Source: an uncultured Spirochaetota bacterium (GTDB lineage Bacteria > Spirochaetota > Spirochaetia > SZUA-6 > Fen-1364). Taken from it: 64,000 nucleotides of DNA. The notes below the pieces were generated by a model that was not told the DNA's origin, searched no databases, and saw only the letters and a list, made by a program, of their open reading frames with translations. The position numbers and the translations under genes are program-made. Positions 1 to 64,000 of this stretch are shown here, piece by piece. Numbering within the stretch: the first letter of the stretch is position 1; each line of letters opens with the position of its first letter. The stretch is taken from positions 1,472,001 through 1,536,000 of the forward strand of contig CAWAHW010000002.1 of the NCBI GenBank assembly GCA_963781885.1. The letters run 5' to 3'.

Positions 1-1536
1 GAGCACGTTCTGCTCGAGGATGTGATCGAACGAGATGGACGCCCCGACGAGCCAGGGAATGCCCGTGAACCAGGGCTCGGAGAAGTTGAACGCGAGGGTT
101 TGCGTCGTCAGGGACGATTCCAGGTCGATGCCCAGCGTCTGGCCCTTTCCCAGGAAGTTCCGCTCGTTCCATTTGATCGTTCCCGAGATCGGCGGCGTGC
201 CGCCGGAGAAGACGACCCCGAAATTGATGTCCGCCGTGCTCGTTTCCTCGAGGTTGAAGACGATGTTCATGAGACCCGGCTCCGACCCGATCGGCGTGTC
301 GGGCACCACAGTCTTGAAGTACTGCAGGTTCTGCAGGTACTGGATGCCCTGCACGATCTTGTCCCTGTTGAAGATGTCGCCCTCTTCGAAGGGAAGCCCG
401 CGCCGCAGGACGTAATCCTTCGTCCTCGTGTTGCCCTTGAAGATGATGTTTTCGATGTGCGCCTTGTCGGCTTCCGTGATCGTCAGGGTGTAGGCGATGG
501 TCTTCGCGGCGTTGTCGCGCGTTTCAGAGGTCGTGAAATTGTTGAAGATGTAGCCGCTGTCGTAATACAGCCCGCGCACCTTGTTGATGTCCGCCTGCAT
601 CTTCTGGAGGCTGACGAATTTCCCCTTCTTCTGCGTGACAAGCTCGGAAAGCTTCTGCGTGTCAAAGACCGTGTTGCCGGCGAATGTCATGCCGTTGTAG
701 GTCCACTGATCCCCTTCGGTGATGTAGAGGGTGAGCACGAGGTAGTTGCGCCCCTGCTGCGACTGCACCGAGCGGTCCACCTTGTCCACCTTCGCGTCGA
801 TGAATCCGCGGTCGGTGTAGTACGCGACGATGGCCGTTTTGTCGTCTTCCAGCTTCGATTCCTGGAAGACGCCGCTGTCGAAGAGGAACTGTGCCTTCGT
901 CTTCATGACGCCACGGAGGGTGCTCGCGGAGGCATAGACGTTGCCGGAGAAATCGATCTCCTTGATCGTCGTCGGCGCGCCTTCCGTGATCGTGAAGACC
1001 GCTTTTACCGTGGTTTCCGTGTCGCCGGGAGCAAATGCGCCGGTCACGTTCGCTTCCGTGTATCCCTTTTCAAGGTAGAGGCTCTTCACCGCCTCGACGT
1101 CGGCCTGGAGCTTGCCCTGGTTGGAAAGGTCCCCTTTCTTCATGAGGATCTTGTCCGTGATCTCGGTCGTGCGCACCGACGTGTTGCCGGTCACCTCGAT
1201 GGCCGAAATCGATGGCCGTTCCTTTGCAGTGAACTGGATGATCAGGGTCGTGCGGGAATCGTCGCCCGGGGTGGCGCTTGCAACGAGCGATTCGAAATAG
1301 TCCAGGGCGTACAGCTTCGCCTGCGCGTCGATGAGCAGGTCGGACGTGTATTTCTCCCCGATGTACGGCTTGAGGATCGCCTGGAGGTCGGCTTCCTTCA
1401 CCGTGATGAGCCCCGTGAAGGTGAACGCCTTGATCGGCTTGTCCACGTACCAGTCCTCCTGCGCCACGGCGGCTCCGACGCAGAGCACACCGAGCGCGAG
1501 GCAGGCGATGAATGTCTTCACGACACGGCTTCTCAT
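1..1536 (-). CDS. bamA: Outer membrane protein assembly factor BamA, N-terminal part (signal peptide + POTRA domains); runs off window edge
   Basis: Manual translation from ATG at 1536 (GGAG upstream): MRSRVVKTFIACLALGVLCVGAAVAQEDWYVDKPIKAFTFTGL...; POTRA-type segments (GN.RTKDYVLRR.LP..EGD.F). Directly downstream of tamB. Missing from the ORF track because the stop lies outside the window. Confidence 0.92.
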   Translation of the reverse strand, partial: MRSRVVKTFIACLALGVLCVGAAVAQEDWYVDKPIKAFTFTGLITVKEADLQAILKPYIGEKYTSDLLIDAQAKLYALDYFESLVASATPGDDSRTTLIIQFTAKERPSISAIEVTGNTSVRTTEITDKILMKKGDLSNQGKLQADVEAVKSLYLEKGYTEANVTGAFAPGDTETTVKAVFTITEGAPTTIKEIDFSGNVYASASTLRGVMKTKAQFLFDSGVFQESKLEDDKTAIVAYYTDRGFIDAKVDKVDRSVQSQQGRNYLVLTLYITEGDQWTYNGMTFAGNTVFDTQKLSELVTQKKGKFVSLQKMQADINKVRGLYYDSGYIFNNFTTSETRDNAAKTIAYTLTITEADKAHIENIIFKGNTRTKDYVLRRGLPFEEGDIFNRDKIVQGIQYLQNLQYFKTVVPDTPIGSEPGLMNIVFNLEETSTADINFGVVFSGGTPPISGTIKWNERNFLGKGQTLGIDLESSLTTQTLAFNFSEPWFTGIPWLVGASISFDHILEQNVL

Positions 1537-1568
1537 TCAGGCTCCTTTGCGAACTCCGCGCAATCTCA

Positions 1569-4500
1569 TCAGTAGGAGTACCTCCAACTGAAGGAGAGGC
1601 TGTTGTCGCTGAGAAACAAGCTTCCCGGATGCTGCGGGATGAAGCTCCAGTCGAGCAGGAAAAACGGGGTCGCCCACTCCATGCTCAGCTCCAGGTCCGG
1701 TTGCAGGCTCATGCCCGGGCCCGTGAGCGTCGACGACTGGTCGACCAGACCCTGCGGGATCGGCTGCTGGAGCCGGACAAGTATTTCCAGGAAAATATCG
1801 TTTCCCAGATACTTTCCAAGAGAGACGCTGGTGTTGTCAAGTGGATTGATGTTGTAGGCGAGCCATTTCTGCGCAATGACGTTCTGGATGATCTGCGTGC
1901 GGACCGAGAACATGTCCAGGTTGAGCACCTGGCGCACCTTCTGCTCGAAGGGGCGCAGGATCCAGTTCTGCGCGAGGTAATCGCTGTAGACCAGCGCCGC
2001 GAGCTCCAGGCCCTGCGAAGGGGTCGATGCCCTGTCGAAGATCGGCGCCCCGATCATCGACAGGATCTGCGCGTCGGTGCGCGACGGGTCCGAGCTGAAC
2101 CGGGGGAAAACTTGCTCAACGTGCTGTCGGCGTCCAGGTAGATCTTCACTTCCTCCGCCGTCGACGCGTCCCATTCCCGCGTCTCCGCACGCGCCGTGAT
2201 CCACGGGTCGAAATTGTCCTGGTTCTCGTTGAATGTGATCGAGCCCTTTTTCATGATGAAGCTGCTGTCGAAATAATAGATCTCCCCGCCCTGCACGCCC
2301 GTGCTGCCCTTGACGGTGTATCCTCCCGTGTCCCCGCGGTACGTGATGGCGATCTTCCCGCCCGGGCTCGCCGTCGTGCGCAGCACGGGCAGATCCGCGG
2401 ACGGCCACGTGAACTCGACGCGTCTGCCCGTTTCCGCGGTGAGATTCACGATCGTCGGCGGATCTTCGGGCGTGAACTTGCCCTGCTGCATTGGCCCCAG
2501 GGCAATGCGGCAATCACCGACAACCAGGTCCCCCGTGACATTCGTCGCCTGACTGTCCCCGGCGATGCGCACCTGGCCCGCTACGGTGCCGTCAGCGATC
2601 AGGCGGCCGAAACGCGCCCGCAGGTGTGCCGCCGTGTTCCCCTCCGTCGCGATGCTGATGTCATAGGCGGTCGGAGACCAGTGATCGAGCGTGAAGCTCG
2701 CCGTCGCGGAAAGCTTTGCCGCGCCGGCGGCCACGGACGTCTTCGCGGCATAAAAGCCCTTGCCGTCGAATATGAACGTCGTGCGGATGGGTCCCGCCTC
2801 ATCGGGTGAATACGCGCTCTGAATGCCGCCGCCCACCACGTCGAGCTGGCCCGTGAAGTCCGGATCGTTGACGTCGCCGGCGATCTGGAGGCTCCCCGTG
2901 GCGACGCCCGAGGTGACCGTGAAGATCGGGAGGGGGCCCGCGGGCGTCGCCACGGTGCCCGTGTTGAGCATGTCATTGAGAACGAGCAGGTCGATCGATT
3001 CCACCGCGAGCGTCGCGCCGATCTTGTCGCCGGTCACTTTTCCTTCCAACGTGCCGGTCAATGGCAGGGGATCGCTGAGGGCGATATTGAAGGCAAGCTG
3101 CGGACTCAGCCATCCATGCATCGAATTGCCCGGCCCTCCGTCGAACCGGATGCGGTCCGCCTCGGCCTTGTACCCGATGCTCCAGGATGGCAACGGCGAG
3201 CCGGCGACGGTGATCGCCGACAGGGAAAGCTTGCCTGGCTGGACCCGGCCGAAGAGATCCACGGGAACGGGCGAGCCGCTGCCCAACAGGATGCTTCCGT
3301 CCACCGCGGCGCTGAGGTTCACCGGGTCGTCGAAGTACTCCCCCTGGTAGCGCGCGCGCGCGATGTAGGCGCCGCTCTTCAAGTCGAAACGCCCGCTGCC
3401 GTCGGAGACGCGATGCGTGAGATACCCGACCGACAGGTTCTGCACGCTCAGCGCATCGGGGGTGAGCGTGACCCGCCCCCCCAGCGCCAGGCTGTCGGAG
3501 CCCAGTTTGCCGTTGCGCAGCGCCACCGTTGCATCGAATGCCGGATTCTCCACCGTCCCGGTCACGTTTGCCGAGCCTGAAAGGCTGCCCTGCACCGCCG
3601 TGGTCCCCAGTCGAGAGAGCGGCGAGCTATCAAACACCACGGCCAGCGACAGGGCGCCGTTCTGCACGGCTCCCTTCACGCTGTAGGACTCCGCCCCGCT
3701 CGGAGACGAAAGATGCGCGTTTCCTTCGAGCTTCAAGGCGCCCAGGGAACGAATATCCAGCATGTCGGCGGGCAGCGTGACCGCGGCGTTCGCGGCGCCC
3801 ACGAGCGTCGAGAACGCGTCGGAAAATGCGAGCCGTGAGACGACGAGCTCCCCTTTCGCGAAGCTTCCGCGAAGCTCGATGTTGTTCGTCTTCGACTGCA
3901 GGAATGGCAGGTCGTAAAGAATGATGGAGGGGAACTGCGCCGACCACTGCCCGTTGCGCGGGACGCTCCCCGTCACGTCGAAGCTCACCGGCAGCGATTT
4001 TCCGCCCACGGGAAGGGGAAAGTGCTCGCCTTTCGCCGCAATGACCACACCGCCGGCCCGGTCGGGCCCGACCGCAATCGAAAGACCGTACGAGCCATTC
4101 GCCGTGAATCCTGCGCCCGGCGTGTAATGCCCGGGTAAACGAATAGGGCGTGCCCAGGAACATGAGGCTGGACGTGAAGGCGAGGTTGCCGTCCGGGGCG
4201 ACGTCCCCTTCGAAGCCGCCCTGGATGCTCAGCCCGCGCCAGCTCCCCGAGAAGGTGGAAAGGGAGATATGCGACGAGTCGGCCGCGAGCCCGAAATGCA
4301 TCGTGGTGCCGGGGTCGCTCAGGCTCGTCACCACGACCTGCCGACTCGACGCGGCGATCTGCGAAAAGTCGGTGGAAACCCTCACGTCCGCGCTGACGGA
4401 GAATTGCGCCAGGATGTTGAAAACATCCTCCTGCTCGCGGGTCAGGGCCCCAGCCCCCATGAACAGGTGATACAGCTGGCTCGGGGGGACGCTCTTCAGG

Positions 4501-5960
4501 CTGGCGTCCACGGTGACCAGGGGCGCGGCAATTGCCGGCGCTGCATCGGCGATGACGGCCTGACCCACCGACTGTCCGAAGTGCAGGTCCCCCTGCGCCT
4601 GGAGCTGATCCTCCGGGGGGAAACCGGCAAAGGAGGTGGTGAGCCGGAATGCCGTGCCCGTGGCCGACGGCTGCAGGGAAAGCTGCAGGGAATCAAAGGC
4701 CACCTCGCCGATGACGAGCTGTGTGCCGTGGACGTCGAGACTGCCCTGGAGACGGTCGATAGAGAGCTGCGCGCTCACTTTTTCGCCGCCGCCCGGCGTC
4801 ACATTCGCCAGGGTGAGGAGCCCCGAGGGGTACATGGTGGCAAACAAAAGGCTCCCCTCGAACTGCAGGTCACCCTGGTCGGATGAAAGACGAAGCGGCT
4901 GGAAAAAGGCCTCCTTCTCCGTGCCTCGAAAGCTTGCGGCCAGCGTCACCTGTCGGATCGGGAGCTGATCCTCCAGGTAGGCCGAGACATCCGCCTCGTA
5001 CTCCAGCGTGCGCGAATCCATGCGGTAGAGCACGTGACCCGATGCGGTGAGCGGCAGGGCCAGCCATTTTGCGTAGCGGGCATAAGGCTGCGCGAACGTG
5101 AAAAGCCGGTCCAGCCGCATGTCCTGGGACTGGAAGCCCAGGAGAAGCTCGCGGGTTCCGAGGTCCGCACGAAGCGAAAGCTCGATGGGCGACCGGTCCT
5201 GTATCTTCCGCGCTTCGATGATGTTGCCCTTCACGACAATCTGCAGCGTCTGGGCCCCGGCATCGAGCACGGAGCTCTGCAGCGACTGGAGGCGCACCGT
5301 CATGTCGGCCGAGGTGAGCGCCCGGTCCACGGAGCCCTGTGCGGAGAGCGTGGAGGCATAGGTGAGCCCGCTGGCAAGCCGGCCCTGGGTGTTGCCGCGG
5401 AACGAAAATGCAATTGTGTGGTCCTGCGCGTCGAGCTGGAAAAAGAGATTGTCCAGCGAGACAGAGCCCTGGCGGGATGTGAGGGCAAGACCGATGTTCG
5501 CGCCGGTGATGCGCGCGCGCAGGCCCGCGCCCGTGCCCTCCGCCTGAAGCATCTTCTGGAGCAGGTCGACGACGTCGCGGTCTTCATCGAGGTTGAGCGA
5601 AAAGCGGGTATTGAGGAGACGGATCTCGCGGATCGCGCCGACGGGATCCCGATCCAGGAGCACGTGCAGGAGGCTGTAGGAAACACGGACATTGTGGATC
5701 AGGAGCAATGTCTGATCCGGATGCTCGGTTCCGTGAACCGCAAGCTCGCGGATTTCAATGGAGCGAAAAAAGGACGGGGCAATCTCTCCGTATGTGACGG
5801 TGCGCCCCAGGGCCGTTTCAAGACTCTTCATGGCACTGGATTTCAGCTCCGCCATGCGCGCCGTGAGCAACGTGTCCAGCGCACGCGCGCCGAACGCCGT
5901 GAAGGCGATGACTGCAATGCAACTGATGGTGGTGATCAGGGCGCGGACGGTCTTCTTCAA
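1569..5960 (-). CDS. tamB: TamB/AsmA-like translocation and assembly module protein, split over three frames (shifts at ~4133 and ~2104)
   Basis: ORFs 3630-5960, 2054-4048 and 1569-2513 join into one ~1460-aa beta-rich protein with an N-terminal TM anchor and a TamB-like C-terminus (DPWITARAE...SLGKYLGNDIFLE...SFSWRYSY). Both shifts lie in short homopolymers. Confidence 0.85.
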
Positions 5961-6670
5961 TCCTGCTTCTCCAGGCGGAAACGGAACCTCACCGTCCCGA
6001 TTGCATTCTCCCTGCCATCAATACGCGAAAAGAGGTAGTCGTGGAGGGCTTCTACCACGCTGGCGTCAATTTCAATATAGCCGGAACTCCTCGTTATTTC
6101 CACGCGAATGACGTCTCCCGACGGCGCCACCGTGATGCGCGCCTCCCCTTCTATCTCCTGTCCCATGGCGCTCAGAAGCGGCGGGAAATCTGGGTCCCTC
6201 CTCCGCAAAAGCTTCCGTTGCGCCCCTTCCCAGCCGATCTGAGCTCCCTGCGATAATGTACGCGCTCCGGCCGCCTCCGTCGTGGGGGAAGCGGGCGATG
6301 ACGGCCCCAGCGATGCCAGGTCCGCAAGCACATCCTGCGCGGAGGGCAGAGGCAGCGCGCCGGGATCGGGAGCGTTCTGCCCCCCAAGCGGTGCAACACG
6401 CCCTGCCTGCGCATCTGCCACCGCGGCATCGCTGCCTGCCGGGTTTTGCCGCGCGTTGCCCGAGGATGCGCCGACAACCGCTCCGCCGACGCGCGGGGGC
6501 CCCGTGCGGACGGCCTCCGGGCTTGCACCTCCGACCAGGGAGATATCGACGGCAAGGAACGGGGCAGGCCGGGCAGCCGGTACGGCCACGAGGCCGACCA
6601 GAAGCAGAAGGGCGGCGCAGTGGATGCCAAAGGATATGAGCCAGGGCAGCGCCTTTGCCCGCAGCGTCAT
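5957..6670 (-). CDS. TonB family energy transducer (TM anchor, low-complexity linker, TonB C-terminal domain)
   Basis: TM with SxxxH (SFGIHCAALL); C-terminus EGEARITVAPSGDVIRVEITRSSGYIEIDASVVEAL...VRFRF. Confidence 0.8.
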   Translation of the reverse strand: MTLRAKALPWLISFGIHCAALLLLVGLVAVPAARPAPFLAVDISLVGGASPEAVRTGPPRVGGAVVGASSGNARQNPAGSDAAVADAQAGRVAPLGGQNAPDPGALPLPSAQDVLADLASLGPSSPASPTTEAAGARTLSQGAQIGWEGAQRKLLRRRDPDFPPLLSAMGQEIEGEARITVAPSGDVIRVEITRSSGYIEIDASVVEALHDYLFSRIDGRENAIGTVRFRFRLEKQD

Positions 6671-6981
6671 TGCAGCCCTTCCTCCCGGAGCACGGTCATC
6701 GGGCCGTCCATCGATTCCACGTCAAGCACCCCGGGCGGCGGCGTGATGGCGGGGAGGGCAAAGGGCGGCAACGGGGTGAGGTCAAGATCGGGGAGTGCCG
6801 GCTCCGGCAGTGGCGGGGGCGGCGGAAGGGGAATGACGGTGTCATCGCGTCCCACGATCGTGACGTCCGTATCCACGGAACCAAGGTCGCGGGCGGGGGG
6901 GGCAGCCTCCTGCGCCGGCGCGTGCGGGCAAGCGGCAAAAAAAAGCGCCAGTGAAAGCATGACACGCAAAACCGTTCTCAT
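6667..6981 (-). CDS. Small secreted proline-rich hypothetical protein
   Basis: Signal-peptide-like N-terminus (LSLALFFAAC..APA-QE), polyproline tract; ATGA overlap with the tonB-like gene. Confidence 0.6.
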   Translation of the reverse strand: MRTVLRVMLSLALFFAACPHAPAQEAAPPARDLGSVDTDVTIVGRDDTVIPLPPPPPLPEPALPDLDLTPLPPFALPAITPPPGVLDVESMDGPMTVLREEGLQ

Positions 6982-6992
6982 TACAATCTTCG

Positions 6993-7628
6993 TTGGTGAG
7001 CGTCACTATACTTCAGAAATTTATCGTGCTGGAAGGCCTTGACGGGGCCGGCACGACGACGCAGCTCCGCCTCCTGTCGGAGAGGCTCGCCCGCGAAGGC
7101 ACGCCGCACCTGGCCACCTGTGAGCCGACCGACGGCCAGATCGGAAAGATGCTGCGCGCCATCCTTGCCCGCGACGTGCGCGCCCATCCTCGCACCGTGG
7201 CCCTGCTCTACGCGGCGGACCGCAGCGAGCACGTGCACGACCCGGCAACCGGCATCGAGGCCGGCGTGAAGAAAGGCCAGCTCGTGATCTCCGACCGCTA
7301 CCTCTTTTCCAGCCTCGCCTACCAGTCGATCGAATGCGGTCGGGATTTCGTCCTCGCGTTGAACGCGGGCTTCCCCCTGCCGCAGCTCCTTCTCTTTCTC
7401 GACACGCCCGTGGAGGTATGCCAGGAAAGGCTTTCCGCGCGCGGGAGAAAGGAGCTCTACGACGGGGCGACGTTCCAGACGCGGGTCCGCGACGCCTACC
7501 TGCGCGCGATCGAGCGCTACGCGGGCACGGGCATGCAGGTGTCGCTCATCGACGGCGACAGGCCCGCGGGTCTCATCCACGGCGACTTGTGGAAGATAAT
7601 CGCCGGAATGCCGATAACCAGGGTGTGA
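6993..7628 (+). CDS. tmk: Thymidylate (dTMP) kinase
   Basis: FIVLEGLDGAGTTTQ P-loop; EPT, LLYAADR and DRYLFSSLAYQ motifs. The start may be GTG 6996. Confidence 0.93.
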   Translation: MVSVTILQKFIVLEGLDGAGTTTQLRLLSERLAREGTPHLATCEPTDGQIGKMLRAILARDVRAHPRTVALLYAADRSEHVHDPATGIEAGVKKGQLVISDRYLFSSLAYQSIECGRDFVLALNAGFPLPQLLLFLDTPVEVCQERLSARGRKELYDGATFQTRVRDAYLRAIERYAGTGMQVSLIDGDRPAGLIHGDLWKIIAGMPITRV

Positions 7629-8224
7629 GGAAAGTCCCCCTCATCCTCCTTTTCCTCGTGGTTCCTCTCCTCTCCGCGAGCGCGTACCGCATCATGTACG
7701 CGGAGGAGTACTATCAGCTCTACCACGAGCATCTCCACCACTACCCCGACGACACCATGGAGGACATCTTCTACCTTGAAACGGCGCTGAAGGTGGATTT
7801 CGCCAATCCGCTCTACGCCCTGGCGCCCATCAAGGACAAGACGGAGTGGGAGCGCTATCGCGATCTCTTCTCCATGCACGTGAACCTGAAGCTCGTTGCC
7901 GCCTACCTGACACTCGGCGTGAAATATGAGAAACAGGACGCCTTCTTCTACAACTACCCGTGGAAGCAGCAGAATCTCGACAGTCTGAATATCGCGGAAA
8001 AGGCCTACCAGGCAGCCTATGCATACTGGGCCAAAGCGCAGGAATGGTCGACAAAGGCCTGGGCGATGCGCGACATCAAGCTGGAAAAGATCGAGGACTG
8101 GGAGGACGAGAACTTCCGCATCGAAACGGGGGATCTCGACTACAAGGACACGATCGACCGGCAGCTCGCGCATCTCGCCAAGGTCAGGGCCGATTTCCAG
8201 GCGATGGGACCCGGCACCTACTGA
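7625..8224 (+). CDS. Secreted conserved hypothetical protein
   Basis: GTG at 7625 overlaps the tmk stop; signal peptide VRKVPLILLFLVVPLLSASA; helical, Tyr/Trp-rich body. Confidence 0.75.
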   Translation: MRKVPLILLFLVVPLLSASAYRIMYAEEYYQLYHEHLHHYPDDTMEDIFYLETALKVDFANPLYALAPIKDKTEWERYRDLFSMHVNLKLVAAYLTLGVKYEKQDAFFYNYPWKQQNLDSLNIAEKAYQAAYAYWAKAQEWSTKAWAMRDIKLEKIEDWEDENFRIETGDLDYKDTIDRQLAHLAKVRADFQAMGPGTY

Positions 8225-8244
8225 CCGCGAACTGCTGCCTTGAC

Positions 8245-9240
8245 CTATCGTATCAGCATCGCATCGCCATAGGAAAAGAACCGATAACGCTCGGTCACGG
8301 CGTGCCTGTACGTCTTCAGGATCAGGTCCGTGCCGGCGAATGCGCCGACCAGCACCAGCAGGCTCGAATGCGGGGTGTGGAAGTTGGTGAAGAGCCTGCT
8401 CACGACCCTGAACGTGAAACCCGGCGTGATGAAGATCCTCGTGCGTCCCGGCCCTTCCCGCAGCCCTGCCTCCGACCAGGCCGACTCCAGCGTTCGAACG
8501 ACGGTGGTCCCCACGGCGAGCACCGGCCTTCCCTCGCGGACAGCCGCGTCCACCACGATCCTTGTCGCGGCAGGAATGGAATACGCCTCCTCATGCATGA
8601 CGTGCTCTTCGATGTGCTCCGTTCGTATGGGCAGGAAGGTGCCCAGGCCGACATGGAGTGTCACCCACGCCACGTGCGCCCCGCGCTCGCGGAGCGCGTC
8701 CAGCAGGCGGGGCGTGAAGTGAAGGCCTGCCGTGGGAGCAGCGGCAGAGCCCGTTTCCCGCGCGAAAACCGTCTGGTACCTCAGCTCGTCAACGGATTCG
8801 TCAGGCCTGCGTATGTAGGGCGGCAGCGGCACGTGGCCGTTTCGCTCGAGCCAGGCCTCATCAATGGACGGATTGAAGCGCAGAAGCCGGGACTCTCCAT
8901 CAGCGCTTTCAAGCGTGCCGCGCACGTCTTCTGGAAAACGAAAGCTCACGCCCTTCCGCGCGTGGCGAACCCTGCCGACAAGGGTCTCCCACAGCCCCGG
9001 CTCTTTTTCCGAGAGCAGCACGAGCTCCGCCCGACCGCCGTCGGCCCGTTCGCCGAACAGGCGCGCCTTGCGCACCCGCGTGTCGTTGAGAACGACGACG
9101 GTACCGGGATCGACCCATCGAGGCAGATCGCGGACGCTTGAGTCCGCCGTGCTGCCGTCCGTCCTGTCCAGCACGAGCAGGCGCGCGGCTTCGCGCTCCG
9201 CTGCGGGCGACTGGGCGATCAGGTCATCCGGGCAGGTCAA
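8245..9240 (-). CDS. queA: S-adenosylmethionine:tRNA ribosyltransferase-isomerase
   Basis: LIAQSP, VLNDTRVRKARL, PLPPYI, AAPTAGLHFT, TNFHTPHSSL, YRFFSYGDAM motifs. Confidence 0.97.
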   Translation of the reverse strand: MTCPDDLIAQSPAAEREAARLLVLDRTDGSTADSSVRDLPRWVDPGTVVVLNDTRVRKARLFGERADGGRAELVLLSEKEPGLWETLVGRVRHARKGVSFRFPEDVRGTLESADGESRLLRFNPSIDEAWLERNGHVPLPPYIRRPDESVDELRYQTVFARETGSAAAPTAGLHFTPRLLDALRERGAHVAWVTLHVGLGTFLPIRTEHIEEHVMHEEAYSIPAATRIVVDAAVREGRPVLAVGTTVVRTLESAWSEAGLREGPGRTRIFITPGFTFRVVSRLFTNFHTPHSSLLVLVGAFAGTDLILKTYRHAVTERYRFFSYGDAMLIR

Positions 9241-10277
9241 AAGAGAATTGGCTGGTCTTCACTTCCGGTACGGCGGACGCCCAGGTGCTCCCAGGCGCCA
9301 TTCGTGGCAACCCTGCCCCGTGGCGTGCGCTTGATGAAGCCGATCTGGATCAGGTAGGGCTCATAGACGTCTTCCAGGGTATCGACGGGCTCTCCGATCG
9401 ATATGGCGATGGTTTCCGATCCCACCGGTCCGCCGCCGTACTTCTCCACGAGCGTGCGCAGTATTTCCCGGTCCACCTTGTCCAGGCCGCGCGCGTCGAT
9501 CTCCAACGAATCGAAGCCGCGCGTCACGATGGGAAGATCGATCGTGCCATTGCCCCAGACCTGCGCAAAGTCGCGCATCCGCCGCAGGATCCGGTTGGCG
9601 ATGCGGGGCGTGCCGCGCGAGCAGCGGGAAAGCATGTCCGCCGCATCGTCCTTGATGGCGACGTCAAGGATGCCCGCGGAGCGGAAGACGATTGCCCGCA
9701 GGTCCGCCGGGTCGTAGAAGTCCAGGCGCAGCGGGATGCCGAAACGCGAGTGCAGCGGTCCCGAGACAAGTCCTGTCTTCGTCGTGGCGCCGATGAGCGT
9801 GAACGGCGGCAGCGGAATCTTTATTGTGCGCGCGCCAGGGCCCGCGCCGATCACCACGTCGATCTCGAAATCCTCCATGGCCGAGTACAGCATCTCCTCC
9901 ACCACGGGCTTCAGCCGGTGTATCTCGTCGATGAAGAAGATGTTCCGCTCTCCGATGCTGGTGAGGATGGCTGCCAGGTCGCCCGGCTTCTCCAGGGCGG
10001 GCGCCGAGGTGGCGCGGAACTGTACACCCAGCTCATTCGCGACGATTGCGGCAAGCGTCGTTTTCCCAAGGCCAGGCGGCCCTGAGAGAAAGACATGGTC
10101 CAGGTGCTCGCCCCGCTGCTTCGCGGCCTCGATGTACACCGCGAGATTCTCCTTCATTTTTTCCTGGCCCACGAACTCCGAAAGAAGGCGAGGCCGGAGT
10201 GTCACCTCTTCCTTGTCGTCGGACTCCCGAAAGGAGGGGTCCGGGATTCGGGGTGCGGGCTCGCGGGGCTCTTTCAT
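9237..10277 (-). CDS. ruvB: Holliday junction branch migration helicase RuvB
   Basis: LRP..LSEFVGQ, GPPGLGKTT, FIDEIHRL, RGTPRIANR, EPYLIQ.GF..RTPRGR. Confidence 0.98.
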   Translation of the reverse strand: MKEPREPAPRIPDPSFRESDDKEEVTLRPRLLSEFVGQEKMKENLAVYIEAAKQRGEHLDHVFLSGPPGLGKTTLAAIVANELGVQFRATSAPALEKPGDLAAILTSIGERNIFFIDEIHRLKPVVEEMLYSAMEDFEIDVVIGAGPGARTIKIPLPPFTLIGATTKTGLVSGPLHSRFGIPLRLDFYDPADLRAIVFRSAGILDVAIKDDAADMLSRCSRGTPRIANRILRRMRDFAQVWGNGTIDLPIVTRGFDSLEIDARGLDKVDREILRTLVEKYGGGPVGSETIAISIGEPVDTLEDVYEPYLIQIGFIKRTPRGRVATNGAWEHLGVRRTGSEDQPILF

Positions 10278-10879
10278 GCGCCCGTCCCTTCGCCACCGGC
10301 AATCGCAAGCGAACGCTTGAACAGCTCACGCTCCAGCTCCTCACCCTTGAATGAGGACGCTGCCAGCGCTTTCTGGGCTGCGGCAACGGAATTCCTCGCC
10401 GTGCGCCTGTCGAATCCCATGCCAACGAGCGCCGTGGTGATGTCGTCTTCCATGGATCGGGTCGGTCCGTCACCCGACGGCGTGAGCTTTCCTTTCAGCG
10501 TGAGGATGATCTTCTGGGCTGTTTTCTTTCCAACGCCGGGCACCGTGGAAAGGAGCTCGACGTCGTCTGCGTCCAGCGCCGCGGCGAATTGCTCGCGGTC
10601 CATGCCGGAAAGCATCTTCAAAGCGCCCCGCGGTCCCACGCCGTCCACCTTCTGCAGATCCATGAAAAGGGCGCGCTCGGCCATGTCGCAAAAGCCGTAG
10701 AGACGCATGGAGTCCTCTCGGTGGAGCAGGTGGGTGTAGACACGGGCGACCTCACCGATGCCCGGCAGGCGCTCCAGCGCCTTGCGGGAGACGGTCATCT
10801 CCCACTCCACCCCGCCGGTCTGGAGGCAGAGCCGCTCCTCCCCCTTCTGGGTTATCTCACCGGTGAGGCTGTTGAACAT
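10274..10879 (-). CDS. ruvA: Holliday junction branch migration protein RuvA
   Basis: MFNSLTG...REDSMRLYGF...VDGVGPRGA...VPGVGKKTAQKI; lies between ruvC and ruvB. Confidence 0.96.
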   Translation of the reverse strand: MFNSLTGEITQKGEERLCLQTGGVEWEMTVSRKALERLPGIGEVARVYTHLLHREDSMRLYGFCDMAERALFMDLQKVDGVGPRGALKMLSGMDREQFAAALDADDVELLSTVPGVGKKTAQKIILTLKGKLTPSGDGPTRSMEDDITTALVGMGFDRRTARNSVAAAQKALAASSFKGEELERELFKRSLAIAGGEGTGA

Positions 10880-11354
10880 GAACGGGTGTCCTGTTGGCGT
10901 GGCAAATGGCGATGGCAAGGGCATCAGCCGCGTGGTCGGGCGCCGGTATCTCGGAGAGACCGAGCACCACGCTCACGAGCCGCTGGACCTGCTCCTTGTC
11001 AGCCCGGCCCCTGCCGATGACCGCCTGCTTCACCTGCTGGGGGGAGTAGCAGCCGACGGGGATGTCGCGCTGCCCGAGGCTCATGAGCACGACCCCGCGG
11101 GCCTGTGCCACGAGCATCGCGCTGGAGACATTCTTGGAGAAAAACAGGTCCTCCACGCCGGCTTCCGCCGGCTTGAACCGCGTGAGGACCTTTCGGATTT
11201 CCGTGTGGATCTTCAGAAGCCTGTCAGAGAGAGGCGTGTCGGGATCCGTGACGATCACCCCGTGTCCGGCGTGGGAGAACCGCGAGCCGTCGAAGCGCAC
11301 GACGCCCCATCCGGTGGAGGCGAGCCCGGGGTCGATCCCGATCACCGTCCTCAT
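10857..11354 (-). CDS. ruvC: Crossover junction endodeoxyribonuclease RuvC
   Basis: IGIDPGLASTGWG, EDLFF, QARGV, DHAADALAIAICH. Confidence 0.96.
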   Translation of the reverse strand: MRTVIGIDPGLASTGWGVVRFDGSRFSHAGHGVIVTDPDTPLSDRLLKIHTEIRKVLTRFKPAEAGVEDLFFSKNVSSAMLVAQARGVVLMSLGQRDIPVGCYSPQQVKQAVIGRGRADKEQVQRLVSVVLGLSEIPAPDHAADALAIAICHANRTPVHVQQPHR

Positions 11355-11356
11355 TC

Positions 11357-11456
11357 CGGCGACGCGCAGCGGCGCATTTGTTTACTCGGCGACGCGCAGC
11401 GGCGCATTTGTTCACCCAGTGACGCGCAGCGGCGCATTTGCCAACCCGGCGACGCG
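11357..11456. repeat. 30-bp tandem repeat, ~3.3 copies, between yebC and ruvC
   Basis: Units start at 11357, 11387 and 11417 (core GACGCGCAGCGGCGCATTTG), plus a partial unit at 11447. Confidence 0.95.
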
Positions 11457-11463
11457 GCGCGTC

Positions 11464-12207
11464 CTAATCGCTCATCACGAAGCCGGCGGGGATCTCCAGA
11501 TTCGTGGCGACATTCTGGACGTCCTCGTGATCTTCGAGGTGCTCGACGAGGCGCAGGGCCTTTTCCGTCTTGTCGTTGTCCAGCGTGACATTCGTATCGG
11601 CCACGCGCACGATTTCCGCCATGGAGTGCTCGAATCCCTTTGCTTCCATGGCCTTCACGACCGCCTCGAAATCCTCCGGGGAGGTCGTCACCTCGATGGA
11701 GTCCGCGTCCGCGCTCACATCCTCCGCGCCCGCGTCGATGGCGACGGCAAGGATGTCATCCTCCTTGTACTTGGTGGCGTCGTAGTTGATGAGACCCTTG
11801 CGCTTGAACAGGTAGGCGACGCTTCCCGCCGCCCCGAGATTGCCGCCGCCCTTGTTCAGGAGGTTGCGTATCTCCGCGGCCGCCCTGTTCTTATTGTCCG
11901 TGAGGATGTCGATGAGAAGCGCGACGCCCCCCGGGCCGTACGCCTCGTAGAGGATTTCCTCATACGTGACGCCTTCAAGCTCGCCGGTGCCCTTCTTGAT
12001 GGCGCGGTCGATATTGTCCTTGGGCATGTTGGCGGCCTTGGCCTTCAGGATGACGGTGCGCAGCCGGGGGTTCATGTCCGGATCTCCCCCGCCCTGCCGC
12101 GCGGTGATGCTGAGCTCCTTGATGAGCTTCGTGAATGCCTGGCCTCGCTTCGCGTCCGCGATGCCTTTCTTATGCTTGATTGTATGCCATTTGCTATGGC
12201 CTGACAT
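11464..12207 (-). CDS. yebC: YebC/PmpR family protein
   Basis: MSGHSKWHTIKHKKG, NPRLR, YEAYGPGGVA, TDNKNR; classic yebC-ruvCAB context. Confidence 0.96.
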   Translation of the reverse strand: MSGHSKWHTIKHKKGIADAKRGQAFTKLIKELSITARQGGGDPDMNPRLRTVILKAKAANMPKDNIDRAIKKGTGELEGVTYEEILYEAYGPGGVALLIDILTDNKNRAAAEIRNLLNKGGGNLGAAGSVAYLFKRKGLINYDATKYKEDDILAVAIDAGAEDVSADADSIEVTTSPEDFEAVVKAMEAKGFEHSMAEIVRVADTNVTLDNDKTEKALRLVEHLEDHEDVQNVATNLEIPAGFVMSD

Positions 12208-12314
12208 GTTTCCCCTTCTCCTGTTGAAGTTTGAAAAAGAGTATCACACAGCCAAAAAGGTAGTCAAGGTATGCGGGTTTTTGCCAGCAATTGTCGGTTT
12301 GGCAACCGAATGAT

Positions 12315-12397
12315 GCAGTTCTCATTTTGTCCCATGGTAATAGGCCATTCTTGCGCAAGAATGCCCGGTCGTCAGCTCCCGATGGTGCAAAATGAGA
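12315..12397. repeat. Inverted-repeat (hairpin) element whose right arm is interrupted by the IS; continues at 13882-13886
   Basis: Arm GCAGTTCTCATTTTG (12315-12329) is the exact reverse complement of the reconstructed empty site CAAAATG-AGA-ACTGC. Internal perfect palindrome CATTCTTGCGCAAGAATG at 12346-12363. Confidence 0.8.
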
Positions 12398-12500
12398 CAA
12401 TATGAAGTGCCCCCAGGTGGTTGCTACAACGTGGATCGGCCGTATCATGAGATTGGCGTCTCGATGCGGCACGCCACAAACAACGCACAAGGGGGCAGTC

Positions 12501-13595
12501 ATGGGTATTGTACATTACGTTGGCATGGACGTCGACAAAGAAAAGATCGCCATAGCGATCCTGAGCGGGCGCGATCAGAAGCCGAGGGCCGAGACGGTGA
12601 TTCGCAATGAAAAGAGCGTAATCCAGGCCTATTTCAAGAAGCTCCAGTCCGCGGGGGACTTGGTGACATGCTACGAGGCGGGATGTCTAGGGTATTCCCT
12701 GTATCGACAATTGACGGAACTGGGTGTGCCGTGTGCGGTGCTGGCTCCGTCTCAGATTCCACATCGTCCGGGAGATCGCATAAAGACCGATAGAAGGGAC
12801 GCTGTGATGCTTGCTCGCGCACTTCGGAGCGGGGATGTGAGTGCCGTTCATGTACCCACGCGGGAAGACGAAGCGGTTCGCGACTATCTACGAATGCTGG
12901 AGGACATGAAGTCCGATCTGCGCAAGGCCAAGCAGCGCGTGCTGGGTTTTCTTCTGCGGAGGCGGATACGTTATGAACAAGGAGCCACATGGACGCAGCC
13001 GCATCGAGCATGGTTGCAGGCTCTTGAGTTGGAGGATCCGCTGGAGCAGTTGACTCTCACCGAGTACCGCTGCCAAGTCGACGAGCTGGAGGAGAAGTGT
13101 CGGCGGATCAAGGCGGGCATCGAAGAGATCGCGGCACGTAAAAGCTATGCCGAACCTGTAGCCAAGCTGAAGGCGTTCAAGGGCGTGGAGACGCTGATCG
13201 CCTTGTCGCTTGTTTCGGAGATCGGGGACTTTCGGCGCTTTGCAGGTGCGGATCAATTCATGGCGTTTTTGGGGTTGGTGCCCTCCGAGCGATCCAGCGG
13301 AAACAAGAGGCGCTTGGGAGGAATCACAAAGGCGGGTAATTCCCACCTGCGCAAACTTCTGGTGGAGGCCGCCTGGCAATACCGCAGCTACCATCCCAGT
13401 AGCACTCGGTTGATGAAACGACGCGAGGGTCTTTCTCCATCCTTGGTCAGCTATGCCAACCGTGCGTGCAGGCGGCTAAACAAGAAATTTCTGCGTCTGC
13501 TTTTTCGCGGCAAAGCTTCTCAGACCGTGGTGACGGCGGTGGCGCGAGAGCTCTCGGGGTTCCTGTGGGGCGCGATGGTTGATCGGGTGGCTTGA
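12501..13595 (+). CDS. IS110-family DEDD recombinase/transposase
   Basis: RuvC-like motifs VGMDVDK, CYEAG and KTDRRDA; C-terminal GLVPSERSSG...GGITKAGN..LR.LLVEAA, AVAREL. Confidence 0.95.
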   Translation: MGIVHYVGMDVDKEKIAIAILSGRDQKPRAETVIRNEKSVIQAYFKKLQSAGDLVTCYEAGCLGYSLYRQLTELGVPCAVLAPSQIPHRPGDRIKTDRRDAVMLARALRSGDVSAVHVPTREDEAVRDYLRMLEDMKSDLRKAKQRVLGFLLRRRIRYEQGATWTQPHRAWLQALELEDPLEQLTLTEYRCQVDELEEKCRRIKAGIEEIAARKSYAEPVAKLKAFKGVETLIALSLVSEIGDFRRFAGADQFMAFLGLVPSERSSGNKRRLGGITKAGNSHLRKLLVEAAWQYRSYHPSSTRLMKRREGLSPSLVSYANRACRRLNKKFLRLLFRGKASQTVVTAVARELSGFLWGAMVDRVA

Positions 13596-13599
13596 GGAG

Positions 13600-13860
13600 G
13601 CTGCGTATGCAATCGAGGCAACCGGGACGGATGGGGAAGGTTCGTGGCGAACGGAGAATCCTCGAGCGGTTCTGCAGGCAGACTATGGTCTGATCCTGGT
13701 AATGAGACGGAGGCAAGCTCCTGACGATCACATTGGCCTGCGGTAACCAATCCACGCATATCAGACTGGTCGATCGTCGGTTATGCCCTTCTCCATCTCT
13801 TCGGGTTGGCCTCGATGTTCAGAAGGAGTTCTAAAGAAAAAAGGAGGCTTTTAGAGCTTG
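13600..13860 (+). ncRNA. Putative bridge/seek RNA of the IS1111-type element (boundaries approximate)
   Basis: Two stem-internal-loop-stem modules carry target-matching (GCGGTTCT 13666-73, AATGAGA 13701-07) and donor-matching (CATATCAGAC 13757-66) segments. Confidence 0.75.
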
Positions 13861-13902
13861 ACGGGGGCACATCATATCAGAACTGCTGGGGTTTTTGCCC
13901 TG

Positions 13903-15141
13903 TCATGGCCACTGCACCGCGAGCTCCGGCAGGCCGTCTCTCTCGATTTGCACGGCGGCGTCGGCCAGGAGAAGGTCCAGGAGCATGAGGCCATCACCCG
14001 TCAGCCGTATCCGCGGCCCTCCCTCTTCTGGCACGGCCCATCCCTTTCGCTCCCACTGCTCCCACAGCCCGGGCAAGAGCTCTGCGAAGCTCCTGCCGAA
14101 TCGTCTTTCAAAATCCTTTCCCGCGATGCCATCGGCAAGCCTCAGCCCCATCATGAGTGTCTCCAGCAGCAGGTCCCGCGGAGAAACGGTCTCCACCTCG
14201 GCGCCCCACTGTGACTCGGCTCCCTTCAGGAATGCCTCGATGCTCTTGGGGTTGGAAAGCCGCACCGCGGCGCCTTTCTCCGTCCGGGCGCCGAGCAGTC
14301 TCTCCGCGGCTTCCATGGGCAAAGTCGAGACCGCCGCGGGCCCCGCACCTATGTATGGCTCGATCCTCCAATAGCGGATGTTGTGCCGACATTCCTTCCC
14401 TGCCCGCGCGAAATTGGACACCTCGTACTGCGCATACCTTCGGTTCTGCAGGGCAGCCCGACCGGCAAACCAGAGCTCCTCGTCTTTTTCCGCCGGATTC
14501 ATGACGATCTCTCCGCTTTCAACCAGCGCCTCCAGAGGTGTCCCCGGCTCGGTCGTGAGCTGATAGAGCGACACGTGGCCCGGCCAGGATTCGTCGACCA
14601 GCGCAAGGTCGCGCTCAACTTCCGCGACGCTCTGCCCGGGGATGCCGGCAATGAAGTCGAGGCTGAGCTCCCCGCGCCAGGCACGGTGAAGGAGCTCAAC
14701 GGCGTCGAGGCAATTCTTCCGCGATGCGTGACGGCGCAGGAGTGACAGCAACCGGGGCTGCAGACTCTGGATGCCGACGCTGAGGCGTGTGACGCCGGAA
14801 TCGCCGCAGAGCATGAGAAAGTCGCGGTCCAGGGTTTCCGGGTTCGCCTCGACCGTCCATTCCGAGGGCTGAAGCGGTGAGACGAAATCAAGCAACGACT
14901 TGAGCGTCGGTTTTGCGAGCACGCTCGGAGTGCCACCGCCGAAGAATACGGTCTGAACCCGGGGGTTCCCCGCGGCATCCAGCAGACGACGCGCCTGGAG
15001 CAACGTCTGTTCCGCCACGGCTGCCTGCACACTCTCCGTGACGCCGCGTTGGGGAACCGAGTAAAAGTCGCAATACAGGCACTTGTCCGTGCAGAAGGGA
15101 ACGTGGAGGTAGAGTGAAATGCCCTTTTCAGAGCGTGCCAA
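13903..15141 (-). CDS. hemW: Radical SAM heme chaperone HemW (HemN-like)
   Basis: LYLHVPFCTDKCLYCDF (CxxxCxxC), FFGGGTPS, EANPE, RLSVGIQS, YEVSNF, HNIRYW. Confidence 0.88.
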   Translation of the reverse strand: MARSEKGISLYLHVPFCTDKCLYCDFYSVPQRGVTESVQAAVAEQTLLQARRLLDAAGNPRVQTVFFGGGTPSVLAKPTLKSLLDFVSPLQPSEWTVEANPETLDRDFLMLCGDSGVTRLSVGIQSLQPRLLSLLRRHASRKNCLDAVELLHRAWRGELSLDFIAGIPGQSVAEVERDLALVDESWPGHVSLYQLTTEPGTPLEALVESGEIVMNPAEKDEELWFAGRAALQNRRYAQYEVSNFARAGKECRHNIRYWRIEPYIGAGPAAVSTLPMEAAERLLGARTEKGAAVRLSNPKSIEAFLKGAESQWGAEVETVSPRDLLLETLMMGLRLADGIAGKDFERRFGRSFAELLPGLWEQWERKGWAVPEEGGPRIRLTGDGLMLLDLLLADAAVQIERDGLPELAVQWP

Positions 15142-15879
15142 TGGAGCGCGGCGGCCAGTAGCGGTAGATGACCTTGCCCACGATGCGATCGCGGCTCAGG
15201 GGGCCCCACGACCTGCTGTCGCTGGAGGAAGGACGATTGTCCCCCAGGACAAAGTACTGGCCGTCGTTGAGCTTCGTCTCTTCGATGTTACCGGAGAGCG
15301 GGAAAGAGTCCTGCCAGCCGCGCGCATCGAGGGAGGTGCGGATGACGTAGTGGTCGGCGACGAGCTGTTGCTCGGGAACGAAGTCCGCCGATCCGCGCAC
15401 CTTGATGGAGAGAACGAAGTGGCTCATGCGGACCGTATCGCCGGGCATGCCGATGACGCGCTTCACCATGTAGCTGCTGACGCGCCCGCCGTAGAGGTCG
15501 CGCCGCAGAGTTGCCCGCTGCAGGGTGAAGAAGCTCACGAAAGGGCTGGAGGATCCGGGAGGCGACGGTGTTCTCCTGCAGGAACGGGGGCACGATCACC
15601 ACGAGCTCGCCGCGGGTGGGGCTTTCCAGTCCCGGCAGGCGCGTGGTCGTGAAAGGGAATGCGCGGCCCGTATGCCAGAGAGCTCACAATCACCCTGTCC
15701 GCGGGCATGAGGCCCGTCTCCATCGACTCCGATTCGATGCGGAACGTGGAAAAGAGCAGCGGCGAGACGAGAAGATAGAGGATCAGCGCGATGACAACGA
15801 TGCGCAGCAGTCGACCGCCGATCAGGCCCGCCCGTTTCCTGCCGGCCGGGGAGGAGTAACGCTCGACGGAACCGAACAT
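15128..15879 (-). CDS. lepB: Signal peptidase I (second copy), two apparent frameshifts (~15654, ~15541)
   Basis: SESMETGL.PADRV (Ser box), VKRVIGMPGD (Lys box) and YFVLGDNR..SSDSR.WG are spread over three frames; each shift is one extra base in a T-run. Confidence 0.8.
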
Positions 15880-15884
15880 CGCTG

Positions 15885-16937
15885 CTATCTGACACCCCCG
15901 ATGCGTCCCAGCGGCCAGTAGCGGAAGAGCCCCTTGCCGAGCACCTTGTCGAGCGCCACCGGTCCGAAGTAGCGGGCATCGCGCGAGTTGTCGCGGTTGT
16001 CGCCCATCGGGAATATCCGACCCTCCGGCACGTCGTAGCCTTCGTGAAGGCCGCGCCAGTCCGCTGCCGCCGCGAAGTTATCCGGCTCGATTGCCCAGGC
16101 AGTGGCGTCGTGCCAGAGGTTCACGTATTGCTCATCCGCCAGCACGCGCATCTGGTTGGTGTAGCCGGTCACCCGGCCGCTGGAATCGGCGTTTGCCACG
16201 TAATACGTCTTGATTGCCTTCTCCTGGTCGGCGGAGGCGGAAAATCCGTTGTCCAGCAGGCCTTCGCCGATGCCGACGGCTTTGAAGTCGGCGTACTGCT
16301 CGGGCTGGATGAGACGCGCACGGGGATAGGTGAATCCCAGCGCGGTCTTCATCTGATCCTCGGTCACCCACGCGGAGGCGCCGGGCGTGAGATACTCCAC
16401 GAGGCCTTTGTTCATGCGGATGCGGTCACCGGGCATCCCGATTGCGCGCTTGATGAGGAAGTGATGCTTCGGCTGGCCGTTTTCATCCTTGTCGATGTCC
16501 ACGAATGACAGCGTCACCATGTAGACGACGCGCTGGAGGATGTCCTTCAGAGGCCCGCCGCTGGAGAGGTACTCGGGACTTTCGAAGATGATGACGTCAC
16601 CGCGCACCGGTTGCCACGGCCCGGGGAGCTTCAGCATGCCGGGGATCAGCTCGGGTCCATAGACGTACTTGTTGACGAAGATACGATCCGTGACGAGAAG
16701 GCTCGGCTCCATCGACGCGGAGGGGATCTGGTAAGCCTGGAGGAGATACTGGTTGATGACCAGAACGATCACAACCGCCGAAAGTATCGCGTCCAGCCAG
16801 TCAACCACCGGGTTGCGCTTCTTCTGGCGCGCTTTGCGTGCGTCACGCCGCTTCTTGCGCCACGTGAGGTAGCGTTCGGTGACGCGCTGGATCCAGATTT
16901 CCCATTCAGACCACGTACCGGCCGTGCTTTCCGTCAT
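15885..16937 (-). CDS. lepB: Signal peptidase I
   Basis: QAYQIPSASMEPSL, IKRAIGMPGD, MGDNRDNSRDARYFG, RYWP. Confidence 0.95.
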   Translation of the reverse strand: MTESTAGTWSEWEIWIQRVTERYLTWRKKRRDARKARQKKRNPVVDWLDAILSAVVIVLVINQYLLQAYQIPSASMEPSLLVTDRIFVNKYVYGPELIPGMLKLPGPWQPVRGDVIIFESPEYLSSGGPLKDILQRVVYMVTLSFVDIDKDENGQPKHHFLIKRAIGMPGDRIRMNKGLVEYLTPGASAWVTEDQMKTALGFTYPRARLIQPEQYADFKAVGIGEGLLDNGFSASADQEKAIKTYYVANADSSGRVTGYTNQMRVLADEQYVNLWHDATAWAIEPDNFAAAADWRGLHEGYDVPEGRIFPMGDNRDNSRDARYFGPVALDKVLGKGLFRYWPLGRIGGVR

Positions 16938-17010
16938 AGATTCTCCGGCAGGACGATAGCACGCAACGAGAAACATTGACAAGCGATTGAGCCCTCCCTA
17001 TACTCGCCGC

Positions 17011-18667
17011 ATGCCGAAAAACGACAGGCAGGAGACACGAGCACCCGTTGCGGACGCGTCCGTCCACCTGAAGCCCATACTCGGTGTGCGGCCGGGCACG
17101 TATCTCAGCGTGTTCTACGGTGTCGTCCTCCTTCTGCTCATCTACCTCTTTCTCTTCCTCCCCGGCCTGCGGCATCGAGGGTCCTATCTCACCCTCACGA
17201 CCTATCCCGATCACGCGAATGTCACGATCGACGGCACATATGCGGGAAGCACACCCTGTACGATCTTCATGAAAACGGGTGAGCGTTCCGTGGAGATCAG
17301 CAGGCCTTTCTATACGCCTGTCACGCTGCAGGAGAAGGTGGGCGGCCGCGTATTCGGGACGCTTTTCGTGATGGACAGGAAACGGGTGACAGCCACGCTC
17401 TCGCCCGCTGATCTTCAAGGGCTTTCCGCCGCGGCCCTCCTGGATTTCCAGAAGAATCCCGGCATCCCCCAGATCATTTCTGACGCGGCGGAAGCTGCAT
17501 TCGACACCGACGGCCAGGATGCGCTCTATGGCCTTGTCGCGAACAGCATGCTGGTCGGCTCGGACGATCCGCTCTTGCGCGAAGCGCAGCTGCGGGAGCT
17601 CCTGCTCGCTGTCTCCCGCGTTGCATCCCGCGGGGAGTTTCTGTCGCCCGGCTCTCTTGTCGCTCTCGTCCAGCATGTCGCTCTGGACGCGCAAACGCGA
17701 TCGAATTACCCCGCGTGGCTCTACTACGTGCTCTCTCGATCGAACCAGGCAAAGATCGAAAAGAGCCCCTGGCTCATCGGCTACCTTGCCGCGTACAAGG
17801 AATCGGTTTCCAAGTATTACCAGCCCGGCGAGCTTCCCCCCGCGGGAAGCGGAGGCCGCACGTCGATCGGCTCCATCGCTTTCCATGCCATACCGGCCGG
17901 CGATCTCGTGATGGGAAAGGACGAGAACCTCGACACATTCGGCACGACGCGCGCCATCGACAAAATGCTCGCGCATCCCGTTCACGTGGACGCATTCTAT
18001 CTCGGCGACACGGAAGTGACGAACGCCGCTTTCTTCTCATTTGTGCAGGCCAATCCCGACTGGGCGCCGGCAAACAGGGACGTACTGGCGGCAAAGGGAT
18101 TGGCGACAGACACGTACCTGGCGGACTGGACGGGCGACAGGGTGCCGGCGGGCAAAGAGGACTTTGCCGGTGACCGGCGTTTCGTGGTACGCCGCTTCTG
18201 CTTTCTGCACGTGGCTCTCAGAAAGGACGGCGTCGGCGATGCCCGGATACATCGCGCGGCTTCCGTCGGAGGCCGAGTGGGAATGGGCGGCGCGCGGCGG
18301 TTTGCGCGGCATGTCCTACCCTCTGGGCGGCAAGCCCGGCGCGGCCGTCTTCTTCACCAAGGGCATCCGCGGTCCGAGCCCGGTCGGAGCTTCCGAGCCC
18401 AACGCGTACGGTCTGCGCGACATGCTGGGCAATGTGTGGGAGTGGTGCGCCGATGCTTTCAGCCCGAACGCGGGCCTTCTCTCATCTTTCGACCCCCAGG
18501 TGAATGCGGCGCTTTCCCAGAGTCTTGTCGATGGTCCCGATCGCGCCGTGCGCGGCGGCTCCTGGGCCGACCAGTCCGGCACCGACAAGGTCTATACGCG
18601 CGGCGCCCAACCCGCGGAGTGGTGCACGCCATACCTCGGATTCCGGGTTGCGCTGGTCCGTCGCTGA
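17011..18667 (+). CDS. Membrane-anchored PEGA + FGE-sulfatase (SUMF1/EgtB/PvdO-like) domain protein, apparent frameshift at ~18164
   Basis: TM, then T.PDHANVTIDGTYAGSTP (PEGA), F.LGDTEVTN, and after the shift PVTGVSWYAA.AFC.W, RLPSEAEWEWAARGG, N.YGL.DMLGNVWEW, RGGSW, GFRV. Confidence 0.85.
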
Positions 18668-18676
18668 AAGGGTCGC

Positions 18677-19144
18677 ATGGCCAAGACCGGTGAGGGCGGC
18701 ATCAAGGTCCTCGGCGTCAACAGGAAGGCGCGTTTCAATTACACCATCGACGAGACATTCGAATGCGGGCTCTCCCTCGTCGGCACGGAGGTCAAGTCGA
18801 TCAAGGACGGCCGTCTTTCCTTCGCCGACTCCTATGCGACCGTGCAGAACGACGAGCTGTGGCTTGTCGATTTTCACGTCACCCCGTACGCTTACGGAAA
18901 CCGCGTCAATCATGACCCTCTGCGCCGCAGGAAGCTTCTCGTGCACCGCAAGGAGATCAAGCGCCTGAAACGCCTGATCGATGAGAAGGGATTGACCCTT
19001 GTTCCGCTGAAGTTCTATCTTAAGAGAGGAATGGTGAAGTGCGAGCTGGGCATCGCAAAAGGCAAAAAGCTCTTTGACAAGCGTGATGACATTCGCAAGA
19101 GAGACCAGAAAAGAGAGCTGGAGCGCGAATACCGGGTGAAGTGA
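18677..19144 (+). CDS. smpB: SsrA-binding protein SmpB
   Basis: NRKARFNY, G..LVGTEVKS, NHDPLR.RKLL.H.KEI, AKGKKLFDKR. Confidence 0.98.
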   Translation: MAKTGEGGIKVLGVNRKARFNYTIDETFECGLSLVGTEVKSIKDGRLSFADSYATVQNDELWLVDFHVTPYAYGNRVNHDPLRRRKLLVHRKEIKRLKRLIDEKGLTLVPLKFYLKRGMVKCELGIAKGKKLFDKRDDIRKRDQKRELEREYRVK

Positions 19145-19274
19145 GGATGTGCGCCGCTTGGGCGCGCTCGCCCTTCCGCCGTCTGCTTCGCAGCCGGCTA
19201 CGGGCTTCGCACGCTGCCTTCGGCGTTTCCTTCGGAAACGCCTGCGGGCTGCGTTTCGCATTGGCGAAACGCTC

Positions 19275-19622
19275 GGGGGTGTAACGGTCTCGACTGGGGT
19301 CGGTTCGGCCCTGGGCTGCAGGTGGAGCGCCAGTCTCCTAAAAATGGCAAAAAAACAACTGCCAACAACGCAGATTACGCACTCGCCGCTTAGTTGCGAC
19401 GACGGGTCCCTGGAGCGTGGTACCGAGCATCCGGGGGGGCCTGTAACAAACCGGGACTCACCTGACCGCATGCCTGTGGGCGGCTAGGGAAAACAAAGCA
19501 GGCTCTGGCGATGAGCGGGATGCCGCCTCCCACACTCACCGCCGAGGCTTCAACGCGCGGATAAACCTGTAGACGTTCTTGGCTAACACTCTAGGACGCG
19601 GGTTCAACTCCCGCCACCTCCA
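19275..19622 (+). ncRNA. ssrA: tmRNA; tag peptide (A)ANNADYALAA* at 19361-19393
   Basis: 5' GGGGGTG...CTCGAC; 3' T-arm GCGGG-TTCAACT-CCCGC and acceptor CACCTCC-A with a G3:U70 pair; tag ends YALAA-TAG; adjacent to smpB. CCA is not encoded. Confidence 0.95.
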
Positions 19623-19836
19623 CGAGCGTGTTTTTTGTAAAGTAGAAAGTTAATTATCTTGCGATTGCGGCCATGGCTCATCGGGCAGCCGCTCGAAGCC
19701 ATGGCCAGAAGAAAAGGCGCATTCTCTGCCTACTTTTGCGTCACGCCTTGTCATGGCAAGAAAACGGCCGGCAAACGTGTTGTGCTCAATTGAAAAGCTT
19801 CTGATAGCAGATTCCCGCCCCAGGTCGGGAGGCCAC

Positions 19837-22800
19837 ATGTACGCGCGCTTTCATGTTCTTCTGCTTTTCCTTGTCGCCGCCGGTGTGAGCGCTCAGACGC
19901 CCGCGACGCTTCGCCTTTTCAATGCCGTTGACGGAGGCACGCTCGCCGAAGTACAGGCCGCGATCCTCCAGGGCGCCGACGTCAATGCACATCGCGCGGG
20001 CGATGGATTGAGCTCTTTGTTCATTGCCGCCGGCAGCACCGACGATCCCCTCATCATCACGGCGCTCCTGAAGGCAAAGGCAAATGTCGCCGAGCGACTG
20101 TTTCCTTCACGGTCCTACTCCCCTGATGTTCGCCGCGGGCGGCAACCCGCATGCACGCATCATCTCGACGCTCCTCGCCACAGGCCTCAAGCTGGAGGAC
20201 GCGGACGCGGATGGCTACACGCCGCTGTATCGCGCGGCCCGCTTCAATGCCGCGTTGGAGGTGACGAAGGCACTCCTTGCCGCGGGCGCCCGGGTTGAAG
20301 GATCAGCAAAGGCTCCTGAGACCCCCCTGATGGGCGCCCTCTTGAACAACAACCCCGACGTCGCCGCCACGCTGCTGGCCGCCGGCGCGCACTTCGACCC
20401 CCGGCAGGTATCAGGAGGCACGGTGCTTCTCGGTGTCTTGCGCACGGCAGTGCGTCCTTCCGTGCTCAAAGCCCTGATCGTCGCGGGGGCGGACGCGAAA
20501 GCCATCGACGATGATGGCTCCACGACCCTGATGATTGCTGCCGCCTCCGGCTCCGGGCCGGAGGCGATCCGCATTCTTGTCGGCGCAGGCGCTGCGGCGA
20601 ACGCGACGAATGCCGACGGAGTGACCGCGTTGATGCTTTGCGGGATTTCCTACCAGGCATCAGACGAAACGGTCCAGGCCCTCGTTGCCGCCGGGGCAGA
20701 CGTGAACGCAGTCACCCCGGATGGGCTCACGCCCCTCATGTTCGCGCTGGAAGACTCTGCCAGGATCGACCTCGTCCAGGCCCTTCTCGCCGCGGGCGCG
20801 AGGCCGGGCGATGCAGACAAGGACGGCATGACCGCCCTGATGCGTGCTGCCCGTGACAACGCCACCGACGCGATCGACGCCCTGCTGCACGCGGGGGCGG
20901 ACAAGGAGGCGCGGGACAAGGACGGCGACACGGCGCTTCTTTGGTCCCTCCGGGAAAGACCCTCCCTGGAAGCGGCAAGGGCCCTTCTGCAGGGAGGTGC
21001 CCGGGCCGACGTGTCCGCAAATGACGGACGGACCGTCCTCATGGAGGCTGTCCGATTCGACATGCCGGACGATGACATTCTCTCCACGCTGCTCGCCGCC
21101 GGTGCGGCTATTGAGGCGCGCGACAATAACGGCGAAACCGCGCTCATGGAAGCCGCACGAACGTATTCCGTGTCGGCGATTGCGCGCCTCCTTGCAGCCG
21201 GTGCCAAAGTGGCGGACCAGGACGTCAACGGCCGTACTGCCCTGCACTTCCTCGCCGCGGCAGAGACCGAGGCGCTGGACCGAGGCAATTCCGGTGATGC
21301 GCAGGAAGGCTACGACGCGCTGCTCCAGGCGGGCGCGGACCCTCAGCTCAAAGATCGTGAAGGCAAGACAGCGCTCGACCTTGCGCCCCCGGGAGGAGCT
21401 CTTTCCCAGTTGCTTGAGGCCCGCAGTCAGAAAATCCTCGATGCGTTCAAGGACCAGATTCTCTATGGGACCGCCGAAAGCGTGGATCAAGCGCTTCGTG
21501 ACGGAGCCAGCGCCACGAAGCTGCTCGACAACGGCCAGTCTCCACTAGGCTTTTCTGCGGAATCGGCGTCCGACCCCGGAGTCCTTGCTGTTCTTGTTGC
21601 ACACGGTGCGGACCCGAACGGCGAGGACGCGCAGGGGAACACGCCCTTGTTCCTCGCGTTTCACAGCCGTCATCGGCTGGAGATGTTGCGCGCCCTGATC
21701 GGTCTCGGCGCCGACGTCAACAGGAAAAACAAGGCAGGGGACACGGTCATCTCCTATTCGCTGGGTCAGGGCCCTGTCGAGGAGCTTCGGCTCCTTCTCT
21801 CGGCGCACTTGGACATCGATCTGCCCGACCACGATGGGGTAACCCCGCTGATGCAGGCATTCCGCTGGGGTCGAAAATCGGACATCATCCAGGTCCTGCT
21901 CGATGCCCACCCGTCGATCGATGCGCGCGATCACTACGGGAGAACGGCGCTCATGGCCGCCGTTTCCGCTCACAACCTGTTCGGCGTCCGGAACCTGCTT
22001 GACGCCGGCGCACGGGCAGAGGACCTCGACTCATCCGGGTGGAGCCCGCTCATGATGCTCGGACAGGTCGAAGGGCAGGACGTGCTGGATATCATCGCGC
22101 TGCTTCTCTCCCACGGCGCGCGGGCAGGCGATCGTGATCCCACGGGCCGTACGGCTCTCCATCACTGGATGGACAGGGATCCTCCGACGACCGCGGCAGT
22201 AGCCTTGCTGCTTGCCGGCGGCATCGACGTCGAGGCGCGCGACCCCGACGGCATGACGCCGCTCATGCTGGCATGCCATCTCTCGAGCGCCGATCTCGTC
22301 CGGCAGCTCATCGCCGCGGGCGCGCGGGTGACGGACCGCAACAACGCGGGCGACGCGCCTCTGTTCATCGCGCTCACGGGGCAGTGGGACGCCGCGGATG
22401 TTATTGGAGCCCTGCTCGACGGAGGCGCATCGCCCAATGACAGGGACAAGGACAGGGTGTCGGCCATATTCGCGGCCATCAAAGCGAGGTCGCGCAGCGC
22501 GGTAAAGGTTCTCGTTTACCGCGGCGCCGACCTCCGCGCCCGCGATTCCCAGGGCGCGACGCCCTTGATCGCGGCAATGGATTGGATGCTCGATACCGGG
22601 GTCGTGAGCGTCCTGCTTGCCGCAGGCGCCGACATCAACGCGCAGGACGCGCAAGGCTGCACGGCCCTCATGCGCGCAGGAGAACGCGCCCCGGGGAGTG
22701 ACGAGGCATCGAATGTCGCCTCGTTCCTTTTCAAGGCCGGCGCCGATCCGCGGATTCGTGACGTTGAGGGACGGACCGTCCTGCACCTGGCCGCCTCCTC

Positions 22801-24760
22801 CCGCGACGACCGTGAGGACCCGGCCGTGCTTCTTGCGATGATCGCGGCGGGCCTCGGTGTCAACGACCGTGACGCGCACGGCATGACCCCTCTCATGTAC
22901 GCCGCGGGCGCGACGCAGCGGCCCGGTGTCATTTCGGCGCTACTGGGGGCAGGAGCGAACGCGGCACTGCAAAGCAACGACGGCCGCAGCGCATTCGCCT
23001 ACGCCAGTGGCAATATCCGTCTCAAGAGCGCCTCACCGTCCGAGTATGAAAAGCTGGACAAGGGCCGAAAGTCTGCCGTAAAACCAGTGATCACGGCCTC
23101 TGCATCGACGCCATACCCCGGCTCGTTCTTTCTTGGATCGGCATACGATCAGGACCAGGACACGACCAGGGTGGCGGCTGCGAGCTCGGTGCTTCGCATC
23201 GAACGCGGAGACATGATCCTGGCAGGCGCCGCCTATTGGTCGGGCCACCAGGGGGACGCCCACACCGATCCGAAGGATGCGCAATACATCGCGCGTGTCG
23301 ACGCCCATGGAAAGATTGTGTGGCAGAGGGAAATCGGCGCGGAAGTGGAAGAGGCGGTATTCCCTTCCGTTGTCGGCGGGCTCAACGGCACATTCTACCA
23401 TCTTGGACGCCGCGAAAAAAGGAGCACGACATTCGACGGCAGGGACACTTATAGCATTATGGTCTCCCGGTGGAGTGAGAACGGGACGTCGCTTTGGACG
23501 AAAAACCTCACGCAGGAAGGAATGTTTCAGTATCCCATCAGTGCGGCGGCTCCAACGCGGTCGGGCGATCTGCTCATCGCCTCTCCCCGCAGCCGCAATG
23601 GGTCTGTTTCGCTCACAGTATGGCGCATCACACCCGATGGGACCATCGCGTGGCAGCGGGACTTCCAGGGCGTGGCCCGCGGCAGCTTTGACGTCGATCG
23701 CATCCTGGAGCTTGCCGACGGGTCCATCCTGCTCGCCGGTTCTACGTCGCGAGACGGCGGAGCACGCGGCGCGTTCCTTGCCTGTCTCGATGCGGGAGGC
23801 GCACTGAAATGGTCGCGCGGATTCACCTGCGCGTCCGACACGCTTCGCGACAACCCTCACTGGAGCGTGATGGGATTGCGAGAGGTTGACGGATCAATCC
23901 TTGCTATCATGACCAAAGACAGCACCCTGCTTCTTGCCCGCTACGCGCCGGACGGCACGCTGCTTCGAGTGGCGGCATGGGACGCCGGCAAGTCGAGCCT
24001 CGGGCGCGTCGAAGTGCAGGGTACGCCCGGGGGAGGATTGATGGCCATTGTCGCCACAAGCAGGTCTTTTTACAAATGGAAGGAATCGCTCGCGCACCTG
24101 AGCTTCGACCGCGACTTGCGCCTCACGGCAACGGCCGGTTTCGAATGCGCCTTCGGGCTTTCTCCGGTGAGCATCGCGATTGATGGCAGCCAGGAAAATG
24201 TCGTTGCGAACGTGTTCGCGAGGTGCTACACGGACAATCCGGGCTCTTGTCCCTTTGGAGTCGTCATCTTCACTCTCCCGCCGGAACATTCGCCTGTCGC
24301 TCCCGTGACATTTACGCCTTCTCCGGCAGAATGGCCAGTCTTTCAGGATGTCCTTCAGCCGGTGACGACGCCCGACATGCCGGCAGCCATTTTGCAGGCA
24401 GAAAATGACTCCTGGCCGAACGGGTCCCTTGTTTCCTACGCCACGGTGCCGTGGACTGCCGGCTTCAGCGGCCTCCAATGGCTTGTCAGTCACGGCCTGA
24501 CTGACGAGCGCAATCAGAATGCAACCCGGACGTACGTCACAATGGCAGAGTCGGAAGTGCCCGTCCGATCCGCTCCGCGCGCGGACGCCCCCGTGATTGC
24601 AAAGCTTTCCGGAGGGAAGAATACATCGGTGCCGCTGCAGAACATGGGAAGCATGAGCGACCACGTCGGTGACGTGGACGCGCCCTGGTACAGGGTTCCC
24701 GTGGGCCGTCTCGTCGGTTGGGTTTTCGGCGCGTATGTCACCGAGTGGGGAACTTATTGA
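19837..24760 (+). CDS. Large secreted ankyrin-repeat protein (~29 repeats) with a beta-propeller-like region and C-terminal SH3b-like domain; apparent frameshift at ~20097
   Basis: GGAGG + ATG 19837, signal peptide ...AGVSA-Q; repeated G.TPLM.A motifs; D..G...W.R blades; C-terminal VPVRSAPRADAPVIAKL...WYRV...GWVFGAYV. Confidence 0.85.
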
Positions 24761-24926
24761 GACTGGCGCACAAGAAGGCGTGACGTTCGGCCTGTACACG
24801 CCTTTCATTCTTGCAATCTTGATTTCCGGGCGGTGGGGCGCAATAGGAGTCGCCACTGCCCGCAGGAGATGAGGTCTCTCGGCAAAAAATAAAACTTGCT
24901 CCCGGCGGTCTCACATGACTACATTC

Positions 24927-24960
24927 CCTTGATATATAGACATATCTCTATATAACAAGG
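24927..24960. promoter_or_regulatory. AT-rich inverted repeat in the 5' leader of the lipoprotein gene (operator or RBS-occluding hairpin)
   Basis: CCTTG-A-TATATAGA catatc TCTATATA-A-CAAGG; the right arm overlaps the AGGAGG SD at 24958-63. Confidence 0.55.
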
Positions 24961-24969
24961 AGGGATTAT

Positions 24970-25335
24970 ATGAGACTGAATAAGAGAGCAAGGATCATCG
25001 CGATTCTTGTTGTCGCGTTCGTCCTCGTTTCCGCCTGCAGCGTCCTCTGGGATGTGTTTCCGCCGGATATCTCAGGCACATGGAACTTCACATTCACGTG
25101 GCCGAACAGCTCGCCGGGCAGCGCGACATGGGTGTTGGCGAGTGGCGGCACCTTCACGGACCCCAATGAAGGCGGCAACGGCACATGGGTGCTGAACTCG
25201 AACAAATTCACGCTCACCTACACCGTCAATGGAAATGCCATCTATTCCGGCACGCTGGCCGACTCGGCAACAACCATGTCAGGCACCATGACGTCCGGCG
25301 GCAGTACAGGTACGTGGACTGCATCCAAGCAATAG
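24970..25335 (+). CDS. Small beta-rich lipoprotein
   Basis: AGGAGG SD; lipobox LVSAC; ISGTW...GTW..., Thr/Gly/Ser-rich. Confidence 0.8.
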   Translation: MRLNKRARIIAILVVAFVLVSACSVLWDVFPPDISGTWNFTFTWPNSSPGSATWVLASGGTFTDPNEGGNGTWVLNSNKFTLTYTVNGNAIYSGTLADSATTMSGTMTSGGSTGTWTASKQ

Positions 25336-25372
25336 GCACCTGACCGTCCTTGAATTGTCTATTCGGCTGACG

Positions 25373-25400
25373 GAGAGGCCGCCTTTTTCGGCGGCCTCTC
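25373..25400. terminator. GC-rich hairpin downstream of the lipoprotein gene (possible terminator)
   Basis: GAGAGGCCGCC-tttttc-GGCGGCCTCTC, 11-bp perfect stem; no clear U-tract follows. Confidence 0.5.
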
Positions 25401-25541
25401 TGACCCGCGATGCATGTATCTTCGTATTGCGATGTCAGCCGCATGACGTTTTGCCTTGAATGCCGTCTTGATTTCTCATCCGCCTTGTAGGACATTGTAT
25501 CCAGAGAGTGGAGGCGCAAGGATGCGCCGGGAGGTGGGTAT

Positions 25542-25805
25542 ATGATCGACCCAATCCGATCCAGCGGTGTGCAGGTGACCAAGATCGCGACGCCGAGCGC
25601 CGCGCCGGTAAAGGCTCCGGACCAGTTCACAACGACGCCCGTGCGGGCGGACGTTCCGACGGGCGACACGGTTCAGCTTTCCTACGCGGCGCAGGCCCTC
25701 GCTCTGCGGCAGCAGGGATTGAGCATTCCCGAGATCGCGATGCAGCTCAAGCTTGACATCAAGACCGTGACCAGCTATTTCCCCGAATCGGCGCCGCCTG
25801 CCTGA
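25542..25805 (+). CDS. Small protein: low-complexity N-terminus, DTVQLS motif, C-terminal HTH (paralog 1)
   Basis: GGAGGT SD; ...DTVQLSYAAQALALRQQGLSIPEIAMQLKLDIKTV. Confidence 0.75.
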   Translation: MIDPIRSSGVQVTKIATPSAAPVKAPDQFTTTPVRADVPTGDTVQLSYAAQALALRQQGLSIPEIAMQLKLDIKTVTSYFPESAPPA

Positions 25806-25918
25806 ACGTCTCCTTTTCCTTCAGCGCCGCGCGCGCAGACTGGCGGAGGCCCTCTTCTTATTACGCCCGCTGCTTCCGATAATAAGCCAGGCGCGTGAAT
25901 GCGCCTGGAGGAACGCAA

Positions 25919-26182
25919 ATGGTCAATCCCATTTCTTCAAATAACGCCGCGATGAACAAGCCCGCCGATATCGCGCAGATCGATCCGAGCACGAAGCTTG
26001 GGGCCGCTCCGGCAAAAGCCGTCCTATCGAACGCGGACGTGGTCTCACTTTCCGACTCGGCCCAGGCCAAGCTGCTCAAGCAGGAGGGTCTGAGCGTTTC
26101 CGAGATCGCGTTGAAGCTCGGGCTCGACGTCAAAACCGTTTCAAGCTTTATTCCTTCGGTCGACATCAAGGAAACCTCTTGA
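25919..26182 (+). CDS. Small protein: low-complexity N-terminus, DVVSLS motif, C-terminal HTH (paralog 2)
   Basis: GGAGG SD; ...DVVSLSDSAQAKLLKQEGLSVSEIALKLGLDVKTV; clear paralog of the upstream gene. Confidence 0.75.
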   Translation: MVNPISSNNAAMNKPADIAQIDPSTKLGAAPAKAVLSNADVVSLSDSAQAKLLKQEGLSVSEIALKLGLDVKTVSSFIPSVDIKETS

Positions 26183-26243
26183 AGCGCTGAGCCGCGCCTC
26201 TGACGAATCGGCGCGCGTCTCCTGCGCGCCGACTCCTCCTCCG

Positions 26244-27092
26244 TCACCTTGCGATCGTTGGGTACAGGATCGATCCGACCGACACCAGCACCGCTGTGGC
26301 AAGAGCAAGGATCAAGAAATCTACCCCCACCCCGTAGGAGCTCACCCCTCCTGACAACATGAGCGTGCGCAAGGCGTCCACCTGGTAGGTGAGCGGATTG
26401 GCATGGGAAACGATCTGCAGCCAGCGCGGCATGATCGATATGGGATAGATCGCGTTGCTTGCAAAGAAAAGGGGCATCGTGAGGATCTGCCCGATTCCCA
26501 TGAAGCGCTCCCGGGTCTTTACCAGGCATGCGATCACCAGGGAAAACGTGGAGAAGAATGCCGCCCCCAGCATTACGGCCAGGATCACGCCCAGCAGGGC
26601 CAGGGGGTTCCAGTCCATGCTCACACCGAGGAGCAGGGCGAGGAGATAGACGATGATCCCCTGCGACAGGCCCCGCAGGCCGGCCGATATCGCCTTTCCC
26701 AGGACGAGCGCGGATCGCGGCGTCGGGCTCACGAGGAACTTGTGCAGGATGCCGAGGTCACGCTCCCAGATGATCGAGATGCCGTAGAAGATCGCGATGA
26801 AGAGCACGCTCTGGGAGAGGATTCCCGGCGCCATGAAATCGATGTAGCGCATCGTGCCGGTCGGTATCGCGCGGATGCGCGTGAACACCTGGCCGAATAT
26901 CAGGAGCCAGAGTGCAGGCTGCACGGCGCGCGTGAGGAGCTCCGTCGGGTCGTGAAGAAGCTTCCGCGCCTCCATGCCGGCGATTGTGAGCGTCCTGCCG
27001 AAATAGCGCCGCATGAAAATGAATGGGTTGTCCGGCCCCGGCAGTGCGTCAGCCGAGCCTTCGTACAGATCTGCGCGTCCGTCGCGTCTCAC
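26244..27092 (-). CDS. ABC-2 type exporter permease (DrrB-like); start uncertain
   Basis: QPALWLLIFG, Y.DF.APGIL, WERDLG.L.K.LVSP, P.FF.SNA.YP, NPLTY.VDALR. Confidence 0.9.
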   Translation of the reverse strand: MRRDGRADLYEGSADALPGPDNPFIFMRRYFGRTLTIAGMEARKLLHDPTELLTRAVQPALWLLIFGQVFTRIRAIPTGTMRYIDFMAPGILSQSVLFIAIFYGISIIWERDLGILHKFLVSPTPRSALVLGKAISAGLRGLSQGIIVYLLALLLGVSMDWNPLALLGVILAVMLGAAFFSTFSLVIACLVKTRERFMGIGQILTMPLFFASNAIYPISIMPRWLQIVSHANPLTYQVDALRTLMLSGGVSSYGVGVDFLILALATAVLVSVGSILYPTIAR

Positions 27093-27864
27093 GATAGGTT
27101 CCTCCCGATTCCAGCTCGCTTCCCGTGTAGTGAATAAAGACGTCATCAAGCGTCGCTCCGCGCCTGCCGATCGTCGATTTCAGCTTCCGCGGCGTGCCCA
27201 GGGCAACAAGATTGCCCTGGTGCATGATCGCCACCCTGTCGCACAGCGCATCGGCTTCCTCCATCTGGTGCGTCGTGAGAACGACGGTCGCGCCGGTCCG
27301 CTTCCGCAGCTCCTCGATATGCCCCCACACGGCGCGGCGCGCGGCAGGATCCAGGCCGACGGTCGGCTCATCCAGAAAAAGCACGCGCGGGCTGTGGATC
27401 ATGGACTGCGCGATCTCCAGCCTGCGGATCATGCCGCCCGAATACTGCCGTACGAGCTTGTCCGCGGCATCCCCGAGCCCCATGAAGGCGAGCGCTTCAT
27501 CGACGACGCGACGCTGCGCGCGCCGCGGCACGTCGTAGAGCCTCGCGAAGACGAGCAGATTTTCCCTGCCCGTCAACGTCCCGTCCGCGGAGAGCATCTG
27601 CGGGACGTACCCGATGATGCGCCGCACGGCGCCGGCATGGCGCACGATGTCCAGGCCGCCCACGCGCGCGCTCCCCGCGGTTGGTGGCAGGAGCGTCGTG
27701 AGCATCTTGATCGTCGTGCTCTTGCCGGCACCATTGGGCCCCAGCAGGGCAAACATTTCGCCCTGCTCGATCTCCAGGCTGAGGGCATTGACGGCAACGA
27801 GCGCGGAAAACCTGCGCGTCAGTCCATTCAATTCGAGTATTGGCACGGAAGCGGGTCCTCCCAC
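27049..27864 (-). CDS. ABC exporter ATP-binding protein (DrrA-like)
   Basis: GPNGAGKST, YSGGM, FLDEPT.GLDP, TTH.MEEA. Confidence 0.93.
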   Translation of the reverse strand: MGGPASVPILELNGLTRRFSALVAVNALSLEIEQGEMFALLGPNGAGKSTTIKMLTTLLPPTAGSARVGGLDIVRHAGAVRRIIGYVPQMLSADGTLTGRENLLVFARLYDVPRRAQRRVVDEALAFMGLGDAADKLVRQYSGGMIRRLEIAQSMIHSPRVLFLDEPTVGLDPAARRAVWGHIEELRKRTGATVVLTTHQMEEADALCDRVAIMHQGNLVALGTPRKLKSTIGRRGATLDDVFIHYTGSELESGGTYRETRRTRRSVRRLG

Positions 27865-27898
27865 CTGATTATGAGATACTCAAAATCCAGCAGACGCA

Positions 27899-28336
27899 TC
27901 AATCCCGCCAGGCATCCGGCAGCAGCGCCACGGCGCGCCGGAGGATGCTCGTGAGCGCGGCTGTCTCATCCTTGGTCAGGGAGCCGAGCATCACGCGCAG
28001 GGTGCGATTGCGGGACCGTCGGCTCCTGTCCAGCGCGGCCTTTCCGGCAGCGCTTGCCACGAGAGCGGCGGACCTCCCGTCCTCAGGGGACCGGGTGCGC
28101 GTGATCAGGCCGCGGTCGACGAGCTGATCGACGATCTTCGTGATGGCAGCCGGCGTGACGCGAAGCTGCGCCGCAAGCTCCCCCGCGCGCGCGGCCTGCT
28201 CAGAGGACCGCTTCAGCACCTGCATCTGCATGAGGCTCAAGCCGCTGAATCCCTTTTCCCGCACGGAGCTCCAGACCTGCCGCGCGAGCTGCAGGAGGAG
28301 CCTATCCAGCTCGTCCAGATCAGGATTCGAGGCCAT
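27899..28336 (-). CDS. MarR family transcriptional regulator
   Basis: GELAAQLRVTPAAITKIVDQLVDRGLITR...DGR wHTH. Confidence 0.9.
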   Translation of the reverse strand: MASNPDLDELDRLLLQLARQVWSSVREKGFSGLSLMQMQVLKRSSEQAARAGELAAQLRVTPAAITKIVDQLVDRGLITRTRSPEDGRSAALVASAAGKAALDRSRRSRNRTLRVMLGSLTKDETAALTSILRRAVALLPDAWRD

Positions 28337-29948
28337 CGGCGTTCTTCCGTGACGGTTCCTGGTAGAACTCGTCCCGCTTCAGCGCGATCTCTTTCAGCAG
28401 CAGCGCCGACACGAGCGTGAGCGCGGCGAAAATGAGGCCGAAAAGGAAAAGCCGCTGCACGCCCTGCGCGAGCGAGGCTCTCACGCCCTGGATGAACCGC
28501 CCGTAGAGCGTCTCACCGACGGTGCCATAGCGGGCGAACATCAGCTTCAGGGCATTCTGCGCCTTTGAATCGATCAGCGCCTGAGGGTTCGCCACCACGC
28601 TCTTCATGGAGTCCGGCATTTTGTCCATCGCCGCAACAAGCTGCGACGGCAGCTCCTTTTTCAGGGCGGTGTTGAACGTGTTCGACAGGATGGTGCCGAA
28701 TATGGGCGACGCGATGATGCCTCCCAGCGAGGTGACAAATTGCTGCGTCGAGTTGACGACGCCCATCTGCGAATAGGGAAAGGCGTTCTGGATCACCACG
28801 TTTGCCAGCGGCATGACGGCTCCCATGGCCAGTCCGACGACCATCATGTTGCGCACGACGATCCCCCACGTGGTGAGCACGTCCATTCGCTGGAGCAGGA
28901 AGACCCCGAGCAGCATGACGGCGGAGCCGATGATCGCCTGGAGCTTGTACCTGCCCAGCCGGCTCACGAGGATGCCGCCGATCGTGCTCCCGACGATGAA
29001 GCTCAGCATCATGGGGGTGAGCAAGGCTCCCGAGTTCGTCGCCGACAGCCCGACGACACCCTGGACGAAGATCGGCAGGAACATGAGCCCGGCGTACATC
29101 CCCACGGAGAGAAAGAAGCTCATCAGCACCGTCGTCGTGAAGATGCGGTTGCGAAACAGGTTCGGGTTGAGAATCGGCTCGGCGGCGCGCCGCTCGACGA
29201 AGACAAAGACGACGATCACCACGATCCCGGCCGCAAAGAGCGTGAGGATCTGCGGCGATCCCCATCCGTACTTGCTGCCGGCCCACGTGAAGCCCAGAAG
29301 CAGGGGGATGAGCCCCGCCATCAGGGTGGCGCTTCCGAACCAGTCGATGCGATGCTTCGTCGCCGTGCGCACGTTCGGCAGGGCGACCGCGACGGCGACA
29401 AAGGCCAGAAACGCCACGGGAAGGTTGATGTAGAATATCCATCGCCAACCCAGCGTGTCGGTGAGCCAGCCCCCAAGGTAGGGCCCGATGATCGCCGATA
29501 CCCCGAAAACCGCGTTCAGGAGCCCTATCCAGTTGCCGCGCTCCTTGGGATTGAAGATGTCTCCCACGGTGGCCCGGGGCATGCTCATCATGCCGCCGCC
29601 GCCGATTCCCTGGAGGGCGCGCGCCGCGATCAGCCATTCCATGGAGCGGGACAAGCCTGCGAGAGCCGAGCCTGCGATGAAGACCGCAAGCCCGAACAGG
29701 TAGAAGGGCTTGCGCCCATAGACGTCCGAGAGCTTACCGTAGAGAGGCACGGTGATCGCGGAGGTCATCATGTAGGCGGTGAAGACCCAGGCGTAACTTG
29801 CAAGACCGTTCAGCTCGCCGATGATGGTCGGCAGGGCGGTCGTGACGACGGTCTGGTCGAGGGAGGAAAAAAACATCGTGACCATGACGGCCGACAGGGC
29901 AAGCCATCGCCGTTGTCCCGTGATCTGGTTGGTTGCCTGGTAGATCAT
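28320..29948 (-). CDS. DHA2 (EmrB/QacA-type) MFS drug efflux transporter
   Basis: LDQTVV.TALP.I, GKLSD.YGRK, RALQGIGGG, GP.LGG..T...WRWIFYINLP; about 14 TM segments. Confidence 0.93.
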   Translation of the reverse strand: MIYQATNQITGQRRWLALSAVMVTMFFSSLDQTVVTTALPTIIGELNGLASYAWVFTAYMMTSAITVPLYGKLSDVYGRKPFYLFGLAVFIAGSALAGLSRSMEWLIAARALQGIGGGGMMSMPRATVGDIFNPKERGNWIGLLNAVFGVSAIIGPYLGGWLTDTLGWRWIFYINLPVAFLAFVAVAVALPNVRTATKHRIDWFGSATLMAGLIPLLLGFTWAGSKYGWGSPQILTLFAAGIVVIVVFVFVERRAAEPILNPNLFRNRIFTTTVLMSFFLSVGMYAGLMFLPIFVQGVVGLSATNSGALLTPMMLSFIVGSTIGGILVSRLGRYKLQAIIGSAVMLLGVFLLQRMDVLTTWGIVVRNMMVVGLAMGAVMPLANVVIQNAFPYSQMGVVNSTQQFVTSLGGIIASPIFGTILSNTFNTALKKELPSQLVAAMDKMPDSMKSVVANPQALIDSKAQNALKLMFARYGTVGETLYGRFIQGVRASLAQGVQRLFLFGLIFAALTLVSALLLKEIALKRDEFYQEPSRKNADGLES

Positions 29949-29971
29949 GCGTGAATGCTCCTCAGGGAATT

Positions 29972-29990
29972 TGCTTAACCTGGTAAAGTA
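29972..29990. promoter_or_regulatory. Candidate MarR operator upstream of the MFS-marR-ABC operon
   Basis: Imperfect palindrome TGCTTAACC-T-GGTAAAGTA (7/9) ~25 bp upstream of the MFS start. Confidence 0.45.
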
Positions 29991-30117
29991 TATGCCGAAA
30001 ACGGCGTCGTGTCACCCCCCACGGTACAAGACCCTTTTTGCGCACTTCCCTGTTTCCGAATACCACGGCGTGTTTGTATCTTCTCACCCGCACAGTCGAT
30101 GTGAACCCGGGAGGGAA

Positions 30118-31209
30118 ATGATGGTGAAAAGACTTTTCAGCCTGACGCTCTGCCTGCTTCTGCTCGGCGCGGGCCTTGCCGCGGCGTCGGGAAACAGCGA
30201 GCCGGCTGCCGCACCCGTGACATGGACAGTCGTGGCGGGCGCCGAAACAGTCATGGAGCAGACCGAGCACGGCGTGATGGGCGCGTGGCAGTTCGCCAAG
30301 TTCTACCCCGACGTCCTCACCATCCATGTCGGTGACACCGTGAAGTTCACTTTCCCCACGACAATGGGTCATAACGTTGTCTTCATGCCGGCCGGTCAAC
30401 GCGCGGCGGAGCAATTCATCCCGGACGCCGCCGACAAGACGCGCATGCTGGTCAATCCGCTGGCCCTCACGCCGACCGCAGACGGCACATTCGATGGGTC
30501 AGCGGCCGTCAGCTCCGGGGTGCTTGCCGGTATGGATGGCATGGCGAAGGATTTCTCCGTCACCTTCACGAAACAGGGCACGTTCGGCTACGTCTGCACG
30601 CTGCATTCCGCGGTCGTGCCCATCGTGGGACCGGTCGGGATGGTGGGCAAGATCATCGTGAAGGGAGCGGGCGGCGGGCTTCCCATGACGCCGGACCAGG
30701 TGATGGCAAAGGAATCGGCGGACATCACCAGCGATATTGCAAGCGCGCAGGCCGTTGACGCCGAAGCGCGGACCGTGGCACAGCGCCCCGGCCCGAACGG
30801 CACGACGATCTACACGGTCAATATCGGTTATGCGACAAAGACGGAAGGCGAGTTTCTCCGGTTCGGGGCAAGCGATCTCGGCATCAAGGTGGGAGATACG
30901 GTCGAATGGGTTCAGAAATCCGCCCAGGCGCCGCACACGGTGTCATTCTTCTCGGGAGGGACCGAGACGCCGGAGACCATCGATGACGGCGGCACGCAGT
31001 ACCAGAACCCCGCCGCGCTGGCCCCTGTCGGAGGGAAAACGTACGACGGAACGGGGGTCGTGAGCTCGGGCTTCCTCAACGGAACGAAAAACCCGGCGCC
31101 GGGACCACGAACGTACAGCCTCACCTTCACGGCCCCCGGTCATTTTGAATACATCTGCATCCCCCATGATGAAATGGGAATGATGGCGTACATTACCGTG
31201 ACACAGTAG
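30118..31209 (+). CDS. Secreted protein with two cupredoxin (type-1 copper) domains
   Basis: Signal peptide; domain 1 GDTV.F...HNV...CTLH-x11-M; domain 2 GDTVEW...HTV...CIPH-x4-M. Confidence 0.85.
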   Translation: MMVKRLFSLTLCLLLLGAGLAAASGNSEPAAAPVTWTVVAGAETVMEQTEHGVMGAWQFAKFYPDVLTIHVGDTVKFTFPTTMGHNVVFMPAGQRAAEQFIPDAADKTRMLVNPLALTPTADGTFDGSAAVSSGVLAGMDGMAKDFSVTFTKQGTFGYVCTLHSAVVPIVGPVGMVGKIIVKGAGGGLPMTPDQVMAKESADITSDIASAQAVDAEARTVAQRPGPNGTTIYTVNIGYATKTEGEFLRFGASDLGIKVGDTVEWVQKSAQAPHTVSFFSGGTETPETIDDGGTQYQNPAALAPVGGKTYDGTGVVSSGFLNGTKNPAPGPRTYSLTFTAPGHFEYICIPHDEMGMMAYITVTQ

Positions 31210-31224
31210 ATTGGAGGCGGGCAG

Positions 31225-31809
31225 GTGAAAAGGAAAGTTGCGATCATTGGCAAGGGGCACGCGGGAAGCGCTCTGCAGGAGGGAGCTTCTCGCGCAGGCT
31301 ATGAAACGAAGATGGTGGGAAAGGGGCCGGGAGTGACCGAGGCCGCCGCCTGGGGTGACCTCATCATTCTTGCCGCTCCCTTCAGCGCGGTCGAATCCAT
31401 CATCGCGGAGATCGGATCGCTCGTCCGTGGAAAAACGGTGGTCGACGTGACAAATGTCCTGGGGCCCAACGGGCAGCTTGCGCTGGGATTCAGCACGAGC
31501 GGCGCGGAGCAGCTGCAGAAAAAGGCCCCCTCCGCGAAGATCGTGAAGGCATTCAACGCCGTTTTTTCGGCGAATATGGCAAGCGGAAAGATCGATGGCA
31601 CGCCGATTTCCTGTTTTGTTGCCGGGGATGACGCAGCCGCCAAGGCGGAGGTCATGACGCTCGCGCGCGACATCGGCTTCGAAGCGGTGGACGCCGGCCC
31701 TCTCACGGGAGCGCGGTGGCTGGAGGCGATGGGCTTCGGCATGATCCAGCTCGGCTATGTCGTGAACAAGGGCCTGGGCACGTCCATCGGCTTCGTGCTC
31801 AAGAAATAG
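31225..31809 (+). CDS. NADP oxidoreductase, F420-dependent/dinucleotide-binding family
   Basis: IIGKGHAG, DLIILA.P, GK.VVDVTN, SGAE..Q, VKAFN, AGDD..AK, DAGPL..AR.LE. Confidence 0.88.
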   Translation: MKRKVAIIGKGHAGSALQEGASRAGYETKMVGKGPGVTEAAAWGDLIILAAPFSAVESIIAEIGSLVRGKTVVDVTNVLGPNGQLALGFSTSGAEQLQKKAPSAKIVKAFNAVFSANMASGKIDGTPISCFVAGDDAAAKAEVMTLARDIGFEAVDAGPLTGARWLEAMGFGMIQLGYVVNKGLGTSIGFVLKK

Positions 31810-31881
31810 AGCCCTCCAGATCACGCCCCTCCCCGATTCTTCGTGGCGCGCGACCCGGGGTGCTTTTGCGTGCTATAGTGC

Positions 31882-34800
31882 GTGCAGAGCGCGCCGGAGA
31901 TGAGGCTGCACGGAGACGAAATCCCCCCTTCCTTTTTGCCTCCCGGTTGGCGGGATGCGTTGCGCATCGCGGGCAGCGCCGCCATTTATTTCCTTGCAAT
32001 TGCGCTTGTTTCCTTTAGCCCCGTCTCAAAGCAGGCTCTCGTCATGGCATGGCCCGCGGGCGGCATCGCACTTGCCGCTCTGCTCCTGAATCCGCCAAAG
32101 CTTCGTGTGGTCCTCGTACCCGCGCTTCTCCTGTTCGGCGCGGCGGCCGAAATCCTGGCCGGCAAGAGCGTCGTTTTCAGCCTGGGATTCATCGCAGTCA
32201 ATGTTCTTGAAACCGTCGGCTGCGCCTGGCTGATCTTGAGCGTCTGCGGGCCCGACACGCGCTTCGACAAGGTCCGGGACGTTGGCGCGCTCCTCCTGGC
32301 GGCGGTCGTGCTGAACGCCGCAACCGCGCTCCTCGGATCGGCTCTGTTCATTGGGACACCGGGAGCCTCCCTGTGGTCGGCCTGGAGGACATGGTGGATC
32401 CGCGATGCCCTGGGCATCCTCATTTTCACTCCCCTTGCGCTGGCCTGGTTGAAGCCCGACCCGTCGCGCCCCTCTGCCTTCACGTCGCGGCAGGCAATCG
32501 AGCTGGCGGTCTTTCTCATTCCCTGGGGCATCCTTGCATGGCTCTCATTCGGAAGTGGCATGGAAGATTCCTTCGTCCCGCAGCCGTACATCGTCGCAGC
32601 CTTGATCGCGCTGCCGGCCCTTCGTCTTGGACAACGGGGCGTGACGACCTCTCTCACTCTCCTCGCTGCCATTGTCTTTGCGCGGCTGGCGACCCGTCCC
32701 GATCTTGCCTTCCTGCAAGGTGAAGCCCTGCTCGATCGCCTCTTTCGGGCTCAGGCCTTCCTTGGCATCACTGCCATCGGCGGATTCCTCCTCTCCGCCA
32801 GCTACGGGGAAAACAAGAGGGCGCGTGACCGGCTGCATGAGTCGCAGGAAAAGCTCCTGCGGGCACAGCGGGTGGCCGGCGTCGGAAGCTGGGAATGGGA
32901 TTTGAAGACGGGCCTTGTGGAGTGGTCCGACGAAATGGGCAGGATGTTCGGGCTGGACGCCGGGATCACCGCCGGCAACATGAGGGAGGGCATGGAGAAG
33001 ACGGTGCATCCCGACGATCTTGCCATGGTGCAGAAAGCCAACCGCGACCTGCTCGATGGCAAAGCACCCATTCCCCTCACCTACCGCGTGGTCTGGCCCG
33101 ATGCGAGCGTGCACGTCATACGGGCGGAAACCGGAAGCCTGGTACGCGATTCCCGGGGCCTGCCCATTCACCTGTCCGGCATCGCCGTGGACGTCACCGC
33201 GCAGGAAAGGACGGCGGCGACGCAGGCCGGCACCATCGATCTTCTCAAAATCTGCAACGAGGCGCGCAGCGTCAAAGGCATGGTCAACGGCCTCGCGGCA
33301 TTCTTTCAAAAGATGACCGGTGTCGAAGGCGTGGGCATACGGCTTCGCGACGGGTCGGACTTCCCGTACTGCGCCACCAACGGCCTGCCGGAGGAATTCG
33401 TCAGGATGGAAAACTCGCTCTGCTCCATGGACGCGGAAGGGGTGCCCGTTCGGGACGCAAATGGCCTTCCCATCCTTGAGTGCATGTGCGGGAATGTCCT
33501 CACCGGCAAAGTGGATGCCGTGCTCCCTTTTTTCACGGCCCGCGGAAGCTTCTGGACAGGCAGCACGACGTCGCTGCTTGCCGGCACCACGGAATCGGAG
33601 CGGCAGGGTCGTACACGCAATCGCTGCAACGGCGCGGGCTTCGAAACGGTCGCTCTCATCCCGATACGCATGCGCGGGGAAATCGTCGGCCTTCTGCAGC
33701 TCACCGACCGGCGCGCGAACATGCTCGACAGGGCCCGGGTAAAAGACATCGAGGGATTCATCGACTACGTTGGGATCGCGCTCGCCAAACTGAAAGCGGA
33801 AGAGATGCTGCGGGACACGGAAAGACGCCTGCGGCTGACCATTGAAGGCGGGAATATCGGCACATGGCGGGTAGATCTCGAAAAAAGGATCGTCGAGCTC
33901 TCGGAGCGCGCCGCCGAGCTGCACGGGCTTGCACCGGGTCGGACCGTCAGCTTCGAAGCAGCGCACGCCGCCGTGCACCCGGACGACAACAAGCGCGTGG
34001 CAGAGGCAATCCTGCAGGCAGGCACTTCCCCGGAGCCTCTTGCGCTGGAATACCGCGTTCTGCGGCCGGACGGTGCAACGAGATGGCTGTCGATCCGCGC
34101 GGGCCAGTTCACCGATGAGGGAACCCGCCAGATATTCGGAATTGCCATCGACATCACCGACCGCAGGCATGCTGAGGAGGAGCGCCGCGATTTCGACCGC
34201 CGCATGCTGGTCGCGCAGAAGGTGGAGAGTCTCGGCATCCTCGCCGGCGGCGTCGCGCACAATTTCAACAACCTCCTTTCCGTCATGCTCGGCTACGCGG
34301 AGCTCCTCCAGAGCAAGCTCCCCGCCGAGCTTGGATTCTCAAATGCGGTGGCGGAGATCATCAAGGCCGCGCGCAAATCGCGCGAGCTCACGGGGCAGCT
34401 CCTCTCGATGGCGCGCCAGCAGCTGGTCACGCTCACGCCGGTGGACCTGAACGAGATCATCAACGAGGCGCGATCCCTGCTGCGGCACGCGGTCCGTGAG
34501 AATGTCGCAATCGAGATGAAACTGTCCCCGACCCTGGGTCCCATCCTCGCCGACCCGGGCCGCGTCACACAGGTCCTCGTCAACCTGTCGATGAACGCGC
34601 AGGACGCGATGCCCACCGGTGGCACCCTGACGCTGGAAACCATGGAAACGATCCGGGAACGGACCGGGCGCGACCCACGCGGGCAGCCTGCCCTCGGGGA
34701 CATACACCTGCCTGCGCGTGACCGACACCGGCCAGGGGATGAGCGTGGAAACCCTTGGGAAGATTTTCGATCCGTTTTTCACGACGAAAGAACAGGGAAA

Positions 34801-35341
34801 GGGAACCGGGCTCGGGCTTTCAACCGTTTATGGCATCATGACGCAGCATGGCGGCGGTATCGACGTGGCAAGCACGCCGGGCGAGGGGACTTCCTTCATG
34901 CTGTATTTCCCGCTGGCTTCCGCGGCGTCGAAAACGGCCCCGGTCCGGGAGACGGCGCGGCCTGAAAGGCCGTCAGAGACGGTTCTTGTCGTGGAGGACC
35001 AGCTTGAGATCAGGACCCTTCTCCAGCTCGTGCTGCAGGAGGATGGATTCCTGGTGCTCGATGCGCCTGACGGAGAATCCGCCCTCAGCCGCGCCGCCTT
35101 GCACGACGGCCCCATACAGCTCCTGCTCACGGACGTGATCCTCGAGGGCATGAACGGACACGAGCTTTACAAGCGCCTTGCGGCGCAAAGGCCCGACACG
35201 AAGGTTCTCTACATGTCCGGCTACCCGAACGACGTGATCGAGGAGCAGGGGCTGTCGTTCGCCGCGATGGATATCCTCCAGAAGCCATTCACGCATACCG
35301 CGCTCCTGGAAAAGGTGCACGCCGTGCTGGACCGCGCGTGA
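31882..35341 (+). CDS. Hybrid histidine kinase: MASE1-PAS-GAF-PAS-HisKA-HATPase-REC; apparent frameshift at ~34680
   Basis: MASE1 (WPAGGIA, WW..DALG), PAS (GSWEW, HPDD), LAGGVAHNFNNLL H-box, NLSMNAQDAM N-box; after the shift DTGQGM, FDPFFTTK, GTGLGL and REC (VVED, LLTDV, MSGY, KPF). Confidence 0.88.
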
Positions 35342-35348
35342 CGCCGGC

Positions 35349-35792
35349 TCAGCCGTTGACCGACATCAGGCGTGCAAAACGGAACATCTGGACGGGATTG
35401 CGCGGGATGCCGGAAATCTTCACGGCGCCGCTCAGCATGTGACCCACAAGGGCGCGGCTGTCGGGATGCAGCGGACGCGGTATGCCGTTCACCACCTTCA
35501 GCATGCATAACGCCAGGAGAACGCCCGCGCTCGTGGTGATGCGGATGCGGGGCTGCCCGAAGATGCCGGGGTGGACCGTCAGGACGCCGCCGCCGAATGC
35601 AAGCGTGATGGAGACCTGCGCGTCAGTCACATCGATGAAAACCGTCGTCGCAAGCCGCTGGAAATCGGCATGCTTCCGCGGCTTCTGCTCGAGATTCTGC
35701 CGTATGAGATCGGCGAGCATTGTCGCCACGCCGATGTTCTCGGCGCCCGCGGCCAGCTCGATATTCTTTCCGTGCTCTGCGTCGTTGCTCAT
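35349..35792 (-). CDS. SCP2/sterol-carrier-like hypothetical protein
   Basis: Short alpha/beta protein ending ...LSGAVKISG; last gene of the ALDH-ADH operon. Confidence 0.55.
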   Translation of the reverse strand: MSNDAEHGKNIELAAGAENIGVATMLADLIRQNLEQKPRKHADFQRLATTVFIDVTDAQVSITLAFGGGVLTVHPGIFGQPRIRITTSAGVLLALCMLKVVNGIPRPLHPDSRALVGHMLSGAVKISGIPRNPVQMFRFARLMSVNG

Positions 35793-36971
35793 TCAGGCCG
35801 CGCCGACCCAGGCGGCTTTCAGGACGGAGAGCACGTCCGCGGGGTCCGCAACGGGTTTTGCGTTGTAGACGATGGAGCCGTCCGACATCGCCGCTTCCGC
35901 GCACGCGGCAAGATCCTCTTCCGGCACACCCGTCTCACGCAGGGAAAGGGGAAGCCCGAGCTCCCGCTGAAAGGCAATGACGTCGAGCGCCAGCTCCAGG
36001 CCGGCCGCCTCGTCGCTCATGCCGCGCACGTCGACGCCAAAAGCCTCGGCCACCAACCGGTGCCTGTCGGCGGCTGCGTCGTTGTTGAAACGAATGACGT
36101 ACGGCATTGCGATCGCGTTCAGGAGCCCGTGATGGACGCCGTGCCGGGCGCCGACGACGTGGGAGATCGCGTGCATGAGCCCGACCTGTGCGTTGGAGAA
36201 GGCCGCCCCGCCGAGGGTCGCGGCAATGAGCATCTGGCCGCGGGCCGCCACGTCCCCGCCATTTTTCATTACCGGCAGGAGGTTTTCATGCACAAGCCGT
36301 ATCGCATGCAGGCCCAGAGCGTCGGCAATCGGTTCCCGCTGGGCCGATGTGACGGCCTCCATGCCGTGGGAAAGGGCATCCAGACCGGTGGCCGCGGTGA
36401 TGGACGCGGGAAGCTGAAGGGTGAGCTGCGGGTCGAGGATGGCAACGTCGGGGATGATGTGATGGTCGGCAAAAAGCAGCTTGCGCCGGGCCTCATGATC
36501 CTTGATGACCGCCACGTAGGTGACCTCGGAGCCCGTGCCTGCCGTTGTCGGGATGCAGACGTGCGTGGTCTGCTTCCGCGTGAGAAGCTGGAAACCCTGG
36601 TAGTCGGAGAGCGCGCCGCCTTCCTTCAGGAGGATGGCGATTCCCTTTGCCGTGTCGATGACGCTGCCGCCGCCGATGCTGACGATGGAATCCGCTCCCC
36701 TGCCCCTGCCGTATTCGGCCGCCTTGTTGACGACGTGGACGCCGGAATCCGCCGGCACGTCGGCAAACACGCCCGCGCATTTTGCTCCAAGTGCGCGCGT
36801 CACCCGGGTCACGATGTCCGTCTTCTCCGCAAGGTGCCTGTCCGTGACGACCAGCGCCTTCTGCCCGCCCAGCCCGCCCAGCTCCACGCCGACGTCCGCG
36901 CACGAGCCCGCGCCAAAGACGACGCGGGTCGGAGCCGTGTAGAGAAACGAAAGATCCCCGGGGTATCCCAT
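35793..36971 (-). CDS. Iron-containing alcohol dehydrogenase
   Basis: GGGSVIDTAK, PTTAGTGSE, DALSHGME, HAISH, HHG metal ligands. Confidence 0.93.
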   Translation of the reverse strand: MGYPGDLSFLYTAPTRVVFGAGSCADVGVELGGLGGQKALVVTDRHLAEKTDIVTRVTRALGAKCAGVFADVPADSGVHVVNKAAEYGRGRGADSIVSIGGGSVIDTAKGIAILLKEGGALSDYQGFQLLTRKQTTHVCIPTTAGTGSEVTYVAVIKDHEARRKLLFADHHIIPDVAILDPQLTLQLPASITAATGLDALSHGMEAVTSAQREPIADALGLHAIRLVHENLLPVMKNGGDVAARGQMLIAATLGGAAFSNAQVGLMHAISHVVGARHGVHHGLLNAIAMPYVIRFNNDAAADRHRLVAEAFGVDVRGMSDEAAGLELALDVIAFQRELGLPLSLRETGVPEEDLAACAEAAMSDGSIVYNAKPVADPADVLSVLKAAWVGAA

Positions 36972-36978
36972 GGTCGCG

Positions 36979-37398
36979 CTACTCGTCCAGGAACCGCGTG
37001 TCGAGTGACGCGGCGGAATTGACCAGCGCCTGAGCCGATTTCACCTCGCGGACGATGGTGGGAAGGTCTCCCTTCAGCTTGAGCTTCCCCTGCAGCATGC
37101 CCTTGATCGGATCGAGCTCCTTGCGCAGCACCTGCTTCCAGCGCGCGTATTCGCCGGTGATGCAGAAGGGCGCCTTCAACGCCTCCTCCACCTTCACGAG
37201 CCTCGCCTCCCGGCAGACGCCCCGATCGAGGTCGAGCCATATCCCCACGTCCCCGGGGAACGCGGGTGCCTGCGCCTTGCAGATCAGCGCCACCACGCCG
37301 TGCGTCCAGTCCGCGGCGGCGCTTGCATACTCCGGACTTCCGTTGATGGCGTCCTTGTACTTGCGGATCCACTCGTCACTGAAAAACACGCTGCTCAT
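36979..37398 (-). CDS. SCP2 sterol-binding domain protein
   Basis: GGAG + MSSVFFSDEW...; LDPIKGMLQGKLKLKGD motif typical of SCP2. Confidence 0.82.
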   Translation of the reverse strand: MSSVFFSDEWIRKYKDAINGSPEYASAAADWTHGVVALICKAQAPAFPGDVGIWLDLDRGVCREARLVKVEEALKAPFCITGEYARWKQVLRKELDPIKGMLQGKLKLKGDLPTIVREVKSAQALVNSAASLDTRFLDE

Positions 37399-37409
37399 CT
37401 CACCCCCCC

Positions 37410-38909
37410 TCAGTCGTTCAAGACGTAGTCGTACCAGAACTTCTGCGCCCGCGTGAGCGCGAGGTCGACGTGGATATGCTTGACCTGCGTGAACTCCAGG
37501 AGACCGTGCGGCCCGAGCTCGCGGCCGACGCCGGACTGCTTGTACCCGCCAAAGGGGGCAAGCGCGTTCAGCAGGTGATAGTCGTTGATCCACACCGTGC
37601 CGGTCCTGATCCGGCGGGCGATGGAGATTGCCTTCGGGATGTCGCGGGAAAAGACCGCCCCGCCCAGGCCATAGATGCTGTCGTTCGCCATGGCGATGGC
37701 CTGGTTCACGTCGTTATAGCTGATGACGGAGAGCACGGGACCGAATATCTCCTCCTGGGCGATCACCGAGCCGTTTTCGACATGGTCGAAGATGGTCGGC
37801 TGGATGAACCAACCCTTTGCAAGGTGCGACGGCCGACCGCCTCCGCAGACCACGTACGCCCCTGCCTTTCTCCCCTTGTCGACATAGCCCAGTACCTTGT
37901 CAAACTGGGTCTTGTTGATCACGGGGCCCATTGAGGTGTCGAAATCGGCAGTATCCCCCACCTTGATGTGAGAGGCGCGATCCTTGAGGCGTTCTACAAA
38001 CTCGTCGTGCAGGGAGGAGGGAACGAAGCAGCGCGTGCCGGATTCACAGAGCTGGCCCGCGTGAAAAAAGGTCCCGAACAGGGCCCCGTCCACGGCGATC
38101 TCCATGTCCGCGTCGTCGCAGATAATGGTGGGGCTCTTCCCGCCCAGCTCCAAGGTGACCTTCTTGACCGTATCCGCGGCAAGCTTCATGACGTGCCGGC
38201 CCGTCTCCGTGGAGCCCGTCAGCGCCACCTTGTCCACCATGGGATTGGTGCAAAGCTCTTCCCCCACCGTTGCGCCGGGGCCGGGCACCACGTTCAGGAC
38301 GCCGTCCGGCAGCCCGCACTCCGCGGCGGTCCTGGCGATTTCAAGCGCCGTCAGGGGTGTGTCGGATGCCGGCTTGAGGACCAGTGAATTGCCCATGATG
38401 AGGGCCGGGGCGATCTTCCACACCGCCATCATGAAGGGCAGATTCCAGGGAATAATGCCGGCGCAGACGCCAATCGGCTCGCGCTGGACGAAATTCCAGG
38501 ATATGGCCGGCATGTCGATCCAGGGCAGCGGCTCATACGTGGGCATCTTTTCGCCAAGCTCGACGAGCGCTTTGAAATGCTCGATGCCGATCGGGATGTC
38601 CATCATGGAAGTCTTGCGTATGGTCGCCCCTGAGTCCCGCGACTCAATGCCCGCAAGCTCGTCCTGGCGCTCCTTCAGGCGCTCCACGACGCGCATGAGG
38701 AGCCGCGCGCGCGCTTTGACCTCCATGCCGCTCCAGATCCGTGAATCGAATGATTTTCGTGCGGCCTCGATGGCGCACCGCGCGTCTTCCCTGCCACCCA
38801 CGGCGACCTGCGCGATCGGCTCTTCGGTTGCGGGGTTGATGCTCGGCCGTGTTTCGCACGTGCTGGAATCGACGAATTTCCCGTCGATGTAGAGTTGGTA
38901 TTTTTCCAC
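37410..38909 (-). CDS. Aldehyde dehydrogenase
   Basis: IIPWN, KPA, TGS.ETG, LELGGKSP, GQLC, EEIFGPV, PFGGYKQSG.GRE. Confidence 0.96.
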   Translation of the reverse strand: MEKYQLYIDGKFVDSSTCETRPSINPATEEPIAQVAVGGREDARCAIEAARKSFDSRIWSGMEVKARARLLMRVVERLKERQDELAGIESRDSGATIRKTSMMDIPIGIEHFKALVELGEKMPTYEPLPWIDMPAISWNFVQREPIGVCAGIIPWNLPFMMAVWKIAPALIMGNSLVLKPASDTPLTALEIARTAAECGLPDGVLNVVPGPGATVGEELCTNPMVDKVALTGSTETGRHVMKLAADTVKKVTLELGGKSPTIICDDADMEIAVDGALFGTFFHAGQLCESGTRCFVPSSLHDEFVERLKDRASHIKVGDTADFDTSMGPVINKTQFDKVLGYVDKGRKAGAYVVCGGGRPSHLAKGWFIQPTIFDHVENGSVIAQEEIFGPVLSVISYNDVNQAIAMANDSIYGLGGAVFSRDIPKAISIARRIRTGTVWINDYHLLNALAPFGGYKQSGVGRELGPHGLLEFTQVKHIHVDLALTRAQKFWYDYVLND

Positions 38910-39045
38910 AACCCCTCCTCTGTAGCACTTTGCAGGCGATACCTTACCAGCAAATGTATAAAAGGGCTTAAGGCGAGACTATAACATAAGTTCTTTGCTC
39001 ATGAAAGAGAAATGTGGAGTTTTTAGAGGTAAGCTGAGAGGACGT

Positions 39046-39834
39046 TTAGGTGGTAAAGATATTGTTGATCTTCTGCTTATAGCTCAGAGGCGGCTCCGAC
39101 GAGAACTGGATGCTCAGCGCAACCAGGTCATCGTGGCCCTGCACGTCTTCCACCCGCACGATGCTGCCATCCAGGACCGTTTCATCCTTCAGCTCGCATC
39201 GGGCGAGCTTCAGCAGCACCTTCTTTTCACTCTGTGGCGTGACGACGGCGCTCAGGAGAATTTTTGCCCCTCCGAAGGATATGTCCCTCAGGATGCATCG
39301 CCGTGGGGCTCCCGCGATGGCGACGCAGCTCTCCTTTGATTCAAGCCCGATCTTCCGCATCACTTCCGGCGTCACGACGATCCGCTCATCCCGGCGGCGC
39401 AGCGCGTTGCCCTTGATTTCCAGGAGCGATCCCAGGGCGCCGATGAGGAGGTCCGAGGGACGCTGCGTGAAGACAAGGGTGATGAAGCGCACCTGCGGCT
39501 TCTGCGGGTGATACTCGGAGAGGCTTTCCGCTCGGCAGGCGACGAAAAACGTGACCGGCGCACGGTCGCCCTTCTCCACGAAACCGAGACGCAGCGAGGT
39601 CACGCTGTTGGCCCGGGAAAGCGTCTCCGTGATGGACGGGCTCACCTCCGCGATCACCCGGGCGCCCTTCATCGAGCAGGCGTAGAGAACGCAAGGCACG
39701 TGCTTCTCCCCGATCTTCAGGTGAACGTCTCCCGTGCTGAGCCCGCTTTCAAGGATGACTTGCGCGTTGAAAGTGACTTCTTTTTCTTGATATGTATTGT
39801 AAAGCTGTGATAGGTGCTGCGATGAAAGTGTCAC
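39046..39834 (-). CDS. plzA: Spirochaete PlzA-like c-di-GMP receptor (N-terminal PilZ-like + PilZ)
   Basis: RRRDER (RxxxR) and DISFGGA (DxSxxG); two-domain size as in spirochaete PlzA. Start chosen at GTG 39834. Confidence 0.75.
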   Translation of the reverse strand: MTLSSQHLSQLYNTYQEKEVTFNAQVILESGLSTGDVHLKIGEKHVPCVLYACSMKGARVIAEVSPSITETLSRANSVTSLRLGFVEKGDRAPVTFFVACRAESLSEYHPQKPQVRFITLVFTQRPSDLLIGALGSLLEIKGNALRRRDERIVVTPEVMRKIGLESKESCVAIAGAPRRCILRDISFGGAKILLSAVVTPQSEKKVLLKLARCELKDETVLDGSIVRVEDVQGHDDLVALSIQFSSEPPLSYKQKINNIFTT

Positions 39835-39932
39835 TATTACTGGCCCTCCCTCTGAAGCATCCGACAAAATACCCCCCTTCTGCCGATCCGTCAATATTGT
39901 CCAGGACCGCCAACGCTGTTACTATCTGATAC

Positions 39933-40442
39933 ATGGCCACAGTCATCGTGCTTGCGCTCCTCGCGGTAGGCCTGTACCTGGTTTTCTTTGTTTTCTTCCC
40001 CATCGGCAGGGGCGCCATCTATGACCCCAGCAGCAAGGCCGAAGCGGAAATCATGGCGGGGCTCGCGGACGTGCGCGAGGGAACGCGCGCGGCAGACCTC
40101 GGGTCGGGCGACGGCCGGGTGGTGATCGCCCTTGCGCGCCTTGGCGCGGACGCGCACGGCTATGAGATAAACCCGATCCTGGTGGCGGTCTCCCGCCGCA
40201 ATATCCGTCGCGAGGGCCTCAGCGGCAGGGCCCACATACACTGGGGGAATTTCTGGCGAAGGAGCCTCTCCCGCTACGAGCTGATCACCGTATTCCAGGT
40301 GGGATTCGTCATGGCGCGCCTGGAGGCGAAGCTGCGCAGGGAATTGGCCCCCGGCTCCGCCGTCGTCTCACACTACTGGCGATTTCCCGGACTGCGGCCC
40401 GAGCGCACGCAGGGCAACATCTACCGGTATCGCTTGGGGTAA
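39933..40442 (+). CDS. Class I SAM-dependent methyltransferase with an N-terminal TM helix
   Basis: DLGSGDGR, GYEINP, KL..EL.PG..VVS. Confidence 0.85.
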   Translation: MATVIVLALLAVGLYLVFFVFFPIGRGAIYDPSSKAEAEIMAGLADVREGTRAADLGSGDGRVVIALARLGADAHGYEINPILVAVSRRNIRREGLSGRAHIHWGNFWRRSLSRYELITVFQVGFVMARLEAKLRRELAPGSAVVSHYWRFPGLRPERTQGNIYRYRLG

Positions 40443-40445
40443 TGA

Positions 40446-40461
40446 GGCCGCAAGGGCGGCC
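40446..40461. terminator. Short hairpin between convergent genes
   Basis: GGCCGC-aagg-GCGGCC. Confidence 0.35.
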
Positions 40462-40476
40462 AGTCCTGGGAAACGG

Positions 40477-41664
40477 CTATTTCTTCCCCGACAGGATCAT
40501 TGAGAACCACCACGGGATCGTGATGAAATTCCCGATTGCAGCGCCGAGTGTTGAAAGAAAAAAGACGATGAGGATGTGCGTGACCCGGTTCGTGTAGAAT
40601 CCCTTGAAGCTCCCGACGTCCTCTGACAGGCTTTCCACGTCCTTTACCCGCGGTTTTCGCAGGAACGCTTCGGTGACGCCCGTGAACAGCCCAATTTTTC
40701 CGAATGGATTCATGGTTCCAATCGGGGCCATGACGAAAGCAACGACGATGGTGATCGGGTGCGCAAGGGAAAGGGCGGCGCCCACCGCGGCAAGCCCGCC
40801 GTGGATGATGACCCAGCGCAGGAGCATCGCACCCGTCATGCTCCAGCCCGCCTTGATGAAGCCGGCCGCGAACAAGGCAATGATGATGCCCGGGATGGCC
40901 CAGGGAAGCACCCGACCCGCCACGGTTCTCGGTGCAAGCTCGTCCAGGGAGGTGACGTCGACCGCCTTCTGGTTCTCGGCAAAGCTCGTGATGTGCGCCG
41001 CAATCCCCGGCAGGTGCCCCGCCCCTACGACCGCCACGATGCGCTTCCCTTCAGCTTCAAAAATACGCGCCGCAAGGTACAGGTCGCGCTCGTCGATCAG
41101 GACCGCCTTTGCCGCCGGGAGAAAATCGGAAAGCTCCTCCATCATGCTCTGCAGGACGTCCTTCTCCTTGAGCTTCTCGATGTCTTCCGCGCTCAGCTTC
41201 TCATTTGAGAAGACGGAGGCGACCATGGCGGAAAGCATCTTCATCTTGCCCCAGAAGCGCGTCTTGCTCCACGCCCGGCGCAGCGTGGTCTGGATGTTGC
41301 GGTCGCAAAGGGAGAACGGGATGCCCAGCTCCTGTGCCGTCTGCACGGCGGCGAGCATGTCCTCGCCCGGCTTCACGCCGAGGTCCTTGCCCAGCCTTCG
41401 CTGGAAGGAAGCAAGCACAAGGTTTGCCATGAGCAGGAAGCCCTTGCCCTGACGGATCACCTTCCCGACGTTCAGGTTCTGCCAGTTGCTTCCCTGGGTC
41501 ATCGAGGTATGCCGGCCCTCGTCGAGCTCCACGCACACGCGGTCGGGTTTCTCCTCCGCGATGACGCTTCGCACCTCGTCGACACTCTCCCGCGAGACAT
41601 GCGCCGTGCCGACAAGCACGATCTCCCTGTCGCCGACCGCAAGCCTCACCCTCTGCTGTTCCAT
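40477..41664 (-). CDS. TraB/PrgY/GumN (pheromone-shutdown-like) family membrane protein
   Basis: LVGTAHVS, VCVELD, PG.DM, DR.I..TL.R, LIDERD, VVGAGH; C-terminal TM helices. Confidence 0.9.
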   Translation of the reverse strand: MEQQRVRLAVGDREIVLVGTAHVSRESVDEVRSVIAEEKPDRVCVELDEGRHTSMTQGSNWQNLNVGKVIRQGKGFLLMANLVLASFQRRLGKDLGVKPGEDMLAAVQTAQELGIPFSLCDRNIQTTLRRAWSKTRFWGKMKMLSAMVASVFSNEKLSAEDIEKLKEKDVLQSMMEELSDFLPAAKAVLIDERDLYLAARIFEAEGKRIVAVVGAGHLPGIAAHITSFAENQKAVDVTSLDELAPRTVAGRVLPWAIPGIIIALFAAGFIKAGWSMTGAMLLRWVIIHGGLAAVGAALSLAHPITIVVAFVMAPIGTMNPFGKIGLFTGVTEAFLRKPRVKDVESLSEDVGSFKGFYTNRVTHILIVFFLSTLGAAIGNFITIPWWFSMILSGKK

Positions 41665-41852
41665 TCCGTTCCTTTCCAGCCGTCCGCCGATCGCTCTGTG
41701 TAGCCCGATCTTGCCGTTTATTCAAGCCGCGGCCGCGCGCTGCCCCGCAAGCCCCGGCCGTCGGGGTGCCTTGCCCCTGCCCGGGCCTCAATGGCATCCT
41801 TGTTTGCGTCGATATTCGGGATAGACCCCGTGGCCAGGAGGGATGCCGTCTC

Positions 41853-43008
41853 GTGAGCACCGTTTGTCCCAAATGCGGTTTCGACCTCGAACCAGGCGCA
41901 CCGTGCCCGATGTGCGGGTATTCTGCCGACTCCCGGGCAGCAGTCAGCCGCGCCCGCGCGGAGCCCCCGGAAGAAAAGCAACCGCGGCACCCTTGGCGTT
42001 CTTGGCGCGGCCGTCTTCGGCCTCCTGGCTGTCCTTGTCTTCTTCATCCTGAGCGATCTGAGCAAGCAGTCAAAGGAAAACACTTCCGCGGCCGCTGCAT
42101 CCGTTTCGGCAGCTCCGGTGCCCAGCACGGCGCCGTCCGCGACAACGTCGCCTGAGGCCGCCGCCGGGGCTCAGCCTGCTGCGTTGAGCCATGCCTTGAT
42201 CGATGAGAACGAAAAGGCATTCGACATCAGCAAGCGCACCGAATCCCCTCCCACGACCACCAAGACGGCATTCATCGCATGGATGACATCGCACACCGAC
42301 CAGACAGCCCGGTACCTATCCCTGAAGTGGGACCTGGCGCAGAAGATGCTCCGCGCCAAATCGATCACGCACCAGCGCACCCTTGAGGCGTTCCTGCTCG
42401 CGCCGCGCGAATTTTTTGCGCGCGACACGCGGCGCGCCTACGACGATGCCGCGCTCCCCATCGGCTACGGACAGACCATCTCTGGTCCGCAGATGGTCGG
42501 GCGCATGACGGACTACCTCGACGTGCAGCCCGAGCAGAAGGTGCTGGAGATCGGCACGGGCTCCGGCTATCAGTCGGCCGTGCTCTCCGAGCTTTCCAAT
42601 CACGTCTTCACGATCGAAATCGTGTCCAAGCTCGCGCAGCAGACTGACGCCATCTATCGGAAAAAAGAGACCGTCTATCCCGAATACAAGAACATCCAGC
42701 GCAAGATCGACGACGGCTACTACGGATGGCTGGAGCATGCCCCGTTCGACAGGATCATCGTCACCTGCGGCATCGATCACGTGCCGCCCGAGCTCATCCA
42801 GGAGCTTGCCCCGGATGGGATCATGGTCATTCCGGTGGGACCGCCTTCGGGTCAGACGATTCTCAGGATCGTCAAGCACGTCAATGCGGACGGCTCCGTG
42901 AGCCTCGACCGCGAGGACATATTCCAGGGCAAGAAGAAGCAGGTCTTCGTGCCCTTCACGAGCAGGGACGGCCTGCACAGGCTGGATACCGGGAAACCCC
43001 AGAAATGA
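41853..43008 (+). CDS. pcm: Protein-L-isoaspartate O-methyltransferase with N-terminal zinc ribbon + TM anchor (apparent frameshift at ~41920-41970)
   Basis: PIMT motifs PRE.F, LPIGYGQTIS, VLEIGTGSGYQ, APFDRIIVT, G.MVIPVG. The PIMT frame is open back to 41857 and includes a TM helix; CPKC..CPMC sits in the adjacent frame from GTG 41853 (AGGAGG upstream). Confidence 0.8.
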
Positions 43009-45608
43009 GGCTTCGCGCGATGCGCCTCTCCGACACGCGCTTCACGGCACTCTTCCTGGTGTCCGTGGTGATCCTTGCCTTCGAGATCGAGGTCATGCGC
43101 GTCTTCTCCACCACGAGCTGGTCCAACTTCGGCTCCATGGTGATCAGCATCGGCCTCCTTGGGTTCGGGCTTTCCGGAACCGTCCTGACGCTTTTTGGAG
43201 AGCGTCTGCGCGCCAATCCCGACTCCTGGCTGTCCTCCTCAGCTTTCGCGCTCGCACCTTCGCTTGCCATCGCCCACACCGTCGCCCAACGCGTTCCCTT
43301 CAATCCGGTCCTGATTGCAACCGATCCCAGCCAGCTCTGGTGGATCGGGCTTTATTACGTCCTGTATGGCATTCCCTTTTTCATTGCCGGCATCTTCATC
43401 GGTGCGATGTTCGCCGCGCTTTCCGGCCGCATGCATTCCCTTTATTTCTGGAACATGATCGGGTCCGGCCTTGGCGGGCTCCTTGTGCTCGTGTTCATGT
43501 TCCTGTTTCCGCCCAGCTACCTGATCTACCCCCTTGTTGGCGTGGCGATTCTTCCCGCGCTCCTCTGCTGCGTGCAGTGGAGCACTGAAAGGGACACGTT
43601 CGTCCTGCGCGCCATGGAGGCTCTGATCTGCATCGTGATGGGAGCAATGAGCCTGCTGCTCCTTGCCCGCTTCGGCGGCGCCCACGTGTCGGATTTCAAG
43701 CCGGAAAGCTACGCGCGCACGTATCCGGACTCCAAGCTCGTCTATGAATCCTGGAGCCCGCTGGGAGAAACGCGAGTCTTTTCAAGCTCCTATTTCCACT
43801 TCGCGCCCGGCCTGAGCGACGCGGCGAGCGTCAGCCTTGCAAAGATGCCGCAGAACGCGTTCCTGGGCATGTACGTGGACGGCAACGGGCCCGTGGGCAT
43901 CATGCGCAGGATGAGCGACGAGGAGAAGGGATACATCGATTACCTTCCCATGTCCGCGCCGTATCGCCTCCTCACGAGGCCGAGGGTGCTCCTCCTGCGT
44001 CTCGGGGGCGGCGCGGGAATACAGACGGCCCTGTACCACGATTCGCGCGATGTCTGGGTGGTGGAATCGAATCCCGACCTCATCCACATGCTTCGCGACG
44101 TGCCCTATTTCACCTCCTACACGGGCGACGTGCTGCGCAATCCGCGCGTGAAGCTCGTGCCGTCCGAGGTGCGTGCATTCGCGGCGTCCACGAAGGAGCG
44201 ATTCGACCTGGTGGAAATCGGCCTTATCGATTCCATCGGACTTTCCCAGGCCGGCGGTTACTCGGTGGAGGAGAACTACACCTACACGGAGGAAGCAATC
44301 AGGGAGTACCTGAAATGCCTTTCACCCGGGGGAATGCTTTCCATCACCGTCTGGGACAGGCTCAGCCCGCCGCGGAACGTGCCCAAGCTGCTCTCCACCG
44401 TGAACGAAGCGCTGCGGCGTGCCGGCGTGCCCAACCCCGAGAAAAAAGTCTTTGTCTTCAGCCTGCTGCTTTCAACAGCGACAGTGCTCGTGAAAAACGG
44501 CGATTTCACCGCCGATGAAATCGCGAAGCTCACGCAGTACTGCCAGCGCATGTCATTCGACGTGGACTACGCCCCGGGCGTTCCCGCGACGACAACGAGC
44601 TTCGAGAGCATCCTGGCGGAGTATGGAAAGTTGTATGGAGTGGGATCTGAGGCGGGGGCAGACACCGCGGACAGCTCGATCCCGCTGCTCCCGAAGGAGC
44701 TTTACCGGGATTCGATGCTCTGGCAGTTTGCCGGAAGACAGGAAGAGCTCTATCAACGCTACATTTTCGATATTCGGCCTGCCACGGACGACAAGCCGTA
44801 TTATTCGGGTTATCTGAAGCCGGCCACTCTTCCCCGATTCGCCGTCCACCTTGGCGAGATTCCAGAGGAATGGGGTTACATCCTTCTTCTTGCCACGTTC
44901 GTGCAGTCGCTCATCTTCGGTCTGCTGGTGATCCTGGTCCCCGTGACCACGCGCTGGCGCGAGCTTTTCAGGGCCCGGCGCGGCACACTGGGGGTGATCC
45001 TCTATTTCGCCTGCCTGGGGCTTGGCTACATGATGGCCGAGATTTACCTCATCCAGAAGTTCGTTTTCTACCTGATGGATCCCGTCTATGCCAATTCCCT
45101 GGTCATCACGATTCTTTTGATTGCGTCAGGCTTCGGAAGCGTCGTTTCCGCGCGTTTTTCCGCAAAGCGATGGATAGCCGTTGCCGTGGCCTGCGGCGGC
45201 ATTCTCCTGATGACGGCATTTTGCCTTTTTGGCCTCACGCCCGCGCTCAACGCCACCCTTGGCCTTCCCCTGGTGGTAAAGGCCCTCCTGTCGATCGTCT
45301 TTATCGCGCCGCTGGGTCTTTGCCTCGGGGTCCCCTTCCCCACCGCTCTTTCAGCTCTTTCGGAATCGCGGAAAGGAATCATCCCCTGGGCATGGGGTGT
45401 CAACGGCGCTCTGTCAGTCAGCGGTTCCGTGCTGACACGGATCCTGTCCACGTCACTTGGATTCAGCACTGTCCTTGCAATAATGGCAGCGCTCTATCTT
45501 GTTGCGGCCGCCATCTTTCCAGTGAACGCGCTGCGCACGCGCCTGAAAGAGCAGAACGGCCTCCTTGCAAAGGCCGACGGCATGAGGCAGCAGGCGGGCG
45601 TTATTTAA
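43005..45608 (+). CDS. Polytopic membrane protein with an internal spermidine-synthase-like SAM-binding domain
   Basis: ATGA overlap with pcm; N-terminal TM bundle; VLLL.LGGG, VE.NP, EVR.F......FDL, YTEEA..EYL..L.PGG; C-terminal TM bundle ending WAWGVNG..SV.GS. Confidence 0.85.
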   Translation: MRLRAMRLSDTRFTALFLVSVVILAFEIEVMRVFSTTSWSNFGSMVISIGLLGFGLSGTVLTLFGERLRANPDSWLSSSAFALAPSLAIAHTVAQRVPFNPVLIATDPSQLWWIGLYYVLYGIPFFIAGIFIGAMFAALSGRMHSLYFWNMIGSGLGGLLVLVFMFLFPPSYLIYPLVGVAILPALLCCVQWSTERDTFVLRAMEALICIVMGAMSLLLLARFGGAHVSDFKPESYARTYPDSKLVYESWSPLGETRVFSSSYFHFAPGLSDAASVSLAKMPQNAFLGMYVDGNGPVGIMRRMSDEEKGYIDYLPMSAPYRLLTRPRVLLLRLGGGAGIQTALYHDSRDVWVVESNPDLIHMLRDVPYFTSYTGDVLRNPRVKLVPSEVRAFAASTKERFDLVEIGLIDSIGLSQAGGYSVEENYTYTEEAIREYLKCLSPGGMLSITVWDRLSPPRNVPKLLSTVNEALRRAGVPNPEKKVFVFSLLLSTATVLVKNGDFTADEIAKLTQYCQRMSFDVDYAPGVPATTTSFESILAEYGKLYGVGSEAGADTADSSIPLLPKELYRDSMLWQFAGRQEELYQRYIFDIRPATDDKPYYSGYLKPATLPRFAVHLGEIPEEWGYILLLATFVQSLIFGLLVILVPVTTRWRELFRARRGTLGVILYFACLGLGYMMAEIYLIQKFVFYLMDPVYANSLVITILLIASGFGSVVSARFSAKRWIAVAVACGGILLMTAFCLFGLTPALNATLGLPLVVKALLSIVFIAPLGLCLGVPFPTALSALSESRKGIIPWAWGVNGALSVSGSVLTRILSTSLGFSTVLAIMAALYLVAAAIFPVNALRTRLKEQNGLLAKADGMRQQAGVI

Positions 45609-45795
45609 TCCGCGCCAGCGCCTCCGCGATTTTTGGCGTGCGTTCTGGATCAAGCCACGCGCGCTCCATCCAGAACCCACGCACAACCTCGGAGCGCATC
45701 ACCGGCTCTCCCGCGGCAAACTCGACAAGGATTTCTCCCTCACGCTTATAGAAGCGATGGGCAAGAGTCTCCGGGTCCAGCACCCAGTACTCCCC
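45601..45795 (-). pseudogene. 3' fragment of a Uma2-family endonuclease gene
   Basis: EYWVLDP...S.VV.GFW....W motif with no N-terminal part. Confidence 0.6.
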
Positions 45796-45941
45796 AGGAC
45801 AATTGAAAGGCGCCGGTAGTATTGACTCGCGCTTTCTGGAGCGTGGTCACCCACGCTTCAAGCGCCGTTGCCCCTGCCGTTTGAATCAGCGATTCCGAGC
45901 TGGCGAAGGAGTGCAGAGCGGTCCGGAATTTCACCGAACGA

Positions 45942-45970
45942 TTGACCGACCAAGCTGAATCTCATAGGCT
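45942..45970 (+). promoter_or_regulatory. Sigma70-type promoter for the DUF4160/DUF2442 module (leaderless)
   Basis: TTGACC-17-TAGGCT; start codon 6 nt after the -10. Confidence 0.6.
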
Positions 45971-45976
45971 GATTGT

Positions 45977-46213
45977 GTGCCTACTATTGCCCAGATTGGG
46001 CCTTATCGACTATTTTTCTACTCGAGTGACCGCAACGAACCAGTACATGTTCACGTGGAAAGAGAGGACAAGGTTGCAAAGGTTTGGCTCGATCCCGTTG
46101 CTTTGGAACAAAGCGGGGGGTTTGGGAGGAAGGAAATATCTGACGTTCTTGACATCGTGTCACAACACGAGAAGTCGATCTTAAGGAGCTGGAATGAGTT
46201 CTTCGAACACTGA
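45977..46213 (+). CDS. DUF4160 family putative toxin
   Basis: MPTI...GPYRLFFYSSD..EPVHVHV...AKVWL...WNEFF. Confidence 0.85.
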   Translation: MPTIAQIGPYRLFFYSSDRNEPVHVHVEREDKVAKVWLDPVALEQSGGFGRKEISDVLDIVSQHEKSILRSWNEFFEH

Positions 46214-46493
46214 TCTGAGGGTATCCCGAATAAGCGATGTTAGAGTCACCAAGGACACGTTATCAGTGGAGCTCGAAGATGGACGGACAATCTCCATCCC
46301 CCTCGGATGGTATCCGCGCCTGCACTTTGGCTCTTCCGAAGAACGACTCAACTGGCATCTCATCGGGGCAGGAGAGGGCGTGCGCTGGCCCGCCCTGGAC
46401 GAAGATGTCAGTGTGGAAGATTTGATTCTTGGCAGGCGATCAGGGGAGAGTCAAGCGTCGTTGAAACGGTGGCGAGAGAGCCACAGAACTTAA
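46194..46493 (+). CDS. DUF2442 family putative antitoxin
   Basis: L.VELEDGR.ISIPL.WYPRL...G.GVRWPALDEDVSVE. Confidence 0.88.
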   Translation: MSSSNTDLRVSRISDVRVTKDTLSVELEDGRTISIPLGWYPRLHFGSSEERLNWHLIGAGEGVRWPALDEDVSVEDLILGRRSGESQASLKRWRESHRT

Positions 46494-46540
46494 TTCAGGC
46501 AGGCCACCCCGCGAAAAATATTGCACCACTGGAGTGATGA

Positions 46541-46787
46541 AATGATTCCCGGATTGGAACGGGCGCTCTATGTGAAGAATTTTACGATTCACCTTCGTTT
46601 TACTGACGGAGCTGAAGGCGATGTAGACTTGCATGATGAGTTGCATGGGGAGATTTTCCAGCCATTACGGGACAAGAAGCTATTCCAGCAATTCTCCGTC
46701 CATCCGGAATTTTACACGCTTACTTGGTCCAACGGCGCAGACATTGCCCCGGAGTTTCTTTATGAAAGACTCCGCAGCCCTATCTGA
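46541..46787 (+). CDS. Second DUF2442 family protein; its partner survives only as a short 3' remnant (~46494-46537)
   Basis: LRFTDG..G.VDL...GEIF.PL.D...F.......TLTW.NGADIAPEFLY; preceded by ...GHPAKNIAPLE* resembling a DUF4160 C-terminus. Confidence 0.8.
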
Positions 46788-46862
46788 AGGTCGAAGATCC
46801 GCGGTCCAAGCACAATAATGCAGGGAGAAGGGATCCACCATCCGTCTGATTTTTTGGCAGCA

Positions 46863-47237
46863 TCACCAGTGGGCCGAAGGAAAATGGGCAAGTATCGATT
46901 CATCCTTTGTCACAAGGACGACTCCGGCGGAAATCGCCTGGGCAACGATGATCCGATCGAATGGATCCCGGGTCCAGCTTTGGCCGATTGCCCGCGCCAT
47001 GACCGCCGGGAATGATGAAGCGTCCTGTTCGAGACCCAACGTCTCATGGAGGTAGGTGAGAATATCGCCGGGGCTTGAACGGAGCCGGCCTATTTCATGC
47101 AGATAGGCCATTTCCAGCAGAACCACGGGAGAGATCGCCAGGCTTTCCTGTTCAAGTGACTCGCGCACCGGGACTGGAAAGCGGGATAGGTCCCCTTGAT
47201 AGAGCCAGACCACGACGTGCGTATCGAGGTGAATCAC
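46863..47237 (-). CDS. vapC: PIN-domain (VapC-type) toxin
   Basis: LDTHVVVW, SPVVLLE, RDPFDRIIVAQA, LVTKD. Confidence 0.9.
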   Translation of the reverse strand: MIHLDTHVVVWLYQGDLSRFPVPVRESLEQESLAISPVVLLEMAYLHEIGRLRSSPGDILTYLHETLGLEQDASSFPAVMARAIGQSWTRDPFDRIIVAQAISAGVVLVTKDESILAHFPSAHW

Positions 47238-47470
47238 GGCAATCCCTTTTCGCCGCTCCAGCTCGACGACCAGTCAATGTGCACAAGATCGTCCAGGCTC
47301 CCAATGACCGCCTCATGACGCTCAAGCCGGTCCAGTCGGCCCGCGGAATCCGCGACAATTCGAATCCGCCTTCCTTTCCGCTCAATGACGGCAGGGATTC
47401 CTGTCCTGAGAACATCATCGAGCACCGCGTAAAGACTCTCCCGAAGTTTTGTTGCGCTTAGCTTCTTCAT
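47234..47470 (-). CDS. Phd/YefM family antitoxin
   Basis: MKKLSATKLRESLYAVLDDVLRTG.P.VIERKG; GTGA overlap with vapC. Confidence 0.85.
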   Translation of the reverse strand: MKKLSATKLRESLYAVLDDVLRTGIPAVIERKGRRIRIVADSAGRLDRLERHEAVIGSLDDLVHIDWSSSWSGEKGLP

Positions 47471-47477
47471 GGCGCAA

Positions 47478-47518
47478 AGCATAGCTCCGTACGTACGTCC
47501 CGTCAATAGCGTACGTAC
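47478..47518 (-). promoter_or_regulatory. Sigma70 promoter with GTACGTAC palindromic operator candidates
   Basis: TTGACG-17-TATGCT on the minus strand, ATG 7 nt downstream; GTACGTAC in the spacer and again at 47511-47518. Confidence 0.6.
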
Positions 47519-47553
47519 TTTACTGGTACCGTAAAAGCGTTTCTCTCGCTTTG

Positions 47554-47976
47554 CTACGTCGCTTCCAGGATTTTCCCGACATGAAGGAGAAGAGCTTCCG
47601 CGATACTGATGGCCCCGACAGCATCCTCGACAAAAAAGGCCTGATCGGGTGTGATGTCCGGGAGCCCGTTCGGGTACCGAGTCGGGACATAGTAGCGATC
47701 CAACCTTGCGCCATCAACGGCGCGATCGATGAAAGTGTTGAAAGTCGCGATATCGAGGTGCCTGAGCTCATTGATGAGCCTGCTCACGGAATGCCCCCAG
47801 GGATCGCCACCGAGAAAGTACCAAACCGCTTTCATCGCCTTCTCTGCCGCCTGCTGCGCGTGGAAGCATGCATGCGCGAACCTTCCGGCTTGAAGAAGGA
47901 CCTTTGCGGTCGTGAGGTCCTCATTGCCTGTCTTCAGCCAGCGCAGGGCCTCGAGCCTATTCTTTTCCGCGCTCAT
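47554..47976 (-). CDS. HEPN domain protein (MNT-HEPN pair 1)
   Basis: W...G.EDL..A, ACFHAQQAAEKAMKA, WGHS, LDRYYVPTRYPN. Confidence 0.9.
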   Translation of the reverse strand: MSAEKNRLEALRWLKTGNEDLTTAKVLLQAGRFAHACFHAQQAAEKAMKAVWYFLGGDPWGHSVSRLINELRHLDIATFNTFIDRAVDGARLDRYYVPTRYPNGLPDITPDQAFFVEDAVGAISIAEALLLHVGKILEAT

Positions 47977-48292
47977 AGATCAGCTTCCCCTCCGCGAGAG
48001 CTCTGCGAATGAATGGCCGATCGCGATTGCGGTCCAGTTCCTCCGGCGTATAAATAAGGATGTCCAGTTCCATGAACGGAAGAGCCTGGCGGAGGCCGGA
48101 AATCTTGTCGTAGCGCGCGAAAAAGCGTGCACTCGTTTCCATAACAAGGAGAATATCCAGGTCGCTTTTTCTGTCCTGCGTACCGCGCGCATGCGATCCG
48201 AAGATAATGGCCTTCTCAACGCCGCATTGCTCGAGAATCGGCAGCAACAATTCCCGAATCTCTTCCAGCCTGAGCGCGGCAACAGGGCTCAT
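47957..48292 (-). CDS. Minimal nucleotidyltransferase (MNT), pair 1
   Basis: FGSHARG.....SDLD; DILIYTPEE. Confidence 0.9.
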   Translation of the reverse strand: MSPVAALRLEEIRELLLPILEQCGVEKAIIFGSHARGTQDRKSDLDILLVMETSARFFARYDKISGLRQALPFMELDILIYTPEELDRNRDRPFIRRALAEGKLIYERGKE

Positions 48293-48419
48293 ACTCGGAA
48301 TGGTAGAATCCCTATCTTTGGAAGTCAATCGGAGCCGAATGGCCTCCTGGCAAGGGCCGACAGTAGAAGGCAGCAGGCGCGCGGTTGAGCGCTATCCAAC
48401 GTTCGTGTACCATTACAAC

Positions 48420-48764
48420 ATGGATGCCGCGGCGATTCTGACGGATGAGGAAGTTCGAGCCGCCTTGTCCACGCTCAAAGAGCGCCTGAACACGGTGCTG
48501 GGAAACGCGCTCGTGAAGCTTGTTCTGTACGGCTCCCGAGCCCGCGGCGATGCAGATCCTGATTCAGACGTGGATGTTGCCATTGTCGTACGAGGGCTGG
48601 ATAAGGTGCTCAAAGAGCGCATCCTCCGCGTCGTGACGGATATCGAGCTGGACAGCCTTGTGCCGCTTTCCACAATGATCCTGTCAGAGAATGCCTACCT
48701 TCAGCTTCTCGATAAAGAACGCCGGCTCGCGCTTGATATTGAGCGTGAGGGGGTCCCCTTGTGA
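48420..48764 (+). CDS. Minimal nucleotidyltransferase (MNT), pair 2
   Basis: LYGSRARGDA..DSDVD; ends IEREGVPL. Confidence 0.9.
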   Translation: MDAAAILTDEEVRAALSTLKERLNTVLGNALVKLVLYGSRARGDADPDSDVDVAIVVRGLDKVLKERILRVVTDIELDSLVPLSTMILSENAYLQLLDKERRLALDIEREGVPL

Positions 48765-49168
48765 CCGAAATCAACCGGGAAGCCGCCATCCAGGAGGAAT
48801 TGAGCTGTGCTGACGGTGCGTTTGCGGCGTCCAGGCTCCTTTCCGAAAAAGGCTTTCCACTGGATGCCGTCTCGCGATTGTATTACTCGGTCCTGTATCG
48901 CGTAAGGGCGCTGCTTCTCACCGAGGGTTTGGAGCCAAAAAGCCACGAAGGGGCTCTTCGGCTTCTTTCCATGCACTTCGTAAAGGCGGGGCGACTTCAA
49001 CCGGAGGATTCGCACCTTTTTTCCCGACTGATGAAGTATAGGGAGGAGGCGGACTACAATCCTTCGTACTCATTTTCTGCCGATGATGTGCGCACACTGC
49101 ATGACGAAGCGGCCAGTTTTTCGAAACGCGTCCTCGATCTCATACGCCAGGCAAGGCTCAATGGGTAA
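48761..49168 (+). CDS. HEPN domain protein (MNT-HEPN pair 2)
   Basis: AVSRLYY, ALL......KSH.G....F, REEADY. Confidence 0.9.
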   Translation: MTEINREAAIQEELSCADGAFAASRLLSEKGFPLDAVSRLYYSVLYRVRALLLTEGLEPKSHEGALRLLSMHFVKAGRLQPEDSHLFSRLMKYREEADYNPSYSFSADDVRTLHDEAASFSKRVLDLIRQARLNG

Positions 49169-49174
49169 AGCCTT

Positions 49175-49561
49175 CTAAATCGGGTCCCAGACGCGGTCGA
49201 ACCCGAAGTCGGAGAAGTCCGTCACATTCCCCGCTGCACGCAAAGTCAGGGCGAGCCTTGCATCGATAATTCGGCGACGAGCGAATGCCGGTGTTCCAGC
49301 GTGCTGCCAGACCTCACCCATGACGGGCATGCATTCGACCAACCGCCACAGGGGATTCGAGCGATATCCCTCACACACTTGTGCGGCCTCTTTTGCCGAA
49401 TAGGGATCAGGGAACACGGCCGGATTCCGCATCAACAGGTAGATGCAATCACGACGTCGTTACGGTCGCTCAATTGAAGGAGAAAACTCCGGGCCCGCTC
49501 ATGCTCGGAAATGCTTTTGTTCAGAGATATAGATGATGATGTTTGCGTCGAATGAGGCCAT
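49175..49561 (-). pseudogene. Degraded PIN/VapC toxin
   Basis: Starts MASFDANII; frameshifts and apparent internal deletions; C-terminus RRIIDARLA..L...N..DF..FGF.RVWDPI. Confidence 0.7.
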
Positions 49562-49570
49562 CCAAGCTCC

Positions 49571-49816
49571 CTACGCCCTACCCGCCTCATCCTTTTCTAC
49601 CAGATCGCGCCAATTGTCAGAGACGATCTTTGGAACGCCCAAATCCCTCGGGTCGGGGAGCGTCCAAGCGCCCCGATGCTTGTTGGGTGGATATTGAGCA
49701 ACCATCTGCTCGACGGCGCGTCTGAAGACTTCGGATACGCTCCAATCCTGCAGGGCTGCGACGCGCTTGACCTCACGATAGAGGGGTTCAGGTATCTGAA
49801 CCTGAGTCCTTTTCAT
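49571..49816 (-). CDS. RHH/CopG-type antitoxin
   Basis: MKRTQVQIPEPLYREVKRVA....SVSEVFRRAVE. Confidence 0.8.
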   Translation of the reverse strand: MKRTQVQIPEPLYREVKRVAALQDWSVSEVFRRAVEQMVAQYPPNKHRGAWTLPDPRDLGVPKIVSDNWRDLVEKDEAGRA

Positions 49817-49916
49817 ACCATCACTAGTACAGCGCTGCCTTATTGAGGTCAATGATGGAATCGACTCGATCTCTCCACAGGAATGCCCTCAAGGGCTTGC
49901 TGCCAGAGGTGGCCGG

Positions 49917-50384
49917 CTACATGGGGGGTAGGTGGGAAGGAGGCTCTTGGGCCGCCGACAATGGATCGCGGACCTTCAGTCCGGGAACAACGACAAATCC
50001 CGCATCGTGCGTCAAGATTTCGGTCACGCCGGCATCGAGAGCGACCAGGCCTATCTGAAGGTCGAAAATCCGAGGCCCCCGGATATCGAGCTGCTCGGCG
50101 ATTTGCATGCATCGAGGCACAAGCGAGGCAGGCGGCGGAAAAATCGTTGCCCCTCCTGTTTGAATCAGCGATTCGATGAAACGTCGGGCTGTTGCGGGCA
50201 GCGATCCGCCACCGACGCTTGAAGCGTGGGTGACCACGCTCCAGAACTCAAGAATGCAAGGCGAAGGGATCCCCCATCCATCTGAATCGTTGGCAGCTTC
50301 TTCTATCGCGCGACGTGCAGCTCCGTGCTCCGGGCACCCGGCACGATGCGCATAAATGAGAAGGTTGGTGTCAACCGCGATCAC
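49917..50384 (-). CDS. vapC: PIN-domain (VapC-type) toxin
   Basis: IAVDTNLLIYAH, EFWSVVTH, G.RIFDLQI, ILTHD.GF. Confidence 0.9.
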   Translation of the reverse strand: MIAVDTNLLIYAHRAGCPEHGAARRAIEEAANDSDGWGIPSPCILEFWSVVTHASSVGGGSLPATARRFIESLIQTGGATIFPPPASLVPRCMQIAEQLDIRGPRIFDLQIGLVALDAGVTEILTHDAGFVVVPGLKVRDPLSAAQEPPSHLPPM

Positions 50385-50629
50385 CGCGACGACCCGATCC
50401 AATCGTGCAAGGAAGAGCGGTCGGCAACGTCCAGACCAGGCGGCAATCCGCCAGGAGCGACGACCCATTTGATCTTTCGGGTGCCGCCCCGGGCCTGCCT
50501 ATCCGTGGAGGAAGATAACTCCCGACGAAGACCTCGCTCTATCAGGACCCGAAGCGGCGTGCGCGTTTCCGCGGAACGCTTCTTGGCCTGGATCAGGAGA
50601 TCGTCTGGAAGATCGACGGTTGTTTTCAT
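50381..50629 (-). CDS. RHH-type (VapB-like) antitoxin
   Basis: MKTTVDLPDDLLIQAKKR.AE....LR.LIE.GLRR; GTGA overlap with vapC. Confidence 0.85.
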   Translation of the reverse strand: MKTTVDLPDDLLIQAKKRSAETRTPLRVLIERGLRRELSSSTDRQARGGTRKIKWVVAPGGLPPGLDVADRSSLHDWIGSSR

Positions 50630-50799
50630 ACAGGAAAACATATAACCATATTCCCATATAAGTCAAACCTCTGGCTGCTTGCAAATACATAATGGGCCTG
50701 CCAGCGACGTCATGTTGTCCGCGACGGAAGCGCGCGGTTGACACCGCACCATTTCTGCAATATCGTGCGAGTCAGCAAATGCATGCATGGAGGCACGCA

Positions 50800-51054
50800 A
50801 TGAGTCAAATTACTTTGCGCAATTTGCCTGGACCTTTGGAAAAAGAAATCCGTAAAGAGGCGCGCCGCCGGGGCTCCAGCCTCAATAGGACTGTCATCGG
50901 CATTTTGGAAAGGGGGCTGGGGATGCAATCTGGCCAGGACAAGAAGCGCGATCTGGCGTCCCTGGCGGGAACGTGGGATGAGGCCGCTTTGGCCGAATTT
51001 CGGGAGGCCACTTCGGTATTCGACAAGATCGATCGCGAAAACTGGCAGCTATGA
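50800..51054 (+). CDS. FitA/Arc-like RHH antitoxin
   Basis: GGAGG SD; MSQITLRNLP......IRKEA...G.SLN...I..L...LAGTW. Confidence 0.85.
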   Translation: MSQITLRNLPGPLEKEIRKEARRRGSSLNRTVIGILERGLGMQSGQDKKRDLASLAGTWDEAALAEFREATSVFDKIDRENWQL

Positions 51055-51455
51055 CCCTCTGCATCGACACAAACGTGTACGCCGCGCTCAAACGCGGTCA
51101 CAAGCAAGTACGATCGTTGATTGAAGCCGCCGATGAGATTATCGTTCCCACGATTGTCCTTGGAGAGCTCTATGCCGGATTCGCTCTTGGCAGCCGCGAA
51201 AACGCGAATATTCGGGAGCTTGCGAGTTTCCTTCGTTTGCCGGGCGTGACCGTTGTACCAGTATCCGAGCAGGTTGCCGAGCGCTACGGAGCCCTGATGA
51301 AAAGCCTCAAAGCCCTGGGCATGCCTATTCCGACAAATGATGTCTGGATTGCTTCGATAGCGCTGCAGACGGGAGCGCGTCTTCTCTCACTGGATCTTCG
51401 TTTTCGTAGAATTCCGGCAATCGTCCACATACCGGTCGATTCAGAGGAATCCTGA
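51051..51455 (+). CDS. vapC: PIN-domain (VapC-type) toxin
   Basis: IDTNVY, IVLGEL..GF, G.PIPTNDVWIA. Confidence 0.92.
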   Translation: MTLCIDTNVYAALKRGHKQVRSLIEAADEIIVPTIVLGELYAGFALGSRENANIRELASFLRLPGVTVVPVSEQVAERYGALMKSLKALGMPIPTNDVWIASIALQTGARLLSLDLRFRRIPAIVHIPVDSEES

Positions 51456-51474
51456 CCTGAGGGCCGCCGTCAGC

Positions 51475-52341
51475 TCATCCCCCGAAGACCTGGCCTGCCC
51501 CCGTTTCAGCGGGGCCTTCCAATTGCGGCACCTGGGAAAAGCCTTCGTGTTTCAAGGATGCCCTCACCTGGCTGAGAAGCTGTTCCCGGCTTATCTTTCC
51601 CTGGGTGTCGCGAATGTGTCTGCAAAAAAAGTAGGAAAACGCCCCGTTGGGCGACCCACCGATGTTTGCATCCGATGAGTACTGGTCCGGCTTGCAGGCC
51701 GCCCACAGCACGTGATTCATCCCTTCTTCTCCGGCAAAGCGCCGCACCGTCAGCTCCTTTCCGAATATCTCATCCGCCCGATGCGCGATGTCGGCGGGCG
51801 GCGCCAGGTAGCGCGGGCGGATGCACCAGGCGCTCTTCCAGAGATCCTGCTCGCACAAGGCGCCGCCGGAAAAGCCGCCCAGCGCCTTTCTGTCAAGGAT
51901 CATTTCCCGCGTCCCCGTTCCCGAATGACAGGAATCCAGGATCACCTCCAGGCGCGCTCCCTTCTTCAACCCCGTGAACATCTGCCGAAAATCGTCGTCC
52001 TTGATGTACCCGTCTTCCCAGTTGAAATCCCACGGACAGATGATCTCATCCTTGCCGTCATCCATCTCGTCTCCGTCCGTATCGCGCACCTGCGATCCAT
52101 GCCCCGAATAGTGGAAGACCAGCGTGTCCCCCGGCTTTCCCCTGCCTACCATGGCCGCCAGCCCGTTCAGGATGGCCTTCCGTGTTGCCCTCTTGTCCGA
52201 CAGCATTGTGATGTCCGACGATGCGAACCCGAAGTACTTCACCAGGACGTCACAGACGTTGGTGATGTCGTTCACGCATCCCTGGAGGTCATTCTGCGTG
52301 CCGGGGTAGTCATTGATGCCGACCAGTAGTGCATGCTTCAT
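51475..52341 (-). CDS. Stand-alone caspase-family (C14, metacaspase-like) peptidase
   Basis: ALLVGIN.Y, L.GCVND, HYSGHG (catalytic His), DSCHSG (catalytic Cys), GAFS, QVPQL. Confidence 0.92.
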   Translation of the reverse strand: MKHALLVGINDYPGTQNDLQGCVNDITNVCDVLVKYFGFASSDITMLSDKRATRKAILNGLAAMVGRGKPGDTLVFHYSGHGSQVRDTDGDEMDDGKDEIICPWDFNWEDGYIKDDDFRQMFTGLKKGARLEVILDSCHSGTGTREMILDRKALGGFSGGALCEQDLWKSAWCIRPRYLAPPADIAHRADEIFGKELTVRRFAGEEGMNHVLWAACKPDQYSSDANIGGSPNGAFSYFFCRHIRDTQGKISREQLLSQVRASLKHEGFSQVPQLEGPAETGAGQVFGG

Positions 52342-52435
52342 CTGACATTCTCCTATAAAACAATTTGTGCCAGACTAACATGACGGAGAACGGTCCGCAA
52401 GTTGCCGCTCCCATTTCCAGTGGCTACTTTTTCCT

Positions 52436-53558
52436 ATGATCGTTCGACAAAACCGTCTCATCCTTTCCGCGGTCCTGCTGCAGGCGATATGCCTTGCCCT
52501 GCCCGCCTCCGCACCCGCGCAAGACCAGGGCATGCCCTTTTCCCTCAGCGTCCCAACAGGATTTCACATTGCGATGGTATCCAGCAGGGTTGAAGGCGCC
52601 CGTTTTCTCGCGGTGGCGCCGAATGGCGACATCATCATATCCGAAGTCTCCCGCGGCCAGGTGGTTGCCGTCCATCCGGGGTCGTCGCCTGGGGCTCAGC
52701 CCGCGGTGGTGGCGCGCGATCTGCACAAGCCGAACGGTCTTGCCTTCCGCGGAAACGATCTCTATATCGCCACATGGTCGGGCATCGTCATTGTGCCCGA
52801 CTATCCAGCGCGGATAAGCTCCCCGCGCGTTCTTTTCAGCAACATGCCCAGAAACGGCGACCACAATGCCAGGGCGCTCGCGCTTGCGGCTGACGGGGGC
52901 ATCTTCATCTCATCCGGCTCCGACTGCAACATCTGCACCGAGGGCGACCCACGCCTGGCGACAATCCTTCACTACACAGCCGACGGCGCAGTGAATCGCA
53001 TCTACGCCTACGGGCTTCGCAACGCGAGCGGTCTTGCCATCGATGCGCAGCAGAGACTGTGGGCCGTCGTAAACCAGCGGGACAATATCACCCCCGTTCA
53101 CACCGACCTTCCCCCTGACGAGCTCGAACATGGTCCAGGACGGTGGCAACTACGGCTGGCCGACCTGCTATCCGGTTGGTACGACGCGACTGCCGAATCC
53201 CGAGTTTGCATCCGCTTCGTGCGCGGCCGTTCTGCCAACAACAATGAACTTCCAGGCTCATTCCGCGCCGCTCCAGGCGCTGTTCTACCAGGGATCGCAA
53301 TTCCCGCGACGCTACCAGGGAGCGCTGTTTACGGCTTTCCACGGCTCGTGGAACCGCAACCCGCCCACGGGCTACAAGGTGGTCGCGGTGACCTTCACGG
53401 ACGGCAAGCCCGACGTGGTGGAGGATTTCGTGACAGGGTGGCTGGATGGACGCGGAAAGGTCCTGGGTCGTCCCGTCGGCCTTGCCGTCTCAGCCGACGG
53501 CTCGCTCTACGTGAGTGATGATACGGGGTATGTGTTCAAAGTGTGGTGGGGAGGATGA
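52436..53558 (+). CDS. Secreted glucose/sorbosone (PQQ-type) dehydrogenase family protein; apparent frameshift at ~53126
   Basis: Signal peptide; GS.CN.C.E, YAYGLRN; after the shift YGWP.C, AHSAPL, AFHGSWNR, GRPVG....DGSLYVSDD. Confidence 0.85.
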
Positions 53559-53690
53559 TAAGAAGGCGGGGGGGCGATTCAGATAGCACCGCCCCAGAGG
53601 AGTGATTCTTCTTGACGACTTTCGGTGGACGATCATCTGGCTCTTGTCAACACCGGAAACTTTTACGTACTCTTACCTGAGGAGAATGCA

Positions 53691-53915
53691 ATGAGATATG
53701 CTGGTCGAATCGCGGCCGCTCCGGATATCATGCTCGGAAAACCAGTTGTTGCCGGAACACGGATCACCGTCGAGATCATTGTGCGCAAACTCGCGGGAGG
53801 CTTCACCATCGGTGAATTGATTGATTCGTACCCGCGACTGTCGGAGGACGATGTATTTGCTGCGATCGAGTACAGCGCGGATGTTCTTGCAGGCGAGGAG
53901 ATGATGCCTGTATAG
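53691..53915 (+). CDS. DUF433 family antitoxin
   Basis: P.IM.GKPVVAGTRITVE.I...LA.G....E....YP.L..EDV.AA..Y. Confidence 0.9.
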   Translation: MRYAGRIAAAPDIMLGKPVVAGTRITVEIIVRKLAGGFTIGELIDSYPRLSEDDVFAAIEYSADVLAGEEMMPV

Positions 53916-54180
53916 GCTGCTGGCCGACGGGAGCGTCGATTTCCGTATCATACGATTTCTACGCTCGAAGAATGTGATAGTTGAATCGGTGTACAGGTTT
54001 TGCAGCTTGCGCACCAAAGCGGGAAGATTGTCGTTACTGAAGATAGTGATTTCGGAGAGTGGGTTTTCGCGCATGGCGCGAAAACCGCTGGCGTCATCTT
54101 TCTGAGGTATTCGCAGTCAGAACGAGAACAGATCCAAACCTCTCTCGTGAACATACTCGAGAATCCTTCAAAGGATCTCG
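53908..54180 (+). pseudogene. DUF5615 (PIN-like) toxin, internally deleted/frameshifted and 3'-truncated
   Basis: RLLAD..VD... in one frame, IVVTEDSDFGE...GVIFLR in another; ends at the IS256-like end. Confidence 0.7.
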
Positions 54181-54520
54181 AGATAGTGTACAAATGGGTT
54201 CGCAATTTCGGCTTTGAACAGAGGCCGTCGAAGGCTCCATGGTCTGAGTTGCAACACACCAAACCGGAGAAAGACAGACGATGGCCAAGCTCAACTATAT
54301 TGAGTACTTCAATCGCACGCTACTGAAATTTGCAGAAGAGAGCGACCCGTTGTACGCGATGCTGCAGTGGATGACCGAGAAAATCATGCAACTGGAAGCC
54401 AAGCAAAAGGTCGCCGCTCAGAAGTGTGAGCACACGACGTAACGCACAACGCACTTCTCGGGCAATCGCCTACGGCGGTTCGATACCCGTCTGGGAACCA
54501 ATTATCTCTGGTTCCCAAAT
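54180..54520 (+). mobile_element. IS256-family remnant (left end + 5' transposase fragment with internal stop)
   Basis: End-like GATAGTGTACAAA at ~54182; from ATG 54281: ...DPLYAMLQW..E..MQLEA..KV.A...EH..*R.THFSG.R.RRFDTRLGT..L.VPK. Confidence 0.7.
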
Positions 54521-54694
54521 TGTTACCACTGCTTGGTTATTGATCCAGTTCAACGCTCTGCTCGCGCGTCGGAACAAGCCCAGCCGTCACGAACGGAAAA
54601 TGGGCGTGGTGCCATGCCGTGGAATTCTAGACCATGATGCGCCCACGCCCCAAACTCGTGCCCATTGACATATTTTTCGAATTGACCAAGTGTA

Positions 54695-56134
54695 TCAGCT
54701 TCTAAAAAGCTCCATTATTCTTCCCCTGTTCAGGAGGAACATTGCCAATCCGGAAATGGCCACCAGTGCCGCGGCAACCGAAAACCAGGGCAACAAGCTG
54801 AGCCCCGTCATCAGGAAAAGGCAGGAGGAGATGGGCATGCTGATGAGAAACGGAAGCATAATTGAGGAGTACTTGTAGCCTATGTGCTCGACTTTCTCCA
54901 CCAGGACCAGCGTGAAAATCGAAATAGAAACATTATAGAGCAGCGACGACAAAGAGGCTCCGAACATCCCGAGATGAGGAATAATCAATATATTCAGCCC
55001 GATGTTCAGCAAAGCGCCGAGTACTGTCACCAGGGGCAGGTAGTAGGTTTTCTTTGCAAAAAGGCCATTGCACGTCAGAAGGTAGACTCCGTAGAAAGCG
55101 TACCCGGTCGTCAACGGCGCGACGACTCTCCACGAGTCGGAGAATCGCGCATTGACCATGAATCTCATCAGGAGAGGTGACGCATAGGTGATGCCGACAC
55201 CCAGGAAAGCAAAAACGCTCACGATCATCCCGACATTTCGCCTGATGGCCTCGCGCCCCGGAGCGCCTTTCTCAATATGGTCGAAAAACCACGGCGAATA
55301 TGCCTGCAGCACGGCCGCCGTGATGACATTCATGATATTTCCAAACTGGTATCCAACGCTGTAGATGCCGACTTCCGCCGTTCCGCGCATGTTGTTGAGG
55401 AACAGCCTGTCGATCGTCACCGCCGTGAACGCCGCTAGGTTGTACGGGATCAGCGGCAGCGAATAGCGCAGCGATTCTTTCAGTATTTTCCAGTCTATAC
55501 CGACGCGGATGTGAGGAAAAATCCTGATCCCGCTGTAGATAAAGAATACGAGATTGGTGATTGCGTTCGCGGCAAGGATTCCCGCCGCCGACCATTTCAT
55601 CACCAGGACGAAGAACAGCGTCAGGCCGATGTTGAGGAGAAATGCGGCAAGATTATTCAGGCCGTAGCTTCGACCCTTTTGTTCCGTCTGGAGCATCGAC
55701 TGGAAAAAAATATAGACCGGGCTCAGCCCGATTGCGATTAGACCGAGGAGAATATAGGGATTGAAATCGATTCCTCCCGCAAGAGGGTCGAGCAGGTAGC
55801 GGTGCAGGAATCCAAAAAGGCAGCACAGGACGAGGCTGTTTGCGACGACAAATGTGATGCACGACCCCCAAATCTTCTTGATCCGCTCGGGATCGCTCTT
55901 GTACGTGAAATAGAATCTGCTCGCTGCTCCGTTCAGCGACAGGCTGCAGATTGCGGAAAGCAGTCCCACGATTGTGGTGACTACATTGACAGTCCCATAT
56001 GCCGTCGGCGACAAGACGGCCGTATAGAGAGGAAGCAGAAAAAAGCCGATCGCCTTCTGCAGAAAGGAGATGACAACATATATCGCGGTGTTCTTAAACG
56101 TGATCTTCTTGAAAATCTTTTCAAGGCTCCTCAA
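54695..56134 (-). CDS. wzx: Wzx-type polysaccharide flippase
   Basis: KNT.IY, LLPLYT..LSP..YG, DRLFL, VGIYS, LNI.LN...IP..G..GA; many TM segments. Confidence 0.88.
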   Translation of the reverse strand: MRSLEKIFKKITFKNTAIYVVISFLQKAIGFFLLPLYTAVLSPTAYGTVNVVTTIVGLLSAICSLSLNGAASRFYFTYKSDPERIKKIWGSCITFVVANSLVLCCLFGFLHRYLLDPLAGGIDFNPYILLGLIAIGLSPVYIFFQSMLQTEQKGRSYGLNNLAAFLLNIGLTLFFVLVMKWSAAGILAANAITNLVFFIYSGIRIFPHIRVGIDWKILKESLRYSLPLIPYNLAAFTAVTIDRLFLNNMRGTAEVGIYSVGYQFGNIMNVITAAVLQAYSPWFFDHIEKGAPGREAIRRNVGMIVSVFAFLGVGITYASPLLMRFMVNARFSDSWRVVAPLTTGYAFYGVYLLTCNGLFAKKTYYLPLVTVLGALLNIGLNILIIPHLGMFGASLSSLLYNVSISIFTLVLVEKVEHIGYKYSSIMLPFLISMPISSCLFLMTGLSLLPWFSVAAALVAISGLAMFLLNRGRIMELFRS

Positions 56135-56184
56135 GTCCTGCTCCGTGTCCGCAAAAAATTATGGCAATTCATGCAGATGAGAGA

Positions 56185-56970
56185 TCACGTTTTCCTGTAA
56201 ACGGCAATTGCATATCCGCTCCAGAACATGGAATTGATTTTTCTCACTAATCTCATGCGGGCGAATACCTTGTCAAGAAAGCGAAAAACTACGCTGAGGA
56301 TTTTTTTTGCGAATGAGTGCGCCGGGTAGATGAACATGCTTGGCTCAAATCCCCCAATGTACTTCTTGAATATCACCTCGAGACCCAGCTTGCTTTCAAA
56401 GCTGCTCCATTTCCTGATATCCATTGAAGCGACATTATGCAGCTGAAGAATTTCCAGGTTTGTATGTTTGAGAAATAAATGGTTGATGCCGCTGAAATTC
56501 GGAATGCCGATAAGTAACGTTCCCTTTGGCTTAAGGAGCTTTACGTGCTGCTCGACGACGTGATCAAGATCCTCGAAATGCTCGATAAAACCGAGCGACA
56601 ATACGACATCGAACGCGGGCAACGAAGAAATGTCTTCGGAGAAGAGGTCTTTCTTGAATACCTTGCCATCGAGTCCAAGCAAACGCAGATTCTCCAGCGT
56701 TTTCTGGCAACCAGTCTCCGAGTAATCTAGCGCGGAGATTTGGTATCCGAATTTCCGTGCAATATAGACCAGGTACGCTCCTGGCGCGCCGCCTATTTCT
56801 ATTATGGACAGGCGGCGGCTGTCGCTATTCTGCGGAAGAAATCGATCAAATACGTCGAGAATGGCGTTGATCTGCAACCCGCGTTTCGTCTTTGTCATTT
56901 CGCGCGGCAGCTGGATGTTTTTCCAATACGCATCCCAGAATGCTACTTCGACGAGTCGGTCCGTCTTCAT
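56185..56970 (-). CDS. Class I SAM-dependent methyltransferase
   Basis: IEIGGAPG, ALDYS, FDVVLSLGFIEHF, LKPKG.L.IGIPN. Confidence 0.85.
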   Translation of the reverse strand: MKTDRLVEVAFWDAYWKNIQLPREMTKTKRGLQINAILDVFDRFLPQNSDSRRLSIIEIGGAPGAYLVYIARKFGYQISALDYSETGCQKTLENLRLLGLDGKVFKKDLFSEDISSLPAFDVVLSLGFIEHFEDLDHVVEQHVKLLKPKGTLLIGIPNFSGINHLFLKHTNLEILQLHNVASMDIRKWSSFESKLGLEVIFKKYIGGFEPSMFIYPAHSFAKKILSVVFRFLDKVFARMRLVRKINSMFWSGYAIAVYRKT

Positions 56971-57021
56971 GTCCGATCTGCCTCCGGTTCATGCTGTGTC
57001 AAACGCTTCATTGTCCTCTTC

Positions 57022-58155
57022 TCATTCTGCATAGATTGCTTTCCACGCCGGCGCCTTGCTTTCCCAGGAGGAGAGCCTTTCAACGCTCTTAGCATTCGCC
57101 GATGCCTTTTCCCTGTAGAGCTCCCAATCCTGTACAACCGTCTTTATTGTATCTCCAAGGCCGGCAAATGATGCTTTCAGCATGAATACCCCGGCGTTCT
57201 CAAAGACATCATATGGCAGCCAATCTCCGGCAACCACGATTCCGCCGGCATATGCATGCTCTTGGAATGCCGCAGAAAGCTGGTCGGTATTCTGCATATT
57301 GACCATTATATCTGTCGAGATCCTGATTCTCGCGGTGTCTTCTTTTGTCATGAATTCTGAAATTACATGATAGCGCATCTTGTTCTGTCGGAGTTTTTCC
57401 TCGATGCCTGCGAGGTATCTCGCATCAATCGACGGGTACGTCATCGCGAGTAACACGACAACATTCACGGGCAAAAACTCCCGTATTTCTACGAGGCTCG
57501 CTAGTATCCTTTCATGGTTCTGCGATTTGTTCGCGTTTGAACCACAACAAATGACGAAGCTATCAGCAGGAATTCCAATTCGCTCCCGGGATTGCGATCG
57601 CCTTTCTGTCTGTTGTATTTTCTTTATGAGCTCGAGGCTTTTCAATCCAAAGGAGCAGACGCGAGTTTTCACCTCAAATGCCTTGTAGTAGGAAACGAAT
57701 TCGTCCCTCGTTTTGGGATTCCCAAACACTATGCTGTCAGATGCTTCGTAAATGGATTTTTGTCTCTTTCGCCATTTGTCATCCATGAGGTAGAAGTCCG
57801 AGCCCCATACAGTCGTTACCAATCGCGTGGCAACGCCCCTCAGGTCTTTGGCGAATCGCGCATACTCTGGTTTGACATAATGCACATTGCACACATCAAA
57901 GTGCTCTGTTCCGGCTAGCCTGCGCAGAAAGGTCCGCGTCAGTCGCCTCCTGAGAAATCTTCGAACGTAGGGTATTCTGAAGAGCAGGCGAAAGTTGCCG
58001 TTGATGCGTCTCTGCGTGCCATCGCTGTAATAAAGCATTTTCTCGTCATCAAAAGCTGAGACATCAATGTCTTGGCCACGAAGAGCCTGAATCAACTCAG
58101 GAAGATAGGGATTTTCGCCGACAAACGGCGCATTCGAAATGAAAAGAACCTTCAA
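57022..58155 (-). CDS. GT-B glycosyltransferase
   Basis: MKVLFI, VHY, TVWGSD, DQLSA...E..YAG; polysaccharide locus context. Confidence 0.75.
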   Translation of the reverse strand: MKVLFISNAPFVGENPYLPELIQALRGQDIDVSAFDDEKMLYYSDGTQRRINGNFRLLFRIPYVRRFLRRRLTRTFLRRLAGTEHFDVCNVHYVKPEYARFAKDLRGVATRLVTTVWGSDFYLMDDKWRKRQKSIYEASDSIVFGNPKTRDEFVSYYKAFEVKTRVCSFGLKSLELIKKIQQTERRSQSRERIGIPADSFVICCGSNANKSQNHERILASLVEIREFLPVNVVVLLAMTYPSIDARYLAGIEEKLRQNKMRYHVISEFMTKEDTARIRISTDIMVNMQNTDQLSAAFQEHAYAGGIVVAGDWLPYDVFENAGVFMLKASFAGLGDTIKTVVQDWELYREKASANAKSVERLSSWESKAPAWKAIYAE

Positions 58156-58199
58156 GACATATGCTCCTTCGCGCCGGGGCGCATCGCGCGACGCGCGTC

Positions 58200-59066
58200 T
58201 TATTGAGCCGTCGCGGTGAGACGGTTGACGCGCCGACGCTTTCCTCGATAAATCAAATCCATGATACCCGAAATCTGGAACTCAACGACATCAAGAGGCC
58301 ATGAAGCTTCAATATTGGTGCGCTGCATCTGGAGAGGATCTGTCCAGGGCCTTATGGGAGCGCTATTTGTCATGAATGCGTATCTGAACGATGCTGCATG
58401 CACCACTTTTGCTGCCGCATGCGAGTAGCTTTCCTCCTCACCCCCAACCCAACAGAAATGATCGACCTTTTTCGCTAGTTGCCTTTCCAGCTCCCGCTTC
58501 GATTGAGCAATATCATGATCCAGATCATCAGCGCTCGTCGAAGCGTACATCCTTCGGTGAGTTGCGGTGTGGCATCCAACAACATGATTTCGGGACAACA
58601 ATTTCACCTCGTCCCATGTCATCGCCAATCGCTTGTCATCAGCGGCATCTCCGAACGTAATTGAATGCTGAACCGCAAAATCGATCTGTTTTCCAGCAGG
58701 TGTGCTGATAAAATCAGTTGGCACGAAAAACCAGCCCGTGAAGCCATACTCTTCCAGAAGCGGAGCGGCAACCTCGTAGTTGTCGCGCAGGCCGTCGTCA
58801 AATGAGATGATGAGCCCCGGCTTCCTGGTCGACAACGCTTTCTCCTGAAAGAATCTATCGAGTGTCGCAGATGACACGTTCGAAAATCTTTCCCGGTAAA
58901 AAGCAAGATGACGCGCGAGAGAATCGCCCGAATCTTTGGGCGTCGCATGGTAGTTCACTGCGCGAATGTACGGAAAGCAGCATTGCGTGAACAAGTGGAG
59001 CAGGATCCGGTTGACTCCGATCCGGGACGACGAAGCCGCGAAAAGCCTTTTTGCCCTATTAATCAA
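58200..59066 (-). CDS. Polysaccharide deacetylase (CE4/NodB-like)
   Basis: NYH, ISFDDGL.DNY, A.PLL..YG...FFV.T, MTW, GCHTATH. Confidence 0.88.
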   Translation of the reverse strand: MINRAKRLFAASSSRIGVNRILLHLFTQCCFPYIRAVNYHATPKDSGDSLARHLAFYRERFSNVSSATLDRFFQEKALSTRKPGLIISFDDGLRDNYEVAAPLLEEYGFTGWFFVPTDFISTPAGKQIDFAVQHSITFGDAADDKRLAMTWDEVKLLSRNHVVGCHTATHRRMYASTSADDLDHDIAQSKRELERQLAKKVDHFCWVGGEEESYSHAAAKVVHAASFRYAFMTNSAPIRPWTDPLQMQRTNIEASWPLDVVEFQISGIMDLIYRGKRRRVNRLTATAQ

Positions 59067-59099
59067 GGAAAGGTGTTCCTTTCTCTTTCATTGCAGATC

Positions 59100-60281
59100 C
59101 TATATGAACGAATCTCCGTCGTACGGACTGAAATACCATGAATCTTCTTCCTCCAGAGCTCGTGCGAACTGCGAAGACATGAACCGACAGAGATATGGCC
59201 AGCTTGGAAGCTGCCTCGTGTATGGATTCCAAGCCTCAAAGATTCTTCTTATATTCTTCGGGAAGCCTATCATTTCGAAAATGTCGCATTTCTTTATTCT
59301 GGCCCTCGTAAAAGCCAGCCGAAGAAGTCCGTCAGTTATTTCCTGATCGTCTGCACCCACAAAAATATCCATTATGCGCGCGCGCCGAAGGCCAACATCC
59401 TCCTGAGATGAGAATGCAAGTATAAGATATCCGAGAAGATTGCCTTCTCTTCGGGCGCCGAATATCTCCATGGCCTGATAATCCCCGTGGATCGTCAGGT
59501 GCCATCGCAGTGCCTCCGCCGAACGATCCCCGAGAAGTCTTGTCGCTTCCGCGCGCTTGGCGCGCCAGAGGACGTCAAAATCATCTCCCAGCTTATCCAG
59601 AGAAACGATCTCTGCCCATTCGGGAGGTGCCGCGGGGCCCGGGCCTCTTCGCCGGAGCCACTCTTCCGCACAGACGATGGGAAATCCCACGCAGCTCAGA
59701 GCCTTTGACAATCCGTGGCTCAGTCCGCGCCTGCGAAAAAAGGCATTTAAGAACCTGAAATTGTTGAGTGGAAGGAAAAGTGATTTGTCAACGTTACCTT
59801 GCGGAATGCGTGGCATGCCCATGGATCGCATGAGCCTTTCAACAACGTCAGAGGCTGTTGTATCGATGAGCATGTCAACAGACGGCTGGCCGAGATATTG
59901 ATAGAGCAGTTCGAGTCCCTGACCCCGAAAGGATTTGTCGACTGCCCAACTGGTAGCCGCCGCGGCGCGCAGAGGCACGTCGCCGAGAAAATACCTGAGC
60001 GCAAAATTGCCAAAAAAGCCCACAATTTCATTGTCTGACTCAAGAACCCAGCCTATGGGCACATTGCGGTGAAGATCTCCAAGAGCCGGGTTTTTCACCC
60101 AGAGAGCTTCCCATGTTCCCGACCTGAATCCTTGCAGGCCGTTGCGCTGAAGGACGGCGCAAATACCGAGGAAGTCGGCATGCTGAGCCTCTCGCACTGA
60201 CGCCTGAAGGGCGATGCCGTCCGCAGCGCTAGGACGCGCATGAGAAGCTCCCGCTGGACGGCTGGACTGTGTATCATGCAT
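59100..60281 (-). CDS. GNAT-like acyltransferase
   Basis: IVGF.G...., W.VD..FRGQG acetyl-CoA-binding-like motif; start taken at 60281, overlapping the fabH-like stop. Confidence 0.6.
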   Translation of the reverse strand: MHDTQSSRPAGASHARPSAADGIALQASVREAQHADFLGICAVLQRNGLQGFRSGTWEALWVKNPALGDLHRNVPIGWVLESDNEIVGFFGNFALRYFLGDVPLRAAAATSWAVDKSFRGQGLELLYQYLGQPSVDMLIDTTASDVVERLMRSMGMPRIPQGNVDKSLFLPLNNFRFLNAFFRRRGLSHGLSKALSCVGFPIVCAEEWLRRRGPGPAAPPEWAEIVSLDKLGDDFDVLWRAKRAEATRLLGDRSAEALRWHLTIHGDYQAMEIFGARREGNLLGYLILAFSSQEDVGLRRARIMDIFVGADDQEITDGLLRLAFTRARIKKCDIFEMIGFPKNIRRIFEAWNPYTRQLPSWPYLCRFMSSQFARALEEEDSWYFSPYDGDSFI

Positions 60282-61314
60282 GTGTCGTGATGGCTCCCTG
60301 CGGTATCCGGACAATTGTCGCCCCCAATGAATATCCGACGCCGAAGCCAACGAGCATGAGGATCTGTCCCGGATGGAGTGCATCTTTCGTCGCGAGATCC
60401 TGGAGGGCGATTGGAATTGTCGAAGAAACGGTGTTTCCGCAGCTTTCGAGCTTTATGACGAATTTCTCCTCGGGTATTCCGATCTTTTTTCTCAGACTCT
60501 CCAGCATGAAACTGTTTGCCTGGTGAAAAACGAAGTAGCTGATATCTTCCATTCTCAATTGAGCTCTTTCAAGAGTCATCGACACAAGTCCGGGAATAGA
60601 GTCAAGGGTGAAGCTGAACAATTCCGGTCCGTCCATGAAGAGGTTTTCCTGTGAACGTACATTGCCTCGGTTGTCGGTATTCGCCTCTTTGGTGGAGGCG
60701 CTTGGGCGCTGTCGCATCCCTCCGGAATGCACAATGAGCTTGTCCGCTCCCCGTCCGTCCGTCCCATACACAAACGGACCGATCGATTCCGGTTCCTTGT
60801 CGGAATACTGGACAAAGGTGGCGGCGGCGGCGTCTCCGAAAAGCGTCCTGACGCTCTTGTCTCCCGGGTGAATGAACTTGCTGTAGGTTTCCGCCGTTAC
60901 GAGAAGGACATTCCGGGCCTGACCGGTCTCGATAAGGCCTTTTGCCAACCCTAAGCCATAGATGTACCCGGAGCACCCCAAATTGAAATCAAGAGCGCCG
61001 CAAGAGGTCTTCAGACCAAGGCGATTCTGCATGACGCACGCCAACGTCGGAAGAAAATAGTCCGGAGATTGAGTACAGAACAGGAGAAAATCGATTTCCT
61101 CCGGTCGACAGGCTCCGGTCTGGAAAACTCTCTGACATGCGCTCACGCCCATGTCAGATGAGCATTCGTCAACTTCTGCTATATGGCGACTATTGATTCC
61201 CGTTTTTGCTGATATCTTTGAAACAGCCCACTCCGGAAATTCTTTCGCAAGCTGCTCGTTTGTAAGCTCTTTCATCGGGAAGTAGTGCGCTATTGCCCTG
61301 ATAATTGCCCCCAT
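60274..61314 (-). CDS. 3-oxoacyl-ACP synthase III (FabH-like)
   Basis: TQSPDY..P, D.NLGCSGY (catalytic Cys), LFGDAA, MDG, HQAN, GNTVSSTIP, GFGVG. Confidence 0.92.
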   Translation of the reverse strand: MGAIIRAIAHYFPMKELTNEQLAKEFPEWAVSKISAKTGINSRHIAEVDECSSDMGVSACQRVFQTGACRPEEIDFLLFCTQSPDYFLPTLACVMQNRLGLKTSCGALDFNLGCSGYIYGLGLAKGLIETGQARNVLLVTAETYSKFIHPGDKSVRTLFGDAAAATFVQYSDKEPESIGPFVYGTDGRGADKLIVHSGGMRQRPSASTKEANTDNRGNVRSQENLFMDGPELFSFTLDSIPGLVSMTLERAQLRMEDISYFVFHQANSFMLESLRKKIGIPEEKFVIKLESCGNTVSSTIPIALQDLATKDALHPGQILMLVGFGVGYSLGATIVRIPQGAITTHA

Positions 61315-61335
61315 TATTCCCTTCTTTCTCACCGG

Positions 61336-62337
61336 CTATCTTGCCGAATAGCCCCCGTCAACTACCATCGTCGTGCCGGTAATCCATTTCGCGCCATCGC
61401 TCAGGAGAAAAGCAGCCGCGTGAGCGACATCGCTGGCGTGTCCGAGCCCAAGCGGATGGGCGTCGACAATCCGCTGGAATTGCTCCAACGTCATGGACGC
61501 CTTGATTCGCTCGGTCATGTCTGTTTCGACATACGCGGGGGCAATACTGTTGACCCGCAGCCCCTCCCGGGCAAGCTCGAGGGCCGCGGCTTTCGTCATC
61601 GCGATGATTGCCCCTTTGCTTGCGCAATAGACGGTAAGAGCAGGCATTCCGACGAGTCCCATGATGGACGCGATAATAACAATCGCGCCGTGCTCCGCGT
61701 GCGCACCCTTGTTTCGAAAGCCTTTCATCAGCCCCAGCCCGGCTTCGACATTTATCGCCATTGATTCCGCGAAATGCCGGTGTTCAACAGTTTTCATGGG
61801 AATCGACAATTGAAGCCCTGCGCAGTGCACGATTCCGTGCAAAGGACCATGCGCATGGCCGACCTCTTTGACCCAGTCGGACACCGTCTCCATGCTCCCA
61901 AGGGAAAATGGAAGCAGGATATGCCCGTCACCCTGCATATCCTGACGCGTCCGTGCCAGTTCATTTTCATTTCTGCCGCTTAGAAAAACTGTCGCGCCGC
62001 ATTCGGACAGAAGTTTTGCGACACCTCTCCCAATGCCGCCCGACGCTCCGGTCACCAGGTATTTCTTCTTTTCGAGCGCAGCGTACATTCTGTTGCCTCC
62101 GGCTGATTTTCCTGCCGAGCCGAGAGAAAGAGTTATTAGTTCGCCGATCGTCCGACAGCCCGTGATGTCTTTGGGGCTGGGCGCCTTTCCGAGCTCAGTG
62201 TCGATAATGCCAATAAACGACATTATTGCCAAGGAATCCCATCCCGGCAACACGTTCAAGAGCTGTTCCTCACGCAGCGAGCCCGGATCCAGCTCGACCA
62301 GGTATTCGATTTTCGACAGCACGTCTTTGCGTTCCAT
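61336..62337 (-). CDS. Acyl carrier protein fused in frame to a FabG-like SDR reductase (second start likely at 62088)
   Basis: WDSL phosphopantetheine motif; then TGASGGIG, YCASKGA, RVNSIAP, VDGG. Internal GGAGG-7nt-ATG at 62088. Confidence 0.85.
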   Translation of the reverse strand: MERKDVLSKIEYLVELDPGSLREEQLLNVLPGWDSLAIMSFIGIIDTELGKAPSPKDITGCRTIGELITLSLGSAGKSAGGNRMYAALEKKKYLVTGASGGIGRGVAKLLSECGATVFLSGRNENELARTRQDMQGDGHILLPFSLGSMETVSDWVKEVGHAHGPLHGIVHCAGLQLSIPMKTVEHRHFAESMAINVEAGLGLMKGFRNKGAHAEHGAIVIIASIMGLVGMPALTVYCASKGAIIAMTKAAALELAREGLRVNSIAPAYVETDMTERIKASMTLEQFQRIVDAHPLGLGHASDVAHAAAFLLSDGAKWITGTTMVVDGGYSAR

Positions 62338-62400
62338 TGTGACCCTTTCCCACGCGCCAAGGAGTTCTTCCCGCCACGTGATAATGTGAAATGACGTTTC

Positions 62401-63768
62401 CTAAAGGCGGGGCGCGAGCACCACTGCTTCCGATCCCTTCATTTCATCGCTTTGATTCTTCCGTAATCGCGCGATGAAAAACATCAACATGATGACGGTC
62501 CAGAAAACTATCTCGTATCGTCGCGCCGTTATTATCGGCCCTCCTGTTCCGACAAGCACGACATAGGAAGCCATGATCAGCATCAGTCTTCCTTCGTCCC
62601 ATCCGCGCTTCATTTCCTGATATCCGACCGAACCCAGCACATAAAGAAGGCTCGCGTAGAGAGCGAGCGCGATCACCCCTCCTTGCGCAAAATACTGCAG
62701 ATAGGCGTTGTCGAGAACGAGAATGGAGCCGAAACCAAACCCGGCGATCGGAGATCGGTCCCAAACATCGGCGAAGTAGCCCATGACAGAGCTCCCGCCC
62801 GAGCTGAATCTCGTTCCCGTGATTGTCGAGAGAAGATTCACGGAAGATCCGTTGAGAAGACCGACGAGGAAACTGAGTCCAATCCATTTATCAAGGACAA
62901 GAATTGCCACGCCAACGCATCCGAAGAGGAGCAGCAGAAACCTGAATCGCAGGAAAATCTTCAATCTTCCCTGCAAAGCCGCATACAAAAGGAACAATGG
63001 AATGCCGCCGATGATAAACGCTTTCGAAATCGAAAGCAGCCCGCCGATGAACAGCAGCAACAGCATGCCATACTCGATGAATCCGATTGTCCTCTTCTCT
63101 TTCCTGAGGTAGAGCCACAAAAAAGCACCGAGTGAATACGAGATACCGCTTCCAAAAGGCTCGCTGAATATGCCCGTCAGCCTTCCGCCTAGATTGGATT
63201 GCAGCCAGACATTCGGATTATTGATATCTGTAATGCCGACAAAGTATTGAAGCAGCGGCACCATATTCTTGAAAATGGAAAGAAAACTGATCAAGGTATT
63301 GATGCAGAGAAGGGCTACATACACCCTCGAGACGAGCACAAGGATGTGCACGGCTTCATCGACTTTCTGCACGCGCAGAAATGTGCCGATGACGATCGCG
63401 ACAGCAAGTGGCTGAAAGTATCCTTCAAAGTAGGACAGGACTTTCGGGCTCACGGAATATCCGCCGACGTTCATCTCGGTGCTGATACTCGTCCAGATGA
63501 TGAAGCCGAGGAACAAGAGCATCACGCTTATTGCGGGGCGAAATGAAAGAGCGAATCCCTTCTGGAGAAGAAGCGACAAGACAGCCCATGCAAAGAGGGC
63601 GTAAATAACGATGTGCTCGACGCGGATTCCGAGTCGCGGTTCGACATATGGCCCGAAAGAGATAATTACCAGGAGAACAGGCAATACAGCGGCATTTTTG
63701 CCATTCCAACTCACTCTCATGTCCATCACCTGGTATTTGCCGCCATTCTTCACATATTGCACACACAC
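62401..63768 (-). CDS. Wzy/O-antigen-ligase-like polytopic membrane protein
   Basis: About 10 TM segments; RLTGIFSEP, SPIAGFG, DN.YL....GG; start uncertain. Confidence 0.75.
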   Translation of the reverse strand: MCVQYVKNGGKYQVMDMRVSWNGKNAAVLPVLLVIISFGPYVEPRLGIRVEHIVIYALFAWAVLSLLLQKGFALSFRPAISVMLLFLGFIIWTSISTEMNVGGYSVSPKVLSYFEGYFQPLAVAIVIGTFLRVQKVDEAVHILVLVSRVYVALLCINTLISFLSIFKNMVPLLQYFVGITDINNPNVWLQSNLGGRLTGIFSEPFGSGISYSLGAFLWLYLRKEKRTIGFIEYGMLLLLFIGGLLSISKAFIIGGIPLFLLYAALQGRLKIFLRFRFLLLLFGCVGVAILVLDKWIGLSFLVGLLNGSSVNLLSTITGTRFSSGGSSVMGYFADVWDRSPIAGFGFGSILVLDNAYLQYFAQGGVIALALYASLLYVLGSVGYQEMKRGWDEGRLMLIMASYVVLVGTGGPIITARRYEIVFWTVIMLMFFIARLRKNQSDEMKGSEAVVLAPRL

Positions 63769-63778
63769 ATGGCGGTTT

Positions 63779-64000
63779 TCAGCGCTTTTTTTTACCGGTG
63801 AGAATCATCTGTTCATAGAGACGCTCTACTGACTCCATCTGCTTCCGCCAATTGTTTCTCTCCTGGATTGTTTCGCGACCTTTCAACGCATATTGACGCG
63901 CAATGTCCGGATGCTGAATCAGAAAAAGAACCTTCTCCGCCAAAGCGTGATGGTCTTTCATGGGGAAAAGAAATCCATTCACCCCATCCTCTATCCAATC
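63779..64000 (-). CDS. GT4-type glycosyltransferase, C-terminal part (start outside window)
   Basis: NGFLFP..D..ALAE....L...P......GR......W......E.LY. Confidence 0.8.
   Translation of the reverse strand, partial: DWIEDGVNGFLFPMKDHHALAEKVLFLIQHPDIARQYALKGRETIQERNNWRKQMESVERLYEQMILTGKKKR

What the first reader, a model, noticed from the sequence alone, without database searches (positions are those of the whole stretch)
13600..13881. Bridge/seek RNA of the IS1111-type element can be decoded by eye: target and donor guides match this insertion
Seen: the 3' non-coding region forms two stem-loop modules. In module 1, GGAG/CCTCG pairs with CGGAGG/CTCC and the inner hairpin is CAGG-CAGAC-tatg-GTCTG-at-CCTG. 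Its internal loop shows GCGGTTCT (13666-73; 7/8 to the bottom strand of the right target, GCAGTTCT) and AATGAGA (13701-07; identical to left target + core). Module 2 is closed by GACGATC/GATCGTC and shows CATATCAGAC (13757-66), 10/10 to the predicted circle junction ...CATATC-AGA-CAAT, plus a weaker CATTG segment matching the other donor arm. TTGACG (13858-63) would pair with GACAAT across the junction (16-bp spacer) to form a promoter on circularisation. Established: IS110/IS1111 recombinases use such RNAs, and IS1111 members encode them 3' of the gene. Inference: this is an intact, programmable RNA-guided recombinase from a probable spirochaete, with an AGA-containing core.
Basis: partly seen in the sequence, partly recalled or inferred. 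Interest (0 to 1): 0.85.

Follow-up and report, generated by a model that had tools for sequence, protein, structure and literature searches.

The report
IS1111-type insertion sequence with guide RNA

Summary
Window 12397-13880 is a roughly 1.48-kb IS110-family element of the IS1111 group. It has a 364-aa DEDD transposase, 15-bp subterminal inverted repeats, and a 3' non-coding bridge/seek RNA.

A covariance model built from 30 homologues hits the window once, at 13652-13778 on the + strand. It hits 92 of 93 searched sources. Its 24 base pairs are strongly covariation-supported.

The 5' strand of the target loop (AGCGGTTCT, 13665-73) pairs with the right flank AGAACTGCT, with one G.T wobble. 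The 3' strand (AATGAG, 13701-06) equals the left flank plus core. Across 63 non-redundant homologues this 5' guide matches its own right flank by 6 or more contiguous bases in 45, against 49 of 3900 mismatched pairings.

The donor module carries CATATCAG, which equals the right end.

- The family-conserved core is AG, not AGA.
- The last two bases of the "10/10" donor match are not family-supported.
- The second donor guide has only weak support.
- Folding energy alone is not significant.

Eight identical RNA-gene copies sit in the same repeat-borne target, so the element is recently active. No RNA or circle evidence was obtainable. Verdict: a new member of a known kind.

The parts
12285..12396 (+). 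Left part of the roughly 120-bp palindromic host repeat that carries the target. It holds an internal inverted copy of the target (GCAGTTCTCATTTTG, 12315-12329). It ends in the left target CAAAATG plus core AG (12388-12396).
   Evidence: All 8 left junctions in the genome lie in this repeat. 13 of the 17 free AATGAGAACTGC sites are the internal inverted copy.
12397..13880 (+). The insertion sequence, counted with one AG core copy. The unambiguous element sequence is 12398-13878. AGA is shared at both junctions (12395-97 and 13879-81).
   Evidence: 7 near-full matches (1505-1521 nt) and 2 partial matches in the genome, all listed at 100%. 8 identical left ends and 8 identical right ends.
12400..12414 (+). 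Left subterminal inverted repeat, ATATGAAGTGCCCCC.
   Evidence: Read. It matches the reverse complement of 13863-13877 at 14 of 15 positions.
12501..13595 (+). Transposase/recombinase gene, 364 aa from MGIVHY. It contains the GLVPSERSSG motif.
   Evidence: Pfam PF01548 and PF02371. NCBIfam NF033542 'IS110 family RNA-guided transposase', 237 bits against a cut-off of 140. IS621 transposase 8wt6, E 1.1e-7.
13612..13648 (+). 5' strand of a long closing helix. It pairs with 13780-13816.
   Evidence: MFE pair table. Own-flank duplex energy averages -52.2 kcal/mol against -28.4 for non-own pairings, over 82 loci.
13652..13778 (+). Core bridge/seek RNA scaffold: target-binding module 13652-13721 and donor module 13723-13778.
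   Evidence: The only hit of model R1 in the 64-kb window, 89.7 bits, E 6.4e-18, + strand.
13665..13673 (+). Right-target guide AGCGGTTCT, on the 5' side of the target loop. It is complementary to the top strand AGAACTGCT, with one rG.dT wobble.
13701..13707 (+). Left-target guide AATG plus core AG (13701-06), followed by A13707. A13707 equals the first base of the left end and behaves as a handshake-like position.
   Evidence: The base after AG equals the first left-end base in 49 of 50 loci, against 56% for non-own pairings.
13730..13737 (+). Candidate right-donor guide ACATTGGC. It is complementary in register to G+ACAATAT of the left end. The 9-nt comparison, which includes C13729, scores 7 of 9. 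Support is weak.
   Evidence: In-register test: own mean 3.75 of 9 against 2.92 non-own, and the window scores highest. No signal in the free-register test.
13757..13764 (+). Left-donor guide CATATC plus core AG. It is identical to the right end at 13873-13880.
   Evidence: Five loci with a single-base variant of this segment carry the same variant at their right end: L045, L076, L097, L104, L042. Two loci, L049 and L056, do not.
13780..13816 (+). 3' strand of the closing helix.
13858..13863 (+). Outward-facing -35 hexamer TTGACG in the right end. It is the predicted half of a junction promoter.
   Evidence: TTGAC lies 16-19 nt before the end of AG in 69 of 71 right ends. The -10 half lies across the junction and is inferred.
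13863..13877 (+). Right subterminal inverted repeat, GGGGGCACATCATAT.
13881..13888 (+). Right target AACTGCTG, the end of the host repeat.
   Evidence: All 8 right junctions read AGAACTGCTG.

Best explanation
Window 12397-13880 is an intact, recently active IS110-family insertion sequence of the IS1111 group.

Its 3' non-coding region encodes, on the transposase strand, a structured RNA of about 127 nt (13652-13778). A long closing helix (13612-13648 with 13780-13816) encloses it.

Module 1 is an internal loop. Its 5' strand (AGCGGUUCU) pairs with the top strand of core plus right target. Its 3' strand (AAUGAG) pairs with the bottom strand of left target plus core. Together they specify the site CAAAATG-AG-AACTGCT, which lies at one end of a palindromic host repeat.

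Module 2 presents CAUAUCAG, which is identical to the right end plus core. This is the donor guide for the joined ends of the excised circle.

Shown here: the anatomy, the conserved structure, the covariation of guides with flanks, and site-specific insertion at 8 loci.

Inferred from published IS621, ISEc11 and related work:
- the RNA binds the DEDD recombinase;
- the element excises as a circle;
- the joined ends form a promoter;
- recombination crosses over at the AG core.
For: Protein: PF01548 and PF02371. NF033542 at 237 bits against a cut-off of 140. IS621 transposase is the best solved relative.

Structure:
- Seed alignment: 24 pairs, 93.7% paired, 12 pairs with compensatory change, 0 of 500 shuffles as high.
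- 86 distinct model-aligned rows: 94.2% paired and 20 of 24 pairs compensatory. This alignment is fitted to the model and so leans towards it.
- G.U is the commonest pair at one position (52 of 86 rows). That fits RNA on this strand and not the complement.
- The model hits 92 of 93 sources, always downstream of the gene.
- It hits the own genome 8 times.

Guides:
- 45 of 63 own pairings against 49 of 3900 non-own reach 6 contiguous matches.
- The closest relatives (60-65% protein identity) keep the scaffold. Their guide ACTGAACT sits next to the flank AGTTCAGT.
- The B strand carries AG in 52 of 52 loci, and the left flank ends in AG in 50 of 52.
- Single-base variants of the donor segment are mirrored at the right end in 5 loci.

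Activity: 8 identical ends, all in the same target.

Literature:
- Guide order and NCR position as in PMC11187229 (sections 6, 9, 10, 13 and 14 read).
- IS1111 bridge RNAs lie in the right end, with donor bases often in a multiloop (PMC11208160, passages read).
Against: - No RNA run holds the element, and the contig-level read laying showed no circle junction. Expression and excision are therefore untested.
- Folding energy is not better than shuffles for the core (z +0.67). It is only marginal for the whole NCR (z -1.80).
- 18 of 63 loci, the window among them, have fewer than 6 exact contiguous guide-flank matches.
- The left-target guide is short. Own pairings match on average 2.69 of 5 bases upstream of AG, against 1.58 for non-own.
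- The window's donor hairpin has a C.A mismatch.
- The second donor guide is weak.
- For ISEc11, an 82-nt RNA holding only the target matches sufficed for transposition (PMC11187229, section 10). The role of module 2 is therefore not established for this group.
- Homologues are related to one another, so the own-versus-non-own counts overstate independence.
Confidence: 0.9

Rival explanations
1. Only module 1 is a guide, acting as a seekRNA. Module 2 (13723-13778) would not read the donor by base pairing. It would instead be a conserved scaffold, a processing element or a protein-binding element. End recognition would rest on the transposase binding the subterminal inverted repeats.
For: For ISEc11 the 82-nt short RNA moved a mini-IS better than the 154-nt long form, 42% against 15% (PMC11187229, section 10). 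The authors stress that IS1111 end recognition may differ from IS110 (section 14). Here the second donor guide shows no signal in a free-register test. CATATCAG is nearly invariant across the family, so most loci cannot test pairing.
Against: Five loci with a one-base variant in this segment carry the same variant at their right end. Two do not. The base after AG in module 2 tracks the first target base, 25/50 own against 26% non-own. That is the crosswise 'handshake' pattern described for IS621 (PMC11208158, passages read). Module 2 is as conserved and as covariation-supported as module 1.
Confidence: 0.2
2. The conserved 3' region acts as DNA, for example as transposase-binding sites or part of the end structure, and no functional RNA is made.
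For: No RNA evidence was obtainable. The region lies inside the right end, where protein-binding DNA sites are expected.
Against: Compensatory changes keep pairing in 20 of 24 positions. G.U pairs are frequent and would be A.C on the other strand. The loop strands covary with sequences outside the element. A protein-binding DNA site would not explain that. Related elements co-purify with such RNAs (PMC11187229, abstract and sections read).
Confidence: 0.03
3. The matches in this copy are chance, or the element is a dead relic.
For: Each single match is short (7-10 nt). One guide has a non-Watson-Crick position.
Against: With wobble allowed, the window's guide-flank run of 9 is reached by 6 of 3900 non-own pairings. 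There are 8 identical copies with an open reading frame, all in the same site and orientation relative to the repeat.
Confidence: 0.02

Closest known systems
IS1111-group seekRNA elements (ISEc11, ISPa11, ISKpn4, ISPst6; Siddiquee et al. 2024, PMC11187229)
   Same: - DEDD transposase with the GL-P----S/TG motif.
- Subterminal inverted repeats.
- Long non-coding region downstream of the gene.
- The top-strand match lies 5' of the bottom-strand match, and the two overlap in the target.
- One specific target, here inside a repeat.
- Outward -35 in the right end.
   Different: - The transposase is 364 aa, against the 330-350 aa quoted for the group.
- The target is different.
- Nothing has been shown experimentally for this element.
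- I did not compare sequences with those named elements directly, because none was in the collections I searched by name.
IS621 bridge RNA system (IS110 group; Durrant et al. 2024, PMC11208160; Hiraizumi et al. 2024, PMC11208158)
   Same: - One RNA with a target module and a donor module.
- Each strand of a loop reads one DNA strand on one side of a 2-nt core.
- Cross-covarying positions next to the core resemble its handshake guides.
- The recombinase is a detectable relative (E 1.1e-7 over residues 222-289).
   Different: - The RNA lies 3' of the gene, not 5'.
- The order of the two target guides is reversed.
- The core is AG, not CT.
- The donor bases sit in a multi-branched module rather than a simple internal loop.
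- The subterminal repeats are long.
- Protein similarity is confined to the C-terminal domain in this search.
IS110-family transposases on Leptospira interrogans plasmids (best plasmid-database hits)
   Same: 46.5% identity over 97% of the protein. The host phylum is the same, Spirochaetota. That Leptospira belongs to this phylum is recalled, not tested.
   Different: I did not examine their non-coding regions or their targets. A link to IS1533, named in PMC11187229 as an abundant IS1111 member, is recalled and was not tested.

Membership tests
IS110 family (DEDD transposases) | N-terminal DEDD/RuvC-like domain and C-terminal Transposase_20 domain | tested here: met
   PF01548 at E 3e-13 and PF02371 at E 4.1e-22. 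NF033542 at 237.3 bits against a cut-off of 140.
IS110 family (DEDD transposases) | Conserved G--P----S/T-G motif with the catalytic serine | tested here: met
   GLVPSERSSG is in the ORF. S265, S266 and G267 are invariant in the 5-sequence alignment.
IS110 family (DEDD transposases) | The four acidic catalytic residues | tested here: inconclusive
   D10, E59, D97 and D100 are invariant in 5 sequences. Their numbering lies near IS621 D11, E60, D102 and D105. No structural or pairwise mapping was done.
IS1111 group | Subterminal inverted repeats of 7-17 bp with short terminal extensions | tested here: met
   12400-12414 against the reverse complement of 13863-13877 matches at 14 of 15 positions. 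Extensions beyond them: ACA at the left and C at the right, next to the AG core.
IS1111 group | The longer non-coding region lies downstream of the transposase gene | tested here: met
   The 3' NCR is 13596-13880, about 285 nt. The 5' NCR is 12397-12500, about 104 nt.
IS1111 group | In the RNA, the segment complementary to the top strand lies 5' of the segment complementary to the bottom strand | tested here: met
   13665-73 reads the top strand and 13701-06 reads the bottom strand. The same order holds across homologues.
IS1111 group | Insertion at one specific sequence in one orientation | tested here: met
   8 of 8 junction pairs lie in CAAAATGAG|...|AGAACTGCTG.
Bridge RNA (bispecific, IS621-like) | Target loop with guides for both strands flanking a shared core | tested here: met
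Bridge RNA (bispecific, IS621-like) | Donor loop with guides for both donor arms | tested here: inconclusive
   The left-donor segment CATATCAG matches the right end, and variants are mirrored in 5 loci. The right-donor segment scores only 3.75 against 2.92 of 9 in register, and shows nothing in a free register.
Bridge RNA (bispecific, IS621-like) | The RNA is expressed and bound by the recombinase | not testable with these tools
   No RNA holder was listed.
Bridge RNA (bispecific, IS621-like) | Circular intermediate with a junction promoter | tested here: inconclusive
   TTGAC is conserved in 69 of 71 right ends. No joint was seen in contigs of 4 runs, and contigs cannot show absence.
Rfam families | Match to a curated RNA family | tested here: not met
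   No match up to E = 1 in 12200-14000.

The most novel reading that the evidence does not exclude
IS1111-type guide RNAs may carry the same crosswise 'handshake' logic as IS621, in a different architecture.
- The base after the AG core on the target-loop 3' strand reads the first base of the element's left end, 49/50 own against 56% non-own.
- The base after AG in the donor module reads the first base of the target, 25/50 own against 26% non-own.

The core also looks asymmetric.
- Left junctions are AG in 50 of 52 loci.
- Right junctions are AG in 39, AA in 8, and AT, AC and GG in 1 each, of 50.
- Where I inspected the non-AG cases by eye, the right-target guide matches the dinucleotide actually found. 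I made no count of this.

This would mean that only the first core base is fixed in this subfamily, or that one product strand is inherited preferentially.

My one search for papers holding both 'handshake guide' and 'IS1111' found three. In two of them IS1111 stands only in the reference list. The third uses it only in general statements.
Probability: 0.35. Interest if true: 0.5.

Novelty: new member of a known kind. Interest (0 to 1): 0.33.

Why it matters
It adds a well-delimited, apparently active IS1111-type RNA-guided recombinase from an uncultured spirochaete. Its ends, its target and its empty sites are all defined. In this genome the guide tolerates one G.T position. A single extra paired base appears to separate used sites from unused sites that share the same 12-mer.

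The 126-position covariance model found the same RNA scaffold next to relatives in MAGs and isolates labelled as many different phyla, including Acidobacteriota, Nitrospirota, Chloroflexota and several proteobacterial classes. Rfam release 15 gave no match to this region. The model could serve for annotation.

None of this changes the known mechanism. The value is as a catalogue entry and as a natural data set for the rules of IS1111-type guides.

Tried and rejected
- Rfam scan of 12200-14000: no match.
- Thermodynamic folding alone: not significant for the core (z +0.67). The MFE did not reproduce the family donor module. I rely on covariation instead.
- Free-register search for a right-donor guide: own mean 4.17 against 4.11 non-own, so no signal. 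An in-register test gave a modest signal.
- A 3-nt core (AGN shared at both junctions) as a family rule: rejected. The base after AG on the target-loop 3' strand equals the first target base in only 11 of 50 loci, against 21% for non-own pairings. The closest relative shares only AG.
- A CA core: rejected because the empty target has no CA.
- Sequencing runs: 8 DNA holders from 5 studies were listed and no RNA holder.
- Contigs of 4 runs laid on 12100-14100 gave no joints, so nothing on a circle or an empty site. Contigs cannot show absence.
- Empty sites for an 'AA-type' relative (L113), searched by a gapped pattern in its genome: 26 hits against 46 for the reversed control. The four 11-mer hits lie in an unrelated inverted repeat. 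Inconclusive.
- Right ends could not be placed in 21 of 92 loci, and left ends in a further 11. These loci are left out of the junction counts.
- L014's left end was mis-placed by the automatic step. It was dropped.
- L018 gave no model hit.
- Supplementary files of the papers were not seen. The supplementary figures of PMC11187229 and PMC11208160, with folds and guide maps of other IS1111 members, may already show the handshake-like positions or this scaffold.

Full report
**What is there**

The finding lies in the 3' part of an insertion sequence. An open frame at 12501-13595 encodes a 364-aa protein. It carries Pfam DEDD_Tnp_IS110 and Transposase_20. It scores 237 bits against NCBIfam NF033542, 'IS110 family RNA-guided transposase', whose cut-off is 140. 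Its best solved relative is the IS621 transposase, with E 1.1e-7 over residues 222-289.

The window's own genome has 7 contigs, 4.64 Mb and about 63% G+C. It holds 7 near-full matches and 2 partial matches of the element, all listed at 100%.

- All 8 left ends found are preceded by ..CAAAATGAG.
- All 8 right ends are followed by AGAACTGCTG.
- Left junction in the window: CAAAATG-AG-A|CAATATG, with AGA at 12395-97.
- Right junction in the window: CATATC-AG-A|ACTGCTG, with AGA at 13879-81.
- A 15-bp subterminal inverted repeat (12400-12414 against 13863-13877, 14 of 15) lies just inside the ends.

**The target**

The target is the right end of a palindromic host repeat of about 120 bp. The uninterrupted 12-mer AATGAGAACTGC occurs 17 times elsewhere in the genome.

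- 13 copies are an internal inverted copy within the same repeat. They are followed by A (12 copies) or G (1 copy). None is occupied.
- 3 copies are unoccupied terminal copies.
- 1 copy is unrelated.

The occupied sites all continue with T. Four free 13-mers of that kind remain.

All are at the stated coordinates. The 5' strand of the module-1 loop is best read as 9 nt, AGCGGTTCT (13665-73). It pairs with AGAACTGCT of the top strand, with one rG.dT position. Its first base pairs with the T that separates used sites from unused sites. The 3' strand, AATGAG (13701-06), is identical to the left target plus AG. CATATCAG (13757-64) is identical to the right end plus AG.

**Is it an RNA, and is it conserved?**

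Relatives came from two searches: related genomes and GTDB species genomes. The second search confirmed 592 of 600 candidate stretches and kept 80 loci. Their 3' regions share a scaffold.

An alignment of 30 of them supports a 24-pair structure.

- 93.7% of cells are paired, against 34-48% when partners are slid by 1-3 columns.
- 12 pairs show changes on both sides.
- None of 500 shuffles reaches the observed values.

A covariance model built from this alignment gave 93 matches in 92 of 93 sources. These include relatives that were not in the seed. There is one match in the 64-kb window, at 13652-13778 on the + strand with 89.7 bits. There are 8 matches in the own genome.

On the model-fitted alignment, which leans towards the model, 94.2% of cells pair. 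20 of 24 pairs have compensatory changes, and G.U is the commonest pair at one position. G.U pairs point to RNA of this strand.

A long helix closes the whole unit. In the window it is 13612-13648 with 13780-13816. Own flanks pair far better than flanks from different loci, -52.2 against -28.4 kcal/mol over 82 loci.

Rfam has no match. Folding energy alone is unconvincing (z -1.80 and +0.67).

**Do the loops read the flanks?**

I took the loop strands from the model alignment. I placed right ends in 71 of 92 loci and left ends in 60.

*Right-target guide.*
- Among 63 loci non-redundant by guide pair, the reverse complement of the 5' strand shares 6 or more contiguous bases with its own right junction in 45.
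- Non-own pairings reach this in 49 of 3900.
- Eighteen loci fall below 6. The window is among them, with 5, because of the wobble.
- With wobble allowed the window scores 9, which 6 of 3900 non-own pairings reach.
- The closest relatives (60-65% protein identity) keep the scaffold. Their guide ACTGAACT lies next to the flank AGTTCAGT. This is a natural re-direction like ISEc11 and ISXne4 (PMC11187229, section 10).

*Left-target guide.*
- The 3' strand carries AG in 52 of 52 loci.
- The left flank ends in AG in 50 of 52.
- The five bases upstream match the own flank at a mean of 2.69, against 1.58 for non-own.
- This guide is short. The window, with AATG, is at the high end.

**The core**

AGA is the overlap in this element. 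The closest relative shares only AG. AG is also what the family keeps in the left junction, in the 3' strand of the target loop and in the donor segment.

Right junctions vary: AG in 39, AA in 8, and AT, AC and GG in 1 each, of 50. In the cases I inspected, the right-target guide follows the dinucleotide actually found.

**The donor module**

The family structure has four parts:
- GACG/CGTC, extended to 7 bp in the window;
- a middle helix, GGCC/GGTC in the window;
- a hairpin GCGG/CCGC, with a C.A mismatch in the window;
- a single-stranded CG-N-ATATCAG-NN.

This fits the remark that IS1111 donor bases often sit in a multiloop (PMC11208160, passage read).

The segment is nearly invariant, as are the right ends. 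Five loci with a one-base variant show the same variant at their right end: L045, L076, L097, L104 and L042. Two loci, L049 and L056, do not.

- The first tracks the first target base, 25/50 own against 26% non-own.
- It does not track the left end, 48% against 49%.
- The second tracks neither.

The base after AG in the target loop equals the first left-end base in 49 of 50 loci, against 56% for non-own. This crosswise pattern resembles the handshake guides of IS621 (PMC11208158, passages read).

The candidate second donor guide, ACATTGGC (13730-37), has weak in-register support: 3.75 against 2.92 of 9, with the window highest at 7. A free-register test gives nothing.

**Promoter**

TTGAC lies 16-19 nt before the end of AG in 69 of 71 right ends. 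CAATAT after 18 nt is an alternative. A junction promoter is known for the group. I saw it only in a reference title for ISEc11 and in the discussion of PMC11187229. Here it is inferred.

**Host**

L015 comes from a genome that the tool calls the same genus. It is 3000/3000 identical to a record titled 'uncultured Spirochaetota bacterium'.

**What could not be tested**

Expression, protein binding and circle formation could not be tested. No RNA holder was listed. Contigs of four runs showed no joints.

For ISEc11 an 82-nt RNA with only the target matches was sufficient (PMC11187229, section 10). The function of module 2 therefore remains the main open point.

**Verdict**

The system is an ordinary, intact member of the IS1111 group of RNA-guided insertion sequences, and it is new only as a member.

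Noticed in passing
window 12285-12396 and 13881-13888; copies elsewhere in the genome: The target lies in a nested palindromic repeat of about 120 bp. The repeat has terminal inverted repeats (CAGCA[A/G]TTCTCA), an internal inverted copy of the target, and a central hairpin. The motif GCAGTTCTCATTTTG occurs 15 times in the genome. The nature of the repeat (REP-like or MITE-like) was not determined, and Rfam found nothing in it.
   Followed up: partly
L097 2673-2808 and 2845-2972 (Halomonas sp. HK25 chromosome): This locus has two model hits. The right end of one copy is followed directly by the 3' half of another copy's target loop (...ACCAGGGCAGCTCCGCGACG). One element seems to have inserted into the RNA gene of another, at the place where the RNA gene mimics the left target.
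   Followed up: no
L066 (Holophagaceae MAG), flanks of the element: Both flanks carry nearly the same 11-12 nt: AACGGGGATGAG on the left and AACGGGGATGAAG on the right. This is either a tandem target or a duplication, and no other locus looked like this.
   Followed up: no
window 12668-12931 and 13351-13775: Contigs of a peat metagenome run from another study (X2) match these pieces of the element without a single difference. They include the whole RNA scaffold. That run's only piece of the left host flank (12107-12248) differs from the window at 14 letters. The same element therefore seems to occur elsewhere in a related but different host background.
   Followed up: no
window 12402-12500: The open frame extends 33 codons upstream of the conserved start (397 aa from ATG 12402). 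Homologues and an AAGGGGG ribosome-binding site favour the start at 12501.
   Followed up: partly
L040 (2,060-bp contig labelled Terriglobales) against L011 (same genus as the window): These two loci have nearly the same element and the same guides, but are filed under different phyla. This could be horizontal transfer or a binning error of a short contig.
   Followed up: no
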